The notes under the pieces: generated by a model
Databases searched by the model: none
What the model saw: the letters and a program-made list of their open reading frames with translations, nothing else
Told to the model about the DNA's origin: nothing
Translations under genes and position numbers: made by a program
Shown: one piece after another, positions 1-64,000 of the stretch
Layout: every line of letters starts with the position of its first letter
Numbering within the stretch: the stretch's first letter is position 1
Source of the DNA: Myxococcales bacterium
GTDB lineage: Bacteria > Myxococcota_A > Polyangia > Polyangiales > DASUME01
Reading direction: 5' to 3'
DNA length: 64,000 bases
Assembly (NCBI GenBank): GCA_047601445.1
Contig: JASGJH010000001.1
Location: forward strand, 800,001 to 864,000

Positions 1-1754
1 CGGGGGAGGCGGTGGCCGCCCCGCTGGCGAGCACGAAGGCGCTCACGGGCCCGAGCGGCCAGGGCAGCAGGCGGGTCGCGGGCTCCTGGCTAAGGGCGGT
101 CACGCGGTGGTCGTGGGCGAGCCATTGGGCTACCCAGGCGGTCGCCCGTAGACCCACTTCCGAGCCGCTTTCGGCGGCCGCAGCTCGTAGGTGCTGCCCG
201 GTCGGCGAGCCATCGCGGACGGTGGCCCGCAGGATGGCCACCCGCAACGGGGTGGGCGCCATGTGATAGGCCTGCTGCAGCGCCTCGAGCACGCGCGGCG
301 TGAGGAAGGCCGCGAGCCCGCGCACCGAGAGGGAGGCGAGTTCGGAGTCCCCGCGACTGCGCTCGAGCTGCTCCAGCAAATCGCGCTCCAGCTCACCGCG
401 TGCCGCCTCGTCGAGCGCAGCCGAGGGCAGCTTGGCGAGGCAGCCTGCCAGCGCCAGGGTGATGCGTTCGCGCGCGGGCGGACGCTGAGGATGGAGGGCT
501 GCATGGAGAGAGCCCTGGAGCTTGCCCAACGTCGCCGGGTCGCAACCCCGGCCCAGCGCGTGCGCCGCGCTCCGGCTCACCTGGGGCTCGCGGTCGGCGA
601 GCGCCGCCAACAAGGCCGCGCGGACCGTGGCGTCGGGGCGCGTAGCGAGCGCGGCGATCGCAGCGCGTCGCACCTCCGGATCAGCGTCCTCGAGCAGCGG
701 CAATAGCTTGCTCGTTTGCGTGGGACCAGCCCGTGCGATCAGCCATGCGATGCGTCCCCGCAGCGCGCGCGGGGCGCGCGGCAGCCACAAGAGCAGCGGG
801 TCGACCGCCAGGTTTTCGGCGGCAGGCAACGCTCGTTCGAGCTCCGTCAGCAGGGCGGGCGCGGCCGCGGCCTGCGCGCCGTCGGTGCGCTCGAGCAGCG
901 CCACCCAGTCGGTGCTCGGGCGCGCAGGCCGCGGCGCGAGCGCCAAATGCGCCGCCGCAGCTTCTTGCGGGCGTGCTTGGCCTTCGAGCGCGAGCAGCCG
1001 CGCCCGCGCCTCGTCGCTGAGTGGCCGCGGCACACGCAACAGGCCGCGCAGCGCCTCGAGCCGCACCCCCTCCTGGGCATCGTCGAGCGCCTGGATCAAC
1101 AACGCTTCGGCGCGTGTCGGTTCCGCCTCCACCAGCAGCGTCAGCAGGGCGCCGCGTACCTCGGGCGCAGGATCGTGCAGCCTGCCGACCAGCGGCGGAA
1201 GCGACTCCTGGCCGACCAACGTGAACAGCGCCCGCGCGGCGGTCAGCCGTACCTCGGCGGCCTCGTCATCGAGCGCCGCGGCGAGCGGCCCCGCGGCGGC
1301 GCGATCGCCCAGCGCTCCGAGTGCCCGCGCGGCCTCGGCGCGGGTCTGCGGCTGGGCGTCACCGAGCACTCGGATCAGCGCCGGCACGCTCTCACGGGCT
1401 CCGAATCCGGCCCAGGCCCTGCGCGGCCGCGGCCCGCACCGTGGCGTCCGCATCCGTGAGCGCGCCGACCAACCCCGCTCGTGCGGCTTCGGTGGGGTGT
1501 AGGGGCAGCGCTCGCACCACCTCACGCCGCAGCTCCGCGCGCGGCGCACCCAGCAGGCCCACGAGTGCCTGCTCCGCGCTCGGGTCCGCGCGCTCGCCCA
1601 ACAGGCGCACCAGGTCGCAGCGCACGGTGAGGTCCTGGGTTTGCTCCAAGCTCTCGATGATGCGGGCGGTTTCGCGCGGCCAATCGAAGCCCACGGCGAG
1701 CCCGCCCCACAGCATGGACACCGAGCACACCGCCATCCGCACCCTGGCCCGCAT
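1..1754 (-). CDS. HEAT-repeat (PBS-lyase-like) protein, runs off the window start; apparent +1 frameshift at ~1404
   Basis: ORF 1392..1799 has HEAT motifs (LTDADATVRAAAAQGLGRI). Removing one base at GAATC 1403-1407 gives ...LGRIGARESVPALIRVLGDAQPQTRAEAARALG..., which stays open to position 1. Confidence 0.75.
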
Positions 1755-1882
1755 GGCCCGCAGCTTATCGCGAGGAAGCGGGACGGGAAGAGGGAACACA
1801 GTGAGCGAAGCGAACCTCGCGGTGGGAGGGGCGCCCGAGGGGAGGGCGCGCGAGCGTCCCGTGAAGATGGTAACCTTGGGGG

Positions 1883-3253
1883 ATGCAGCGAGCGCTCCAC
1901 GAGTTCGTGGCTGCGGTGCGGCGCGCGGGCGGCACCGTCTCGAGCGCCGAAGTCCTCGACGCTGCCCAGGCCTTGAGCCTGCTGGGGCTAGAGTCCCGCG
2001 AGGACGTCCGCGATGCCCTGCTCTGCACGCTGGGCAAAACCGAGTCCGATCGGGCGCGCGTGCGGGCCAGCTTCGAGCGCTACTTCAGCGCATCGGGCGC
2101 GACCCACGCCGATCTGTTCGAGCGCCTGAGTACAGCTGGTTTCAGCGCGAGTGAGCTCTCGAGCCTGCGCGTGGTGCTCGAGGCGCAAGCCAAGCTCAGC
2201 CCTGCCGGTGAGGTGCTCGCGACCCTCGTGCAGGGCGAGCCTGCGATCGATCACCTCATCGAGCGCGCGGCACGGCGGGTTCAGCTCGGGCCGGCGCGCG
2301 ATCCACAACGGGCGGGCTTCGTGACCATGCGCCTGCTCGAGGCCGCGCGGGTGCCGCGCGCCGAGACCGATCTCGCTGGCATCCGCGGCGCCCTGCGCGG
2401 GGCCCTCGGCGCGCGGGGCGAAGCTCTGGCCGACGCCTTGGCGGAAGAACTGCGCGTGCTCAAGCGTCGCGCTCGGCAGCGTGTGGACCGCGCCTTTGCG
2501 GGGGAGCCGCTCGAGCGCCTCGAAGAGCGCCCCTTCGGCGAGCTCACGCCCACGGAAGTGGCCGCCGTCCAACAGGCCGTGCGCGAGCTGGCCCAGCGTC
2601 TGCTCGGGCGCGCCGCCGTGCGGGCCCGCCATCTGCGCCGCGGACGCATCGACGCCCGTCGTACCCTGCGCAAAGCGCTCCACACCGCGGGCACGCCCAT
2701 CGAACTCGCCTTCCGCCGTCGCTCTCCCAAGCGCCCCAAGCTCGTGATGTTGTGCGACGTCTCCGACTCCATGCACGAGAGCGCCCGCTTCATGCTGCTC
2801 TTCGTGCACGCGGTGCAGCGCCTGTTCGCCGACGCGCGTAGCTTCGTCTTCGTGAGCGACGTGGCCGACGCCAGCGCCGTGTTCCGCGCGGCCTCCGCCG
2901 AGCGCGCCATCGAGCTCGCCTATCGTGGGGCCATCGTCAGCGTGGCCGACAACTCCCACTACGCGCGGGCCTTCTCCCAGTTGCTCGACGAGCACCCTGG
3001 TGCCCTCGATCGTCGAACCACGCTCCTGATCCTGGGGGACGCCCGCACCAACCACCTCGACCCTGGCCTAGCGTCCTTCCGGGCGCTCAGCACCCGCGTA
3101 CAACGCGTGCTCTGGTTCACGCCCGACGAGCCGGCCGACTACCAGCACGGTGACAGCGCGCTCCCCCTCTACGCGCCCGAAATCGACCAGGTCTTCTCCG
3201 TGCGCGACCTGCGGGGCCTCGAGCGGGCGGCCCGGGCCCTGGTCCGTTTCTGA
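1883..3253 (+). CDS. CoxE-like VWA domain protein
   Basis: N-terminal 'LHEFVAAVRRAG..VS', RIDARRTLRKAL, MIDAS-like LCDVSDSM, LILGDARTN. Confidence 0.85.
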   Translation: MQRALHEFVAAVRRAGGTVSSAEVLDAAQALSLLGLESREDVRDALLCTLGKTESDRARVRASFERYFSASGATHADLFERLSTAGFSASELSSLRVVLEAQAKLSPAGEVLATLVQGEPAIDHLIERAARRVQLGPARDPQRAGFVTMRLLEAARVPRAETDLAGIRGALRGALGARGEALADALAEELRVLKRRARQRVDRAFAGEPLERLEERPFGELTPTEVAAVQQAVRELAQRLLGRAAVRARHLRRGRIDARRTLRKALHTAGTPIELAFRRRSPKRPKLVMLCDVSDSMHESARFMLLFVHAVQRLFADARSFVFVSDVADASAVFRAASAERAIELAYRGAIVSVADNSHYARAFSQLLDEHPGALDRRTTLLILGDARTNHLDPGLASFRALSTRVQRVLWFTPDEPADYQHGDSALPLYAPEIDQVFSVRDLRGLERAARALVRF

Positions 3254-3359
3254 GTCGGTTCGTCGGTTCGCCTGCTCACATGCCTTGAATCACAGCCGTT
3301 TCACCGACCCATCCGGCCCCTGGCTGGGCTCCTTGCGGGCTGCTAGCCTCGCGCGTTCG

Positions 3360-4763
3360 ATGAAGCGGTACCTGGTCCAGACTTTCGGCTGCCAGATGAA
3401 CGTCCACGACTCCCGTCGGATCGAGGAAGTTCTCGGCGATCACGGCTATCTCCCCACCGAGGAGGCGGCCCAGGCCGACGTCATCGTGTTCAACACGTGC
3501 AGCGTCCGCGAGAAGGCCGAGCAGAAGCTGCGCAGCGCCGTAGGCACCTACCGCACGCTCAAGGCCGAGAACCCCGACCTCGTGATCGTCGTGGCAGGCT
3601 GCGTCGCCCAACAGGAGGGCGACAAGCTGCTGCGCCAGATTCCGCACCTCGACGTGGTGGTCGGTCCCGACAACATTCAGGAGCTGCCCGCGTTGGTGGA
3701 GCACCTGCGCGACGGCGGCCCGCCCGTGGCCCGCACCGTGTTCGACATGGACGCGCCGCGCTTCCTCACCGCCAAGCCGCGCACCCACGCCCGCGAGGTC
3801 ACGAGCTTCGTCACCGTGATGAAGGGCTGTGACGAACGCTGCACCTACTGCATCGTGCCCTACACGCGCGGCCCAGAGCGCTATCGCCCGGCCGAAGACA
3901 TCGTGTCCGAGATCGCGCGCCTGGTGGCTGGCGGCGTCCGCGAGATCACGCTGCTGGGCCAGACCGTGAATTCCTGGCATTCCCAGGGGTCTGGTGAGGG
4001 CGAGAGCGAGTTCCCCAGCTTGCTCGCGCGGATCGCCCGCGAGGTCCCCGAGCTCGCTCGGCTGCGCTACACGTCGCCCCATCCGCGCCACCTCACGCCC
4101 GCGCTCACGGCAGCCCATGCCGAGCTCTCCATCTTGCCCAAGCACTTGCACTTGCCCGTGCAGTCCGGCTCCGACCGCATGCTGAAGCGCATGCTGCGCC
4201 GCTACACCGCAGCCGATTACCTGGCCCGCGTGCAGGATCTCAAGGCGCGCGTCCCCGGACTCACGCTCTCCACGGATGTGATCGTGGGCTTCCCCGGCGA
4301 GACCGACGAGGACTTCGAGGCCACGCTCACCCTGGTGCGCGACGCCGGCTTCATTTCCCTGTTCGGGTTCAAGTACAGCCAGCGCCCCTACACACCCGCG
4401 CTCAAGCTCGAAGACGACGTGCCCGAGTCGCTGAAGGACGAGCGTTTGCAGCGCCTGTTCCAGCTGGTCGAGACCCAGCAGCGTGCCCACCTCAACGCCT
4501 TGGTCGGTCAGCGCGTGGAGGTACTCATCGAATCCCGCGACGAGTCTCGCCCGGAGCGTTTCAGCGGTCGCTCCGAGCGCAACGAGCTGGTCCACGTGGA
4601 TGTGCCCGCCGGTGCCGACCCGCGCGGTGAGCTGGTGCAGGCCGAGGTCATCGAAGCCTTCAAGCACTCGCTCCATGGCGTAGCCCTGGGCGCTGTGCCC
4701 CGTCGCGAGCTGCCAGCGCCAGCCCAGCGCACGCCGGTGCGCTTGCCGCTGGCCTCTGCATGA
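3360..4763 (+). CDS. miaB: tRNA-2-methylthio-N6-dimethylallyladenosine synthase MiaB
   Basis: TFGCQMNVHDS, NTCSVREKAE, radical SAM CDERCTYC, C-terminal TRAM domain. Confidence 0.95.
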   Translation: MKRYLVQTFGCQMNVHDSRRIEEVLGDHGYLPTEEAAQADVIVFNTCSVREKAEQKLRSAVGTYRTLKAENPDLVIVVAGCVAQQEGDKLLRQIPHLDVVVGPDNIQELPALVEHLRDGGPPVARTVFDMDAPRFLTAKPRTHAREVTSFVTVMKGCDERCTYCIVPYTRGPERYRPAEDIVSEIARLVAGGVREITLLGQTVNSWHSQGSGEGESEFPSLLARIAREVPELARLRYTSPHPRHLTPALTAAHAELSILPKHLHLPVQSGSDRMLKRMLRRYTAADYLARVQDLKARVPGLTLSTDVIVGFPGETDEDFEATLTLVRDAGFISLFGFKYSQRPYTPALKLEDDVPESLKDERLQRLFQLVETQQRAHLNALVGQRVEVLIESRDESRPERFSGRSERNELVHVDVPAGADPRGELVQAEVIEAFKHSLHGVALGAVPRRELPAPAQRTPVRLPLASA

Positions 4764-5203
4764 GCCTGGAGGGCCCCGAAGCCGCACCTGCGGCCGGTTC
4801 GGCGCCTCGCTCGCGGGCAGACAACGTGGCGCTCGCCTGGTTGCCCGCCATCCTCTACACGGGCTTCATCTGGTGGCTCTCCTCGCAGCCCATCAAGCTC
4901 GACGGCATCGAGCACTTTCCCTTCCAGGACAAGGGCGTGCACTTTGTGGAGTACGGCACGCTCTGCCTCACCATCTGCTTTGCCGTGTTTCGCACCTGGC
5001 CAGGTAGGGGCGTGCGCGCGGCCCTCGCTGCCGTGCTGATCACCGTAGGTCTCGGCCTGCTCGACGAGCTCCATCAGGCGTTCGTGCCATCGCGCTCCTC
5101 GGATGGTCTGGATTTGCTTGCGGATCTGCTGGGCGCCATGGTGTTCGCGCTGGCCTACTATGGTGTGCGGCGCTGGCGCGGTCGCGCGCACGCGCACGAC
5201 TGA
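4760..5203 (+). CDS. VanZ-like membrane protein
   Basis: DKGVHFVEYG and DELHQAFVPSR..D..DLLAD motifs; overlaps miaB stop (ATGA). Confidence 0.85.
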   Translation: MSLEGPEAAPAAGSAPRSRADNVALAWLPAILYTGFIWWLSSQPIKLDGIEHFPFQDKGVHFVEYGTLCLTICFAVFRTWPGRGVRAALAAVLITVGLGLLDELHQAFVPSRSSDGLDLLADLLGAMVFALAYYGVRRWRGRAHAHD

Positions 5204-5207
5204 CCGT

Positions 5208-5924
5208 TCAGAACTTCTCGACCAGCTCGGGATCGTCGCCGATACGGGCCAGGCAACGCTCGCTGGCGTCGGCCCCGCTCGGCTCGCTCGGCATGCTGCA
5301 CGTGACGTGGAGCTTTGCGCGCGGTGGATGAAACGGCTCGGTGAGTCGGGTCGCCAACAGGCTGCGCTCGTAGCCCGGCGTGCTCGTGGTCAGGGTCCAA
5401 TAGCACTGGGTGCTCGCCGTCGTGAGCACACACTGGTCCGGCGCCTGTCCGAAGTAGCGCGAGAGGTCGAAGGCGCTGTGGGCACTCGCGCGTAGCTCGT
5501 CGAAAACCTGCTGTTGCTCGGGCGTCCGCGGTGCACGCCGCGTCCACCAGCGCGAATCGTTCTGATACTTGAGCTTGAGCTCGTCGCCGTCGTGGCGATG
5601 CACGCTGCACGACCCGGCCGCCTGCTCGCCGCGTGGGAGCGGAAGCAGGCACAGCACGCTGACCTTCTGACGTGTGCCCACGGCCTCCGCGAGCTCGCGA
5701 TAGCCAGGGTTGTTCTTGCCCAGCCGGAAATCGCACAGCTCGGAGCCCGGCGTGATCTGCGAACAACGGGGCTCGGGCACCAGAAAATAGCTGCTCAGAC
5801 CGAAGCGCGTCTTCGGCACGCCGAGCAGCCCATCGGCGCTCTGGGCGAGCGGCGCCGGCGGCTTGTGCGCACAGCTCGCGGCCAACGCCGCGACGAGCAC
5901 GGCGAGCGCGCGAGAGAGTCGCAT
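5208..5924 (-). CDS. Hypothetical lipoprotein with two tandem Cys-containing domains
   Basis: Lipobox LAASC; internal duplication F.LS.YF...P..C...T...C...L....PGY; starts 6 bp after lepA stop. Confidence 0.7.
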   Translation of the reverse strand: MRLSRALAVLVAALAASCAHKPPAPLAQSADGLLGVPKTRFGLSSYFLVPEPRCSQITPGSELCDFRLGKNNPGYRELAEAVGTRQKVSVLCLLPLPRGEQAAGSCSVHRHDGDELKLKYQNDSRWWTRRAPRTPEQQQVFDELRASAHSAFDLSRYFGQAPDQCVLTTASTQCYWTLTTSTPGYERSLLATRLTEPFHPPRAKLHVTCSMPSEPSGADASERCLARIGDDPELVEKF

Positions 5925-5930
5925 GAAGAG

Positions 5931-7733
5931 TCAGTCCACCTTGAGGATGGCGTGGAAGGCTTCCTGCGGAATCTCCACGGAGCCCACGTTCTTCATGCGC
6001 TTTTTGCCCTCTTTCTGCTTCTCGAGGAGCTTGCGCTTACGCGTGATGTCGCCGCCATAGCACTTGGCCGTCACGTCCTTGCGCATGGCGCGCACCGTCT
6101 CGCGCGCCACGATTTTGCCGCCGATGGCCGCCTGAATGGCCACCTCGTACTGCTGACGCGGCACGATCTCGCGCAGCTTCTCCGCCAGCTGACGCCCCAC
6201 GTGCTGCGCCTTCTCTTTGTGTACGATGGCGCTGAGCGCGTCGATGGGCTCGCCATTGACCAGCATGTCGAGCTTGACCAGCGGGTTCTCGCGGTAGCCG
6301 ATCAGCTCGTAGTCCATGGAGGCGTAGCCCTTGGTGGAGCTCTTGAGCTTGTCGTAGAAGTCGAACAACACCTCGCCGAGCGGCAGCTCGTAGGTGACGA
6401 TGACGCGATCCTGCGAGGCGTACTGGATGCCCACCTGACTGCCGCGACGCTCCTCGCACAGCTTGATCACCGCGCCCACGTACGCGGAGGGCGTGTGGAC
6501 CGAGACCTTGAAGTAGGGCTCCTCGATGGAGTCGATGTACACGGGGTCGGGTAGCTTGGACGGGTTCTCCACCCACAGCTCCTCGCCCTTGTTGGTGACC
6601 ACGCGATACACCACGCTCGGCGCCGTGGTGATCAGGTCCAGGTTGTACTCGCGCTCAAGGCGCTCCTGCACCACGTCCATGTGAAGCAGACCCAAGAACC
6701 CGCAGCGGTAGCCGAAGCCGAGCGCAGCCGAGGTGTCCGGCTCGAACACGAACGCAGCATCGTTCAAGTGCAGCTTCTCGAGCGCGTCGCGCAGCTCGGT
6801 GTATTTGTCGGTCTCGGTCGGGTAGATGCCCGCGAACACCATCGGCTTCACGTCCTTGAAGCCCGACAGAGGCTCGGTGGCCGGCTTGCGCATGTCGGTC
6901 AGCGTGTCGCCCACCTTGGTGTCGTGGACCGACTTGATGCTGCAGGCCACGAAGCCTACCTCACCCGGTCCGAGCTCGGTCACCGCGCGCGCGAAGGGCG
7001 CGAACACTCCGAGCTCGTTGACCTCGTAGTCGGCCTTGGTGGACATCATCCGGATCCTCTGGCCGACCTTGATGCCGCCATCGACCACGCGCACCATCAC
7101 GACGGCGCCGCGGTAGGGGTCGTACCAGCTGTCGAACACCAACGCGCGCAGGGACTCTTCGCCCTTGCCCTTGGGTGGCGGCACGCGCTTCACCACGGCC
7201 TCGAGGATGTCCTCGATGCCGATGCCCGCCTTGGCGCTGGCCGGGATCGCCTCGCTGCAGTCCAGGCCGATCACCTCTTCGACTTCGTGGCGCGCGCGAT
7301 CGATGTCGGCACCAGGCAGGTCGATCTTGTTGAACACCGGGATGATCTCCAGGTTGTTCTCCAGCGCCAGGTACACGTTGGCCAGCGTCTGCGCCTCCAC
7401 GCCCTGGCTCGCATCGACCACCAACAGCGCGCCCTCGCAGGCGGCCAGCGAGCGCGAGACCTCGTAGGAGAAGTCCACGTGCCCGGGCGTGTCGATCAGG
7501 TTGAGCTGGTAGGTCTCGCCGTCCTTCGCCTTGTAGGTGAGGCGCACGGTCTGGGCCTTGATCGTGATCCCGCGCTCGCGCTCCAGCTCCATGTTGTCCA
7601 GGAACTGAGCCTTGCTCTCGCGATCGGACAGCGTGCCGGTGAAGCCCAACAGCCGATCGGCGAGCGTGCTCTTCCCGTGATCGATGTGCGCAATGATTGA
7701 GAAATTGCGGATGTGAGAAGGGTCGGTCGGCAT
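5931..7733 (-). CDS. lepA: Elongation factor 4 (LepA)
   Basis: [58 protein letters not shown]. Confidence 0.98.
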
Positions 7734-7825
7734 GCGGGTCCCGAAAAAGGCCTCGTACTTAGCAGGTTATGCCCTGGGGGTCTCGCAGTCCTTCGGCGAA
7801 TCCCCGGGGCCCTTTGTATTCTGGG

Positions 7826-7865
7826 TCGTACGCGTGCCCGTGCCCGTGCTCGTACACGAAACGAC
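7826..7865. repeat. Hexamer-based (GTGCCC)n intergenic repeat, REP-like
   Basis: TCGTACGCGTGCCCGTGCCCGT also occurs at ~43474. Confidence 0.6.
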
Positions 7866-7884
7866 CGAAAAGGGGGCCGTGCGA

Positions 7885-8088
7885 CTAGCGCTTGCGGGCC
7901 GGGGCCTCGGGCGCGACGTCCAAGGTGAGCTGTCCCGGCAGCTGGTCACGATGCTGGCTGAGCACGAGGTCGATGCCCTCGCGGATGTACACGGCGACCG
8001 GCACCTTGGTGCGCTCGTGCAGAACCTTGAGCTGCTCGTTCTGCTCCGGCGTGATGTAGATGGTGGTGGAGATCTTCTTGCGCGCCAT
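7885..8088 (-). CDS. Ribbon-helix-helix DNA-binding protein
   Basis: MARKKISTTIYITPEQNEQLKVLHERTKVPVAVYIREGIDLVL: alternating beta strand followed by two helices. Confidence 0.85.
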   Translation of the reverse strand: MARKKISTTIYITPEQNEQLKVLHERTKVPVAVYIREGIDLVLSQHRDQLPGQLTLDVAPEAPARKR

Positions 8089-8165
8089 GCTGCTGGGCCC
8101 CGTGCCTGGCGCCGCGCCAGGCCTCTCGAGTGGCGTCGCGGACCTCGCGACCACATCCAGCGGTG

Positions 8166-8194
8166 AAGCTACGTGCCCACATACATACTGTCAA
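8166..8194 (-). promoter_or_regulatory. sigma70-type promoter for the RHH gene (possibly reading on into lepA)
   Basis: Minus strand TTGACA (8194-8189), 17-bp spacer, TAGCTT (8171-8166). Confidence 0.7.
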
Positions 8195-8456
8195 ACCAAT
8201 GGCGGGTGAGCTGTGGCCGCGGCCAAATCCGCGGGATGAGCCGAGCTTTCGGTGTCTAGGGGGGGCCGAAAACCCTGTGTCTCCGGGGGCCACCGCGGGG
8301 CCTCCAGGCCCCCTCGACGGGCCCCTCCAGGGGGCCTGGGTATTCCCCGGGGACCGGGCGGAATCGACAGCGATTTTCAAGCGTTCCCTTGCCGCAGGTA
8401 CGGGGGGAAACGTAAGCTCACGTCCTGGTTGTTCTAGGAAGGGGCCTAGTTCTGTG

Positions 8457-9425
8457 ATGCACGAACACGCTCGCGGGCGGAGCCGCTCGCTTCGTCTCTC
8501 CGCTCGCGCGCCCGAGGGCGCGCTTCGACACCTTGCAAACACCTGTGGTCGCGGTGCCTCCGTGTTGCTGCTGCTTGCAGCCGGCGCTGGTTGCCACCGT
8601 GGGGGTGACAAGGCTGGCGAGTCGGCCATGAAGCGCCGCGACCCCGAGCCACTGGTCGTGAAGTCCTGCAGCGGCGGCGACTCCCAGACCGTGGATGTGA
8701 ACAACGATGGCAAGCCGGACATCCGCCACCAGGTGAGCGGCGGCAAGCGCATCTGCACCGAAATCGATATGAACTTCGACGGCAAGGTCGACGTGCACCG
8801 CTTCTACGCGGACGACGGCAAGACGGTGGCCTTCGAGCAGTTCGACTACGACTTCGACGGCAAGCTCGACCAGCAAATCTACTTCGAGAACGGCGCCCTC
8901 AAGCGCAAGGAACTCGACACCAACTTCGACGGCCTGGTCGATACCTGGATGTGGTGCGCGGGCCCGCTCACCGAGCGCACCGAGCGCGCGCGTCGCAAGC
9001 CTGGTCACGTGGACACCTGGGAGACCTACACCGACGGGCAGATCTCCGAGATTCAGTACGACGAAAACAGCGACGACCGTATCGAGAAGTGGGAAGTTTT
9101 CCGCAACGGCGCGCTCTTCGAGACCCGCATCGACAACGACGCCGACGGCAAGCCCGACCGCACAGACACGGCCACGGCCGACAGCGGTGACGAGCCCGAC
9201 AAGCCCGTTACTTGCGACGGCACGCAGATGCCGGTGCCCGCGTCGGCACCTCCGCCTGCTGCACCGCCCGCGTCGTCCGGTGGTGAGGCACCCGAGAACG
9301 CATCCAGTTCGAGCGCACCGAGCTCCGGCACGCCCGCCGCTGCATCTTCTTCGAACAGCACGAACACCAAGACTCCCGCCAGCGGTCAGAAGACCGCGTC
9401 GGGGGAGTGGCAGGAGGCCAAATGA
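8457..9425 (+). CDS. Lipoprotein with repeated DxNxDG (Ca-binding-like) motifs
   Basis: Lipobox AGAGC; DVNNDGKPD, DMNFDGKVD, DYDFDGKLD, DTNFDGLVD; Pro/Ser-rich tail; start uncertain. Confidence 0.75.
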   Translation: MHEHARGRSRSLRLSARAPEGALRHLANTCGRGASVLLLLAAGAGCHRGGDKAGESAMKRRDPEPLVVKSCSGGDSQTVDVNNDGKPDIRHQVSGGKRICTEIDMNFDGKVDVHRFYADDGKTVAFEQFDYDFDGKLDQQIYFENGALKRKELDTNFDGLVDTWMWCAGPLTERTERARRKPGHVDTWETYTDGQISEIQYDENSDDRIEKWEVFRNGALFETRIDNDADGKPDRTDTATADSGDEPDKPVTCDGTQMPVPASAPPPAAPPASSGGEAPENASSSSAPSSGTPAAASSSNSTNTKTPASGQKTASGEWQEAK

Positions 9426-10186
9426 GCACCGCGCTTCTCCGCTCGCGCGCCCGAGGGCGCGCTTCGACCAAGACACTCGTCGCATGCGTGTTGGCGCTGG
9501 GCCTCGGGGCCTGCAGCAAGTCCGTGCAGCTGGGCGCCAACAGCCCTGCGTCGCCAGGTCTCAAGGACGCACGCACGGCTGGCCGCAGCAAGCCCATGGT
9601 GAGCGGAGGCGAGGGTGACCTCTCCGCACTCGTGAAGAAGTGCGAGGGCGGCGACGCTCGGCACGAGGTCAGCGAGTACGACACCTCGGGCGACGATTTG
9701 CCTGACGTGCGCAAGGTGTTCCTGCGCGTGGGCGACGGCACGCTGGCGCGCCTCGTGCTCGTGTGCCGCGAGTCCGATCTGAACTCGGACGGCGCCAAGG
9801 ACGTGATCCGTTACTACACCGACGAAGGTCGCCCGCTGCGCGAAGAGGCCGACCGCAACTTCGACGGCGTGATGGACGAGATCACCATCTTCCAGGAAGG
9901 CATGATCCAGCGCCAGGAGTTCGACTCCCAGGGCGATGGCAAGGTCGACACCAAGATCTTCTTCGACGACGGCAAGCCTTTGCGCGCCGAGCGCGACCTC
10001 AAGGCGCGCAGCACCCCAGAAAAGTGGACCCCGGATCGCTGGGAGTACTTCGAGGAAGGCCGCGTAGTGCGCATGGGCACGGACGTCGACGGCGATGGCA
10101 CCGTCGACCGCTGGGATCGCGACTCGAGCATCCGCCGTGGGGTGGACGTCAACGAGTCCTCGCCGGCGTCTTCCGAGCCGAGCTGA
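9422..10186 (+). CDS. Paralogous DxNxDG-repeat lipoprotein
   Basis: Lipobox LGAC; DTSGDDLPD, DLNSDGAKD, DRNFDGVMD, DVDGDGTVD; ATGA overlap with the upstream gene. Confidence 0.75.
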   Translation: MSTALLRSRARGRASTKTLVACVLALGLGACSKSVQLGANSPASPGLKDARTAGRSKPMVSGGEGDLSALVKKCEGGDARHEVSEYDTSGDDLPDVRKVFLRVGDGTLARLVLVCRESDLNSDGAKDVIRYYTDEGRPLREEADRNFDGVMDEITIFQEGMIQRQEFDSQGDGKVDTKIFFDDGKPLRAERDLKARSTPEKWTPDRWEYFEEGRVVRMGTDVDGDGTVDRWDRDSSIRRGVDVNESSPASSEPS

Positions 10187-10212
10187 AACGCTCAAGGGGT
10201 TCGGCGCAAGCG

Positions 10213-10371
10213 GTGCACCGTTCGCGAGAAAACGTCAGTCCTCGCGCCCGCGGCGGGCCCATCCGCCGCGTTGCCGCTCCTCAAAATACTTCCGGTATTC
10301 CTCGTCGCGGCGCCTTGCGGCTGGACCCGTCGCAAGCGCGATCCTCTGACGTTTTCCCGCGAACGGTGCAC
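10213..10371. mobile_element. MITE-like palindromic element with 26-bp terminal inverted repeats
   Basis: GTGCACCGTTCGCGAGAAAACGTCAG (10213-10238) versus CTGACGTTTTCCCGCGAACGGTGCAC (10346-10371), 1 mismatch; internal hairpins. Confidence 0.6.
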
Positions 10372-10372
10372 T

Positions 10373-11185
10373 GTGGCTGAAGAAAGACTCCAGAAAATCC
10401 TGGCGCGTGCCGGTGTGGCTTCCCGGCGCGCCGCCGAGCAATTGATCACCGGCGGACGCGTGCGCGTGAACGGCACCGTGGTCACCGAGCTCGGCTCCCG
10501 CGCTGACCTCTCGCGCGACAAAGTGGAGGTCGACGGCAAGCCGCTCGCCCAGCGCGAAGAGCCCGTATACTTCCTGCTGCACAAGCCGCGCGGCATGGTC
10601 ACCACGCTGAAGGACCCAGAAGGCCGCCCGTCGCTCTCGGAGTTGCTCGGCGGCATCAGCGAGCGCGTATACCCGGTGGGTCGACTCGACTTCCATACCA
10701 GTGGTGCACTCCTCCTCACCAACGACGGCGACCTGGCGCAGGCCCTGTTGCATCCGTCGCGCGAGGTCCCCAAGACCTACATCGCCAAGCTCAACCGGCA
10801 GGCCGACCAGCGCATGATCTCCGAGCTGCGCCAAGGTGTGACCCTGGACGACGGCTACCGCACCCAGCCCGCGCGCGTCCTCGAAGTGCGCCAAGAGGAG
10901 CAGAAGAGCTGGCTCGAGATCACCATCACCGAGGGCAAAAACCGCCAAATCCACCGCATGGTGGAGGCCGTGGGACCCCTGGTGATGCGCCTCTCACGGC
11001 TGAGCTTCGCCGGCCTGAGCACCGAAGGCCTGCGCCCCGGTGAACTACGACCGCTGACAAACGAAGAGCTCGAGCGCTTGCGCCGCGAGTACTTGCCCAC
11101 GAGTGCGAGAGCGGTGCACACGAGCGCGCCCAAGCCGCCCAAAAAACCTGTGAGACCGGTAGGAAAACCGCCTCGCCGAGTTTGA
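10373..11185 (+). CDS. rluB: 23S rRNA pseudouridine synthase, RluB/RsuA family
   Basis: S4 domain ERLQKILARAGVASRR, HKPRG, catalytic VGRLD, EGKNRQI. Confidence 0.88.
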   Translation: MAEERLQKILARAGVASRRAAEQLITGGRVRVNGTVVTELGSRADLSRDKVEVDGKPLAQREEPVYFLLHKPRGMVTTLKDPEGRPSLSELLGGISERVYPVGRLDFHTSGALLLTNDGDLAQALLHPSREVPKTYIAKLNRQADQRMISELRQGVTLDDGYRTQPARVLEVRQEEQKSWLEITITEGKNRQIHRMVEAVGPLVMRLSRLSFAGLSTEGLRPGELRPLTNEELERLRREYLPTSARAVHTSAPKPPKKPVRPVGKPPRRV

Positions 11186-11215
11186 CTCTCCGAAACTTCC
11201 AAGCCATATAGATGT

Positions 11216-11292
<77 letters not shown>

Positions 11293-11299
11293 ACAGTGT

Positions 11300-11345
11300 G
11301 AAGCCGCTCAGGGACGACGAGCCCTGGAGCGGCTTCTCGCTTTTA
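11300..11345 (+). terminator. Intrinsic terminator after the tRNA
   Basis: GAAGCCGCTCAGGG...CCCTGGAGCGGCTTC stem followed by a short T run. Confidence 0.7.
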
Positions 11346-11850
11346 ACTGGCCGCCATCTTTGTTACGCGCGGCAGGACCCCGCCAGCGTGGCGCGATGGC
11401 TCCATCGTTGTTGGGCTGTCACCCGTCCATCCTTCGGCGATGGCGCGTAGCTGATCGCGCGCGCCCTTCGGGAGGCGCGTCGCGGCGTGCATCGAGTGTG
11501 AAGACGGGTTGGACGAAGCTCGGCGTGCGAAGGAGCCTTGGAGCTCAGCCTGGATCCGAGTGCGATGTGTTGCGGCCCGATCAATCGTCGACGAACCACG
11601 AAGCCTCCGCTCTCGAACGGGCTCGTCGTGTTGGCGAAGGATTGATTGATGCGACCTGCACCGCTGCCAGCGTCGAGCGCGGGGCCGAGCACGACTCCAC
11701 GATGCTTGCTCACGTAGGTGCTTCAGCGGGAACCCTACCCACGGTTCGCACGCCGGGGACGTCGGACACCACGGCCGTTTGCCCTCACACCGCTCACGTA
11801 GTGGGCCTGGCGCGTGAGGCGTATCGTTCAAGCAGTCCAGGGCCAAGCGC

Positions 11851-14189
11851 ATGTGGCATACGACCAAACTTCTGCGGCTGGCGCACAATCCCGGAACTTT
11901 CGAGTTCTACAGAGAGGTTTTCTCTGCTGTCGCCGATGGCATCGTGGTCATCGATGCTCAATCCCGCTGCGTCGAAGCCAATGACGCTTTCTGCCGGATG
12001 GTTGGCTTCGAGCGCACGGAACTGCTCGGCCTGGGAGCACCTTATCCGTTCTGGCCCTCCGAGGAGCTAACCACCATCCTGCCTGCATTTCGGGCGGCGC
12101 TGGAGGGTAGCCATGCCGACCTGCAGTTCACCTTGTGCAAAAGAGCGGTGAGCGCTTTCGGGCCTTCGTGCATCCGGCAGCGATCCGCGACCGAGCGGGC
12201 GCACCGCTCTATTTCGTTGCTTCGGTCAAGGATGCTTCCGAGCACGCGCGGCTCGAGCGTGCGCTGGTGCGCTCCGAGGAGCGCTGGCGCTCGATTGCCC
12301 ACAATCCCTACGACTTCGTCGCCATCCTCGGCGCGGACTATCGCTATCAATACATGAACCGCACGGAGCCTGGCATCGAGGCCGAGGGCTTGATCGGGAA
12401 GCTGACTCCCTTCGACTACGTGGATGCACGCCACCACGCCGAGATGCGCGAGGCCTTCGAGCGGAGCTTCGCCGGCGCCGTGACCACCTACGACTGCTAT
12501 GTCCCGGCCGTAGGGCGCTGGTATTCGAACGTGGTGTCGCCGCTCAAGGAAGAGGGGAGCATCCGCGCTATCTCGGTGCTCACCCGTGACATCACCGAAC
12601 AAAAGCGCATGTTCGACGCGCAGCGTGCGGACGAGCGCCGCCTTCAGTTGGCGCTGTGGGCGGGCGACATGGGCACCATCGAGGGCGACCTGACGACCGG
12701 CCGCTGGATCTTTTCTCCGCGCGTGTACGACCTGTGGGGGTACCCGCAGGGCAGCCTCGATATGCCCACGGACCTGGACGATTTCTTCTCGCGCGTGCAT
12801 CCGGACGACGTGGCCGTGCTGCGCGACTCGGTGGGCGAGGCGATTCAATCGCGAGCCCCAGTGCGCTTGGAGTATCGGATTCGGCGCGCTTCCGGCGAGT
12901 GGCTTTGGATCGAGGCGCGCGTGCGCTGTTTCACGGAGCCTGACGGGTCCGTGCACCTCTACGGCGTACTCGCTGATATCTCCGGAAGAAAGAAGGCGGA
13001 GGCAGACCATGCGCGCATCGCGAGCCAGCTGAGGCACGCGCAAAAGATGGACACACTCGGCACCCTGGCAGGCGGCATCGCCCACGACTTCAACAACATC
13101 TTGATGCCCATCCTCGGCAACGCGGAGCTGCTGCTCGCGCACCTCGAGCCCAGTAGTCAGCTCGCCACGCGCGCCGAGGCCATCGTGCAGGCGGCGCTGC
13201 GAGCTCAGGAACTGGTCGGTCGAATTCTCGTCTTTGGAAGGCCTGGCGACGAGCAAAAGAGCTGGGTGCGCATCCAGGACCTGGCGCGCGAAGCTTTGCG
13301 GCTGGTCGCCACTTCGCTGCCTTCGTCGGTGGAGCTCATCACCGAAATCGACGACAGCTGTCCTTCGGTCTGGGCCTCACCGGGACAAGTCCATCAGGCG
13401 ATCCTGAACGTGGGCACGAATGCCTACCAGGCCCTGCGCAGCACCGGTGGTCACCTGACGCTGCGCGTGACGCAAACGAGTGTCGACGAGCCGCTGCACG
13501 AAGTTCACGGCGTGTCGCTGGGGAGGGCGGTCAAGGTCACGGTCCAAGACGATGGGCCCGGGATTCCCCTCGAGCTGCAAGAGCGGATCTTCGAGCCTTT
13601 TTTCACGACCAAGGGCGTGGGCGAAGGGACGGGGCTAGGACTCTCCTTGGTGCACTCGATCATGAAGTCCCACGGTGGATCGGTCGTCCTGCACAGCGAG
13701 CCTGGGCGGGGGGCGCTGTTCGAGCTGTATTTTCACGTGGGCGATCACGGGGAACATCAGCCACACCGCGAGCCTCCCGCGCCGCAGAAGGGCGCTGAGC
13801 ATTTTCTGCGCATCATGTGCATCGACGACGACGCTACGGTGCTGATGGCGCTCGACGCGATGCTGACGCATGTCGGGCACCGGGTGACGAGCGTCGGCTC
13901 CCCTCATGAGGCGCTCGCCAGACTGCGCGACGATGCTGCAGAGTTTGATTTAATCGTGACCGACTACACCATGCCGCAGCTCAACGGCCTGGAGTTTGCG
14001 CGCCTCCTCCTGGAGCTGCGCCCGGATTTGCCCGTGATCTTGATCAGCGGCTACGCCGACGTCGCGGGTTCGAGCAGCTTGCCTCCAAACGTGCGCAGCG
14101 TACTGAAGAAGCCGATCACGCTGGCGGCGCTTCTCGATGCGGTGCGGCGCACGAACTTGGTGGACGAGGATTCACCCAAGCGGCGCTAG
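11851..14189 (+). CDS. Multi-PAS hybrid sensor histidine kinase with receiver domain; apparent 1-base deletion at ~12140
   Basis: First PAS domain in ORF 11851, remainder in ORF 12135; adding one A to the A-run restores CKKSGERF; GGIAHDFNNIL H-box, FEPFFTTK, GTGLGL, DLIVTDYTMP receiver. Confidence 0.88.
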
Positions 14190-14435
14190 CGCCGAAGTCG
14201 TCCGTTCTTCGTCGCGAGCCGCCAAGGGCGCTCATGAGCCCTTACCCGCAAGGCCCAACCTGCCATGGATGGCATCTTCGGCCTTGCCGTAAACCAGCTT
14301 GGCGCCGTCGCGGCGCGAACGCTCCTTCCCGCGAAGGAACCAGGCGCCATCACGTCGCGCACAAGCGTCGGGGTGACGGGGGGCCAGGCGGGGGAGTGTG
14401 TTGGAGCGCGTTGGACGATTGCGTTCCGTCGTCCG

Positions 14436-14957
14436 CTAGCGTGCCTTCCTCTTGTCAGCCGCCCGGAACGCCATCACCTGCGCCGCAAGGCCCGCCGCCA
14501 CCGCGACGTCTACCGAGCGCTTGTCGGCGAGTGCTCTGAGCTCGTTGGCCAGTTCGGTGCGGCCGAGCAAGGAGAGGCGGGCCGAGCACAGGATCGCCAG
14601 AACCCCGCGTAGATCCTCGGCCGCATCGTGACCATCCTGGGAACCTGCGGCGACCACCGAGGCGCTGCGGGCTAGCTGACGGGTCAACAGCAGGCGTCGG
14701 TTGTCGCGGGAGGCCCAGGCCCACTCGATGAAGCTCAGCGCTCGCAGCGCGCGAGGATCTTCTCCCATGGATGTGATGAGGTCCACGGCGGCCACGGCGA
14801 TGCGCGCTTCAGGGTCCGCAGCGTTGGCGCCATGGAAAGTCTTGGCTCGAGCTGCGCTGGCTTCGGTGGATGGGGGGAGATCCTCGGGGGCGATGTCGCC
14901 CAGATGATGGATCGCGGCTTCGAGTTGCTCGCGGGGTTGTCTCTCACGAATCGACAC
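14436..14957 (-). CDS. Hypothetical helical protein
   Basis: GTG start with AAGGGGA RBS; protein-like Ala/Leu composition; no recognisable motif. Confidence 0.45.
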   Translation of the reverse strand: MSIRERQPREQLEAAIHHLGDIAPEDLPPSTEASAARAKTFHGANAADPEARIAVAAVDLITSMGEDPRALRALSFIEWAWASRDNRRLLLTRQLARSASVVAAGSQDGHDAAEDLRGVLAILCSARLSLLGRTELANELRALADKRSVDVAVAAGLAAQVMAFRAADKRKAR

Positions 14958-15435
14958 CTGTCGTCCCCTTGTGGTTCGGCGGACGGGCTTGGCGTTGCGC
15001 GCCGTGCTGGTCCCCCCACAAGTTTGCCCGATCGGCCAGATCAAGCACGGGGACGGTGGGACAACGTTGAGGTGAGCCGTCTGCGCGCGAATTTCTGCCT
15101 TGGGACAGCGAGGAAGGTGGCCGTGGCTCAGTCGTCGCTGCTCACTCGTTCGCGCACCAGCCGGTGGTGCGCTGCAGGCTCGGCGTGGGCCGCCGGACGG
15201 AGGAATCCTGGCCCTCTGTAGCTGGTGAAGTCGACAGGGAGCTTCAAGCTATCGAAGAAGTCCAGAGCGCTGGCGTACTGCCAGCCGGTGGGGCCGGTCT
15301 GTGCGGTGTCGCTCGTGCCCGTCCAAAAGTGACCTCCATGGCGACACGGAGATCACGTCGCCGTAAGGTGGGTTGTCCACGTCGGCATTCACCACGGTCA
15401 GGGTCGGCTGAAGCGCTGGCTAGCCGGGCCTCTGC

Positions 15436-16101
15436 TCAGTCATCTTCGCAAGGCGGGTGGAAGGCGCCTGCGTTGCCGGCGACGCCGTAGGGCTCCGGAG
15501 CCGTCTGGAAGTGGTCGCACGCGTTCTCTCCGAAGACGACGCTGGCGAGCGAGGCCTCGGTGGTCACGTACGCTCCGCATTTGTCCACACACCCGGTGAT
15601 CTCCACGCTGCCGTAACCGGCTACGTGATCGAACATCATCGCCGGCACGCAGGTCGTGTCGAGCACGCCGTCTTTGAAGAGATTCGGATCGTAGATGTGC
15701 GAGGAGTCTGCGGTGATCTGCGACACCTCGGCGCTGTACTCGATGCTGAAGGTTCGCCTCACGCCGCATTGGAGCTTGCCGGCGTCGGCCGCAGACGAAC
15801 CGCCCAGGCTTGCATCGGTCGCGGCGTCCGTCGCGCTGCCCGCATCGAGGCCACCGTGGTTGCCCGCGTCGTGAGGGGGGCTCACGCTGGCATCCCCATC
15901 CCCATCCCCATCCCCATCGCCGATCCCTGCGGCGTCCATGCCGGTGCCTGCATCACTCGTGTGGTGTGGCCCATCAGCCGGCGAGTCGCCGCATGCGACC
16001 GCAACGACCACGATGCTCGCCAGGGCAACGCGTCGATGACCGCCGGCAAAAGTCCTGCAAATGTGATCGCGCGCGCCCAAGGGACCCTCCTGGCGGCTCA
16101 A
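15436..16101 (-). CDS. Hypothetical lipoprotein with GD-repeat linker and Cys-containing C-terminal domain
   Basis: Lipobox VAVAC; GDGDGDGDGD encoded by (CCCCAT)n on + strand at ~15892-15918. Confidence 0.7.
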   Translation of the reverse strand: MSRQEGPLGARDHICRTFAGGHRRVALASIVVVAVACGDSPADGPHHTSDAGTGMDAAGIGDGDGDGDGDASVSPPHDAGNHGGLDAGSATDAATDASLGGSSAADAGKLQCGVRRTFSIEYSAEVSQITADSSHIYDPNLFKDGVLDTTCVPAMMFDHVAGYGSVEITGCVDKCGAYVTTEASLASVVFGENACDHFQTAPEPYGVAGNAGAFHPPCEDD

Positions 16102-16275
16102 GTGCCAGCGTTGAGTGGAGAGCTAAGCACAGAGGAATCAGCTGGTCACCACAAGACGCAGCTTGGGCCGGCCGGCTCCGAGACCGAAACCGTCCACCGA
16201 TCGTCCAGCGTGAGTCTTCGCAGCCGCCTGCCTGGCAAAACCCACGGATTGGCGGCTGTGCGGCCATGATGGGGT

Positions 16276-16903
16276 ATGCCCCTCCGCTCAACCTATTTGG
16301 TGCCAAGCGCTTCCCACCCGGCGCTCCAGAGCGTCTTGCTCGCAGCGATGCTCTTGGGCTGCGGGCACAAGACCGCCGATGAGCGGAGCCAATCCGGCAA
16401 GGTCGACTCCGGCGCCGGCGATGGCGATGCAACCGGCGATGGCGATGCAACCGGCGATGGCGATGGGGATGCCGCGGGCGACGGGGATGCCGCGGGCGAT
16501 GGGGATGCCGCGGGCGGTGGGGATACCTCGGCCATGGCGTGTTCGGGCACCTGCCAGTGCAACAGGGGCGCGACCTGCGATTTCAGCTGCGGGGCGAACT
16601 GCGACAAGAATCGAGTGCCTAGGCGGGACCTGCAGCGCGGATTGCAGCGCGGGTGGCTGCGATCTGGACTGCGACCGCGGTGGCACCTGCGATTACAGGT
16701 GCACCGGGGGTGGCTGTGCGTTCGACTGTGATGGCAACGCGACGTGCAATGTCGACTGCTCGGGCGGCGGATGCGAGGTCGTTTGCGATCGCGGCACGCG
16801 CTGCAATGTGAAGTGCTCCAAGGATGAGCCCTGTGACGTGACCTGCGAGTCCACCGGAAAGCTCGAGTCGTGCACGGGCGCCTGCAACATCCACGGTTGT
16901 TGA
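16276..16903 (+). CDS. Cys-rich repeat lipoprotein; apparent +1 frameshift at ~16609
   Basis: Lipobox LLGC, GD repeats, then CxxxC repeats split over two frames; reading GATC for GAATC (16608-16612) gives CDKIECLGGTCSADC. Confidence 0.75.
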
Positions 16904-17060
16904 TTCGACCGGAGCGCGAGGTGGTTGGCAGCAAACCGACCAGTGCTGGATCGCATCGCAGTCCTCGATGCCGTTCCTGCGCCGCGCGCTGCTGTGGCTT
17001 CTCTGCCTTCCTCAGGTGGGCCGCTCTACTGGCGTGCTGAGCTCGACTGAAGCGCGCGCG

Positions 17061-17810
17061 CTACGGGCCCGTGTAGCTCGCGATCAGCGAGAGCGATTCC
17101 AGAGGGCCGGAGGCCTGGATATAAGCCTCGATTTCGGCCGGAGATCGCAAGACCGACGCGCTGAGGCTTCCAGCCAGCGCGTAGCGCGAGATCTGGTACG
17201 GGTGCATGCCGTTGGCACAGGGGCCTCGGTAGTAGCGCTTCGCGGCGGCCGCGCTGCCGCTCACTTGCTTCGCTCCCGGTACGGCGCTGGGCATGGGATC
17301 TGCGCCGAGATCCGCGGGCAGGGAGGTGACCGTGCTGGGGATGTCCCAGATGGCCCAGAGCACGCGATCCGGGTCGTACGAGACGGCATCGAGATTGCGC
17401 AGCACCACCGCGTAGCTGAGCGTGCCCGCGGGGCCCGGGGGCCAGGACAGACTCGGAGAGATGTCGGCTCCACCGCAGGTGTTCAGCGCTGGAAACGTGC
17501 CGCCGTTTGCGATGGTCGGACTCCACAGACTCGTGGGCGGTGCGCTGATTCCTGCGTCGGGTACGGCTGAATCCGCGTCGACGTGGCTCGTATCCTGACC
17601 GGCATCGCGCTCGTCGTCGGTGGCCATTTGATCGGCTGAATCGTCGTCCTCGCGGCCGGCGTCCTCGTCGTCGTCCGCTTCATCGGCCGGATCGACGGTC
17701 GGGTTATCGTCGCCGAGCGCGGCTTGGCTCGCGGTGCCGTAGCCGATGAGCATGCATCCCTGGAAGAGCATGGACGCCGCAGCCAGGGAGGTTCGGAAGA
17801 AGCGCTGCAT
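17061..17810 (-). CDS. YbhB/YbcL (PEBP-like) lipoprotein
   Basis: CGGADISPSLSW..GPAGTLSYAVVL, WAIWDIP, YRGPC, HPYQ..YAL. Confidence 0.8.
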   Translation of the reverse strand: MQRFFRTSLAAASMLFQGCMLIGYGTASQAALGDDNPTVDPADEADDDEDAGREDDDSADQMATDDERDAGQDTSHVDADSAVPDAGISAPPTSLWSPTIANGGTFPALNTCGGADISPSLSWPPGPAGTLSYAVVLRNLDAVSYDPDRVLWAIWDIPSTVTSLPADLGADPMPSAVPGAKQVSGSAAAAKRYYRGPCANGMHPYQISRYALAGSLSASVLRSPAEIEAYIQASGPLESLSLIASYTGP

Positions 17811-17839
17811 CTCACCGTCCGTCGAAAAGCGCTCGAGGT

Positions 17840-18511
17840 TCAGCGTGTGTTGGCGCGTTGAGCGCAGAGGAAGCGCGCCAGCGGATCTTGCGGATCTGGA
17901 TCATTGCAATCGATGCCGAGTTGCTCGGCGAGGTCGGCCGCACCTCCTGCACCTCCACCGCCGCCGAAGAACCCGCCGGGGCCGCCGTCCCGGTTACCGA
18001 AGCCTCCGCCGCCGAAGAAGCCGCCCGCACCGCCGTCCCGGTTGCCGAAGCCACCGCCGCCGAAGAACCCGCCGACGCCGCCGTCCCGGTTGCCGAAGCC
18101 ACCCGCGCCGCCGAAGAGGCCGCCCAGTCCGCCGTCCGCGCCTCCGAAGCCACCGCCGCTGAAGAGACCGCCCGTTCCACCCGTGGTGTCGCCACCGCCG
18201 CCGAAGAGTCCACCTCCGCCCGCAGCGGTGCCCCCAGCGCCTCCCACCAGGCTGCACAGGAGCTGCGAGATTTGGTCGGTCGCGTTCTCGCAATCGAGGC
18301 CAGGAATGGCGGGCTGATCCGACGTGCCTGCGTCCTCCGCTCCCTCGTCGTCGCCTGCGCCTTCGCCAGCGCCGTCGAGATCGCCGTCGCCGTCCGGGAC
18401 CTCGCCCTCCGCGCCCGGCGGGGAAAACTCTTCGGCGGTGTGGTGGCTGGAACAGCCCGCGAGAACCAAAATCGCAGTGCAGAGAACCCGTGCGGCAACT
18501 TTGCTAGACAT
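17840..18511 (-). CDS. Gly-rich repeat lipoprotein
   Basis: Lipobox LAGC; tandem GGFFGGGGFGNRDGG units flanked by two similar GLDC..D..LC modules. Confidence 0.7.
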   Translation of the reverse strand: MSSKVAARVLCTAILVLAGCSSHHTAEEFSPPGAEGEVPDGDGDLDGAGEGAGDDEGAEDAGTSDQPAIPGLDCENATDQISQLLCSLVGGAGGTAAGGGGLFGGGGDTTGGTGGLFSGGGFGGADGGLGGLFGGAGGFGNRDGGVGGFFGGGGFGNRDGGAGGFFGGGGFGNRDGGPGGFFGGGGGAGGAADLAEQLGIDCNDPDPQDPLARFLCAQRANTR

Positions 18512-18818
18512 CTCGCCTTCTCCTCGGTCCCGGCTGCGGACGCAGGACAGCCGCCGGGCCGCCAGGAGAGGCTGGTTTCCAGCCCACGCCCGACGCCCGT
18601 CGCAGCCGACGCCCGTTGCCTGAACGGGAGTCGCGCGCGCCTGGCGGATTTATCAACTCAAGAGCATCGCTCGTGCAGAACGCCACCTCGCCGGCAACCG
18701 GGCTGATTGGCCAAGCCAGCTGACGTGTTCGACAATAGGTGTATGGGGGGCGATTCAATGCGGACAGAACCTGTCCTCTATTCTGACTATGCTCTCCAGC
18801 GAAAGGCAGGCAATCCCC

Positions 18819-19439
18819 ATGTCCATCGTGCTCTATCACCACCCGTACAGTCGCGCCTCGGGCGTCGTTTGGATGCTCGAAGAAGTAGGCGCACCCTACG
18901 AGCTGCGCTTCACGGACATCACCAAGGGCGACCAAAAGAAGCCGGAGTTTCTCGCGCTGAACGCCATGGGCAAGCTGCCCACGCTGCAGGATGGCGACAC
19001 GGTGGTCACCGAGGCGGCGGCCATCGGGCTGTACCTGGCGGATCGCTACGCGTACGGACGTCTGGCGCCGAAGGTGGATGACCCGCTGCGCGCCGCCTAC
19101 TACCGCTGGGCCTTCTTCGCTCCTTCGGTCATCGAGCCCGGTGCGCTCGCGAAGCTATCCGGTTGGGCCTACCGCGACAGCAACGCGGGTTGGGGCTCCT
19201 ATGAGGCCATGCTCGACACCATGGAGAAGGCGGTCTCCGGGAAGGAGTACCTGCTCGGCGAGATGTTCTCCATGGCCGACGTGATCTTCGGAGGAACGCT
19301 GCGCTACATGCTGCGGTTCAAGACCATCGAAGCGCGCCCTGCCTTCGAGGCCTACGTGGAGCGCATCAGCGCGCGCCCCGCCGCGAGGCGCGCGGACGAG
19401 GTCAACAACCGAGCTCGCGAAGAGAACGGCGTGGCGTGA
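18819..19439 (+). CDS. Glutathione S-transferase family protein
   Basis: LYHHPYSRA..VWMLEEVG, NAMGKLPTL.DGD.VVTEAAAI, FSMADV. Confidence 0.92.
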   Translation: MSIVLYHHPYSRASGVVWMLEEVGAPYELRFTDITKGDQKKPEFLALNAMGKLPTLQDGDTVVTEAAAIGLYLADRYAYGRLAPKVDDPLRAAYYRWAFFAPSVIEPGALAKLSGWAYRDSNAGWGSYEAMLDTMEKAVSGKEYLLGEMFSMADVIFGGTLRYMLRFKTIEARPAFEAYVERISARPAARRADEVNNRAREENGVA

Positions 19440-19659
19440 GGTCTCTGAAGGGGGTGGCCGTGATGTTTGGAGGTCCAGGACGAGCGGGTGCACGCACGCG
19501 CGCTGAGGGCGCCGGGCGCATGGACCGGCGTGGGCTGGAGGCATGGCGCGATTGTGTGCGGTCCGAGCGCGTCCTGACGCCGTGCTGTGCCGCGCTCGTC
19601 ACTTGGCTTGGGAGGTTCTTCCCATCGACCTCCGGAGCAGCGCGCGCTTGAATGCCCGA

Positions 19660-19950
19660 ATGAGTTCGACGATGAGCCTGGCCGCGCTGGCGAGCGAAAA
19701 GATGGACGCCCAGATTCGTCGAGAGATCGCGCAGCTGATTGGCACGCAGCACGCCCCCGTGGCCGTTCACGTGGAGCGCGGTCAGATCACGCTGTTCGGG
19801 GACGTTGCGCGCCAGGAAGAGCTCGGCGAGCTGGCCACCCGATGCTGCTCCATCGACGCCGTGACTCAGGTGCAGACGCGCTTCTGGCTGGACGCGGAGC
19901 TGCTCGCCGGCGTTGAGAACCAGAACAGCGCGTTGCCCGCCAACGCGTAG
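19660..19950 (+). CDS. BON-domain protein
   Basis: DAQIRREI...VAVHVERGQITLFGDV...SIDAVTQV. Confidence 0.6.
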   Translation: MSSTMSLAALASEKMDAQIRREIAQLIGTQHAPVAVHVERGQITLFGDVARQEELGELATRCCSIDAVTQVQTRFWLDAELLAGVENQNSALPANA

Positions 19951-20009
19951 CGCACCCTCGCGCGATCGATCTCCTGGGCAGCTCGCGGGGCGCTCGGCAC
20001 TCTGGCGGC

Positions 20010-21299
20010 TCAGCGAACCGTGAACACCACGGGTCCCGCGAGCACGCCATAGCCGTCGTTCTCCAGGAAGTAGGCCGTGTAACTGCCAGTGGGAAGGGGC
20101 CAGGTGGGCTTCGCTCCGGTGCTGAAGGTGAGGGTGCCGGAGCGCGGGCCCGTGGTGCCGGTCACGGATTGTTTGCCGTTGGTGTAGAGCCACGCGGTGG
20201 ATCCGGTTTGTCCGGGCGTCTGGCCGCTCTTGTAGATGCCGACCCAATCCTTGGCGTTGCCAGCGCCGTTGGCGAAGGTGGCGGTGATGGCTTCGCCTGC
20301 GGCGTAGCTGGTCTTGTTGAGCGTGAGTGTGCTGGCTGGCGGGGGATTCTCGCCGCCGCCGGGGTCCAGGCGCACGTCGACGACGAGGCTTGCATGATCG
20401 CTGGGCCATTGGTTGTTGGCGTAGTTGGGGACCTGCTGCGGGGTTCCCACCACGAACACCGAGGTGCTCGCGAGCGTAACGCCGGCGCCCGCGTAGTGTG
20501 CCATGTCGATGCGGTCGAGGGGCTCGGGCTTGCCGTCGGCGTAGACGTAGGTTTGGTAGATGGGCGACCAGGTGATGCCGGGATTCTGTCGCGGGTCGGG
20601 ATAGACCTCGCGGTAGGCATCGCTGAGGCCTGCGTTCTGGATCTCCTGCGTCACGGGCAGAGCCAGTGTGTAGCCGCAGTGGCGATCGGCGGTGGCGGAC
20701 GTCCAGTCGAGATGGGACGGCGTGTTGAAGTCACCCAGCAGGAAGACGGGGACGTTGTCCGCGTTGGCGACGTAGGGGGCCATCTGCGAGAGGATGCTGC
20801 GGATCTCCGGGAGTTGAGTCTGCTCCTGATTGCGGATCACCTTGGCGGCGCTGAGTCGCTTGAGGCATGCGTCGTAGGGGGCGTACGGACTCGATGTCAG
20901 GTGCGCGCTCCACACGATCACGTCCTGCGGAGGGTTGCTGCTCAGCTGCACGCGCACACCCACGCCGGCGCTGTTCAGCGCGACGCCGAGCGTCTGCGTG
21001 ATCGGGTAGCGGCTCAACACGGCCACGCTGTTCGCCGGCTGCACCGAGTACCAACCGAGCTGGCTGGCCAGGCGCGCAGCGAGACCGTTGGACTCCTGGA
21101 TCGCCACGATGTCCGCGCCAGCTTGGGTAATCGCCGCGCGTGCCTTGGCTTCACCGTTGGTGACGTTGCTGGCGCCCACCCAGACATTGAAGGACATCAA
21201 CTTCAGACTGGTGACCTGCGCGGATGCTGACTGCGCCGCGAAGCACGGCAGCACCATCGACAGCAGCACGGCCCACCAAAACGTCGAAAAACGTCGCAT
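20010..21299 (-). CDS. Secreted endonuclease/exonuclease/phosphatase-family protein with C-terminal beta-sandwich domain
   Basis: Signal peptide; MSFNVW, ADIVAIQE, LLGDFNTPSH, DRID, WPSDH; C-terminal AKDWVGIY. Confidence 0.88.
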   Translation of the reverse strand: MRRFSTFWWAVLLSMVLPCFAAQSASAQVTSLKLMSFNVWVGASNVTNGEAKARAAITQAGADIVAIQESNGLAARLASQLGWYSVQPANSVAVLSRYPITQTLGVALNSAGVGVRVQLSSNPPQDVIVWSAHLTSSPYAPYDACLKRLSAAKVIRNQEQTQLPEIRSILSQMAPYVANADNVPVFLLGDFNTPSHLDWTSATADRHCGYTLALPVTQEIQNAGLSDAYREVYPDPRQNPGITWSPIYQTYVYADGKPEPLDRIDMAHYAGAGVTLASTSVFVVGTPQQVPNYANNQWPSDHASLVVDVRLDPGGGENPPPASTLTLNKTSYAAGEAITATFANGAGNAKDWVGIYKSGQTPGQTGSTAWLYTNGKQSVTGTTGPRSGTLTFSTGAKPTWPLPTGSYTAYFLENDGYGVLAGPVVFTVR

Positions 21300-21355
21300 G
21301 AATCCCCCTTTGGCGCGCCAGCATACGAAAGAGGGCAGCGAGCCAACGCAAAGTT

Positions 21356-22525
21356 TCAGCGACGATCCGGCGACATCACGGCGCGACTTCCAGGTTCCAC
21401 TCCTCCACTTCGCGCAGGTCGAGTTCGCCGATGCCGCCGTGGAGGGTCAGGTACCGCTGGCACGCCTCGACGGCCGCGTCGACGTTCGCGAGCTCCATCA
21501 ACAGGAAGCCGCCGATGAGCTCCTTCGATTCCGCGAACGGACCGTCGACCATCCGCAGCTCTTGGTCCGTGAAGAACAGGCGCTTCGCGTTGCGGCTCGG
21601 CGCGAGCCGGCACGAACTCTCGAGCACGCTCGCCTTGGTCATCTCGGTCTTGAGCGACGAGGTCGATGCACTCACCAAAGGAGCCGCAAAGTCGGGTTAC
21701 GTTCGCGCGATTGTGTTTTCTAGACCACTCTTCGAACGGCTCATGCCGAGGATCGATGATGTGAATCGGCGCGTTGCTGTCAACGAGCGGGCCCCAAACG
21801 TGATCATCGTGTTCAACGACTCTGGCGCCTACGACGAAGATCGCGGAGGAGGCTTGCACAGCCTGAGACCAATGCACTTGGAAGAGCTTGAGAGCTCCTG
21901 GAGCGACAAGTGTCTTCTTCGAAGGCTCATACATTGCAAAGACCGGCGTCAAATCTTGTCCGGACCGGCAGAACGCGAGGGCATCCCTCCTCGGAACAAA
22001 TTGAACTGGGCCGTCGTAAAGATCCTCGCAGGCTCGGTAGCTTCCACCGGTTATCGAGATCTGTGCCGCAGGCAGAAGATTCACCGATCCATGCAGCTTG
22101 AGAACTAGTGGTTCGGGAGGGATCCAGTCCTCTACCGTGTAGCAAAATTCAGGGTAGAGGCCGATCAGCGCGTCCTCAATCAACATGTCGTAGTTCAACG
22201 TGGCCACAACAAAGGGCTTCTGGCTCTTCTTCAACACAGAAAATAGAGCCCTATAGGAGTTTTGGGGCCCTGCCCGGAAAGTTGCCAGGTAGTAAGCCAT
22301 CTCATTGGTCAGGCGAGCCAGCGGAGCGAGATCACCCACTCGCTTGATGTACTCGGCCATGCCTTCTTCGAAGCTTCGTTCGAATAGCGGCGAAAAGGAG
22401 GGCTCGATTGCCGACCAGGCGCCTCCAAGCTTTTGAAGCTCCGCGAATAATGCTACGCCGATCGGTGGGCAATTTGCGACATCGCTGTACGCACTCGCCC
22501 CTGCTCCAAAGAGGAAGACGCTAAC
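21356..22525 (-). CDS. SIR2-family (SIR2_2-like) NAD-binding protein, putative anti-phage NADase
   Basis: Frame extends upstream of the listed ORF to VFLFGAGAS (~22493-22519); TLNYD, LKLHGS, IFVVG; no canonical start seen before the in-frame TAG at 22574-22576; C-terminus reads through the YciI fragment. Confidence 0.8.
   Translation of the reverse strand, partial: VSVFLFGAGASAYSDVANCPPIGVALFAELQKLGGAWSAIEPSFSPLFERSFEEGMAEYIKRVGDLAPLARLTNEMAYYLATFRAGPQNSYRALFSVLKKSQKPFVVATLNYDMLIEDALIGLYPEFCYTVEDWIPPEPLVLKLHGSVNLLPAAQISITGGSYRACEDLYDGPVQFVPRRDALAFCRSGQDLTPVFAMYEPSKKTLVAPGALKLFQVHWSQAVQASSAIFVVGARVVEHDDHVWGPLVDSNAPIHIIDPRHEPFEEWSRKHNRANVTRLCGSFGECIDLVAQDRDDQGERAREFVPARAEPQREAPVLHGPRAADGRRSVRGIEGAHRRLPVDGARERRRGRRGVPAVPDPPRRHRRTRPARSGGVEPGSRAVMSPDRR
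21376..21660 (-). pseudogene. 3' fragment of a YciI/DGPF-family gene
   Basis: VDGPFAESKELIGGF motif; upstream sequence belongs to the SIR2 gene, so the 5' part is missing. Confidence 0.7.
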
Positions 22526-22960
22526 CCCTTCAGGAAAGCGATTGGGCGACTCAAGATTTTCGAGGGGTTCACGCTAAATCGAATCTCAAAGAAAGGCACG
22601 AGCTCGCGCAACCTGCTCCATCGCGCCCCCAACGAGGCCTGGCGCGCGCCCCGAGCACTCGCGGTCTCATGGTGAGGGCCAGCACTCATCGTTCGGGCGA
22701 CGTTGCGGGGGAGCGACGAGGCCGCGGCGGAGGCGTGCCGAACGCACCGTCACGTATCAGGCGCTCCTACGTTCTGCTACGGCTCGGCCGGCGCTATGAA
22801 TTTCGTCGGGAAATGGCTCGGCCGCGACCGCTCGGGTCTGCCTCAGCGTTCTGCGCGCTGTTTCTGACAGTTCTCCAACGTGTGGTTCCTCCTTCATCCC
22901 ATCCCTTCGAGCGGGGTTACGCGCGTGGACAGCACAAAGCCCCGATGCTTTAGCTCGCTG

Positions 22961-23581
22961 ATGGCTCTAGATATCCCGCTCCGTTGCGCGTGCGGCGCGA
23001 TCCGCGGACAAGTCGACGGCGTGACCCCGAGCAACGCCCGACGCCTGTCGTGCATGTGTCGCGACTGCCAGGCCTTCGCGCATTACCTGGGCTGCGCCGA
23101 TAGCCTGCTGGATGCGTATGGAGGCACCGACATTTCTTACGCGACGCCGCGTCAGGTCAAGCTGCATACGGGCATCGAGCAACTGCGCTGTGTACGGCTC
23201 AGCGCCGAGGGGCTGCTACGTTGGTACGCTGGTTGTTGCCGGACCCCGATCGCCAATACGCTGCCCGCGCGCCGCATCGCCTTCGTCGCCTTGCCCCATC
23301 TGGCGCTCGACTGCGCTGCGCTGGGCCAACCTCGCGACAGCGTGCTCGGACCACTCACACGGCGCTTCGAGGCAGGCTCGGCGCGGAGCACGCCGCCTGC
23401 AGGCGCTCACCAGGGTACTCCCTTCGCGGCCAAAGCAAGCTTCCTCGCGGTCCTACTGCGGGACAGCCTGATAGGGCGCGCGCAGCCGACGCCCTTCCTG
23501 GACGAGCGGACGCGTCAGCCAGTGGTCGAGCCCATGGTCCTGGATGCGGCCACACGCGCTGCGCTCGGAGCGACTCACTGA
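22961..23581 (+). CDS. DUF6151/GFA-like Zn-binding protein
   Basis: LRCACG, CMCRDCQAFA, GLLRWYAGCCRTPIANT. Confidence 0.85.
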   Translation: MALDIPLRCACGAIRGQVDGVTPSNARRLSCMCRDCQAFAHYLGCADSLLDAYGGTDISYATPRQVKLHTGIEQLRCVRLSAEGLLRWYAGCCRTPIANTLPARRIAFVALPHLALDCAALGQPRDSVLGPLTRRFEAGSARSTPPAGAHQGTPFAAKASFLAVLLRDSLIGRAQPTPFLDERTRQPVVEPMVLDAATRAALGATH

Positions 23582-23742
23582 CAGGCAAAGCCAGACAACA
23601 GGCGCGCTCGTGGTACACGAGGTCCGCAACAAGCCGTTCTTCTTCACCCCAAGTTCAGAGGCCGGGGTGAGCGTCGATGAGCGTTCTTGACGGTAAAGAT
23701 GCAGACGTCCAGCCTGGGGCCCTCTCCCAGGAGATTCAAAAG

Positions 23743-26700
23743 ATGAGCGTTTCGCTTCTTCCGATGCGCGCTGGCGCACGCGTCTTGCTGTTGTCTATGG
23801 GCTGCTCGGTCGCCGTCGCTTGCGCGAGCGACGAGTCCGCCACTGAGCCTGTCGCGCCAAAGGCCGTCGAAGCACAACCCGTACTCGAGGCCAAAGCTGT
23901 AGGTCGCGGCTGGGGTGCCGACTCCGTTGACATGCTCGCGTTGCAGGAGCATGCGCACGCGGTCGCGGCCAAGCATCCGCGGTTCCATTTCCGTCAGGTT
24001 GGGGCCGGGTTCGAAGCGTCGACGCAGAATCGCCGGTCTTCGCGCACGCCTCTCGAAGCGAGCACTCAGCCTCGTCGACGGCGCAGGCTCGAGTGTGCTG
24101 CCGATCCGCACGCTGGGCCTACGCTGTGGGGAGACGTCCTATGCCGTCACGAACAGCGAGCTCGAAGCGAGCCCGGATGCGTCGCACGAGCAGGCCATCG
24201 AGCACCACACGAGCGCGCATACGTTCTCGGAATGGTGGCGCAACGGCCCGCTCGGTCTCGAACACGGGTTCACGCTCGCAGAGAATCCATGCACCGACAC
24301 TCAGGCCCTGTCGGTGGAGGTCGAGCTGGTCGGTGCACGGCTGGCCAATTCGGAGCGAGGCGTGGAGGTGCACGGCGTGGGGCCCGTGGCCCTCGAGTAC
24401 AAGGATCTATTCGCGCGCGATGCGCAAGGCAACCTGCTCGCTGCGTGGATGGAGCCTGAAGGAGCGACCGTACGTCTCCACGTGGACACCACCAACGCCA
24501 GCTGGCCGGTGGTCATCGATCCGCTGGTCACCACACTGAGCGGGCTCGTCTCGCGCGGTGCAGGCGGTCCGCTTCAGGGGCAACAGGGCGAGCGGCTCGG
24601 AGGCGTCATCGATCTCATCGATATCTATGCGGTGGCGGGCGCGCGGCTCGCCGACGTGGGCACCAAGATCGATCAGGGCGCCGTGTACATGATGACGAAG
24701 GCGACGAACCACGGTCAGCCCCCGGAGTGGAAGGTCATCGCCAAGGTGACTGCTCCCGACGGCGCCGCGGGGGACCAGTTCGGGCGCGCGGTATCGATCA
24801 GCCAGGGAAATGGCGGCACTTGGTTCATCGTCGGAGCGCCCAACGCCGTGGTGAACGGTGTCAAATGCGGCGCGGCCTACGTGTACAAGTTCGACAGTCT
24901 CAACAACGTCGGTGTATTGCATTCGAAGCTAGTCCCGAGCAACCCCGCCGCGTCGGATGGCTTCGGAAGCTCCGTGTCGATTAGCGTGGGTGGCGTGGCA
25001 GGGGCGCTCGATGTCATCGCCGTCGGCGCGCCGCTGCGCGACGGACCGAGCATGGTGGACCGTGGCTCGGTCTTCATGTTCGAGAACCCCGGCGGCACTT
25101 GGGTGCAGCAAGCCGAACTGGTCGCGAGCAACGCGGCCGCGAGCGACAACTTCGGCTTCAGTGTGTCGCAGCGAAACGGCAGCATCGTGGCGGGCGCTCC
25201 GTACCAGGACCTGGGGGCTCTGGTTGACGTCGGCTCGGTCATCACCTTCACGCGCCAGTCTGCGGGCATCTACCACCAGGTGGCCATCACGAATGCCTCG
25301 GACATGGCTGCGAGTGACTACTTCGGCGGCACGCTCGACCTCACCGACGGCTATCTGGCCGTGACCGCCAGTGGCAACGGAGGTTATCGCGGCGCGGTGT
25401 ACGTCTTCTCTGGCGGTGGAGGGAACTGGATCCAACAGCAGAAGCTGGTGCTCGCCGACGGCGCAGCGGGCTACTACTTCGGCAACAGCGTCGCGTTCGC
25501 ACACGCCCCGACCGTGACCAAGCTCGTGATCGGCGAGCCGATGCGACCCGTGGTCCAGGGAGGGATCTCGTTTTCGGGCCAAGGGACGGGTCACATCTTC
25601 ACGCGCAGCGGCGAGACGTGGACGCGCACGAACGTGCTGACGGAGCCCATCACGGCGCCCATGCAGACGACCAACCAGCTCGGCATCGGCGTGGCGGCCG
25701 ACGCGAACTCCGTGCTGTTGGGAGCGGCCGGCTACGGCTTCCCGCTCAGCTCACAGGGCGCCGTGCTCGCCTATGACTTCGGCAACGGGTTCACCACGGG
25801 AGCCTGGCAGATGGCGAGCGCCGCCTCCAAGGGCGACGCACTGGGGACCAAAATTGCGGTCTCCGGCAGCACCGTCCTCGCTCAGCTCAGCAAGGGCGTT
25901 GTGGCATTCGTGCGCTCCGGAGCGAACTGGGTGCAACAGCAAGAGCTCACCTACACGATCAACACGAGCGGCCTCGCGCTCTCCGGGGACACGGCGCTCA
26001 TTGGGCCGACTGCTTATCTCCGAACCGGCAGCACCTGGGCGCAGCAGGGCACGCTGTCGGTCAACGGCTTCGGGGTTCCGAGCAACGTGAGTTGTACGGC
26101 GGTTTCCTTGGACACGGCCGCGCTCGGGCCGGTCAGCATTGGAGGCGTGAACTACGTCGTCGTCTTCAAGCGTACGAACGGCGTCTGGGCGGAGCAGCAG
26201 CGCCTGGCCAACCCGAGTCCCGAGACCAACGATGGCTTCGGCTACACGTGCGCGCTGGACGTCGACTCGCTGCTCGTCTCGGCGCCGTCGCACTCGGCCA
26301 ACTCCAAGCCCACCCAGGGCGTCGTCTATCCCTATCAACGTAGCGGCACCACCTGGACGCGCCTGACCACGCTGGTGGGAGGCACGACGACGGTCTCCAA
26401 GCCCCGCTTCGGCGAGAGCGTGGCGGTGCGTGGTACGACAGCGATCGTCGGAATGCCGGCCGAGGTCACCGGCGGCGAGACGGCGGACACGGGAAGGGTC
26501 CACGTGTTCGTTCGCAACGCCAGTACTTGGATGCAGCAGACCGTCATCACCGACAGTGCATTCAAGGGCAATGCAGCCGGACGCGGTGTGGCGCTCGGCA
26601 GCGAAGTGCTCGCCTTCAGCGAGAAGTGGGGACCGACGCCGGACTCGCGGGTCAAGGTGTGGGAGCGCGTGAACGGGGCCTGGGTTGAACGCTCCACGTT

Positions 26701-26869
26701 CAACACTGCCTCACTGCAGAGTGTGGGCTTGAATAGCCCGTCCAACGGCGCGTCGCTGGCGGCGCCGATGGGGATCGATGGCAACATGCTCGTGGTCGGG
26801 GTCACGGGAGACACGCCCAAAATCGGGCAAGGTGTGCTGGCTTACTTCGACTTCTCCCAGTCGCCGTGA
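23743..26869 (+). CDS. Large secreted FG-GAP repeat (beta-propeller) lipoprotein; apparent +1 frameshift at ~24028
   Basis: Signal and lipobox (AVAC) in ORF 23677, body in ORF 23915 (EWWRNGPLGLEHGFTL, WPVVIDP, repeated DxFGxSV/GAP/GAVYVF); reading GATC for GAATC (24027-24031) joins them as TQIAGLRARL. Confidence 0.85.
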
Positions 26870-26873
26870 GGGG

Positions 26874-26913
26874 CTTCGGGGGCCCGCAGCGGCAGCGAGT
26901 GAGGCCCCCGAAG
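26874..26913. terminator. GC-rich hairpin after the FG-GAP gene
   Basis: CTTCGGGGGCC...GGCCCCCGAAG 11-bp stem; no U-tract. Confidence 0.4.
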
Positions 26914-26960
26914 ATCCGCTGGTGAGCGACGCCGCGGGCGCGTCGTGTTAGTTGTGCGGG

Positions 26961-27788
26961 ATGGTCGCCCCTCGTCCTGTCATGTCCGTTGCGCTTTGTC
27001 TGTGCCTCGCCGGCTGCTCTGGCGAGCCAGGTCATACGGGCGACGCTTCGCTGCAGATGGGCGGCGATGGTGCGGCCAGCGAAGCGGGCGAGAATGCGCA
27101 GCGCGACGCAGGCGACCAGCGTGTCAACGACGCGGGCGGCTCGATCGACGCAGCGACCGCGCCAGACGCAGGGGGCGCAGGTGACACGCATTTCCTGACA
27201 GGCGACGGACAATACGCATGCCGAAGGGACGGCGACGGGACGACGACGGCGGTTTTCATCAATCGCTGTTCGTCGGCACTCCACGTGCGGGGCAGCGATA
27301 TCGCGGGCGCGACCGTGGCACCCCAGTCCTATGCGTGTCGCGATCTCGGCACCGCAAAGGAGACGCTCTCGGCGAAGCGCTACTGGGGCTTTCTGGCGGA
27401 CGACCCAGGGGCGGAGCACTACACCCTTGCCGAGTTCACGTTCAACACGGACTTCCACGACTTCGACTGGTACAACATCAGCCACGTTGACGCGCACAAC
27501 CTCACCATGCAGATCGTCCCGCTCGACCGGTCGAACTGCAAGACGCTGACCTGCTCGGACCCCAAGCTGCTGACCGATTGCCCCGCCGTCGGACGCGACA
27601 CCAACGCGCAGGGAGAGCTCATCAGCTGCGTCAGTCCAGATCGGGACAATGGCAACAGCGTGGTCGCGCTGCATTTCGAGAGCTGCGACGACGCCTACGC
27701 CTGGTCTGGTGATGACCAGAACGGCAAGGACCCGAGCCCCGTGCGCGCGTGTGCCGGCGAGGATTGGGCCATCGTGTTCTGTCCGTGA
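26961..27788 (+). CDS. Thaumatin-like domain lipoprotein
   Basis: Lipobox LAGC; INRC, YTLAEFTF, DWYNISHVDAHNLTMQIVP, CPA, CVSP, CDDAYAWSGDD, terminal IVFCP. Confidence 0.85.
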   Translation: MVAPRPVMSVALCLCLAGCSGEPGHTGDASLQMGGDGAASEAGENAQRDAGDQRVNDAGGSIDAATAPDAGGAGDTHFLTGDGQYACRRDGDGTTTAVFINRCSSALHVRGSDIAGATVAPQSYACRDLGTAKETLSAKRYWGFLADDPGAEHYTLAEFTFNTDFHDFDWYNISHVDAHNLTMQIVPLDRSNCKTLTCSDPKLLTDCPAVGRDTNAQGELISCVSPDRDNGNSVVALHFESCDDAYAWSGDDQNGKDPSPVRACAGEDWAIVFCP

Positions 27789-27875
27789 GGTCGCTGTCCC
27801 CCGCGCCGGGCCGAGGAAATTTCGAGAGAACGAGGGGAGCTTCGGGAGCCATTGCGGACACCCGCATCCGGTGTC

Positions 27876-28371
27876 ATGGCTGGCCCCGTGGACGATCAAA
27901 GCTATCCGGTCACGGTTTTGGTAAGGCGCCCCGATGGCACCTCCGAGTCAGTTCGAGTAGGCACTGCGGTGCGCACGGGGGACGGCTTTCGGCTGAGCCT
28001 GGGCGAACTCTCGAATCGGAGGCCTGCCGGACGTGCCAGCGGCGTCGCGGGCACCCCGTCGGTCGCAGGCCCCCGCAGGGGGCGAGGGACTCACGTTTCC
28101 GCCGTACGGGCGCAGCAAGGGGGCGCCCATCGCGGGGGCGTCCGTTCAGGACCTCGAGTTCTATATCAACGGTAGTCGACGCTCACTGGACGATCCGTCG
28201 AAGGCGCGTTGGCACGAGAAGGAGCGGGTCTTGCTCGCGGCCATGGAAGCCGAACTGGAGCGTCAGCGGGGCGGTGGCGGCGGTGGAAGGGGCAGGGGCC
28301 CAGCAGCACAGGGGTCTGACCCATTCGATGATACGCCGCCCTACACGGACGACGACGACATCCCGTTCTGA
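27876..28371 (+). CDS. Hypothetical protein ending in an SSB-like acidic tail (DDDDIPF); apparent +1 frameshift at ~28014
   Basis: Two partial ORFs join as GELSIGGLPDV when GAATC (28013-28017) is read GATC; FPPYGRSKG..DLEFY; Gly-rich linker and DDDDIPF-stop. Confidence 0.75.
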
Positions 28372-28449
28372 GCGGGCCCCGAGATCCAGGCGAAGCGATG
28401 AAGCGGCGGCTCGCGTGAGTCGCCGTCGGGCGCTCGTCGAGGCGATGCC

Positions 28450-28863
28450 TCAGTCGCGCTCGGCCGACCCGTCGCTGCGCATGAACTCGAGCGCCATGGC
28501 ATTGACCGACGCGTGCTCGAGCAACAATTGGCTCAGGCCGCGCTGAAGGGCGATTTTGTGCTCCATCCAGGGCAGAAATTCCTGCCGGTCGAAGCCGGCC
28601 GGGTCGTGGGGCACCGGCGCGAGGTCCCGTAGCGAGCGCATCAGCTCGGCCGTCTCTCCGGAGACCTGCGCCAGCGCGCGGCAGGCGTCCGCAACCTTGC
28701 GCAGCGCGTCATGTTCGACTCGCGCCTCCGGGCTGGCTTGGCCCACCCACTTGGCATGGGCCTCCAGATTCAGGGAAACATGGGCAAACAGGGCGGATAT
28801 GCGCTCCGGAACCTCGGCGCTCGCCGCCAGCTCTTCGCCACAGGTGAGGTCTTCATCACTCAT
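28450..28863 (-). CDS. Hypothetical helical protein
   Basis: 137-aa ORF with typical codon usage; TCGEELA, PVPHD. Confidence 0.7.
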   Translation of the reverse strand: MSDEDLTCGEELAASAEVPERISALFAHVSLNLEAHAKWVGQASPEARVEHDALRKVADACRALAQVSGETAELMRSLRDLAPVPHDPAGFDRQEFLPWMEHKIALQRGLSQLLLEHASVNAMALEFMRSDGSAERD

Positions 28864-28941
28864 GACTCGGAGTGGACAGCAACGGAGCGAAAAGGTCCAG
28901 TGAGCTCGGCGTGCGCGCGTGCGGAGGATCGCAGCGGAGGT

Positions 28942-30180
28942 TCAAAACACGTAGCGATCCGACGCCTGGAGTGGCGTGAACTCACTGTCCGCGAGAACGC
29001 AGCGCGCCAGGAGACTGGCTGCGATGACGGCGGACGCATTGAGGGCGGACGGCGGCCCGCTGACTTCGACGAAGTCCGCGCCTAGCAGGCGCAGATGGCG
29101 CGCGGCGTAGTCGACCAGCTCGGTCGCGAGGGACACGCTCAGGCCCGCGAAGAGAGGAGTGCCGGTCTCCCGCGCGACCGCGCCGTCGATGCAGTCGATG
29201 TCGAAGCTGAGATAGTAGGGAAGGTCCTTGGGCAGCGCTTCGAGCACCTGCTGGGCGCGTCCACTCAGGGCTTCGCGCGCGGTGACGACGGTGCGTTTGG
29301 GGCACGGCACGCGTCGCGAGAAGGGAGACATGCGTTCGATGCCGCGCAGTCCGATCTGCACGATGGACTGGACGCACGGGCTCTCGATGGCCGCCTCGAA
29401 GACGTTGGCATGGGACAGGGTGCGGCTCGGGCCCATGTCGGCGTGGGCATCGAAGTGCAACAGGCCAAAGGGCTCCCCGCGGGCGATGAGTGCCTGAAGA
29501 ACGTAGTGGGTGATCGAGTGGTCTCCACCGAGCACCAACGGTCGCATGTCGCGGGCTAGCACGTCGCTCACGGCCTTCTGCAGGCGCGCTCCCACGTGGT
29601 CGAGGCGACCTCCGTCGGGCTCGACGTCGCCGAGGTCCGCGAGCGCGGGTGCGGAGGCCGGGTACAGGCGCCCGAACTCGTAGTCCACGATGTCCCCGTG
29701 TCCGCCTAGCAGCGAACCATTGACGACCTTGCGGATCTCGGCGGGGCCCTGGCGTGCGCCTCCTGCACCGCCCGCGGCGAAATCGATGGGCACCCCCAGC
29801 GTGACCCAGGCTCCGGGTTGCGCGGCCTCGGGTAGGTCGGACCAGGACCATGGCGCACCGACGGGATTCGGCGTGGGTTTCAAGAAGCCGTGTTCGAGGA
29901 ACGGCAGCTCGTTGGGCTGCACGAGGATGCCGGAGCGCGCCATCAGCACCAGCAGATCACGCGGCACGTGGCGGTGTGCACGCGCGAAGGTCGCAGGTGT
30001 GATGGGGGTGGCGAATCCCGCGAGTACCTCCTCCACCAGCTCGCGGGACTCCGCGTCGATGTCCAGCGAGGTCCCGTGACCCGGGTTGTAGAGCGTAAGG
30101 ACGTCCTCTTGTTCGTGCTCGATGCGGACCAGGTTGGGCCACACCACGTGCTGCGCTTCGCTCGGCAATCCGTCGTCCAT
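28942..30180 (-). CDS. Arginase/agmatinase (ureohydrolase) family protein with ~100-aa N-terminal extra domain
   Basis: GARQGPAEIR, GGDHS, HFDAHAD, SHAN, QIGLRG, SFDIDC. Confidence 0.88.
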   Translation of the reverse strand: MDDGLPSEAQHVVWPNLVRIEHEQEDVLTLYNPGHGTSLDIDAESRELVEEVLAGFATPITPATFARAHRHVPRDLLVLMARSGILVQPNELPFLEHGFLKPTPNPVGAPWSWSDLPEAAQPGAWVTLGVPIDFAAGGAGGARQGPAEIRKVVNGSLLGGHGDIVDYEFGRLYPASAPALADLGDVEPDGGRLDHVGARLQKAVSDVLARDMRPLVLGGDHSITHYVLQALIARGEPFGLLHFDAHADMGPSRTLSHANVFEAAIESPCVQSIVQIGLRGIERMSPFSRRVPCPKRTVVTAREALSGRAQQVLEALPKDLPYYLSFDIDCIDGAVARETGTPLFAGLSVSLATELVDYAARHLRLLGADFVEVSGPPSALNASAVIAASLLARCVLADSEFTPLQASDRYVF

Positions 30181-30198
30181 CGCGGTTCCCTCGATACC

Positions 30199-31602
30199 TT
30201 ACTTGACCAGCGTGACCACGAAGCGCTTGCCCTTGATGCGCCCCGAGCCGAGGCTCTTGAGTGCCGCGCGGCTCGCGCTCGTGGCGACCGCCACGTACGA
30301 GAAGTTGTCGTGGATCTCGATCTTGCCGACGTCGCTGCCGGCCAAGCCCCCCGCTTCGCCCGTGAGCGCGCCGAGGATGTCGCCGGGCCGCACCTTCTGC
30401 TTGCGGCCGCCGCCGATCTTGAGCGTGGTCATCTTGGCTTCGCGCGCCAGCCCCTGGCCCGAGGCATTCGCCTCGAGTCGAGCACCCGGCTTGAAGGGGA
30501 CCCGGGACAGCGGGCGGCCGGTGAGCTCTTCGATGGCGGCCAGCTTCGCCGACTCACGGGGGCTGGCAAAGGACACGGCGCTGCCCTGCTTCCCAGCGCG
30601 CCCCGTCCGACCGATGCGATGCACGTAGTTTTCGGGCTTGGGCGGCAAGTCGTAGTTCACGACCAACTCGAGACTCTCGACGTCGATGCCGCGGGCGGCC
30701 ACATCCGTGGCGATGAGCACACGCACGCTCGCATTGCGGAACTTGGCGAGCACCGCATCCCGGTCGCGCTGCTCGAGGTCGCCATGCAGGCAGGCCACGC
30801 TGACACCCGCGGACGAGAGGGCTTGCTCGATGGCGGCCACGCTGGCCTTCATGTTCGCGAAGATCAGGGCCGATTCGTGTGGGTGATCGGCGAGGGTGGC
30901 GCGCAACGCCGCCGGCTTGTCGGCTTGCTCCACCGTGATCACTTGCTCGACGATGTTCAGGCGCTCTGCGGGCGCCGCTTCGATGGTGATGCGCTCCGGC
31001 TTGCGCTGGTATCGGCGGCTGAGGGCCTCGATGTTGTCGGGGAAAGTCGCGGAGAAGAGCACGGTTTGGCGTGCCCTGGGGAGCTCGTCGAGGATGAACT
31101 GCATCTCGTCGGCAAAGCCCATGTCGAGCATGCGATCCGCCTCGTCGAGCACCACGCTCCGCAGCCTCGAAAGCTCGAGGTTGCCGCGCTGCAGATGGTC
31201 GCCCACGCGGCCGGGGGTGCCCACCACGATGTGTACGCCGCGCTCGAGGGCCGCCGCCTGACCCCGCAGCGGTTCGCCACCAGCCACCACGAGAACGTGC
31301 AGGCCCTTGAGGCCACCGCCGAGTTTGCGCAGCTCGCGTGCGACCTGGGCGCTCAGCTCGCGCGTGGGGCACAGCACCAGGGCCTGCATTGCGCGTGTGT
31401 CGAGGTCCACCCGCTGGAGGAGGGGCACGCCGAACGCGACCGTCTTGCCACTCCCGGTTTGCGACTGGCCGATGAGGTCCTGCCCCGCGAGCAGCGCGGG
31501 GATGGCCTTGGCCTGAATGGGGGTCATGCGCTCGTAGCCGAGGCTGGCCGCGGCCTCCAGGATGGCGGGGGCGAGCGGCAGCGAGCGGAAGGTGTCTTCC
31601 AT
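30199..31602 (-). CDS. dbpA: ATP-dependent RNA helicase DbpA
   Basis: Q motif, QTGSGKT, PTREL, DEAD, SAT, HRIGRTGR; C-terminal GGGRKQKVRPGDILGALT RNA-binding domain. Confidence 0.93.
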   Translation of the reverse strand: MEDTFRSLPLAPAILEAAASLGYERMTPIQAKAIPALLAGQDLIGQSQTGSGKTVAFGVPLLQRVDLDTRAMQALVLCPTRELSAQVARELRKLGGGLKGLHVLVVAGGEPLRGQAAALERGVHIVVGTPGRVGDHLQRGNLELSRLRSVVLDEADRMLDMGFADEMQFILDELPRARQTVLFSATFPDNIEALSRRYQRKPERITIEAAPAERLNIVEQVITVEQADKPAALRATLADHPHESALIFANMKASVAAIEQALSSAGVSVACLHGDLEQRDRDAVLAKFRNASVRVLIATDVAARGIDVESLELVVNYDLPPKPENYVHRIGRTGRAGKQGSAVSFASPRESAKLAAIEELTGRPLSRVPFKPGARLEANASGQGLAREAKMTTLKIGGGRKQKVRPGDILGALTGEAGGLAGSDVGKIEIHDNFSYVAVATSASRAALKSLGSGRIKGKRFVVTLVK

Positions 31603-31709
31603 CGGCGGCAGGATAGCAGGAAGCGCGGCTCCCAAAATTCTCACGATAACTTCCGCCCCGCGGCCTGCGCCAATCGGGCTCCATGCCCTCTTCAGGAGGA
31701 GCACGAAAG

Positions 31710-32969
31710 ATGAGGAAGCTTGCTTTGTGGGTGTCGCTGGCGGCGCTTGCTGCCGTCTCCAGTGCCCGGGCGGACGGCCCCGTTAGCCGCTACAGACTGC
31801 GGGAGGGTGGCGCGTTTGCGTCGACCTACGTGAGTGACGACTGCGGTTGGGCGGGCATGACGGTGTGGGTCTCCGAGCGGGTGACGCGCGATCAGCCCGG
31901 CGCACCAGAGCGCGAGAACTACGGCACCATTTGGTACGACAGCTTCTCCTACTGCACGGGCGTCGGCGGCCACGTCAACGCGGAGGTCCCCTTCAAGGGC
32001 AAGATCGACATGAAGGAGGCCGCGCTTTCGTTTTCGGTCCCGGTCGAGAAGCTGCAGTACCTGAGCGATGGCTACGGCGGCTGGACTGCGGGTGACGCGC
32101 TCCCGCTCGGTACTTTGAGCGGCTCGATCACCTTCGCAGGCGAGGGGCCCATCGAGAACACCAAGCAGCGCGCGCTTTACCTCGGCGACGGCGTCACCGA
32201 GATCATCGTGCAGAGCGGCAAGCAACGCTCTGCGACGGCGTCCTTCGACGTGGGGCTCGATGGCCACCGGCTGGCCTTTGCGCCGCAGCCGACCACCTTG
32301 TCCTGGTTCCGCAAGGCCGATGTGATCTCCGCGCAAGACCCGACCTTCAATCCCGTGGCGCTGCGGGACCACTACGGCGTGCCGGGCGGGCCAAACGCGT
32401 CCACGCACATCATGGAGCAGGGAGGGGCGCAGTTGGACATCGTGGACCGGACCGCGAGCTGTCAGAACGTCACCCTGTTCATGACGGCCGGCCAGGTCGA
32501 CAACACGTACGTGCCAACGGGCCCCGACAGCCATGAGAACTCGACCTGGCTTCAGTTCTCCATGCGCGATGAGTGTGAGCCCGGGATCTATGAGGAGCTC
32601 TACTTCTGGGCCACGGTCAACGACAGCGTGGCCTTCACCAACCCGCTCGAGTCGTTGTCGGTGTTGCTCGATGTGCCGGTGACCGCCACGCGCTGTCTGT
32701 ACACGCAGGATGGTGGCGGCTGCGAAGAGGTGAGCGTGCAGCTCACCGCCGAGGTGCTCTTCGAAGGCAACCAGGTGGTGCAGGGTGGGACGAGCGTCGG
32801 CACCTATCGCTACGGCGGAAACGTGATTCGCGCGAATCTGGAGGCTTGGCGCAAGACGGCGGACGTGAGCATCGACGTTAGCCTGGATGGTGAGCCGCTC
32901 CCGCTCGTGGCGCCCGAGTACGCGACGGTGCAGGCCTATCGCTCGGAAGAGGTGTCCTTGGCTCGCTAG
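31710..32969 (+). CDS. Secreted hypothetical protein with two tandem beta-rich domains
   Basis: Signal peptide ending ARA-D; two halves share GGA..C..VPV..F.G..DV.LDG..L; AGGAGG RBS. Confidence 0.75.
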   Translation: MRKLALWVSLAALAAVSSARADGPVSRYRLREGGAFASTYVSDDCGWAGMTVWVSERVTRDQPGAPERENYGTIWYDSFSYCTGVGGHVNAEVPFKGKIDMKEAALSFSVPVEKLQYLSDGYGGWTAGDALPLGTLSGSITFAGEGPIENTKQRALYLGDGVTEIIVQSGKQRSATASFDVGLDGHRLAFAPQPTTLSWFRKADVISAQDPTFNPVALRDHYGVPGGPNASTHIMEQGGAQLDIVDRTASCQNVTLFMTAGQVDNTYVPTGPDSHENSTWLQFSMRDECEPGIYEELYFWATVNDSVAFTNPLESLSVLLDVPVTATRCLYTQDGGGCEEVSVQLTAEVLFEGNQVVQGGTSVGTYRYGGNVIRANLEAWRKTADVSIDVSLDGEPLPLVAPEYATVQAYRSEEVSLAR

Positions 32970-33006
32970 CGGTGACTGGAGCCCGAGTGCGCCGCCAGAA
33001 CCAGCG

Positions 33007-33816
33007 CTACTTCGGCAGCCGTCCAGGGCCGTGTTTGGTGGGTGAATAGACGATCACCGAGACGTCAGCGGGGGCACCACGTGGGGCGAGAGGCGCGTAT
33101 GCGAGCTCGACCAGGCCGTGGGTCGGATGCTGCATGCGTTTGACCTTGAGTCGCGGCTCGTCGAGCTGGTCGCCGGACCACAGCGTAACGAACTCGGGGC
33201 TTTGGCGCGCGAGGTCGTTGATCAGTGCGCGGACCTCCGGCCGGCCGGCGATGCGCGCGCTGTTGGTGCGAAACTGCGCGACGGCCGACGAGGCCAGGCA
33301 GCCCCAGTCCAGAAATAGCTCGCGCCAGCTGGGCCACAGGAAGATCATGCGCAGGATGTTGCGCTCCTCGGCCGGTAGTAGGCCGAAGTCGGCCACGAGT
33401 TCGGTCGCGGCGCTGTTCCACGCCAGCACGTCCCAGCGGCCGTTGAGCGCATAGGCCGGGTAGCTCAGCGCTTCGACCCAAGCAGCCAGATCGGGCGGTG
33501 CCACTTGCGTGAGCGGCTCGGAGTCTCCGGCGCCGTCTTCGCGTGACAGGGCCAGGGCCATCAAATGCGAGCGCTCCATCGCACTCAGCAAGAGCGCGTC
33601 AGCGATGTGCAGCAGGACGTCGCGTGAGGGACGAATGGGGCGCCCCTGCTCGAGCCACATGTACCAGCTCGCGCTGACGCCGGCGCGCTGCGCGACCTCT
33701 TCGCGCAGCAGGCCAGCGCTCCGCCGACGCGCGGAGGAGCGAAGACCGACCTGCTCCGGCTGAATCGCGGCGCGCTTGTGTCGCAGGAAGCGAGCGAGCT
33801 CGGCCCGGCGCTCCAT
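33007..33816 (-). CDS. XRE-family HTH regulator with MmyB-like ligand-binding domain
   Basis: ELARFLR, RRSAGLLREEVAQRAGVSASWYMWLEQGR, WDVLAWN, RNILRMIF, SPEFVTLW. Confidence 0.92.
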   Translation of the reverse strand: MERRAELARFLRHKRAAIQPEQVGLRSSARRRSAGLLREEVAQRAGVSASWYMWLEQGRPIRPSRDVLLHIADALLLSAMERSHLMALALSREDGAGDSEPLTQVAPPDLAAWVEALSYPAYALNGRWDVLAWNSAATELVADFGLLPAEERNILRMIFLWPSWRELFLDWGCLASSAVAQFRTNSARIAGRPEVRALINDLARQSPEFVTLWSGDQLDEPRLKVKRMQHPTHGLVELAYAPLAPRGAPADVSVIVYSPTKHGPGRLPK

Positions 33817-33934
33817 CGCGATGGTATCGGGGTCCTCGAAGCTAGTGGTCCCACTACTAGGTTCGAGCCTCATCTGGTTGGCCGCTGGGCGGTCGCTAGC
33901 ATGCGAAGGCATCGAAAAGGAGGCACGTTCCGTC

Positions 33935-34369
33935 ATGTCGACCCCAGTTTCCAGCCATTCGCGCCCAGCCTTTGAGGGCCACCCGCTCGAGGCCATTCGC
34001 TCACTAGACTACACCATCCTGTTCGCACGCGACATGCAGGCGATGCGCGCGTTCTACGAGAAGGTGATGCGTTTCGAACCCTACTTCGAGCTGCCGGGCG
34101 GCTTCTGGTACGAGTTTCGCGTGGGAGCCAATCTGCTCGCGCTGTGCAAGCCAGGGACCGTGATCCCCGACGCCACTCCGCAAGCCGGCCTCGCCGCGGT
34201 GCACCTCGCTTTCCGGGTCAGGCGCGAAGAGGTCGATGCCTGCGAGGCGACTCTGCGAGAGCAAGGTGTCACCATCGTGTCCGGGGCAACCGACCAGCCG
34301 TGGGCACATCGCACCTTGTTCTTCCGTGATCCCGACGGCAACCTATTGGAGATCTACGCGGATATCTGA
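33935..34369 (+). CDS. VOC/glyoxalase family protein
   Basis: LDYTILFARDM, HLAFRV, DQPWAHRTLFFRDPDGNLLEIY; divergent from the MmyB-like regulator. Confidence 0.9.
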   Translation: MSTPVSSHSRPAFEGHPLEAIRSLDYTILFARDMQAMRAFYEKVMRFEPYFELPGGFWYEFRVGANLLALCKPGTVIPDATPQAGLAAVHLAFRVRREEVDACEATLREQGVTIVSGATDQPWAHRTLFFRDPDGNLLEIYADI

Positions 34370-34408
34370 GTCCCGTTGTCGTCACGAGACGCCGGGGCAG
34401 GGCGACGC

Positions 34409-36127
34409 TCAATCGGCAGGCAGGCCGTAGCAGGAGACGCTTCCCTTGTCGTCGAGCCCGATGTCCGGGACCGCGCGGTTGCCGCCACCCACGTAGAGGC
34501 GGCCATTGGAGATCACCACGCTCGCGAGGGTGCGTCCCGCGGTGGGCAGCCGCGCCAACTGCGCGCCGGTCCGTGCGTTGAGCGCATAGACCGCGGATTC
34601 GGGAGCGGCGTCTGGGAGCTCTTCCACGGGGGATTGCACGTACACGACGCCATTGGCGATCGCGATGCCTGCGGCCAGCGGCGATTGCATTCGGTCGAAG
34701 CGCCACAGGACCTTCGTGCCTTGTGGCGCGAGCGCGAGCAACGTGCCTGTGTAGGGCGCATCCTTGATGGGAGGTCCAATGCGATCGACGCCATGCTGAT
34801 AGACGATGCCGTCCGCGTAGCCGCCCAGGGTCTGGAGTCCCCCGAGCTCGAGCGCCATCTGCACGTGTTGGGTGCGGCTCACTTCGCTCCCATCGCTCGC
34901 ACGCAGCACGTGGTACTCGCCGCTCTTGCGGCCCGCGCCGACCACGCGGCCGACCCCGGGCAAATCGTACAGTTTGGGTGAGTCGCCGAAGTCGAGGTCT
35001 CGGTAGTTGCCCTGGGCATCCGGGTTGTCGCGCGTGATGTCCCAGACGTCGTTCGGGCTGGCTTGATAGGCCCACTTGAGCTCGCCCGTGTCCGCGTCGA
35101 GCGCCAGGATCGAGTCGCTGCCCGGGCTGCCGGTGCCAGCCGTGGTCGGGGAAAAGTTTTGGCCCGTACCCACGAACACGGTGTTGGTCTCCGCGTCGTA
35201 GGTCGGCGGTCCCCAGATGGCACCGCCCGAGGGACCTCGCACATAGGGCAGCCCCTGGATGGGCAGCGCCTCGGCGGCGGGCACGGTGTAGTGGCGCCAC
35301 TTCTCCTGTCCCGTGCGCACGTCGAGCGCGACGAGCAGCCCACGGAAATCGCAGCACTGGTAGCCGGTGATGATGCTGATGGCGACCCCCACCGCCTCCA
35401 CGGACGAAAAGCCGATGTACAGGGTGTCGCCCACCAGGGTGATCGAGTTGCCGATCAGTCCGCTGAACAGGTTGGCGTCGATGTCCTCCTTCACCCAACG
35501 CTCCGCGCCCGTGTCGCACTCGAGGGCGTACACGTTGCCGTCCTGGTCACCGAAGATCACCAGCGCCTCTTCAGGCGCGATCACCGCTCCGCCTATGACG
35601 GGTGATGTCGTGGAGAGACCGAGCGAGCCCCGCGGCGACGCGAAGGGGTTTTTGGCGCGCCGCGTGTCGTACTGCCAGCGCAGGGTACCGTCGCGCTCGA
35701 GCGCATAGAAGCGCCCCCCCATCGCGCCGATGTACACCCGACCGTCCTGCACCGCCGGCGTCGCGTGCACCGCACCGATTGTGTGACCGGCGGCCGCGTC
35801 GTCGAAGCGCCACAGCAGCCGGAGCTGCGCCACGTTGTCGGGGCTGAGTGTGTGCTCGGACACGTTGTGAGCGCTGCCTCGCACGTCGAACAAGGTTTGG
35901 ATCCAATCGCCATTGCCAGTGGCCGCGTCGGGGCCGGGTGAACCGCCGTCCGCGGCGGCATCGCGGGGATCGGTCTGCCCGCTGTCGGGACCGCCATCGG
36001 CCGGTGCCGCGTCCCTCGACGAGGGGTGAGTGTCAGGTCTTTCAGCCGAGCTGCCTTCCGTGCAAGCGGTGATCAGATAGAGCAAGGTGAGGCTGGGCAG
36101 CGCGCCCTTCAGATAAGCCAAGTGCAT
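34409..36127 (-). CDS. PQQ-repeat beta-propeller lipoprotein, polyvinyl-alcohol dehydrogenase-like
   Basis: LSPDNVAQLRLLW, YQCCDFRG (vicinal Cys), GGAIWG, VGTGQN, DLDFGDSP. Confidence 0.82.
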   Translation of the reverse strand: MHLAYLKGALPSLTLLYLITACTEGSSAERPDTHPSSRDAAPADGGPDSGQTDPRDAAADGGSPGPDAATGNGDWIQTLFDVRGSAHNVSEHTLSPDNVAQLRLLWRFDDAAAGHTIGAVHATPAVQDGRVYIGAMGGRFYALERDGTLRWQYDTRRAKNPFASPRGSLGLSTTSPVIGGAVIAPEEALVIFGDQDGNVYALECDTGAERWVKEDIDANLFSGLIGNSITLVGDTLYIGFSSVEAVGVAISIITGYQCCDFRGLLVALDVRTGQEKWRHYTVPAAEALPIQGLPYVRGPSGGAIWGPPTYDAETNTVFVGTGQNFSPTTAGTGSPGSDSILALDADTGELKWAYQASPNDVWDITRDNPDAQGNYRDLDFGDSPKLYDLPGVGRVVGAGRKSGEYHVLRASDGSEVSRTQHVQMALELGGLQTLGGYADGIVYQHGVDRIGPPIKDAPYTGTLLALAPQGTKVLWRFDRMQSPLAAGIAIANGVVYVQSPVEELPDAAPESAVYALNARTGAQLARLPTAGRTLASVVISNGRLYVGGGNRAVPDIGLDDKGSVSCYGLPAD

Positions 36128-36200
36128 CGCAAGAACCCCTTTCCAGAGACGACGCACTCAGTCGTTCCACGTCGCGGGGGGCGCGGTCGAGGGAGGCCGA

Positions 36201-36234
36201 TGCAACTCGCGCCGCGAAGGGTGCAGCTCGCACC
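36201..36234. promoter_or_regulatory. Putative LytTR-binding direct repeat
   Basis: TGCAACTCGCGCC (36201) and TGCAGCTCGCACC (36222), 21-bp period, between the PQQ gene and the LytS/LytTR pair. Confidence 0.6.
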
Positions 36235-36279
36235 AAAACGCCCTCAACGCCTGCGCGGAAGGTGGTACACACGACACGA

Positions 36280-38043
36280 GTGCAGACCTTGCTGGCGATA
36301 GACCGGCTCTCTCGAGCGCAGCGCATTGTAGGTGCGTGGTTGGGGTTGTTGGCGGTGGGCATGCTGCAGGGGCTGGCCGTGCAGCATGCCCTCGGCTCCA
36401 AGGCTCCGCCGGGGCTCGTCTGGATGTTCGCGGCGGGTGCCACGGGTGCATTTCTTTGCCTGCCCGTCGTGACTTGGACCGTTCGGAGAGCACACGGTCT
36501 GTCGCGGATGAAGGCGGTCCTTCTGCATGCTGCGGCTGCTTCGCTGTTCTCGGTCATCGGCATCGCCATCGCACGCGCACTCGCCATCCTGATGGGCGCG
36601 CCAGCATCGCAGGTCCCTCCGCTGCTCGAGTTGGTGATGTTCGAGCTCCAGAACACGCTGCCGCTCTACGCGGGGCTCGCTTTCGCCTACGCCACGTACG
36701 CTGCACTGCAGCGTCGGCGTGCCGCAGAGCGCGACGCGGCCTCACTCCGTGAGCAGCTCATCGACGAGCAGGTGCGGGCCGCGAGCGCTCGCCTGCAGCC
36801 CGCGCGCGTGTACGCTGCGCTGCATGCGGCACGCGAGGCTTTGCCCCACCGCGCCGCCGAGTGTGACGCGCACATCCAGGCACTGGCCGACGCCCTGCGT
36901 TCGCCCCGGCATCCGCACGAGCAGGCGGCTTTGCCTGCCCTGGATGTCCTTGCGGGCGATGCACCGTCGGCGCGGGAGCCCACCGTCCATGGCGCCGCCT
37001 GGCCGCGCTACTTGCTTGCGTTCCCGGTGATCGCGGGCGGTGCACTGCTGCTCGGGCGCGCCATGGCATTCGCGCTGCCGGCGCAGTCCGACCTGTTCTA
37101 CGTGGGCTCGCTGGGTCGAGCGGTCGGCGCGTGGTTGGCGCTGCCTGTCGCGTATGCAGCCGCACGGCTGGCCCACGGCCGCTCGAAGGGGACGCAACTC
37201 GCGGTTTACGCGAGCGGCTTCCTCGCGTTTTCGGTGGTGTGGGTCAGCGCCGCGGCCTGCACGCGCAGCTGGCTGTGCGATGGGTTCGGGCTCGCGCTGC
37301 CCAAGCTCTCGTGGCGCGAGGGGCTCCTGCTGGAGGCGCAGCGCCTTAGCTTCGCGTATGCGGCGTTCTGCGGCGCAGGGGCCGCTTGGCGCGCGGTGCG
37401 CGATGGTCATGCCCGCGAGCGCTGGCGCGAACAGCTTCGCGGCGCGCTGGCTGAAAGTCGGCTCGCAGCGCTGAACGCGCGCGTGGATCCGCATTTTCTG
37501 TTCAATGCCCTGAATACGCTCAGCTCCCTCGCTAGCAACGACCCCGAACGCACTGCCCACCTGATCGACGCGCTACGCGAGCTGCTCGAGGTTGCGCTGT
37601 CGTCGCATGAGCCCGATTGGCCCCTGAGCGACGAGCAGCGCTACACGCAGCGCTTCATTGAATTCTTGGGCGCCCGCTTTGGCACCCGCGTGTGCGTGGA
37701 GCTAATGTTGCCGGAGGCGCTGCTCGAGGTGCGCGTGCCGCGGATGTCGCTGCAGACCTTGGTCGAGAACGCCGTGAAGCACAATCAGGACCGTCGCAAG
37801 CCATTGCACGTGCAACTCAGCGCCCGAGCCACGGCGAACGCCACCGTTCTTACGGTGAATGACGACGGCAAGGGATTCTCGCTCACACGCCCGCATGCTC
37901 ATGCGCGCGGAGGCCTTGAGCGTCTTCGCCACACGCTCCAGCTGCTGTACGGCTCTGGGGCTGCGCTCGTAACCGGGATGAGTGAGGGGCAAGGCGCTCG
38001 CATCGAGATGTCCATTCCTCGGATCCCTCAGATCGCATGCTGA
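36280..38043 (+). CDS. LytS/YehU-type sensor histidine kinase with duplicated membrane module
   Basis: LNARVDPHFLFNALNTL, VPRMSLQTLVENAVKH, VNDDGKG. Confidence 0.88.
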   Translation: MQTLLAIDRLSRAQRIVGAWLGLLAVGMLQGLAVQHALGSKAPPGLVWMFAAGATGAFLCLPVVTWTVRRAHGLSRMKAVLLHAAAASLFSVIGIAIARALAILMGAPASQVPPLLELVMFELQNTLPLYAGLAFAYATYAALQRRRAAERDAASLREQLIDEQVRAASARLQPARVYAALHAAREALPHRAAECDAHIQALADALRSPRHPHEQAALPALDVLAGDAPSAREPTVHGAAWPRYLLAFPVIAGGALLLGRAMAFALPAQSDLFYVGSLGRAVGAWLALPVAYAAARLAHGRSKGTQLAVYASGFLAFSVVWVSAAACTRSWLCDGFGLALPKLSWREGLLLEAQRLSFAYAAFCGAGAAWRAVRDGHARERWREQLRGALAESRLAALNARVDPHFLFNALNTLSSLASNDPERTAHLIDALRELLEVALSSHEPDWPLSDEQRYTQRFIEFLGARFGTRVCVELMLPEALLEVRVPRMSLQTLVENAVKHNQDRRKPLHVQLSARATANATVLTVNDDGKGFSLTRPHAHARGGLERLRHTLQLLYGSGAALVTGMSEGQGARIEMSIPRIPQIAC

Positions 38044-38771
38044 GAGTGCTAAACGTCGACGATGAAGCTCCGGCGCGTGCCAAGGTGGCTCGCCTGCTGG
38101 CGGCCGATGCGCGCTTCGTGATCGTCGGAGAAGCGAGCGATGGCCTCGAAGCGCTGACCGCGATGGAGGCGCTCGCGCCGGACCTGCTCATTCTGGACGT
38201 GCAGATGCCCGAGCTAGACGGCTTCGAACTGTTGTCCGCCCTGGGCGACACGCAGCCCGCCGTGGTGTTCTCCACCGCCTACGACAGCTACGCGCTGCGC
38301 GCATTCGAGGCTCACGCCGTCGACTATCTGCTCAAACCCTATGACGAGAAGCGCTTCCGCCTTGCCCTGGCGCGCGCGGCCCACGCCTGCGCGGCCCGGG
38401 AAGTCCTGCATCGCCCCCTGCTCGATGCCGTCAGCCTGCGCGCTCCACGGCGGCTCGCACTCAAATCCGTCGACGGCCCCTGGATCAGCCTCGAGCTCGA
38501 GCGCGTCCTGCGCCTGTCGGCTGCCAACAAGCACACCTGCATTTACACGCTCGACGGCGAGCACCTCGTGCGCAAGGCCCTGCGCGACCTGGAGCAGAGC
38601 CTCGATGCTCGCTTCGTGTGCGCCCATCGCAGCGAAGTGGTCAACGTGGATGCCGTGGTGCGGGTCACGTCCGCGGGATACGGCGATGCGGAGCTCACGT
38701 TGCGCGACGGGACCCGGGTGCCGCTCGCGCGCAGTCGTCGCGCGGCGTTCTTTGCGGCTTATCGGGGGTAG
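38037..38771 (+). CDS. LytTR-family response regulator
   Basis: VDDEAPAR, LDVQMPELDG, AVDYLLKP, F...HRSEVVN, VPLARS. Confidence 0.93.
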   Translation: MLRVLNVDDEAPARAKVARLLAADARFVIVGEASDGLEALTAMEALAPDLLILDVQMPELDGFELLSALGDTQPAVVFSTAYDSYALRAFEAHAVDYLLKPYDEKRFRLALARAAHACAAREVLHRPLLDAVSLRAPRRLALKSVDGPWISLELERVLRLSAANKHTCIYTLDGEHLVRKALRDLEQSLDARFVCAHRSEVVNVDAVVRVTSAGYGDAELTLRDGTRVPLARSRRAAFFAAYRG

Positions 38772-38968
38772 GGGCGAACGTTGTTCGGCGAGTTGCCTCG
38801 AGGACCCGCATCGGAGTTCGCCGCCATGGCTGTGTCGTCCGCGTACACGTCAGTTCCCCGTGTACTGCCTCGAAGCGTGAACCGCCGCGGGCTTCGATCG
38901 CCCCACGCGGGACAGGCCAATCGGGGTGATCCAGCGCACCAAAGCGAACCGACGCGGCGGACGAGATA

Positions 38969-39340
38969 TGGGCGCTCCTTGGGGCCGCTTGCGCGGCTGG
39001 CGAAGCGCCTGGCTCCGCTCTGCCCGATGCAGCTCGCGCGATGCCCGTCGACGCGGCTTCGCATGCCTCCGCGGCGAAACCGAGCGAGCTCGCATGCGAG
39101 ACCTCGAGGCGAGACATCGCTGCCCGCTCGAGCTTGCCGGCGCGCTGTCAGGCGGAGGCCGATTGCACCTGGTTTCATGCGCCGTGCCCCTTCGGTTGCA
39201 TCCGGGGCCAGCATCGCAGGGCGCCCAGGGCCGCGCTCCTCGAGGCCATCGAGTCCTACAAGCGCTCCTGCAATGCCCGTCGCGACCGCTGTGCATTGCC
39301 CGAAGGTCCTGCGCGCTGCATCGAGGGCCGCTGTCGCTAG
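38969..39340 (+). pseudogene. Possible small Cys-rich lipoprotein lacking an in-frame start
   Basis: Frame reads WALLGAAC...CQAEADC..PCPFGC...ARCIEGRCR; in-frame TGA at 38927 with no start codon before the lipobox. Confidence 0.4.
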
Positions 39341-39577
39341 GCAGACTCGAAGCGTTTCGCACCATTACAGCTGAGTGGCTGATGCATCTCGTCTGCGTTT
39401 GAGAAAACCGTGTTTCGCTGTGACAGAATCATTGCTTTCCGCGAGGGCGAAAACGTTCGCAATCGCATGTGAGATCTGGCAACCATGCGTTCCCCCTGCT
39501 CGCTTTGCGAATGCGCGGGGCCCGCGCGGTGTGATCAACGCGGCGCGGCACACACCACAAAAGAAGGGGAAACACGC

Positions 39578-41788
39578 ATGACGCGGATCTCGCGCCGATG
39601 GCTGACTTGTCTCTTAATCTTGCTTGTAGGCTGTGCTGAGGCGCTCGATGACCAGACCGAGGCGCCCTACGACGACGATGTGGGAACGGCGGAACAGGCG
39701 CTGGCTGGCGCGAGTGCGGCCGGCACGATTCCCGCGGGTTTGCCGTCGCGCGTGCTCGTGGGGCTGTTCGAGGACACGGGCCAAACCTGGATGAAGTCGA
39801 GCAACGTGCGCTGGGACGCGCGCTATCGCTACTTCACCAAGGGCTGGGTCAACAACTGGGGCTGGAGCGCCTACGACGGATCGTGGGGACTCAACTATCT
39901 GCGCGAATGCGACACTCAGGGCTATGTGCCTGCATTGCAGTACTACCAGCTGTTCGGCGAGACCGGCGGTGGGGAGGCTCAGACGCTGGCCAAGGTGCAA
40001 AACGCGACCACCATGCGTTCCTACTTCGGTGACTTCAAGATCCTCATGCAGCGCGTGAAGGACTTCGGAAAGCCGGTGATGGTGCTGATCGAGGCCGATG
40101 CGTATGGCTTCCTCCAGCAGCAAGCGGCCAACAATCCGAGCGCCTATGCGGCCATCGCCGCGTCCGGGATGCCCGAGCTCGCGAGCCTGCCCAACACGGT
40201 GGCCGGCTGGGGGCTCGCGTTCTTGCAGCTCAAGCAGGCGGTGGGGGCCAGCAACGCCATCCTCGGTGTGCACGTCTCGGCCTGGGCCAGCGGCAAGGAC
40301 ATCGCCTATTCGAGCGCCACCGACGCGCTCGGGCCCGAGGTCGACAAGGTGTACGCATTCCTGTCGCCGCTCGGCCTGGCGGCGAACCTTACCGGTGCGA
40401 CCTACGACGTGCTGGTGGGCGACCCGCTCGATCGGGACTCGGACTACTATCGCCTTAGCTATGGGCAGGATCGCTGGTGGGACGCCAGCGATAGCGCCTC
40501 CATCTCATCCAAGAGCTTCAACCGCTATGCGGAGTGGCTGCGCCTGTGGAATCAAAAGGCCGGCAAGCGCTGGGTCTTGTGGCAAATCCCGCTCGGCAAC
40601 TCGAACCACAAGAACGTCTACAACAACGGTGGCAGCGCCGAGGGCTACAAGGACAACCGACCCGAGTACTTCTTCGCCAATGGCACCGCCCACATCACCA
40701 AGTTCGCCGACGCGGGCGTGATTGCGCTGCTGTTCGGCGCCGGCGCGGGCGGCATGAGCACCTACACCAACGACACGTACAGCGACGGTCAGTTGTTCAT
40801 GAAGAGCCGAGCTGGCGCCATTCTCAGCGCAGGCGGCGTCCCACTGGGGTCGGGCGGCACGACTCCGCCGTTCACCTGCGCGAGCACGGGCACCGGCAAC
40901 GGGCTGCGTGGCGACTACTTCAGCGGCACGACGCTCGCGAGCCTGGTGCTCAGCCGCACCGACGCGACGGTGGATTTCAGCTGGGGCACGGCGGCACCGG
41001 CGAGCGTTGTGGCGAAGGACAACTTCTCGGTGCGCTGGAGCGGTCAGCTGAGTCCTCGCTCGAGCGGGCCCACGACGTTCTACACCCAGACCGACGACGG
41101 TGTGCGGCTCTGGATCAATGGGCAGCTGGTGATCGACAACTGGACGGACCATGGCACCACCGAGAACGGCGCCACCCTCACGCTCACGGCGGGCCAACGC
41201 TACGACGTGAAGCTCGAGTACTACGAGCGCACGGGCGGCGCGGTGGCGCGCCTGATGTGGTCCAACGCTTGCGATGCCAAGCAGGTGATCCCGACCACTC
41301 AGCTCTATGCCAGTGCGAGCGTGCCGAGTACGCCGAGCGTTCCCAGCGACACCGCGCGCTTCGCCTTCGAGAGCGATGCCCAGGGCTGGACCACGACCGG
41401 CGGCTTCTTGACCTCGGCGGTCAGCTCGAGCGATCGCGCCTACCGTGGTCTGCGTTCCCTCAAGGTCAGCGTCAGCGGCGGCGCAGGCAGCCAGCGGGTG
41501 TTCGTACCCAATCCAGCAGTGCCGGCGGGCGCCACGGTAACCTTCAACGTGTACGTGCCGGCAGGGTCCACGCTGGGATTGGTGCAACCCTACGTGCTGC
41601 AGGGTGCGGCGGGCGGCTGGGCCTGGACTGGCAACTGGCGGGCGATCGGTTCGCTGAGTGCGGGCCAGTGGAACGCCATCAGCGTGGTGGTGCCCGCGGG
41701 GGCCGCGGCGTTGGCCGAGCTCGGGGTGGAGATCTCCAACCAGTCGACGGGCAATTTCGCGACCTATGTGGACGCGGTGAATTGGTAG
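39578..41788 (+). CDS. Secreted modular lipoprotein: putative glycoside-hydrolase-like domain, PA14 domain and CBM-like domain
   Basis: Lipobox LVGC; aromatic-rich domain (VLIEADAYG, WVLWQIPLGN); PA14 (DNFSVRWSG, TDDGVRLWING, LEYYE); C-terminal FESDAQGW...YVDAVNW. Confidence 0.8.
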   Translation: MTRISRRWLTCLLILLVGCAEALDDQTEAPYDDDVGTAEQALAGASAAGTIPAGLPSRVLVGLFEDTGQTWMKSSNVRWDARYRYFTKGWVNNWGWSAYDGSWGLNYLRECDTQGYVPALQYYQLFGETGGGEAQTLAKVQNATTMRSYFGDFKILMQRVKDFGKPVMVLIEADAYGFLQQQAANNPSAYAAIAASGMPELASLPNTVAGWGLAFLQLKQAVGASNAILGVHVSAWASGKDIAYSSATDALGPEVDKVYAFLSPLGLAANLTGATYDVLVGDPLDRDSDYYRLSYGQDRWWDASDSASISSKSFNRYAEWLRLWNQKAGKRWVLWQIPLGNSNHKNVYNNGGSAEGYKDNRPEYFFANGTAHITKFADAGVIALLFGAGAGGMSTYTNDTYSDGQLFMKSRAGAILSAGGVPLGSGGTTPPFTCASTGTGNGLRGDYFSGTTLASLVLSRTDATVDFSWGTAAPASVVAKDNFSVRWSGQLSPRSSGPTTFYTQTDDGVRLWINGQLVIDNWTDHGTTENGATLTLTAGQRYDVKLEYYERTGGAVARLMWSNACDAKQVIPTTQLYASASVPSTPSVPSDTARFAFESDAQGWTTTGGFLTSAVSSSDRAYRGLRSLKVSVSGGAGSQRVFVPNPAVPAGATVTFNVYVPAGSTLGLVQPYVLQGAAGGWAWTGNWRAIGSLSAGQWNAISVVVPAGAAALAELGVEISNQSTGNFATYVDAVNW

Positions 41789-41969
41789 CGCGCGCCTCGC
41801 GGTCGCCGGGACGCTGCCATGCTCTGGGTGCTCGCAGGTGTTACGCCGTGCGGTGAAAACCGGGCTCCGCGAGGGCTCGGAGCCGGCGGATCACTTGCGT
41901 CCGCGGCGGTTCTCTGGCACTGAACATGTGCGCCCGTAGCGGTCGCTGTTCTCGTGCGAAGGATTTCCC

Positions 41970-42482
41970 GTGTCTGCCCTGCCCATTCCCCAACCGTGCA
42001 ACGCATCGCGTCAGGCCGTGCAGGAGTACGCCGAGGCTGTCGCCGAGAGTGTCGGCTACACACCGGGTACCGGGGTGGAGAGCGTGGTCGCGCAGCTGGG
42101 AGGTCGGCTCAAGTACCTGAGCCTCGACGAGTCTCGCCAGCATGAGGCCGATGGCTCGCTGGTGGTGCACGGCCCAGGCGACTTCGAAATCAGCCTCTCG
42201 GCCGTGACTGGTGCCGTGCGGGATCAGTTCACCATCGCGCACGAGCTCGGCCACTACTTCCTGCACAGTCAGGGGGGCAAGCAGCGCATCCGCGCCGAGC
42301 GCTATGGTTCCGGACGCGTGGAGTGGGAGGCCAACTGGTTCGCGGCGGCGTTCTTGATGCCGTCCGAGCTCTTCACTGAGGAAGCCGAGCGAAACCAAGG
42401 TGATGCGGAGCGAATCGCCACCCGCTTCTTCGTTTCTTCCGCGGCGGCCGAGGTGCGGCTCAAGTCTCTCGGGTTGCGATGA
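41970..42482 (+). CDS. ImmA/IrrE-family (Peptidase_M78/DUF955) Zn metallopeptidase without HTH
   Basis: RDQFTIAHELGHYFLH, EWEANWFAAAFLMP, IATRFFVS..AAEVR; AAGGA RBS before GTG. Confidence 0.92.
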   Translation: MSALPIPQPCNASRQAVQEYAEAVAESVGYTPGTGVESVVAQLGGRLKYLSLDESRQHEADGSLVVHGPGDFEISLSAVTGAVRDQFTIAHELGHYFLHSQGGKQRIRAERYGSGRVEWEANWFAAAFLMPSELFTEEAERNQGDAERIATRFFVSSAAAEVRLKSLGLR

Positions 42483-43444
42483 CCCTGGGCAGCGCCGACT
42501 CCCGGTCGCGTAGGTCCTGCGTTCGCCTCTTCATGTCCGTGGACCTGATCGGATCCACTGCCTTCAAGAACCGCATCGGAGCGGCCGACGAGTACGCGGG
42601 CGGCCATCCTTGGATCGGCGAGTTCGCCCGCTTCTACGCCTCGTTCTCGAACTTCCTGGTGCGCGGCGCCAACCCGCTGCTCAAGCAAGAGGGGGCCGAG
42701 CCCATCTTGTTCAAGGCCATCGGCGACGAACTGGTGTTCTCGGCGTTGGTGAAGAGCGGGGAGCACATCGCGCTGCTCATGGAGGCCTTCCGTGACGCCC
42801 TGTGTGCCTACTATCGCCAGCACCTGGTGGGTACGAGGCTCGGGCTCAAGGGCACGGCGTGGCTGGCTGGGTTTCCGATCAACAACGCCGAGGTGCGGCT
42901 GCCCAATGGGGCGGTCGACTTCATCGGTCCCTCCATCGACGCCGGCTTTCGCGTAGCCAAGTTCTCGTCGCTGTCGATGATCGCGCTCTCGGTGGACCTG
43001 GCGCTGGTGCTGGCGTTGGTGCGTCCCAATCGCTTCGAGTTCGTGTTCCATGCGCTCGAGTCCATGAAGGGCGTGCTGGGGGGCAATCCCTATCCCATCT
43101 TCGGGCTCGATTCCGGGCTGCGTACGGCCGAGGAAGAGCTCACCGGCGAGGGCCCCACCAATGTGAGGTCCGAGAAGGTGAGCGCCTACGCTACGCGGTT
43201 CTTCGCGGAGCTCGCTCCGTCATGGCTGTTCGCGCCCTACTTGAGCGACGACGAGCGCTTCAAAGCCAAGCCCGCGCACCACGATGAAATCCTGGCTCTG
43301 TGGGAGCGCGAAGAGGCCAAGACCCAGGTGGGACTCGATGGCGCGGAAGCGTCCCTCGGAAGCGTGGACACCGGCGCAGCCGACGCACGCTTGTTGGCCG
43401 AGGCCATCCGCATCAAGGCGCAGCCCGCGCAGCGGAACGATTGA
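42479..43444 (+). CDS. Divergent class III nucleotide cyclase-like protein
   Basis: LFMSVDLIGST, FKAIGDELVF and DFIGPSIDAGFRV map onto class III cyclase motifs; ATGA overlap with the peptidase. Confidence 0.7.
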   Translation: MTLGSADSRSRRSCVRLFMSVDLIGSTAFKNRIGAADEYAGGHPWIGEFARFYASFSNFLVRGANPLLKQEGAEPILFKAIGDELVFSALVKSGEHIALLMEAFRDALCAYYRQHLVGTRLGLKGTAWLAGFPINNAEVRLPNGAVDFIGPSIDAGFRVAKFSSLSMIALSVDLALVLALVRPNRFEFVFHALESMKGVLGGNPYPIFGLDSGLRTAEEELTGEGPTNVRSEKVSAYATRFFAELAPSWLFAPYLSDDERFKAKPAHHDEILALWEREEAKTQVGLDGAEASLGSVDTGAADARLLAEAIRIKAQPAQRND

Positions 43445-43473
43445 GGGCTGTCTCAGGGGCTCTGGGTCTGGGT

Positions 43474-43598
43474 CGTACGCGTGCCCGTGCCCGTAAACGA
43501 TCTCTTCGGCTCCTACGCTCGATCAGTGTGCAGGTCGAACCGGACGAGCGTTCGCTCAACGGCTGGGAGATTCGCGAACGGGCACGCGCACGCGCACG
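43474..43598. repeat. Hexamer-armed inverted repeat between convergent genes
   Basis: CGTGCCCGTGCCCGT..GATCTC left arm; GAGAT..ACGGGCACGCGCACG right arm. Confidence 0.65.
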
Positions 43599-43631
43599 TT
43601 GAGGTTGGGGACTAGATCTGCAGCCGGGGTG

Positions 43632-45020
43632 TCAGGGCCCGACGTTCTCCACCTTCACGCCGTTCACGATATTCGACACCCAGGTGATCATCTTCACGTT
43701 GTTGAACGTGGCATCCTCGATCTTCACGTTGCCCGGCAATACGTTGGTGAGCCAGGTGTGCTGGTCGGTGGCGGGATAGTAGGTGCCGAAGTTCTTGTAG
43801 CTCTTCACCGCCGTCCGGAAGTCGAGCAGGCCCTTTTCGAAGACGTCGGGCGGCACCTTGTCGACGATGGCGGTGCCGGCGCAGTTGTTGTTTCCGGCCC
43901 CAAAGAAGCCCGAGATGATGCCGTCGTGGTTGGCCTCGATGAGGCCCGAGAGGCGGTCGCTGAACGTGGACACCAGGTACACGCCGTAGTCGAACATGAA
44001 GTCGTCCTTCTTGGGGCAGTGGCTACCGCAGTCCTTGAGCACCGACTGATCGAGCCCCCAGTAATCCACCATGCGCTTCTGCAGGCAGGGCGGCACCACA
44101 GCGCTGGTCTGGGGCGGACCCGAGTCGTCGATGAGGATGATCTTGTTGTTGGGGAAGGCGCGCTGGAAGAGCACGGCCGTGGCGGCCGAACCGAAGCCGC
44201 CAGCGCTGATGCCCGTGAGCAGCACGCGGTCGAGGCTGGGGAAGGTAGGCACGATGCGCTGCAGATAGGCCTGCAGGTTGAGGTACCCGACGAACTGTTC
44301 CTTCGGGTACAGGTCGGTGACCTTGGAGTTGGCCTTGGTGCCTGCGTGGATGTCGCCGGTGCAGTAGGGCACGTAGACGAAGTTCCAGTCCTTGAGGGGA
44401 TTGTCCGTCCACTTACGGTTGAAGATGCCGCCCGTCTGCTCGCCCTTGGAGGCGATGGAGGCGGGGTTGGCGGCACAGGTGACGTTGTCGAAGCAGGCTC
44501 CGCCGCCTTCGAGGAAGATCATCAGGTCCTTGGACTTGGAGTTCAGGCTGATGCCGATGCCCGCCGTAGATCCGTCGCGGCACTTGGTGCCGGGGAAGTC
44601 CACCCAGGTCCACTTGAGATCGTCGGCCTTCAGGGGCTGGCCGTTGGTGGGGAAGGGCGTGAGGCCGTACTTGTCGAGCGGGTTCGTCGAGGGCTTGGTG
44701 CCCGCATCCGAGTGGCCGGGGTTCGTGCCGGCATCGACATCATCGCCGTCCCCGTCTCCCGTGCTGTCTCCATCGCCCGTGGTGTCGCCGTCTCCCGTGC
44801 TGTCTCCATCGCCGGTGGTGTCGTCGCCATCGCCGTCCCCGTCGCCATCACCATCACCATCACCATCACCGTCTCCATCGCCGTCTCCATCGCCGTTGGC
44901 TGGGTCGACGTAGCCCGACGTGGGGTTGGCAGGGTCCTCACCGCAGCCGGTGTTTCCGACGACGACGGAGGAGAGGGTAAGCAGCAGAAGAAGCCTACGA
45001 GAGCGGTCAAGGTGAGACAT
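43632..45020 (-). CDS. Pectin acetylesterase-family (alpha/beta hydrolase) lipoprotein
   Basis: Lipobox NTGC, long GD repeat, CRDGS, FLEGGGAC, YVPYCTGD, nucleophile GISAGG, DDSGP. Confidence 0.88.
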   Translation of the reverse strand: MSHLDRSRRLLLLLTLSSVVVGNTGCGEDPANPTSGYVDPANGDGDGDGDGDGDGDGDGDGDGDGDDTTGDGDSTGDGDTTGDGDSTGDGDGDDVDAGTNPGHSDAGTKPSTNPLDKYGLTPFPTNGQPLKADDLKWTWVDFPGTKCRDGSTAGIGISLNSKSKDLMIFLEGGGACFDNVTCAANPASIASKGEQTGGIFNRKWTDNPLKDWNFVYVPYCTGDIHAGTKANSKVTDLYPKEQFVGYLNLQAYLQRIVPTFPSLDRVLLTGISAGGFGSAATAVLFQRAFPNNKIILIDDSGPPQTSAVVPPCLQKRMVDYWGLDQSVLKDCGSHCPKKDDFMFDYGVYLVSTFSDRLSGLIEANHDGIISGFFGAGNNNCAGTAIVDKVPPDVFEKGLLDFRTAVKSYKNFGTYYPATDQHTWLTNVLPGNVKIEDATFNNVKMITWVSNIVNGVKVENVGP

Positions 45021-45253
45021 AGGAGGCCGACGCTATCACGGGGCCAAAGTGACAGGCCTGGCCACGGTCTTGACCGGACGTACCCAACTACATGCAGAAC
45101 AGCCCCTCTCACAGGCTCTCGTTCCACGCATACGGATGCTTTCCGTTGCGATAGTTGGAGCGGTCACTCGCGTCAGCGTCCGGCCACCGCCCAGCGTATC
45201 GGTGAGCTGACTCGCCAAAACAACGGGAGCCGACGTGGCCCTCAGCCAGGCCT

Positions 45254-46900
45254 TCAGTTGGCCGGGGGGCGGTTCCAGGAGATGAGCTGGGACTCGCCGC
45301 GCTTGCCGACGTGGGCATCGAGCTTGGGGTTCTGCAGCTCGTCGGTGCGGAGGGGGCGAACTTTGAACGCCTGGTAGTCAGCCAGACCATCGCTCGCCAC
45401 ATGGTTCACGCCGTCGATCTCGAAGGCCATGACTTGGCTCAGGTCGAGACCGTGGCTCTGCAGCAGATCAGGCAACACGAACGAGGTGTCGGCGCCAGGT
45501 GCGATGATAGTCCAGGTGCCGCCATAGGCGTAAGTGGCGGGGTCGGGCATCACGAGGGCGATGGTCAGGTTCGTCATGGCGAAGTCCAACTTGGCAGCGT
45601 CGGGGCTCGCGTCCCAGCTCAAACGTGCGCGCTGTGGACTGCCGCTGATCACGGTCTTGGGGTTGCTCGGCGGACGGAGACGCTTGCCATAGTCGAATGT
45701 GATCTGCGTGGGGCCAGGCGCTTCGCGGCGATAGAACGTGTGCTGCACGTTCTTGTAGTCGACGGTGCTCTCGGTCTCGATGTCGTCGGCGAAGCCAGGC
45801 GCGTAGAAGAACTCTTCCCAGATCAGGGGCGTATACGGCAGGTTGTCGGTCCAGTCGGCGGAACCCCAGGCCTGGCTGGTGCCCCGCCACATGGCGAGGT
45901 TGCTCCACACGTGTTGGTCCTCGAGGTCGAGCGGCAGGTTCACGAAGCGCACCTGGGTGCTGGTGGCCAGGGTCCAGGCCGGGAACATCACGTGCGTGGG
46001 CTGGCCGTTGCTTCCGAGCGGCGCGTCGTTGACCCACGAGTAGTAGCTGAGGTTGTTGCTCGGATCGTCGTCGCCCATGCGGTCCTCGCGGTAGGCGAGC
46101 AACGAGTTGGTGGGCGCGGGCACGCAGTCGAGCTCCCAGTCCGTCACGTTCTGGTCGTAGTTGATGTTGCGCATGTCGCAGCCCGTCGGTCCGCCGTTGA
46201 TGTAGTACTCGCTGGTGGGCTCGGCGAAGGTCGCCGTGTAAACGGTCTGGGGTCCTACGTACTCGTTGGTGCCGGCCAGCACCTGCAGATGGTCGCCCTG
46301 CTTGACGCCAAACCAGCTGATCAAGCGCCGGGACCAGAAATTCGCGGGCTCCTGCAGTCCGGTCAGGTCGAGCGTCACGACCGGCGCGGTCTGATCGCTC
46401 GCGGCCTTACCGGCGGCGTCGGTGGTCAGCGTGCTCAGCGTGCTGCCGTCAGCCGCGTGGAGATACAGTTTGAGGCCTGGCAGCGGCGTGCCGTCCGCGC
46501 GCGTAACTGTGACCTTCAGGGCCTGGCTGATCTCGGACACGCTGGCGTCGTCAGACGTGGCGCCGCTGTCCTGGCCGGCGTCGGAGCTCGAGCTGTCGTC
46601 CTCATCACCGCCGTCGCCTCCGCGCGCGGTGGAGCCGTCGTTGGCCGAACCCTTGCCGTCCTCGCGCTCGATGCGCTGCCCAGTGGCATCCACGCAGTAG
46701 CCATCGACGCACGCCACCGCGTCCGTGAAAGCTGCGCAGTCGGCGAGCTCCTGGCACGCGAGCCAGTTGCTCGCGCTCGTGCTTTGGGGACCGTTGCTGT
46801 CGTTGCAGCCCGCGGCGCAGATCAGGGCCAGGCCGCCGATCAGGCCCAGGGCGCCCAGCCCACCGCGCGCGGTGGCGACGCTACTCTCGATGGTCTTCAT
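45254..46900 (-). CDS. Hypothetical lipoprotein with Cys-rich N-terminal module and beta-sandwich domains
   Basis: Lipobox AAGC; SNWLAC..LADC...CVDGYC; VTVTRADGTPLPG...TTDAAGKA. Confidence 0.75.
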   Translation of the reverse strand: MKTIESSVATARGGLGALGLIGGLALICAAGCNDSNGPQSTSASNWLACQELADCAAFTDAVACVDGYCVDATGQRIEREDGKGSANDGSTARGGDGGDEDDSSSSDAGQDSGATSDDASVSEISQALKVTVTRADGTPLPGLKLYLHAADGSTLSTLTTDAAGKAASDQTAPVVTLDLTGLQEPANFWSRRLISWFGVKQGDHLQVLAGTNEYVGPQTVYTATFAEPTSEYYINGGPTGCDMRNINYDQNVTDWELDCVPAPTNSLLAYREDRMGDDDPSNNLSYYSWVNDAPLGSNGQPTHVMFPAWTLATSTQVRFVNLPLDLEDQHVWSNLAMWRGTSQAWGSADWTDNLPYTPLIWEEFFYAPGFADDIETESTVDYKNVQHTFYRREAPGPTQITFDYGKRLRPPSNPKTVISGSPQRARLSWDASPDAAKLDFAMTNLTIALVMPDPATYAYGGTWTIIAPGADTSFVLPDLLQSHGLDLSQVMAFEIDGVNHVASDGLADYQAFKVRPLRTDELQNPKLDAHVGKRGESQLISWNRPPAN

Positions 46901-47903
46901 CCGATACCTCTGTTGGGTCCAATAGGGGGTCCGCCGCACGCACGTACTGGCCGGCGTAAAACACGACACGATCGACGGGCGCCCCCTGGGGAGGCTGGTG
47001 GCGGTAGGCGTCCACGCGCGCCCGCAACGCGTCGACCTGAGCGCGCACGCCGCGCAGAGTGGTCTTGGCCTCCAGCTCGAGCGGATGTCCGGGCCATACC
47101 TCGAGTGTCCAGGTGGAGCCGCCCGTGTGATCGCTGGCCTCGCCGCGTGCCGAGCCGCGCTTGAGCTTCGTGATCACGGCGGTGACGAGGGCCTGATAGT
47201 GGTCGAAGACCGCCGCCTCCCAGCCCACCGCGGCCCCCACGGGGACCTCGAAGCGCTCGGCCGCGTAGAGCGTGCCCTCGGGCTTGTGCACGACACGAAC
47301 GCGACCGTCCTGGGCCAGGCGCTCCAGACAAGCTCGCGCGATGCCCTCGCCGAGGCGCGCCACAGACTGCACGGTGGACTCGTCGCAGGGCCCGTTGCGG
47401 TACACCGTGAGCCACACCAGGTGCTCATGGACGCTGCTGCGGCCCGGTGAGTCCGATCCGAAGTCCGCCTCGTTGGCGATGCGATAGCGCGCGTCGTCAC
47501 CGCGTCCTGCGCGGTAGATGAGGCCCGAATGCGAGAGGTCGCTCAGAACTCCGGACACCACCTCCGGATCATCGCCTGCAAAGCGGTCCAGCACCGCCCG
47601 CCCGCTGACGGGTTCACGCTCGCGTACGAACTCGAGCACGGCTTCCCAGACCGTCTTGCCCACCACGGTGCGGCTCTCGCTTAGCTCCCGGAGGCGCCGG
47701 TGATACGTGCGCAGCGCCATCCCGAACATGTCGGCGATGACTTTCTTCTTCACGCCGCGCTGAGCGAGTTCGCGCGTGAGGTCGAGGAAGACCTGCTCGG
47801 CAACCCCGGCCAGCGGGGCCCGCACACCGCCCGCGGTGGCCAGCTCGGCGATGAAGACCATGGTCTGCTGAACCACGGCGTCGATGAGCAGATGGGCGTT
47901 CAC
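46881..47903 (-). CDS. Hypothetical multi-HTH/winged-helix protein, probable regulator
   Basis: KKVIADMFGMALRTYHRRL HTH; two further wHTH-like segments; WEAAVFDHYQA; overlaps the downstream lipoprotein start. Confidence 0.75.
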   Translation of the reverse strand: MNAHLLIDAVVQQTMVFIAELATAGGVRAPLAGVAEQVFLDLTRELAQRGVKKKVIADMFGMALRTYHRRLRELSESRTVVGKTVWEAVLEFVREREPVSGRAVLDRFAGDDPEVVSGVLSDLSHSGLIYRAGRGDDARYRIANEADFGSDSPGRSSVHEHLVWLTVYRNGPCDESTVQSVARLGEGIARACLERLAQDGRVRVVHKPEGTLYAAERFEVPVGAAVGWEAAVFDHYQALVTAVITKLKRGSARGEASDHTGGSTWTLEVWPGHPLELEAKTTLRGVRAQVDALRARVDAYRHQPPQGAPVDRVVFYAGQYVRAADPLLDPTEVSDEDHRE

Positions 47904-48041
47904 GGGCCGAACACTGACACCGGGACCCAGGCCGGGTAAGTGTCAGGAATGGCAGTGACGGGGTGAGGGTGAAGCACGGACTGCCTGGCGAGGCGCGTTC
48001 GGGGGGAAGGGGCCTTGACGAAGTGCCTTGGGGCCGTGCAC

Positions 48042-51000
48042 CTAAGGCGCCCACAACAAGTCGGCTGACCAGCGGGTGCCTGGGCCGTAGCCCATGCTCG
48101 TGACGAAGTCGTTGGGTAGCGACAAGTCGAGGCGCACGCCGACGCCCACGCTCCCGCCCTGGCTCTGCGAGCTGCCCCCGACGATGCCCTCCACGTAGGC
48201 GCCGCGCGCGAAGCCACGCATGAACTTGGGGATCACGTCCGAGGCATCGAAGCCGGCGCGTGCACCGTTGACCTGACCCGAGGCATTGGTCTCGACGCCG
48301 AGCGTGGGCACCCAGTCTCCGAACTTGCGACGCGCCGCCACACTGAGTAGGCCCGCGGTGAGCGTGGTGGCGAAGTTCGAGACGTCTTGCTGCGCGCTGC
48401 TGCTGTTGCTGGCCTTGGCGCGTCCCACGCCACTGAGGATCGAGACGGCTTCACCCATGTTCGTGGCGGCGCCCGTGAAGGTGAGCACCGGGGCACTCGC
48501 CAAGCCCGTCACCTGCACGTTGAGGGGTTGCGACGAAGGCGGCTGGTAGGTGGCCTTGAGGTTCAAGTCCGGGTCCGGCGGGACGTCCCCGGTGAAGTGG
48601 ATGGTGCCCTTCTGAATCTTGAACGTCTTGCCCAAGATCTGCAGCTCGCCACGGGTGATCTGGGCATCGCCCCGCATCACGGCGCCTTCCTTCTCCTCGA
48701 GGAGCGCGAGGTCGAGCGCCACCTGCACCGAGAAGTCCGTGTGCATGACCCACATGTCGCGGTGGCTCTTGATGGTGAGCGACTTGAGCACGAGCGAGGA
48801 GCTACCGGGTTCGCCGCCCGCGGCTTCGGCCTGAATTTCAGGCGGCGCGTCCTCGAAGACGATGTCCGGGTTAGGGTCGAGCTGCTGCACGTCGCGCCCT
48901 TGCTCGCCCGTGAGCCAGAGGCGACCGCGGTTGATGTCCACCTCCACGGAGAGCTCCGCGAGCTCCTTGATCTGGGCGCCGACCTCGGTGTCCAGCGTCA
49001 GCTCGCCCACCACGGTGCCCTCCTGACGCATCGGAAAGCGCTCTGCGGTGATGTGGATTCGACCATTGCCCGAGCCCTTCTCGTCGAGCTTCGCTCCGCC
49101 GGTCAGCCGGATGTCGCCTTCGCCGTCCTTGGCGGTGATCTGTTTGATGGTGAGCTCGCGGCCATCGACCTCGATGCGTCCGTTGAGGTGCCGAACCGGC
49201 TGAGCCAACGAAGCGATCGAGAAGCCGACTTCGTGTAGCTCGAGGAAGCCCTTGGGCTGTGGGTCGTCGAGCCGGCCAGTGACCGTGAGGTCGGCGGAGG
49301 CCGTGCCGGCAACCTGGCCGAGCGCCTGCACCGACGACATGGGACCGCCGAGCGGGAGCTGGCTGAAGCGAATGCGCGCCCGCACCGGGGCATCTTTCGC
49401 GACGGTGGGAATGGCGTGCAGGTCCCCGCTGAGCGGGAGGCTGGCTTCGAGCTGGCCGTTGGGTTTGCCGTCCACGCGCAGGTCGCCGTTAAGTGCCGCC
49501 TGCAGGCCCGTTCCCTGGGACAACGTGCGCAGCTCGAGGTGGCTCCCGAAAGCGGCGCCGCGCTGTCCACGAAGCTGCGTGACATCGATGCTCGAGCTGA
49601 GCTCGAGGGGGTGAGCTCCGAACAGGGCGAGCGCGAGATTCACGTCGGCCTTGCCGCTCTTGAGGGCGCACAGACCGGGCAGCTTGGAGAGATCGAGCTG
49701 CTTCGCCTGGAGCGTGGCGTTCACCCGTTCGAACTCCTCGGATTTGCCCTGCAGCAGCGCCCCGACGTCCACGTGGGCCTTGACCTCCGCGCGGAGCTGG
49801 CCGGCGGCGTCGCCCTGGCTCTGAACGCCGAGCTGCACTTGGCCTTGCCTGAGCTGGGCATCCAGATCGATGCGCGACGAGGAGCCAGCCACGCACGACT
49901 GGTCGATCTTGTCCCCGAAGACCACCAGGCGCACCGCAGCGTCACCATCGAAGTTTTGGCCGTCGCTTTTGAGCGCGAGCTTGGCGCCCAAGCGCACCGG
50001 CACGTTCAGCTTGTAGGCCGAGGCCAAGTAGCCGTACACGCCCTGCATGGTGTCGAGCCGGCGTTCCTCGAGCTGCACGTCGAGGTCGAACTGGGGCGTC
50101 TTGAAGCTCTCGGGTTGGGCCAGGGCTGCCTCCAGGCTGCCGCCCGCGAAGTTGGTGGCAAGCCGCGCCTGGGCGAGGCGCCCCTGATCATCGTCGAGCT
50201 CGAGCACCAGGTTGGCCTGGCTTGGCTCGAGCTGCAGGCGCGCCTCGAGCCGCTCGGGCTTGCTGGTGGGTTTGGCGGGGAGCTTCAGGTTGGCCGCCAC
50301 GCGCAGCGCGACGTGGGGCTCCTTGAGCGTGCCCTGGCCGTGCAGGTCCACGTCGATGTTGCCCGAAAGGGCGCTGATGCGCTCGTCTCCCAACATCAAG
50401 AGGCGTCCCGCCGGCAGGTGCGCGTTGCCGTCGACTTGAAAGCTCCCCTGTTTGAAAGCTTGGACGAGCTCGCGCGATTTGCTTGCGGAGTTGAGCTCGG
50501 CCGCGAGGCGCACGTTGGAGCCGTCGCTCGCGGAGCGCAGACTGACGCTGGCCCCGACCTGCCCGTGCGCGAGGTCCGCGCGTGCATCGAGCGCCGCATC
50601 GGCCTCGGGCTCGCCCATGACGCTGAGCTTGGCGACGGCCAGGTGCAACGTCCCCTCCGGCTTCGCCACGCTACCGCTGGCCTTCAGCGTGCCGTCGAGC
50701 TTGCCGCGCAACTGGGGCTTGCCGAGCAAGCTACCCCAGGTTGCCAGATCCACCGCATGCAGCTCCGCATCGGCCTCGAAGCTCCCGGCGGCGCGATAAC
50801 TGCCCCGCGCCAGCACGCTCTGCTCGCGCGTTTGGATGGCGAGCTGCTCGAGCCTGGTCTCCTGGCGACCGAGGCGCAGGTTGCGGAGCTCGAAGGTCAG
50901 GTCGCGCTCGAGGGCGTGAGCTTGTCCACGGGCCGCCAGCGTGAAGTCGCCGTTGTGCTCGCGGGCGCCCTGAATCTCACTGTGGACCGAGGCCTGCATG

Positions 51001-52571
51001 CCAGAGCCGTCGAGCGTGCCCCGAAGCGTCTCGGGCGTGAGCTCGGCTTGCGCTCGCAGGGAGTCGAGCCGGATGTCGCCGGCCGTGACGCCGCCGAGCG
51101 CGAGCGTGAGCGTGCCTTGCGGGCGCCGCGTGGTGCCACCGACGCTGCTGTCGAGGGCCAACGTACTGAGCTTCTTGTCGGCGAACCCAAGCTCCGTGCC
51201 CCGCAGCTGAACCTGTCCGCGCAAACGCTCGTCGGCTTCGAGCGCGGCCTCGATGGTGCCGTTGAGGTGGCCGGTGAGCTGCTGCGCGCGCAGCGCGGCG
51301 ATGGAGTCGAGCTGGAATCCAACGAGCACCAGCTTGCCCTGGGCTCGATTGCTGTCGGTGTCGTAGCGTCCGCGCAACGAGAGTTTCGACTCGAGTCCAG
51401 CTAGCGACAGGGACTCCACGCGCACCGCCGGCAGCTCGAGCACCACCTGGGTGGAGCCATTCGGGACGGTTCGTGCGTCGACCTCCACGGCTTCCCAAGC
51501 GAGCGTGATCGGGACGGCCGATTTGGAGTAGTCGGCCTGGGCACGCAAGGTCCCCTGGACGTGCAGGTCAGGCAGGGAGGGGCTCACCGCAGACAGTTGC
51601 AGAGGCTCGATCTGGAGCTCGGCCTCGGCTCCCGTGAGGCTCGCTGTGGTGCGTAGCGTGACGCTGCCTTCGCGAGTGGACAGCCGTGCCTCGAGCTGCA
51701 CGTCCTCGCCGAGGCTCTTGGCGTGCGCATGGAGCGTGAACGGGGTCCGCAGGTCGAAGCCCTCACTCACGCCGAGCCGCTCGAGCGCCTGGTGACCCAC
51801 GCCGCTCAGGTTCACGTCGAGCTCTTCGATGGGCCATGGCGACCCTTCGAGCGGACCAAACCTGCCCTCCAGCGAAAGCGGCGCGCCGGCCACGGCTCCA
51901 CCCAAGGAGACCGCACCCCCGTGCGCGGCAGTCCACGTACCCTTGGGCGCATGCAGACGCAGGAGCTCGGCGTCGTTTGCCGTTACGTGGAGCTTGGCCT
52001 GGTTGAGTACGGCGCGCGGATGGGCGCTCCAGGTGCCGCCGCCCTCCAAGACGTCGATGCTGGCGGCGATACGCCGACCCGACCAGGGCGTCTCGAGCTG
52101 CGTGTCGAGGACGCGCAGGAGATCCACGTGCACCACGAAGCTGCTTGGCCCCTGGTCCGGTTCCTCGGGTTCCGACGGTTGCGCGAGTAGGGCTTCGAGA
52201 TCGTAACGAGCGCGGACGTGGGCGAGGCGAGCGCTCGTGACATGGAGCGTCTGATGCAGCAGCTCCAGGGGAGACAGGCGCAGCGAGAGCTCCGCGATGG
52301 ATCCGAGATCCTTCTGCTGTGGATCGGTCACGTGGACGCCGTGGAGCTCGATGGCCCACGGGTCGAGCCGGTCCACTCGCGCGATCTCCACCTTGTAGCC
52401 GAAGCTGCGCTGCACGTAGCCGAGCGCATGGTCCACCACGGCCGTGCGCGCGGGCGGCACCGCTAACGCGATGAACGCCACTATCAACACCACCGCGACG
52501 AGCGCCAGCGGCACCCCGAGCAGCCAGCTCAGGACCCGCACGACGCGCCCACGCGAGGTTCCGCGCACCAT
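48042..52571 (-). CDS. tamB: Translocation/assembly module TamB-family protein
   Basis: N-terminal TM, ~1500 aa of beta-rich repeats, C-terminal GKTFKIQKGTIHFTG..DPDLNLKA; coupled to the Omp85 gene. Confidence 0.85.
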   Translation of the reverse strand: MVRGTSRGRVVRVLSWLLGVPLALVAVVLIVAFIALAVPPARTAVVDHALGYVQRSFGYKVEIARVDRLDPWAIELHGVHVTDPQQKDLGSIAELSLRLSPLELLHQTLHVTSARLAHVRARYDLEALLAQPSEPEEPDQGPSSFVVHVDLLRVLDTQLETPWSGRRIAASIDVLEGGGTWSAHPRAVLNQAKLHVTANDAELLRLHAPKGTWTAAHGGAVSLGGAVAGAPLSLEGRFGPLEGSPWPIEELDVNLSGVGHQALERLGVSEGFDLRTPFTLHAHAKSLGEDVQLEARLSTREGSVTLRTTASLTGAEAELQIEPLQLSAVSPSLPDLHVQGTLRAQADYSKSAVPITLAWEAVEVDARTVPNGSTQVVLELPAVRVESLSLAGLESKLSLRGRYDTDSNRAQGKLVLVGFQLDSIAALRAQQLTGHLNGTIEAALEADERLRGQVQLRGTELGFADKKLSTLALDSSVGGTTRRPQGTLTLALGGVTAGDIRLDSLRAQAELTPETLRGTLDGSGMQASVHSEIQGAREHNGDFTLAARGQAHALERDLTFELRNLRLGRQETRLEQLAIQTREQSVLARGSYRAAGSFEADAELHAVDLATWGSLLGKPQLRGKLDGTLKASGSVAKPEGTLHLAVAKLSVMGEPEADAALDARADLAHGQVGASVSLRSASDGSNVRLAAELNSASKSRELVQAFKQGSFQVDGNAHLPAGRLLMLGDERISALSGNIDVDLHGQGTLKEPHVALRVAANLKLPAKPTSKPERLEARLQLEPSQANLVLELDDDQGRLAQARLATNFAGGSLEAALAQPESFKTPQFDLDVQLEERRLDTMQGVYGYLASAYKLNVPVRLGAKLALKSDGQNFDGDAAVRLVVFGDKIDQSCVAGSSSRIDLDAQLRQGQVQLGVQSQGDAAGQLRAEVKAHVDVGALLQGKSEEFERVNATLQAKQLDLSKLPGLCALKSGKADVNLALALFGAHPLELSSSIDVTQLRGQRGAAFGSHLELRTLSQGTGLQAALNGDLRVDGKPNGQLEASLPLSGDLHAIPTVAKDAPVRARIRFSQLPLGGPMSSVQALGQVAGTASADLTVTGRLDDPQPKGFLELHEVGFSIASLAQPVRHLNGRIEVDGRELTIKQITAKDGEGDIRLTGGAKLDEKGSGNGRIHITAERFPMRQEGTVVGELTLDTEVGAQIKELAELSVEVDINRGRLWLTGEQGRDVQQLDPNPDIVFEDAPPEIQAEAAGGEPGSSSLVLKSLTIKSHRDMWVMHTDFSVQVALDLALLEEKEGAVMRGDAQITRGELQILGKTFKIQKGTIHFTGDVPPDPDLNLKATYQPPSSQPLNVQVTGLASAPVLTFTGAATNMGEAVSILSGVGRAKASNSSSAQQDVSNFATTLTAGLLSVAARRKFGDWVPTLGVETNASGQVNGARAGFDASDVIPKFMRGFARGAYVEGIVGGSSQSQGGSVGVGVRLDLSLPNDFVTSMGYGPGTRWSADLLWAP

Positions 52572-54724
52572 CAGAAGGCCTCCCCGATGGTGAGCGCGAT
52601 GGCGCCGTTGAACTTCATGAAGCCGAGGTTGGTCGGTGGCGGCACCTCGTCGGCGGGCACGTGTCCCTGTAAGTTCTTGGGGCGGACGCCCACGTCGAGT
52701 CGCAGCGGGCCGATCAAGGTGCGGTAGCGCAAGCCGGCGCCGACGGCGGTGTTCATGTTGTCGAAGCGAAAGCGCGGCGCAGCGTTCACGTCGCCCATGT
52801 CGCTGAAGAACACGATGGAGAAGCTCTTGGCCAATGGCACGCGTAGCTCGAGCGAGGCCTCCCAGCGCCGGATGCCGCCGTCGATGCCGGCGCCCAGCTG
52901 GCCGGGGTTGAAGCCGCGGTTGCTATTGGCGCCGCCGCCGCGCAGGCGATAGGGGACGGGGCCGCGCTGTTGGGACTGCGTGTCCAGCTGGGGCGAGAAG
53001 CTGAAGATATGGGTAGACCCGAGTGCAAAACGTCCGGCTAGCACGATGCCCAGACCGAGCGGCGCGTAGCCCCGCGCGTCCGGGTACAGGCGCACGTAGT
53101 TCCAGGAGCGATCGAAGATCTTGACCGCCTCTTGCATGTTGAAGCCGAAGTAAGCCCCCTTGCTGGGGTTGACGGGATCATCGCGCAAGTCGAGCGTGAG
53201 CTGCTCCTCGAAGAACGACAGCAAGTAGCTCTTGGGAATGATCGAGCCGTCCATCAGCTCCTCGGGCGTGGCCTGCTGGATCTCTTGCTTGAGCACGTAC
53301 TGCTTCTTGAGCTTGTCCACGTGCAGGATGTCCTGGTGCACGGCCAGACGGATGTTGAGGCGCTGCTCGAAGAAGCCGCGTGTGAGGCCCACGGCGAGCC
53401 CGACGTTGTCGCGGAAGAAGAGCATGAACGGATCGGGCCCATGATCCCACGAGGTCTCCACGAAGAGCGTGGTGCGCGCTTCGATCACGCCCGGCTGCGA
53501 GAAGTTGCCCGTGATCAGGTTGCCGAAGCGCGGGCTATTGGAGGGCACCTGCGGGAACTGGCCCAGGAACAACAAGCGCGGACGCTCCTCGAGCCGCAGT
53601 CGCCGGAGTCCCCCGAAGAAGTTGCGGTGCTCGTAGGTGGCCGACAGGTGAAGATCCCACTGCGGCACACTGATGGTCTCGAGCGCCGGACCCGCCAGCA
53701 CACCCGACATGATGCCGCCTCCCAGGAGCACCTCCTGGGTGCGGCGCGGCTCGAGCTGGATCTTCACGTCCACCTGATCCGACGGGGCCTCGACGTCGCC
53801 GCTCACCACCACCGCGCTGAAGGCGCCGAGCGCATAGATTGCGCGCTGAGCGTCCTCGATGTCGCTCTCGTGGTAGCGCTGGCCGCGCTTGAGGCCGTGC
53901 ACCGCTTCGATCACCGGCATGGGCACCGGGGAGCTGCTGGTGATCCGGATCTCGCCGATTTCGCAGACCGGTCCAGGCGTGACGTCGAAGTGCACCTTGG
54001 CGCTGAGCAAGCCGCGGTGGATGCGTACTTTGCCCTCGATCTTGGCCTTGGCGTAGCCCTCCTCGCGCAGCGCGAGCGCCATCGCGTCGCGGGCAGCTGC
54101 GTACTGGGCCTCGTCGAAGACGGCCCCCACCGTGAGCTTCTCGCCCAGCGCCTCACGCAGGTTGGCGCGCAGTGTGGGGGCGAGGTTCTGGTCGCCGTCG
54201 AGGTCGATGCTCTGGATGCGCACCGGAGAGCCCTCTTCGACCTTGATGTCCACTGAGAGCTTGCAGTCATCGCCACTGCATACGTCGGTATCCTCGGCTG
54301 CCTGGGGCCTGAGGTCCACCTCGAGCACGCGGGCTCCGTAGTAGCCGCGGGCCTGGTACCAGCGCTCCACGCGCTTGAGGTCGAGCCGCAGTACCGCCTC
54401 GTCGTAGACCGGCCACGTGGTCCAGAACCACGCGAACATGCGCCAGGAGAAACGTCGCTTGTCGAATGGGGGTTGGCCGCACTGGGGTTGGCCGAGCGCG
54501 CCGAGACCGAGCTCGAGCTTCTCACGCTCCCGCGTGACCATGCAGGGCAAGATGGCCTCGGGGACAAGCTGCTGGGTCCCGCTGATGGTGACCTTCTCGA
54601 TGCCGTAGCGCTGCTTGGGCACCGAGGCGCAGGCCGCGCTCAGCAGCAGCAAGAACAGGCCAGCGCAGGACCAGGGCCACGAGCGAGGATGAATTCGCAC
54701 GCGAGCCGGGAAACCGGAGGCCAT
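52571..54724 (-). CDS. tamA: TamA/BamA (Omp85) family outer-membrane protein
   Basis: POTRA-like repeats (DLKRVERWYQARGYY), GGGANSNRGF, GAGLRYRTLIGPLRLDVG, terminal IGEAF. Confidence 0.88.
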   Translation of the reverse strand: MASGFPARVRIHPRSWPWSCAGLFLLLLSAACASVPKQRYGIEKVTISGTQQLVPEAILPCMVTREREKLELGLGALGQPQCGQPPFDKRRFSWRMFAWFWTTWPVYDEAVLRLDLKRVERWYQARGYYGARVLEVDLRPQAAEDTDVCSGDDCKLSVDIKVEEGSPVRIQSIDLDGDQNLAPTLRANLREALGEKLTVGAVFDEAQYAAARDAMALALREEGYAKAKIEGKVRIHRGLLSAKVHFDVTPGPVCEIGEIRITSSSPVPMPVIEAVHGLKRGQRYHESDIEDAQRAIYALGAFSAVVVSGDVEAPSDQVDVKIQLEPRRTQEVLLGGGIMSGVLAGPALETISVPQWDLHLSATYEHRNFFGGLRRLRLEERPRLLFLGQFPQVPSNSPRFGNLITGNFSQPGVIEARTTLFVETSWDHGPDPFMLFFRDNVGLAVGLTRGFFEQRLNIRLAVHQDILHVDKLKKQYVLKQEIQQATPEELMDGSIIPKSYLLSFFEEQLTLDLRDDPVNPSKGAYFGFNMQEAVKIFDRSWNYVRLYPDARGYAPLGLGIVLAGRFALGSTHIFSFSPQLDTQSQQRGPVPYRLRGGGANSNRGFNPGQLGAGIDGGIRRWEASLELRVPLAKSFSIVFFSDMGDVNAAPRFRFDNMNTAVGAGLRYRTLIGPLRLDVGVRPKNLQGHVPADEVPPPTNLGFMKFNGAIALTIGEAF

Positions 54725-54792
54725 GTCCAGTCGTGCCACGGATGGGGGCTTAGGCCAATAGGGCCCTATGCTGGGGACGAGGCCGGCCTGAG

Positions 54793-55611
54793 TCAGCCTC
54801 CGTGCCGTGCGATGAAGTCGTGGATGAGCCACTGCGAGATGCTCAGCCGCCCAGGGAACATCTTGGGCAAGTCTTGCACGCGGAAGAACGCTGCCTGCTC
54901 GATCTCTTCGCCGTCGATGACGATGTCGCCTGCGCGATAACGGGCGTGGAAGCCGAGCATCAAAGAGTTGGGGAAGGGCCAGGGCTGGCTGCCGAAATAG
55001 CGGATTTCATCGATCTCGATGCCGACCTCTTCGCGGACCTCACGGGCCACGGCCTCTTCCACGCTCTCGCCGGGATCCACGAAGCCGGCCAGGGCGCTGA
55101 AGATGCCCGGGGGAAAGTGTGGCGAACGTGCGAGTAAGATCTCGGGACCGCGCTCGACTGCCACAATCATGGCGGGCGAGATGCGCGGAAAGAACTCGAG
55201 CTTGCAGCGCACGCAGCTGCGGGCTCGCTGCTTGGCATGGGGGACGGTGGGCTCCCCGCAGGCGCCGCAGAACTGATGCGTGCGATCCCATTCGACGATC
55301 TGGGAGGCGCGCCCGACCAGCATCATCCAGTCGTCGGCCAGACGCCCGAACAGCGAGCGGATCGTGTGAAATTGCGTCTCGCGCGGTGGCTCGGTGCCCG
55401 GCGCGAGCTCCGCCGAGAAGCAAGCGACCCCGTCGAGCTCACCGAGATACTGGCTGCGCAGCGGAGCCAGGCCGACCACCTCGAGTGCCTCGCACTCGAG
55501 CACCTGAAGCCCGGTGTCGAGCAAGAGCTCCTGGCCGCGAAACGCGAACCAATAGCCACGCCGCGGGGCCGAGCGGACCAAGGGGGACGGAACGAAGCGA
55601 CGCTGCCGCAT
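54793..55611 (-). CDS. nudC: NAD(H) pyrophosphatase NudC
   Basis: FCGACG/CVRC Zn ribbon, Nudix box GESVEEAVAREVREEVG, SQPWPFPNS. Confidence 0.95.
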   Translation of the reverse strand: MRQRRFVPSPLVRSAPRRGYWFAFRGQELLLDTGLQVLECEALEVVGLAPLRSQYLGELDGVACFSAELAPGTEPPRETQFHTIRSLFGRLADDWMMLVGRASQIVEWDRTHQFCGACGEPTVPHAKQRARSCVRCKLEFFPRISPAMIVAVERGPEILLARSPHFPPGIFSALAGFVDPGESVEEAVAREVREEVGIEIDEIRYFGSQPWPFPNSLMLGFHARYRAGDIVIDGEEIEQAAFFRVQDLPKMFPGRLSISQWLIHDFIARHGG

Positions 55612-55713
55612 GGCCGAAATCTAGCAGTCGAACCCCGCTCCGTGAGACGGCTCGCGTGGACTTCACCCCGCTGGGCTAGCGATAGGACCTTGGCGCTCGT
55701 GCGCTCTCGCGGC

Positions 55714-57531
55714 TCACTCACACCCGTCATCGAGCGCGAATGCCTCCACGTGGCCCGGGCCCTTGTTGCCATCGACGCAGCTCGCCACGAACACCTGGTC
55801 GTCGATCAAGAGCGGCTGCGCGAAGCGTTGCCCCGGTCCCTCCAGCGCAACCTTGGCGGCCAGCGCACCGTCGCTCACCCGCACGAGCCAGAGGTGCCCG
55901 CGCTTTTCGGCGTCCTTTTGGTCCACCACCAGGGCGTATTCGGTGCCCGCGAACTGCACGAGGCGCACGCGGCTGGCGTGGGCCCGAAAGCTGCTGCGCG
56001 CCGCTGCGTCCTCGGGAGCGGGTGTTTGCCACGCCTTCTCGAGCTTCGGTCGACCGTCGCGCATGACGATGCGCACGCCAAACAGTCCGGCGGGATGCAC
56101 GTCGTCGAACTCGAAGCTGCCGACCACCGCGAAGGGTTGGCCTGCCACGCTCGTGATCTCGGGGCGCGTGACCATGGAGCCTGCCCAGTCGGCCGTGCAG
56201 CGCGCGCCGTCCGTGCCACAGCCGGCCACGAGCTCGAGCCGATCGTAGAGCGTGCCCATGTGATCGTGGTCGAACAGGTAGAGATGCCCGTCCTTGGCTG
56301 GCAGCAGCAGCGCGCGCGGGCCGCCCGGGAGCTCCACCACGGCCGGCGCATTGGCGCCGAGGTCGAGGTCGTGGGCGGCATAGCAAGCGAAGAACGACAG
56401 GCCTTCGCAGTTGGGCTGATCGAGCGGTGGATCGCCGGGCAAAAGGCGCGGAATGAAGAGGTCGCGACAGGACTCCATGCAAGCGGAAGAAGGCGAGAGT
56501 GCATCCCAGCTGGCGCACGCGCTCGGGTCGCAGCCGTCGTCGAAGCTCAGCCCGGGCAGCGCGACCCGCATGATGGTGTGGGCGTAGTCGTGTCGGTTCA
56601 TGTCGAGGGCACCGTTGCCCGTGGGCACCAGCAGGTGGTGCTCGCCGCTCGGACTCGATATCAGCTCCGGTCCTGCCGGCGCCCAGATACCGGCGCCGCA
56701 GTTCATCTCGCGTGAACCCGATTCGCCATCGGGCTCGCAGTGGGTTTCGGGCGAGGTCAGCAGCAGCGAGCTGATGGCGGCCGCGGTGCCCCGCTGCTTC
56801 CAGGCCTGCAGATCGATCTCGAAGAGCCAGCCGTGCCAGGGCTGGATGTCGCGCGCGTTGCCGAAGGAGAGATACACGAAACCAGGGCCGCCGTCCGCTG
56901 CAGGCAGGTGAACCAGGCGCGAGCGCGAGAGCGCGTTGTTGGCTTCGAAGACCACGCTCTCGGAGCCATCGAACGAAGGGCGCTGCCCGCTCAACGTGAG
57001 GATGGGATAGTCCGGATCGAGCCTGCCCGCGCTCAAGTCGATCACCGCCACGCGGTGGGCGCTGCGGGGCGCCGTAGCGGGGTCGGTGCCGGTGATCGCG
57101 ATGTCTTGCCAGGTGAGCACCAGGCGGTCTCCCACGGTCACCGGGGTCGCCACCACGTAGGCGATTTCGCCCTCGGTTTCAGGCAGCTCCACGTTCCACA
57201 GCAGCGCGCCGCTCGAGGGATCGAGTGCGCTCACACGGCCGTCGCCGCTGCTGGCGATGACGCGCGGTGCAGCCGGGTCCCCGCCTGGCAACAACGACGC
57301 CAGCAAGCAACCTTGAAAGGTCTCGCTGGACCAGCTGTGCACGAGGCGCACCGCCGAGCCGCAATCTGGCCCCGCGTCCATGGCCGGGGTCGGGCCGCCG
57401 TCGGGATCCATGGAGGCATCTGCGGGCGGTAGGCAAGCGCACTGCACCGTACCCGAAGAGGCCGGCGCGTCGGAGCAGGCGCTGGCGGCGCCCAGCAGCG
57501 AGAGCCAAGCCAAGGACTTCGTGAAAGCCAT
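55714..57531 (-). CDS. PQQ-like beta-propeller lipoprotein
   Basis: Lipobox ASAC; ALDPSSGALLW, PWHGWLF, GAGIWAPAG, TGNG, DLDLGA, KDGHLYL. Confidence 0.75.
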   Translation of the reverse strand: MAFTKSLAWLSLLGAASACSDAPASSGTVQCACLPPADASMDPDGGPTPAMDAGPDCGSAVRLVHSWSSETFQGCLLASLLPGGDPAAPRVIASSGDGRVSALDPSSGALLWNVELPETEGEIAYVVATPVTVGDRLVLTWQDIAITGTDPATAPRSAHRVAVIDLSAGRLDPDYPILTLSGQRPSFDGSESVVFEANNALSRSRLVHLPAADGGPGFVYLSFGNARDIQPWHGWLFEIDLQAWKQRGTAAAISSLLLTSPETHCEPDGESGSREMNCGAGIWAPAGPELISSPSGEHHLLVPTGNGALDMNRHDYAHTIMRVALPGLSFDDGCDPSACASWDALSPSSACMESCRDLFIPRLLPGDPPLDQPNCEGLSFFACYAAHDLDLGANAPAVVELPGGPRALLLPAKDGHLYLFDHDHMGTLYDRLELVAGCGTDGARCTADWAGSMVTRPEITSVAGQPFAVVGSFEFDDVHPAGLFGVRIVMRDGRPKLEKAWQTPAPEDAAARSSFRAHASRVRLVQFAGTEYALVVDQKDAEKRGHLWLVRVSDGALAAKVALEGPGQRFAQPLLIDDQVFVASCVDGNKGPGHVEAFALDDGCE

Positions 57532-57633
57532 GGGCCGGGTTCTAACACGTTCGAGACTTGGAACAGCGACGTCACGGAGGGGCCATCGTGCGGCGATAGA
57601 TCGCCGGAACACCCCCATCTGTTCGGAGTCGTG

Positions 57634-59067
57634 ATGTCCCCTCATAACAAGTCTTTTTCACGTCGCAGTGCGCTCAAGGGCACGGCCCTGGTCAGCTTGG
57701 CGCAGATCCTGGGCGCGTGTGACCAGGAGGAGTGGCTGCTCGAGCAGCTGTCCCACGGACACACGGGACACGAAGGCGGACACGGCGACGTGTGGGGCAG
57801 CTACGGCAAGCTGGTGGCGCAGGACGGTGTGATCTCGTTGCCCAAGGGCTTTCGATACGTGGCCTTCGCGGCCGCTGGCTCCAGCATGAGCGACGGCCGC
57901 TCCATGCCCGGCGCCCACGACGGCATGGCGTGCTTCGCGGGCAAGGGCTCGCTGGTGTTCCTGGTGCGGAATCACGAGCTCTCACAAAACGACGTGCCCA
58001 GCGGAGATGCCCGCTTCTACGACGAGCTGGGCGGCGGTGGGGTCACCATCAGCGTGTTCGACACCAAGACCGGTCGCGAAGTGCGGAGCTTTGCAGCCTT
58101 GCTCGGGACCATCGAGAACTGCAACGGCGGCAACAGCCTGCGCGGCGGCTGGCTCACCTGCGAAGAGACCACCGAGGGCCTGGCCGCGGGCTACAGCAAG
58201 CCGCACGGCTACGTCTTCGAGGTGCCGGCGACCAGTCAGGGGCTCATCGAGACGCCGGTTGCGCTCAAGGCCATGGGCCGCTTCGAGCACGAGGCCGCGC
58301 GTCAGGATCCCAAGACAGGTGTGGTGTACATGACCGAAGACAACGGCGACCCGGCTGACGGCTTCTATCGCTTCGTGCCCCACGACAAGTTCGACCTCGC
58401 CCAGGGCGGCGTGCTGCAGGTGCTGGCCATTCAAGGCAAGCCCCAGCACGTGACCTACGAGGGGCAGACCGTGGGCGTCGAGTACAGCACCGAATGGGTC
58501 GACATCGCCGATCCGGACCCCGAGAGCGCAGAGGACGATCCGGGCGCGGTGTTCAAGCAGGGGCTCGCGCTCGGGGCCGCTCAGTTCATGGGACTCGAGG
58601 GCTTGGCCCTGCAGGACGGAGTGGCGTACTTCGTGGCCTCCGAGGCCGGCGACGCCGAGAAGGGGCAGGTCTGGAGCTTCACGCCGCACGGCGAGGGCGG
58701 CAAGCTCAAGCTGCTGTACGAGTCGCGCGACGGCTCGGTGCTGGATCAGCCGGACAACATCACGATTTCCCCCAAGGGCGCGATCATGATGTGCGAGGAC
58801 GGAGACGGCGAAGACATCGACGGCGGTGACAACTGGCTGCGCGTGCTCACCCAGCGTGGTCAGGTCTTCGACTTCGCCCAGAACATCAAGCCCATCGATC
58901 TGCACGAGATCGATGACGAGGACTTCCCGGAGCCCGGCGCGTCCTTCGGCGCCAGTGAGTTCTCGGGCGTCTGCTTTAGCCCCGACGGCAAGTGGATGTT
59001 CCTCAACGTGCAGTACCCCGGGCTGACGCTGGCGATTACGGGGCCCTGGGAGCGCGGGGCGATCTGA
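57634..59067 (+). CDS. PhoX/DUF839-family alkaline phosphatase, Tat-exported
   Basis: SRRSALK Tat motif; HDGMACF, VRNHE, NCNGG, WLTCEE, MGRFEHEA, YMTED, PDNI, SEFSGVCFSPDG. Confidence 0.9.
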   Translation: MSPHNKSFSRRSALKGTALVSLAQILGACDQEEWLLEQLSHGHTGHEGGHGDVWGSYGKLVAQDGVISLPKGFRYVAFAAAGSSMSDGRSMPGAHDGMACFAGKGSLVFLVRNHELSQNDVPSGDARFYDELGGGGVTISVFDTKTGREVRSFAALLGTIENCNGGNSLRGGWLTCEETTEGLAAGYSKPHGYVFEVPATSQGLIETPVALKAMGRFEHEAARQDPKTGVVYMTEDNGDPADGFYRFVPHDKFDLAQGGVLQVLAIQGKPQHVTYEGQTVGVEYSTEWVDIADPDPESAEDDPGAVFKQGLALGAAQFMGLEGLALQDGVAYFVASEAGDAEKGQVWSFTPHGEGGKLKLLYESRDGSVLDQPDNITISPKGAIMMCEDGDGEDIDGGDNWLRVLTQRGQVFDFAQNIKPIDLHEIDDEDFPEPGASFGASEFSGVCFSPDGKWMFLNVQYPGLTLAITGPWERGAI

Positions 59068-59118
59068 GGTAGAGAGGGCCCTGCGCCCGCCCCGTCCCGG
59101 CGCTGCCGGCCGTGAGAG

Positions 59119-59281
59119 TCGCGCACGCGCACGCGCACGCGCACGTCTGACGCACACGAGTAACAGTACGACCACGTGGGCAGTGCCGCAGGCGCTCGCT
59201 GTCGTGTTCTTGGACGTCCCGGTGTCGTCCCCGTCCTCGTGAAACGTAGTCGTGCGCGTGCGCGGCTTCCATGCGGGCACG
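59119..59281. repeat. (GCGCAC)n/(GTGCGC)n inverted-arm intergenic repeat
   Basis: Four GCGCAC units at ~59121-59145 with complementary GTGCGCGTGCGCG at ~59252-59264, between convergent genes. Confidence 0.6.
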
Positions 59282-59305
59282 GAGCGGTGCGCTTCTAGCC
59301 TCTAG

Positions 59306-60910
59306 CTACAGCGCCAACCCCACTCGGAACGAGTACTCATCCAACACGTGAGACCCCTTGGCGGTGCCCGCCTTCACGCCTGGGGACACGGCCTGGTTGT
59401 CGTCCGGTCCGCCCGGGAACTGATATAGCGAGTACTCCGCGGTCAGACGGATGTGCTTGGTGGCCCAGTAGTTGATGCCCGCCTGGAAGGCGTTGACGAA
59501 GATGTTCGTGGTCAGGGCCGAGAGGCCGCTCGGCGTGAGCCCGCTGTGCGAGTTGCCGTCGTAGTGCACGCGCACGAGCTCGCCGCGCAACACGAGCTGG
59601 AGCGCGAAAGGAGCCTCGAGGCCCAGGGTGTCGGGGACCTTGACGAAGCCGTAGGGCGTGGCCGGGTTGCCGTTGATGCGAGGCGTGCCCCAGATCCACC
59701 AGGAGAACTGACCGTAGCCGCTCCAACCCCACAGGTTGCCGCTGCGTATGCCATTGATCCTGTTGGTGTCGGTGACCTCGCGCCGGTCCTCGTTGACGTA
59801 GATGACCTCCGAGCGCAGGTCGAAGCGCTCGAAGGGGAGATAGAATTCGAAGCCAGCCGCGGCCTGCGTGGCGGTGGGCGTGACGTGGATCTTCTCCCCG
59901 TTGGCGGCCGTGTAGTTCGGCGACCAGAACGCGTAGCCGCCCGGTGTACTCAAGGTGGGAGCATCGTACTGCACGAACTTGGAGTCGCGCGAGCCGTAGC
60001 GGCCACCGATGCCCAGGTGGAAGCGCTCGAGCGCGCCGTGGACCACGCCCATGAGCGGCCGATAGACGATGCGACCCATGCCATCCACGCGGTTGTCCAC
60101 GTTGGGACGGTTCATGCCATCGCCGCCGAAGACCCCGATTTGGAACTCGACGGTTTCCTTGGGCGTCTTTCCCCAGGCGGTGAGTCCGTCGGCCTTGTTG
60201 TAGGGTGTGGCCAGGGTGCGAATGCACAGGGCGCGCTCCATCATGTCGAGCCAGCGCGAGCTCGTCACGTTCTCCATCGTGAACGGCGCGTTGTACTGCC
60301 CGAAGAAGACCTTGAGCTCTGGGATCACCTTGTAGCCGACGAAGCCGTCGTAGACATTGGCCGAGCTGAGCGGCGCCTGGTTCTGGTCGACCTGCGTGGG
60401 CGCGAAGTTGCCGCCCATCCAGTAAAACCACTTCTTCCGGATCAGGCCGCCGAACTCGATGATGAAGCGCCGGAAAAACAGGTTGAGCTTGAGGCCAGTC
60501 CCGTTGGATCGGTGATAGTCGGAGACGCCCGGGCCGGAGAAGGCGTAGGTGTCGATGTGCATGCGCCCGGAGGGCACGAACACGATGTTGTCGTTGACCG
60601 AGCGCAGGTAGAACGTGCCGTCCGAGTAATCGAGCCGCGCATGGGGCGGCTCTGCCGGCGGTGCGGGCGGTGCGAGTGGAGGTGGCGGCGCAACGGGAGG
60701 CGGCTCCGCGAGAGGACCCGGCGACGTGGCAGGAGGTGGCGGCGCGTCAGGAACCGGCGCCTCGAGAATCGGCGCCTCTGGAGCCGGTACGACGAGCTGG
60801 ACGTTGGCAGGTTGGGCCGAGGCGTGTCGCGCTGCGAACCCGCTGCCGAGAAACAAGAGGACGGACAGCGCGCCACGGCACGCGGCCCACGATGCACGAC
60901 GATGATGCAC
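59306..60910 (-). CDS. Phosphate-selective porin O/P family protein
   Basis: Signal peptide, Pro-rich linker, FGQYNAPFTMENVTSSRWLDMMER, GINYWATKHIRLTAEY, terminal FRVGLAL; start uncertain. Confidence 0.8.
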   Translation of the reverse strand: MHHRRASWAACRGALSVLLFLGSGFAARHASAQPANVQLVVPAPEAPILEAPVPDAPPPPATSPGPLAEPPPVAPPPPLAPPAPPAEPPHARLDYSDGTFYLRSVNDNIVFVPSGRMHIDTYAFSGPGVSDYHRSNGTGLKLNLFFRRFIIEFGGLIRKKWFYWMGGNFAPTQVDQNQAPLSSANVYDGFVGYKVIPELKVFFGQYNAPFTMENVTSSRWLDMMERALCIRTLATPYNKADGLTAWGKTPKETVEFQIGVFGGDGMNRPNVDNRVDGMGRIVYRPLMGVVHGALERFHLGIGGRYGSRDSKFVQYDAPTLSTPGGYAFWSPNYTAANGEKIHVTPTATQAAAGFEFYLPFERFDLRSEVIYVNEDRREVTDTNRINGIRSGNLWGWSGYGQFSWWIWGTPRINGNPATPYGFVKVPDTLGLEAPFALQLVLRGELVRVHYDGNSHSGLTPSGLSALTTNIFVNAFQAGINYWATKHIRLTAEYSLYQFPGGPDDNQAVSPGVKAGTAKGSHVLDEYSFRVGLAL

Positions 60911-61115
60911 GTTGGCTCTCCCCCGAGGGCCGTCACGTTGCGTGACGCGTCTCGATATTAACTGGCTTGAGCCACGAGCGTGACGCTCGCTACGCGCAAA
61001 AGTGAGATTTGAGTGACGCGCTCGCGCCGAAGGAGCCCCGCAAAAATGGCCAAATTCCAAAGAGGGGACGCATTCGATCGTCGCCATGTCCCGTGCGCGG
61101 TACGCCGACGCTCGA

Positions 61116-61952
61116 TCAATGATGCGGATGCAGACGGCGTCCCTGGTGCATCGCCAAGAGCACCAGGAAGGCTGCCACGGCGCGCGCCAACACGTAGGCG
61201 GCGAGCAGCGCGGTGAGCGCTCCGTGGACACCGCGTCCCGCGGTCAGCACCGCGATGGCGAGCGCGGGATTGCCCAGGATGGCCTCATTGGCGAGCGCCT
61301 CCTGGGCTTCGGGGTCCTGGCCTCCCGCCCAGCGTCCCAGCAGCGCCGCCGCCACGGCCACCAGCAGGACTGCGAGCGCTTCCCAGGTCGCGATGTGGGA
61401 CCACAGGAGAGAGCCTCCCTTGGCGAGCACCGCCACCAGCGCCACGCCGAACGCCACGTAAAACAGGATCCATGCGACCCGGGCGAGCCTCACCGAGAGG
61501 GTGGGTTTCAGTGCCGCCAAGCTCAGACCGAGCAGGAGGGGGACGAGCTGCTTGAGCCAGGTGATCTGGAGCAGCGTGGAGGAGCGCACCTCGAAGTCGA
61601 AGCCGAGGAAGGAACGAATGATCCGCAACCAAAAGGGGACACTCAGTGGGATCAGCGCGGCCACGAGCAACAGGCTCACCAGCACGACCGGGTTGGCCCC
61701 GCGCTTGCGCAGGATCATGGCGGCGCCCGGGCAGACGGCCGTCAGCGCGATGACCTCGGCCGACGGCACGTGCAGCGGCAGCAGCTTCACCAGTAGCAGG
61801 GTCACCAGGGGAACGCCGAGCAGGAGTACGAGCAGGGTGCGCGCGAGCACCAGGCGGTCCTCCCAGGCTGCCCTGAGCACGCTCGGAGGCGTGCTCAGGC
61901 CGACCGCGAGGACCAGCAGCGTCATGGCATTCTGGACCAGGAACCTGAGCAT
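61116..61952 (-). CDS. Bile acid:sodium symporter-like membrane transporter
   Basis: Multiple TM helices; VCPGA, LVPLLLGL, GNPALAI. Confidence 0.75.
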   Translation of the reverse strand: MLRFLVQNAMTLLVLAVGLSTPPSVLRAAWEDRLVLARTLLVLLLGVPLVTLLLVKLLPLHVPSAEVIALTAVCPGAAMILRKRGANPVVLVSLLLVAALIPLSVPFWLRIIRSFLGFDFEVRSSTLLQITWLKQLVPLLLGLSLAALKPTLSVRLARVAWILFYVAFGVALVAVLAKGGSLLWSHIATWEALAVLLVAVAAALLGRWAGGQDPEAQEALANEAILGNPALAIAVLTAGRGVHGALTALLAAYVLARAVAAFLVLLAMHQGRRLHPHH

Positions 61953-62091
61953 GGACGACAGCACGTGTTCCACTCCGGGCGGTTGTGCGCCCGCTGTCGC
62001 CCGCGCTGCGCGAAGCCAGCGGTCGCTCTCACAACCCTTCCACATGGGATGCGAGAATCAACGCCCAGAGCGCGCTGCTGCTTGTGGCTGC

Positions 62092-62724
62092 TCAACGTCC
62101 GGAAGCGACGAGTGAGCCCTCGAGCGCAGCGAGCAGCTCGGGCACGCCGCGCAGGGCTGTGTTGAGTGCGCCTTCGAGCGCCAGCTGCTCGCTCTCGGTG
62201 CTGGTGGGACCGGGCGCGGTGGCTTTGCCACCGAGGCTCGCCACGATGTCTTCGGTACGCAAATCCACCACGGTGACGTTGACCGCGAAGTGGGTGCCGA
62301 GCTCGTCCACGTGGTGCAGCGTCACGCCGCACTCCAGAAACACGCTGGGCAGGTTGCGACGCGTGCCCTCGGCGAGCAGGGTCGGACGGTCGAAGTGCGG
62401 CGGCGCGAGCTCGAGATCCGCGATGGACTGCAGGGCCTGGGCTGCGTGAGAGCGGGCGTGTTCGAGGTGCTCGGGCCGCACCGAGTCGTCATGGGCCACA
62501 GGCAATGCGAGCGCCACGATGTAGCGGGCGCGCGGGTTCTCCACGGTGGTCCAGGGCTCGCTGCTGGTGCTGACGGGGCTGCTCGGGGCGGCTGCCTGGG
62601 TCGGCGCCGGCGCGCTGGCCGTCACCGCGCTTTCAGGCTGAGGATGAGCAGCAGCTCCGGTGCCGCAACCGAGGGCGGTTAGGAGCACGAACGGCAGCGA
62701 ACGTTGGCAGACATGGGCGCGCAT
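62092..62724 (-). CDS. Hypothetical lipoprotein
   Basis: Lipobox ALGC; Pro/Ser linker; alpha/beta C-terminal domain. Confidence 0.65.
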   Translation of the reverse strand: MRAHVCQRSLPFVLLTALGCGTGAAAHPQPESAVTASAPAPTQAAAPSSPVSTSSEPWTTVENPRARYIVALALPVAHDDSVRPEHLEHARSHAAQALQSIADLELAPPHFDRPTLLAEGTRRNLPSVFLECGVTLHHVDELGTHFAVNVTVVDLRTEDIVASLGGKATAPGPTSTESEQLALEGALNTALRGVPELLAALEGSLVASGR

Positions 62725-62759
62725 GGAGACCTCTTTCGAGGCCCTAACGGTAACAGTGT

Positions 62760-63450
62760 TCACCGGGTCTTCGCGCGTCGGCCCGCGCTGCGGCGCGTCG
62801 TTTGCTGATACCGAGACGCGCGTGTAAATGCGGGTGGGGCGCCAGCGTACTCGTCCGCACGGGGGCTTTCCAGGAGCGCGAGCGCCTGGGCTTTGGCCGT
62901 CGCGCGTAGCTCGTCCCTCAGCGTGGCGTCGGTGGTCGTGCGGGCGAGCACCATGCAGCCGACGCACAGGCTGAGCACGAGCTGGGCCTTGCGGGTGGCC
63001 TCGGTGTCATCGTGGGCGAAGGCGCCGCGATAGAATCTTGAGCATCCCCGAGACCAGCTGGGTATAGGCGTCGCGGGGCCGCTTTCCGGCGCGCGCCACG
63101 TCGGAGGGCAGGGCCACCAGCGGGCAATGCTGATCGGGATCATCGAGCACCTCGTCGCTGAGATAGAGCTCCACCAGAAGCTTGGCCAGCTCGGGCGCGG
63201 AGAGCGGCGCACCCTCATGGTCCGCGACGCGGCGTGAGAACGGACTGCACGTGGTGAAGCTACGCACGGCCTCTGCGTAGAGCGCGTCCTTGCTCTCGAA
63301 GTGATGGTAGAAGCCGCCGCGGGTGAGCCCGGCGTGCTCCATGATGTCATCGATGGAGACCTGGTCGAAGCCGTGCCGATTGAACATCACCCGCGCGCTC
63401 TCGATGATGCGGGCGCGGGTCTTGGCTTTGTGGTCCGCAGGGTAGGGCAC
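62760..63450 (-). CDS. TetR-family transcriptional regulator; apparent +1 frameshift at ~63035
   Basis: TRARIIESA..GFDQVSIDDIMEHAGLTRGGFYHHFESK, CPLVALPSDVAR; reading GATC for GAATC (63033-63037) gives LKIYRGAF...LSLCVGCMVLAR. Confidence 0.88.
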
Positions 63451-63474
63451 GCGTGAATCCTCCGACGCTCGCTC

Positions 63475-63510
63475 GAATCTGTCAGATTCTAGAATATGTT
63501 CTTGAACATA
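63475..63510. promoter_or_regulatory. Palindromic operator(s) between the TetR and GST genes
   Basis: GAATCTG-T-CAGATTC (63475-63489) and TATGTTC-TT-GAACATA (63495-63510). Confidence 0.65.
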
Positions 63511-63550
63511 ATATGCTCGGAGGCACCCTGTGTGGCGAGGAGACATCGCC

Positions 63551-64000
63551 ATGCAGCTCTACTATTTCGAGACCATGAACCCCCGGAAGGCATGCTTCGT
63601 CGCCAAGCATCTGAGCCTCCCCATCGACTACGTGCGGGTGGACTTCACCAAGGGCGAGCAACGGCGCCCCGAGTACCTGGCCCTCAACCCCAACGGGAGG
63701 GCCCCCACGCTCGTCGACGGTGAGCGCACGCTCTGGGAGAGCGTCGCCATCATGGCGCACCTGGCGCGCAAGGCCGAGAGCGAGCTGTGGCCGCTCCATG
63801 ACGCCGACTCCCTCACCGAGGTGCTGCGCTGGATCTCCTGGGACGCCTTCCACTTCGCACCGCACGCGGGCACCTTCTACTTCGAGCTCTACATCAAGCC
63901 CTTGCTCGGGCTGGGCAATCCGAGCCGCGACAAGCTGGAGGAGCGCGAGCCCTTGCTGCGGCGGAGCGCGCGGGTACTCGACGGGCATCTCGAGGGCCGC
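63551..64000 (+). CDS. Glutathione S-transferase family protein (partial, runs off window)
   Basis: MQLYYFETMNPRK, EYLALNPNGRAPTLVDGERTLWESVAI; GAGGAG RBS. Confidence 0.9.
   Translation, partial: MQLYYFETMNPRKACFVAKHLSLPIDYVRVDFTKGEQRRPEYLALNPNGRAPTLVDGERTLWESVAIMAHLARKAESELWPLHDADSLTEVLRWISWDAFHFAPHAGTFYFELYIKPLLGLGNPSRDKLEEREPLLRRSARVLDGHLEGR

Follow-up and report, generated by a model that had tools for sequence, protein, structure and literature searches.

What would a cell, or a mobile element, gain from coupling a zinc peptidase of the ImmA/IrrE type to a protein with the landmarks of a class III nucleotide cyclase? This question is raised by two overlapping genes in the window, a stretch of 64,000 nucleotides from a Myxococcales genome, which an initial annotation, made from the letters alone, had put forward as an undescribed defence or toxin-antitoxin (TA) module. 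We examined the two proteins, their pairing across genomes, viruses and metagenomes, and their neighbours, and weighed what the pair may do.

An M78 peptidase and a cyclase-fold protein

On re-reading, both open reading frames, their motifs and the ATGA overlap were as first annotated (Table 1). An AGGA (41960-41963) lies ahead of the GTG start of gene 1. The database gene call for gene 2 begins at Met19, but the upstream ATG within the overlap is the better start, since F18 and the strand at residues 14-24 are conserved. Neither a sigma-70 promoter nor a convincing terminator was found at the gene pair, and its GC and GC3 are similar to those of the flanks. A PA14-domain protein is encoded upstream and a pectinacetylesterase-family protein, convergent with the pair, downstream. 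A REP-like element of ~44 bp lies just 3' of gene 2 (43460-43505); the stretch downstream of gene 2 has 27 BLAST matches in the source genome and copies in congeners. A GD-repeat low-complexity linker in the downstream lipoprotein (about 44720-44900) likewise recurs in dozens of genes of the source genome and its congeners.

Table 1. Positions, in the window, of the two genes and of the parts assigned to them
Feature	Position	Strand	Remarks
Shine-Dalgarno-like GAAGGA	41958..41963	+	6 nt 5' of the GTG start; read from the sequence
Gene 1, 170-aa M78 (ImmA/IrrE/CapP-type) Zn peptidase	41970..42482	+	GTG start; Pfam, PADLOC and fold matches
Gene 2, 321-aa ORF	42479-43444	+	Overlaps gene 1 by ATGA
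Class III nucleotide cyclase-fold domain, gene 2 residues about 9-214	42479..43120	+	Model, Foldseek, VIA-align
Family-specific folded C-terminal module, gene 2 residues about 212-285, candidate regulatory lid	43112..43333	+	pLDDT about 90; E218/P253/P265 conserved
Low-confidence charged tail of gene 2 (286-321) and stop	43334..43444	+	pLDDT 51-64

Gene 1 matches Pfam PF06114 (E 1e-22) and PADLOC capP (E 9e-24), and its model (pLDDT 96) has its best fold matches in CapP (7t5t, E 4e-7) and PprI/IrrE, in agreement with its annotation as an HExxH peptidase. The motifs AHELGH (residues 90-95) and EWEANWFA (residues 118-125) hold the zinc site, H91-E92-H95 (42240-42254) with E118 (42321-42323) as third ligand, and H91, E92, H95 and E118 are invariant in 110 paired peptidases. 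HExxH with a downstream Glu and the IrrE-like fold are the marks of family M78, and by its residues and modelled fold gene 1 qualifies as an intact M78 peptidase of the IrrE/CapP type. An Xre HTH at the N terminus and a GAF domain are both missing from the model of this 170-aa protein. The view that gene 1 has no HTH thus holds for its N terminus but not for helices 132-166, which, from the span of the alignment, would form an HTH-like subdomain such as CapP has after its peptidase domain. A further proposal, that the cyclase signals to the protease, finds no support in a 170-aa peptidase without a GAF domain.

No Pfam, PADLOC or NCBIfam model matches gene 2, in keeping with its proposed place outside named systems; it does match PHROGs phrog_18024, to which no function is assigned there. 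PDB sequence searches with gene 2 or its profile returned nothing significant. Its structural model (pLDDT 88.6) has the class III cyclase fold predicted for it (Foldseek E 3e-10, with agreement from the Atlas), and VIA-align superposes it on CyaB with Z 16.7 and rmsd 2.3 over 178 aligned positions. Across comparisons, Z is 12.6-13.6 against Pycsar cyclases and 16-16.7 against housekeeping cyclases.

The motifs SVDLIGST, KAIGDE and DFIGPSIDAGFR were all found, and the catalytic set comprises D22 and D83 for metal, K79 and D147 as base-specifying residues, R158, and D154 at the Asn position; the register of D147 (base-specifying Asp), D154 (Asn site) and R158 (Arg) comes from an HMMER alignment to Rv1900c that is weak (E 1.1). 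Within a redundant alignment of 322 rows (first hits, representatives and loci together), D83, E84, D154, G156, F157 and R158 are invariant (322/322 aligned rows) and D22 (317/318), K79 (321/322) and D147 (318/322) nearly so. The replacement of the transition-state Asn by Asp beside a retained Arg, seen at first in this one sequence, is therefore a property of the whole family (322/322), and F157-R158 occurs in 110/110 paired members. Lys and Asp are the adenine-specifying pair in class III cyclases, and the transition-state Asn is described as dispensable or absent in Rv1900c, which is active (PMC4886424). From K79 and D147 we infer that gene 2 uses ATP, cAMP being the likely product, and the invariant Asp154 and Glu84 may signal other chemistry.

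The low-complexity tail of the initial annotation is real as a charged tail, but a folded and conserved module that the annotation had missed comes before it. E218 is conserved in 81/110, P253 in 99/110 and P265 in 98/110 members, and the Atlas holds no named or usable fold match for the module. Past position 268, the 110 members run on for a median of 54 aa, with 20% D/E and no conservation of sequence. A dedicated search gave no longer fused forms of gene 2, weak evidence given that Nudix-like and guanylate-kinase fusions appeared in genome searches. We dropped the idea of a cysteine switch at the N terminus, as C10 is present in only 34/110.

Pairing, mobility and neighbourhood

A scan of species genomes yielded 244 relatives of gene 2, the best 80 of which were analysed. 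The peptidase lies directly upstream on the same strand in 76 of these best 80, with a gap of at most 35 nt in 74/76 pairs and the same 4-nt overlap in 12, and it is upstream in 16/16 loci on viral contigs, one of them cut by the contig end. The converse test started from the peptidase: of 70 metagenome loci found with it, 8 were too short, and the cyclase is directly downstream in 58 of the 62 that could be assessed, while one of the other four has a cyclase 730 nt further on. The pairing is near-obligate. Orphan peptidases occur in L109 and L135, and four of the best 80 genome loci depart from the rule. The partner in L075 and L080 is degenerate, with HExxH gone (probability 93%), and the cyclase there lacks the tail; the two are a sphingomonad pair of one lineage (L080:7419-8993) whose cyclase keeps all catalytic residues. 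In L011 the same contig holds an intact peptidase at a distance of about 64 kb, and the L002 genome, a MAG of unknown completeness with an intact cyclase, has no peptidase match. Clustering of all ORFs in the best 80 of the 244 loci gave no third conserved gene, and no conserved HTH gene sits beside the pair in them. Covariation between the two proteins (110 paired rows) reached a top z of 9.2 against shuffled maxima of 6.3-7.4, the remainder staying at shuffle level.

The gene 2 family comprises 2,285 clusters (50% identity) at E 0.001 and 1,329 at E 1e-30, from many phyla. It is absent from 40 relatives (0/40), nine of them congeners (0/9; 72-99% complete), and congener DNA gives only paralog-level matches to the window locus. 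Family members are present in 4/400 genomes of the phylum: three have the peptidase, two as cyclase-Nudix-like forms and one as a guanylate kinase fusion, and the fourth is a short solo form. The fusion, a single case (L168:823-2535, minus strand, genome G044), joins the cyclase to a full guanylate kinase domain (PF00625, E 1e-47) behind the usual peptidase. The solo member (L169:1507-2280, genome G046) has the same GDE and D-GFR signature, lacks the C-terminal module and the peptidase, and stands beside DsrE-like genes. Mobility is supported by this patchy distribution and by copies in phages, prophages and plasmids: the pair is Orf2-Orf1 of the temperate phage LE1, is found on five plasmid records, once within a defence-rich region, and in prophages occupies moron-like sites among tail, head, lysis or integrase genes (72 proteins scanned). 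Most chromosomal copies lie outside prophages.

We scanned the two nearest genes per side at 74 of the best 80 of 244 loci (6 near-duplicates dropped), 267 genes in all, with 91 genes from 20 random stretches of the source genome as control; defence genes were counted by hand at E 1e-10 from a list drawn up after the hits were visible. Defence-type genes numbered 22 of 267, at 17 loci, against 1/91 (Fisher p 0.013), mobile-element genes numbered 10, and 24 loci had one kind or the other. Counted by loci, the contrast persists for defence and mobile genes together (p 0.02) but not for defence alone (17/74 against 1/20, p 0.11), so that the expected enrichment of defence neighbours holds by genes and not by loci, and the support is moderate because the control is one genome. 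Among 42 selected neighbours examined with PADLOC, genes of Gabija, type I/IIG/III R-M and PD-T4-3 were confirmed. No defence or mobile gene is found among the four nearest neighbours at 50/74 loci, nor, in kind, at the window locus, and about two thirds of loci, the window locus included, lie amid housekeeping genes. At 10/74 loci (L053, L060, L078, L024, L059, L070, L029, L034, L064, L069) the nearest neighbours include genes for DNA repair or topology (uvrA, uvrB twice, uvrC, umuDC, disA/radA-like, mutS, recQ, gyrB, topo IV), which may hint at co-expression under DNA damage.

PycTM-type genes and named systems

No effector had been seen next to the pair at the outset. This is correct for the window locus, which has no PycTM or PycTIR effector beside it, and it holds across most of the clade. 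A minority of loci, however, have PycTM-type genes (a name that follows the pJV1-spdB3/PycTM usage of the Pucsar preprint) directly beside the pair. Such genes occur there at 5/80 genome loci (best 80 of 244), 0/16 viral and 2/70 metagenome loci; of the 103 loci flanked by 700 nt or more on each side, 6 have such a neighbour. About 93% of clade loci lack an adjacent effector. The gene is upstream on the same strand in L027 and L071, divergent in L125 and convergent in L040, L063, L072 and L152. In a FastTree tree these loci are spread over separate branches, and they show three orientations and at least four different arrangements. For some of the TM genes beside the pair, the best score comes from CBASS 2TM models. 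Since a profile built from the adjacent genes found PycTM-type genes in only 8/1,000 control genomes (4/400, 1/300 and 3/300), direct adjacency is far beyond chance.

Effectors are more regular in a sister clade with a longer, cyclase-Nudix-type form. A search with a sister-clade alignment gave 41 viral loci, the long forms of which make up six prophage lineages, and five of the six carry a PycTM-type gene (L231, L237, L239, L240 and 24 near-identical Clostridioides prophages, with L238 lacking it); five short Leptospira forms among the 41 have no TM gene. Phage phiC2 (L217, NC_009231.1:29538-32203) and L242-L265 are Clostridioides temperate phages in which peptidase, long cyclase and convergent PycTM-type gene stand between lysis genes and integrase; the long cyclase is annotated as putative Nudix in phiCDHM19. 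With PycTM-type effectors next to the pair at a minority of loci and in most sister-clade prophage lineages, we favour a signal generator over a plain toxin.

Matches elsewhere in the genome are rarer. Ten of 79 carrier genomes have a PycTM-like match, five adjacent and five distant (one of these an HD-like fusion), and 69/79 have none detectable, for which reason a PycTM acting in trans as the general output was rejected. The frequency of distant genes, 5/74 against 0.8% of controls, is suggestive, with genome size, scoring caps and profile bias as confounders. The source genome itself has an orphan PycTM-like gene 4.8 Mb from the pair (G000:C1:5683845-5684480, PADLOC E 5.5e-21), missed by Pfam PF18967 and recovered by our custom profile and PADLOC. 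It is enclosed by 357-bp direct repeats, 97% identical (G000:C1:5683381-5685340, L219:7381-9340), of an internally inverted repeat family of about 800 bp found at several sites in the source genome, and looks like a small repeat-flanked cassette; no member of the gene 2 cyclase family lies near it.

The pair shares with Pycsar and Pucsar the class III cyclase fold, a patchy and mobile distribution and, at a minority of loci and in most sister-clade prophage lineages, a PycTM-type effector. It differs from Pycsar (PycC with PycTM or PycTIR) in that its constant partner is an M78 peptidase rather than an effector, and in that its residues would select adenine (Lys/Asp), where Pycsar makes cCMP or cUMP. 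PADLOC PycC matches 0/110 members at E 0.01, and the five subclades of the Pucsar preprint, compared without its Table S1, list no M78 partner. CapP-CapH, IrrE-DdrO and ImmA-ImmR share the M78 fold and intact zinc site, CapP and PprI/IrrE being the best structural matches; unlike them, the pair has no GAF domain and no conserved HTH repressor, and the sole constant neighbour is an enzyme. CapP is described as latent, activated by ssDNA and regulating an immune system, and it cuts CapH at F82/R83, between F and R in the dimerisation helix (bioRxiv 2022.04.27.489752). RosmerTA is also a two-gene system with a Zn-peptidase first, and RmrA models match the peptidase domain of gene 1, but these are 357-400 positions long and matched only at about positions 180-300; RmrT gave no hit, and the partner in our pair, the cyclase-fold protein of gene 2, has no PADLOC match. 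RmrA is reported as a Zn-peptidase antitoxin, and the rmrA deletion could not be transformed (bioRxiv 2022.05.11.491447). The PAACC cNMP-cyclase systems, compared by their description only, likewise have a diverged cNMP cyclase, for which a TA-like effector role is proposed, both in gene dyads and in R-M operons, but the partners described are ParA, PanA, TIM-B, M1E1E6-HxH and HSP90/radical SAM, with no M78 dyad (bioRxiv 10.64898/2026.10.19.760177); none of these partners is conserved in the best 80 of our 244 loci. A literature search that left aside the figures and supplements of the PAACC and Pucsar preprints (2026) and most subscription journals turned up no account of an M78 peptidase paired with a cyclase. 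The pair is a real, widespread and apparently unnamed module of known parts in a new wiring, which resembles Pycsar or a TA pair and belongs to neither.

A proposed protease-gated alarm and its alternatives

The reading we prefer, tentatively and with somewhat less than even confidence, is that the pair is a conserved mobile cassette working as a protease-gated cNMP (probably cAMP) alarm. By analogy with CapP and IrrE, the peptidase would be latent until infection or DNA damage and would sense ssDNA. Once active, it would cut the cyclase, with the C-terminal module or the tail as the most likely site. We take the cyclase for the likeliest substrate since nothing else accompanies the peptidase constantly and there is no conserved repressor. 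The released cyclase would make a cyclic mononucleotide, probably cAMP, leading to cell arrest or death. Its output would run through a PycTM-type pore in genomes that encode one, which is adjacent at a minority of loci and may act in trans in the source genome, and elsewhere through host cNMP receptors or nucleotide drain. The pairing, the lack of a conserved third gene or HTH, the conserved active sites, the recurrent PycTM-type and defence neighbours and the moron-like prophage sites all argue for an alarm, as does the nearest structure, CapP, insofar as the analogy holds. Furthermore, activation by the peptidase is the favoured direction, since effector recruitment implies an on-demand signal, the cyclase has a dedicated C-terminal module, and intact cyclases without a working peptidase (L002, L075/L080) would be easier to tolerate if the peptidase activates. 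The reading is weakened by the question of output, given how many loci lack an adjacent effector and how many carrier genomes lack any PycTM-like gene, by the majority of loci without defence or mobile neighbours, and by a fold no closer to Pycsar than to housekeeping cyclases. It is also weakened by F157-R158, the dipeptide at which CapP cuts, because a cut there would destroy the enzyme and not release it.

Stated in its most far-reaching form, which we regard as doubtful though worth serious attention, the pair may represent a class of its own within immunity by cyclic nucleotides. A protease of the IrrE type, sensing ssDNA or damage, would directly cleave and activate a dedicated adenylate cyclase, with cAMP or a non-standard adenine nucleotide as the alarm; the two-gene core would act by itself or together with PycTM-type pores, encoded in cis or by unlinked orphans such as the repeat-flanked gene of the source genome. 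To our knowledge, how Pycsar-type cyclases sense infection is largely open, and this wiring of a protease to a signal enzyme would, if true, supply a sensing mechanism for them. The characterised M78 proteases compared here are described as acting on repressors or as antitoxins; the wiring would widen the substrates of IrrE-type proteases to enzymes and might place cAMP among the immune signals, in a large family that spans many phyla and the cultured temperate phages LE1 and phiC2.

A strong alternative, though less likely in our estimate, is a TA pair following the logic of RosmerTA, in which the cyclase would be toxic by default, the peptidase would be an antitoxin that binds or cuts it (for example between F157 and R158), and phage shut-off or inhibition of the peptidase would release the cyclase. 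Peptidase-first order in all pairs and the sufficiency of two genes agree with it, as do the precedents of RmrA and of the TA-like toxins proposed among PAACC cyclases. So do the orphan peptidases, the split pair of L011 with both genes intact, and the retention in L080 of a partner without HExxH, as expected of a binder. The universal F157-R158 equals the dipeptide that CapP cuts within a dimer helix, but R158 is the catalytic Arg and its conservation needs no cut site. Against the TA pair, the repeated PycTM-type neighbours imply a diffusible signal, the cyclase is intact in the L002 genome, a MAG of unknown completeness that gave no peptidase match, and there is no Xre HTH for autoregulation.

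We consider improbable a guard with altered chemistry, a constitutive non-standard nucleotide or target modification (a Panoptes-like decoy) whose loss through phage enzymes or peptidase cleavage would be the trigger: the invariant D154 and E84 are atypical, a Nudix-like domain occurs in the sister clade and some neighbouring TM genes resemble CBASS 2TM models, but K79/D147/R158 form a canonical cAMP set and, at the majority of loci, which have no effector, loss of a signal would have no obvious output. More improbable still is a mobile-element regulator with no defence role, in which an ImmA-type anti-repressor peptidase would act on a repressor encoded elsewhere and the cyclase would tune host cAMP or lysogeny: COG2856 proteases are said usually to cut Xre repressors, and those of LE1 and phiC2 are cited as Xre-associated (PMC2701414), a CI-like repressor adjoins the pair in LE1, repressor-family genes lie near L083, L093 and L095 and HTH genes on a Leptospira plasmid, but no HTH is conserved beside the pair (best 80 of 244 genome loci), most chromosomal copies are outside prophages, peptidases of this clade go with the cyclase, and other prophages hold the pair among tail, head or lysis genes.

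Variants with additional upstream genes also occur. On a Mycolicibacterium plasmid (L195:4617-7002), two tandem ImmA/IrrE peptidase genes precede the cyclase, beside RES-Xre, JAB and TcmP genes, and in L005, too, extra genes, an HTH and a CapP-sized M78 gene, lie upstream.
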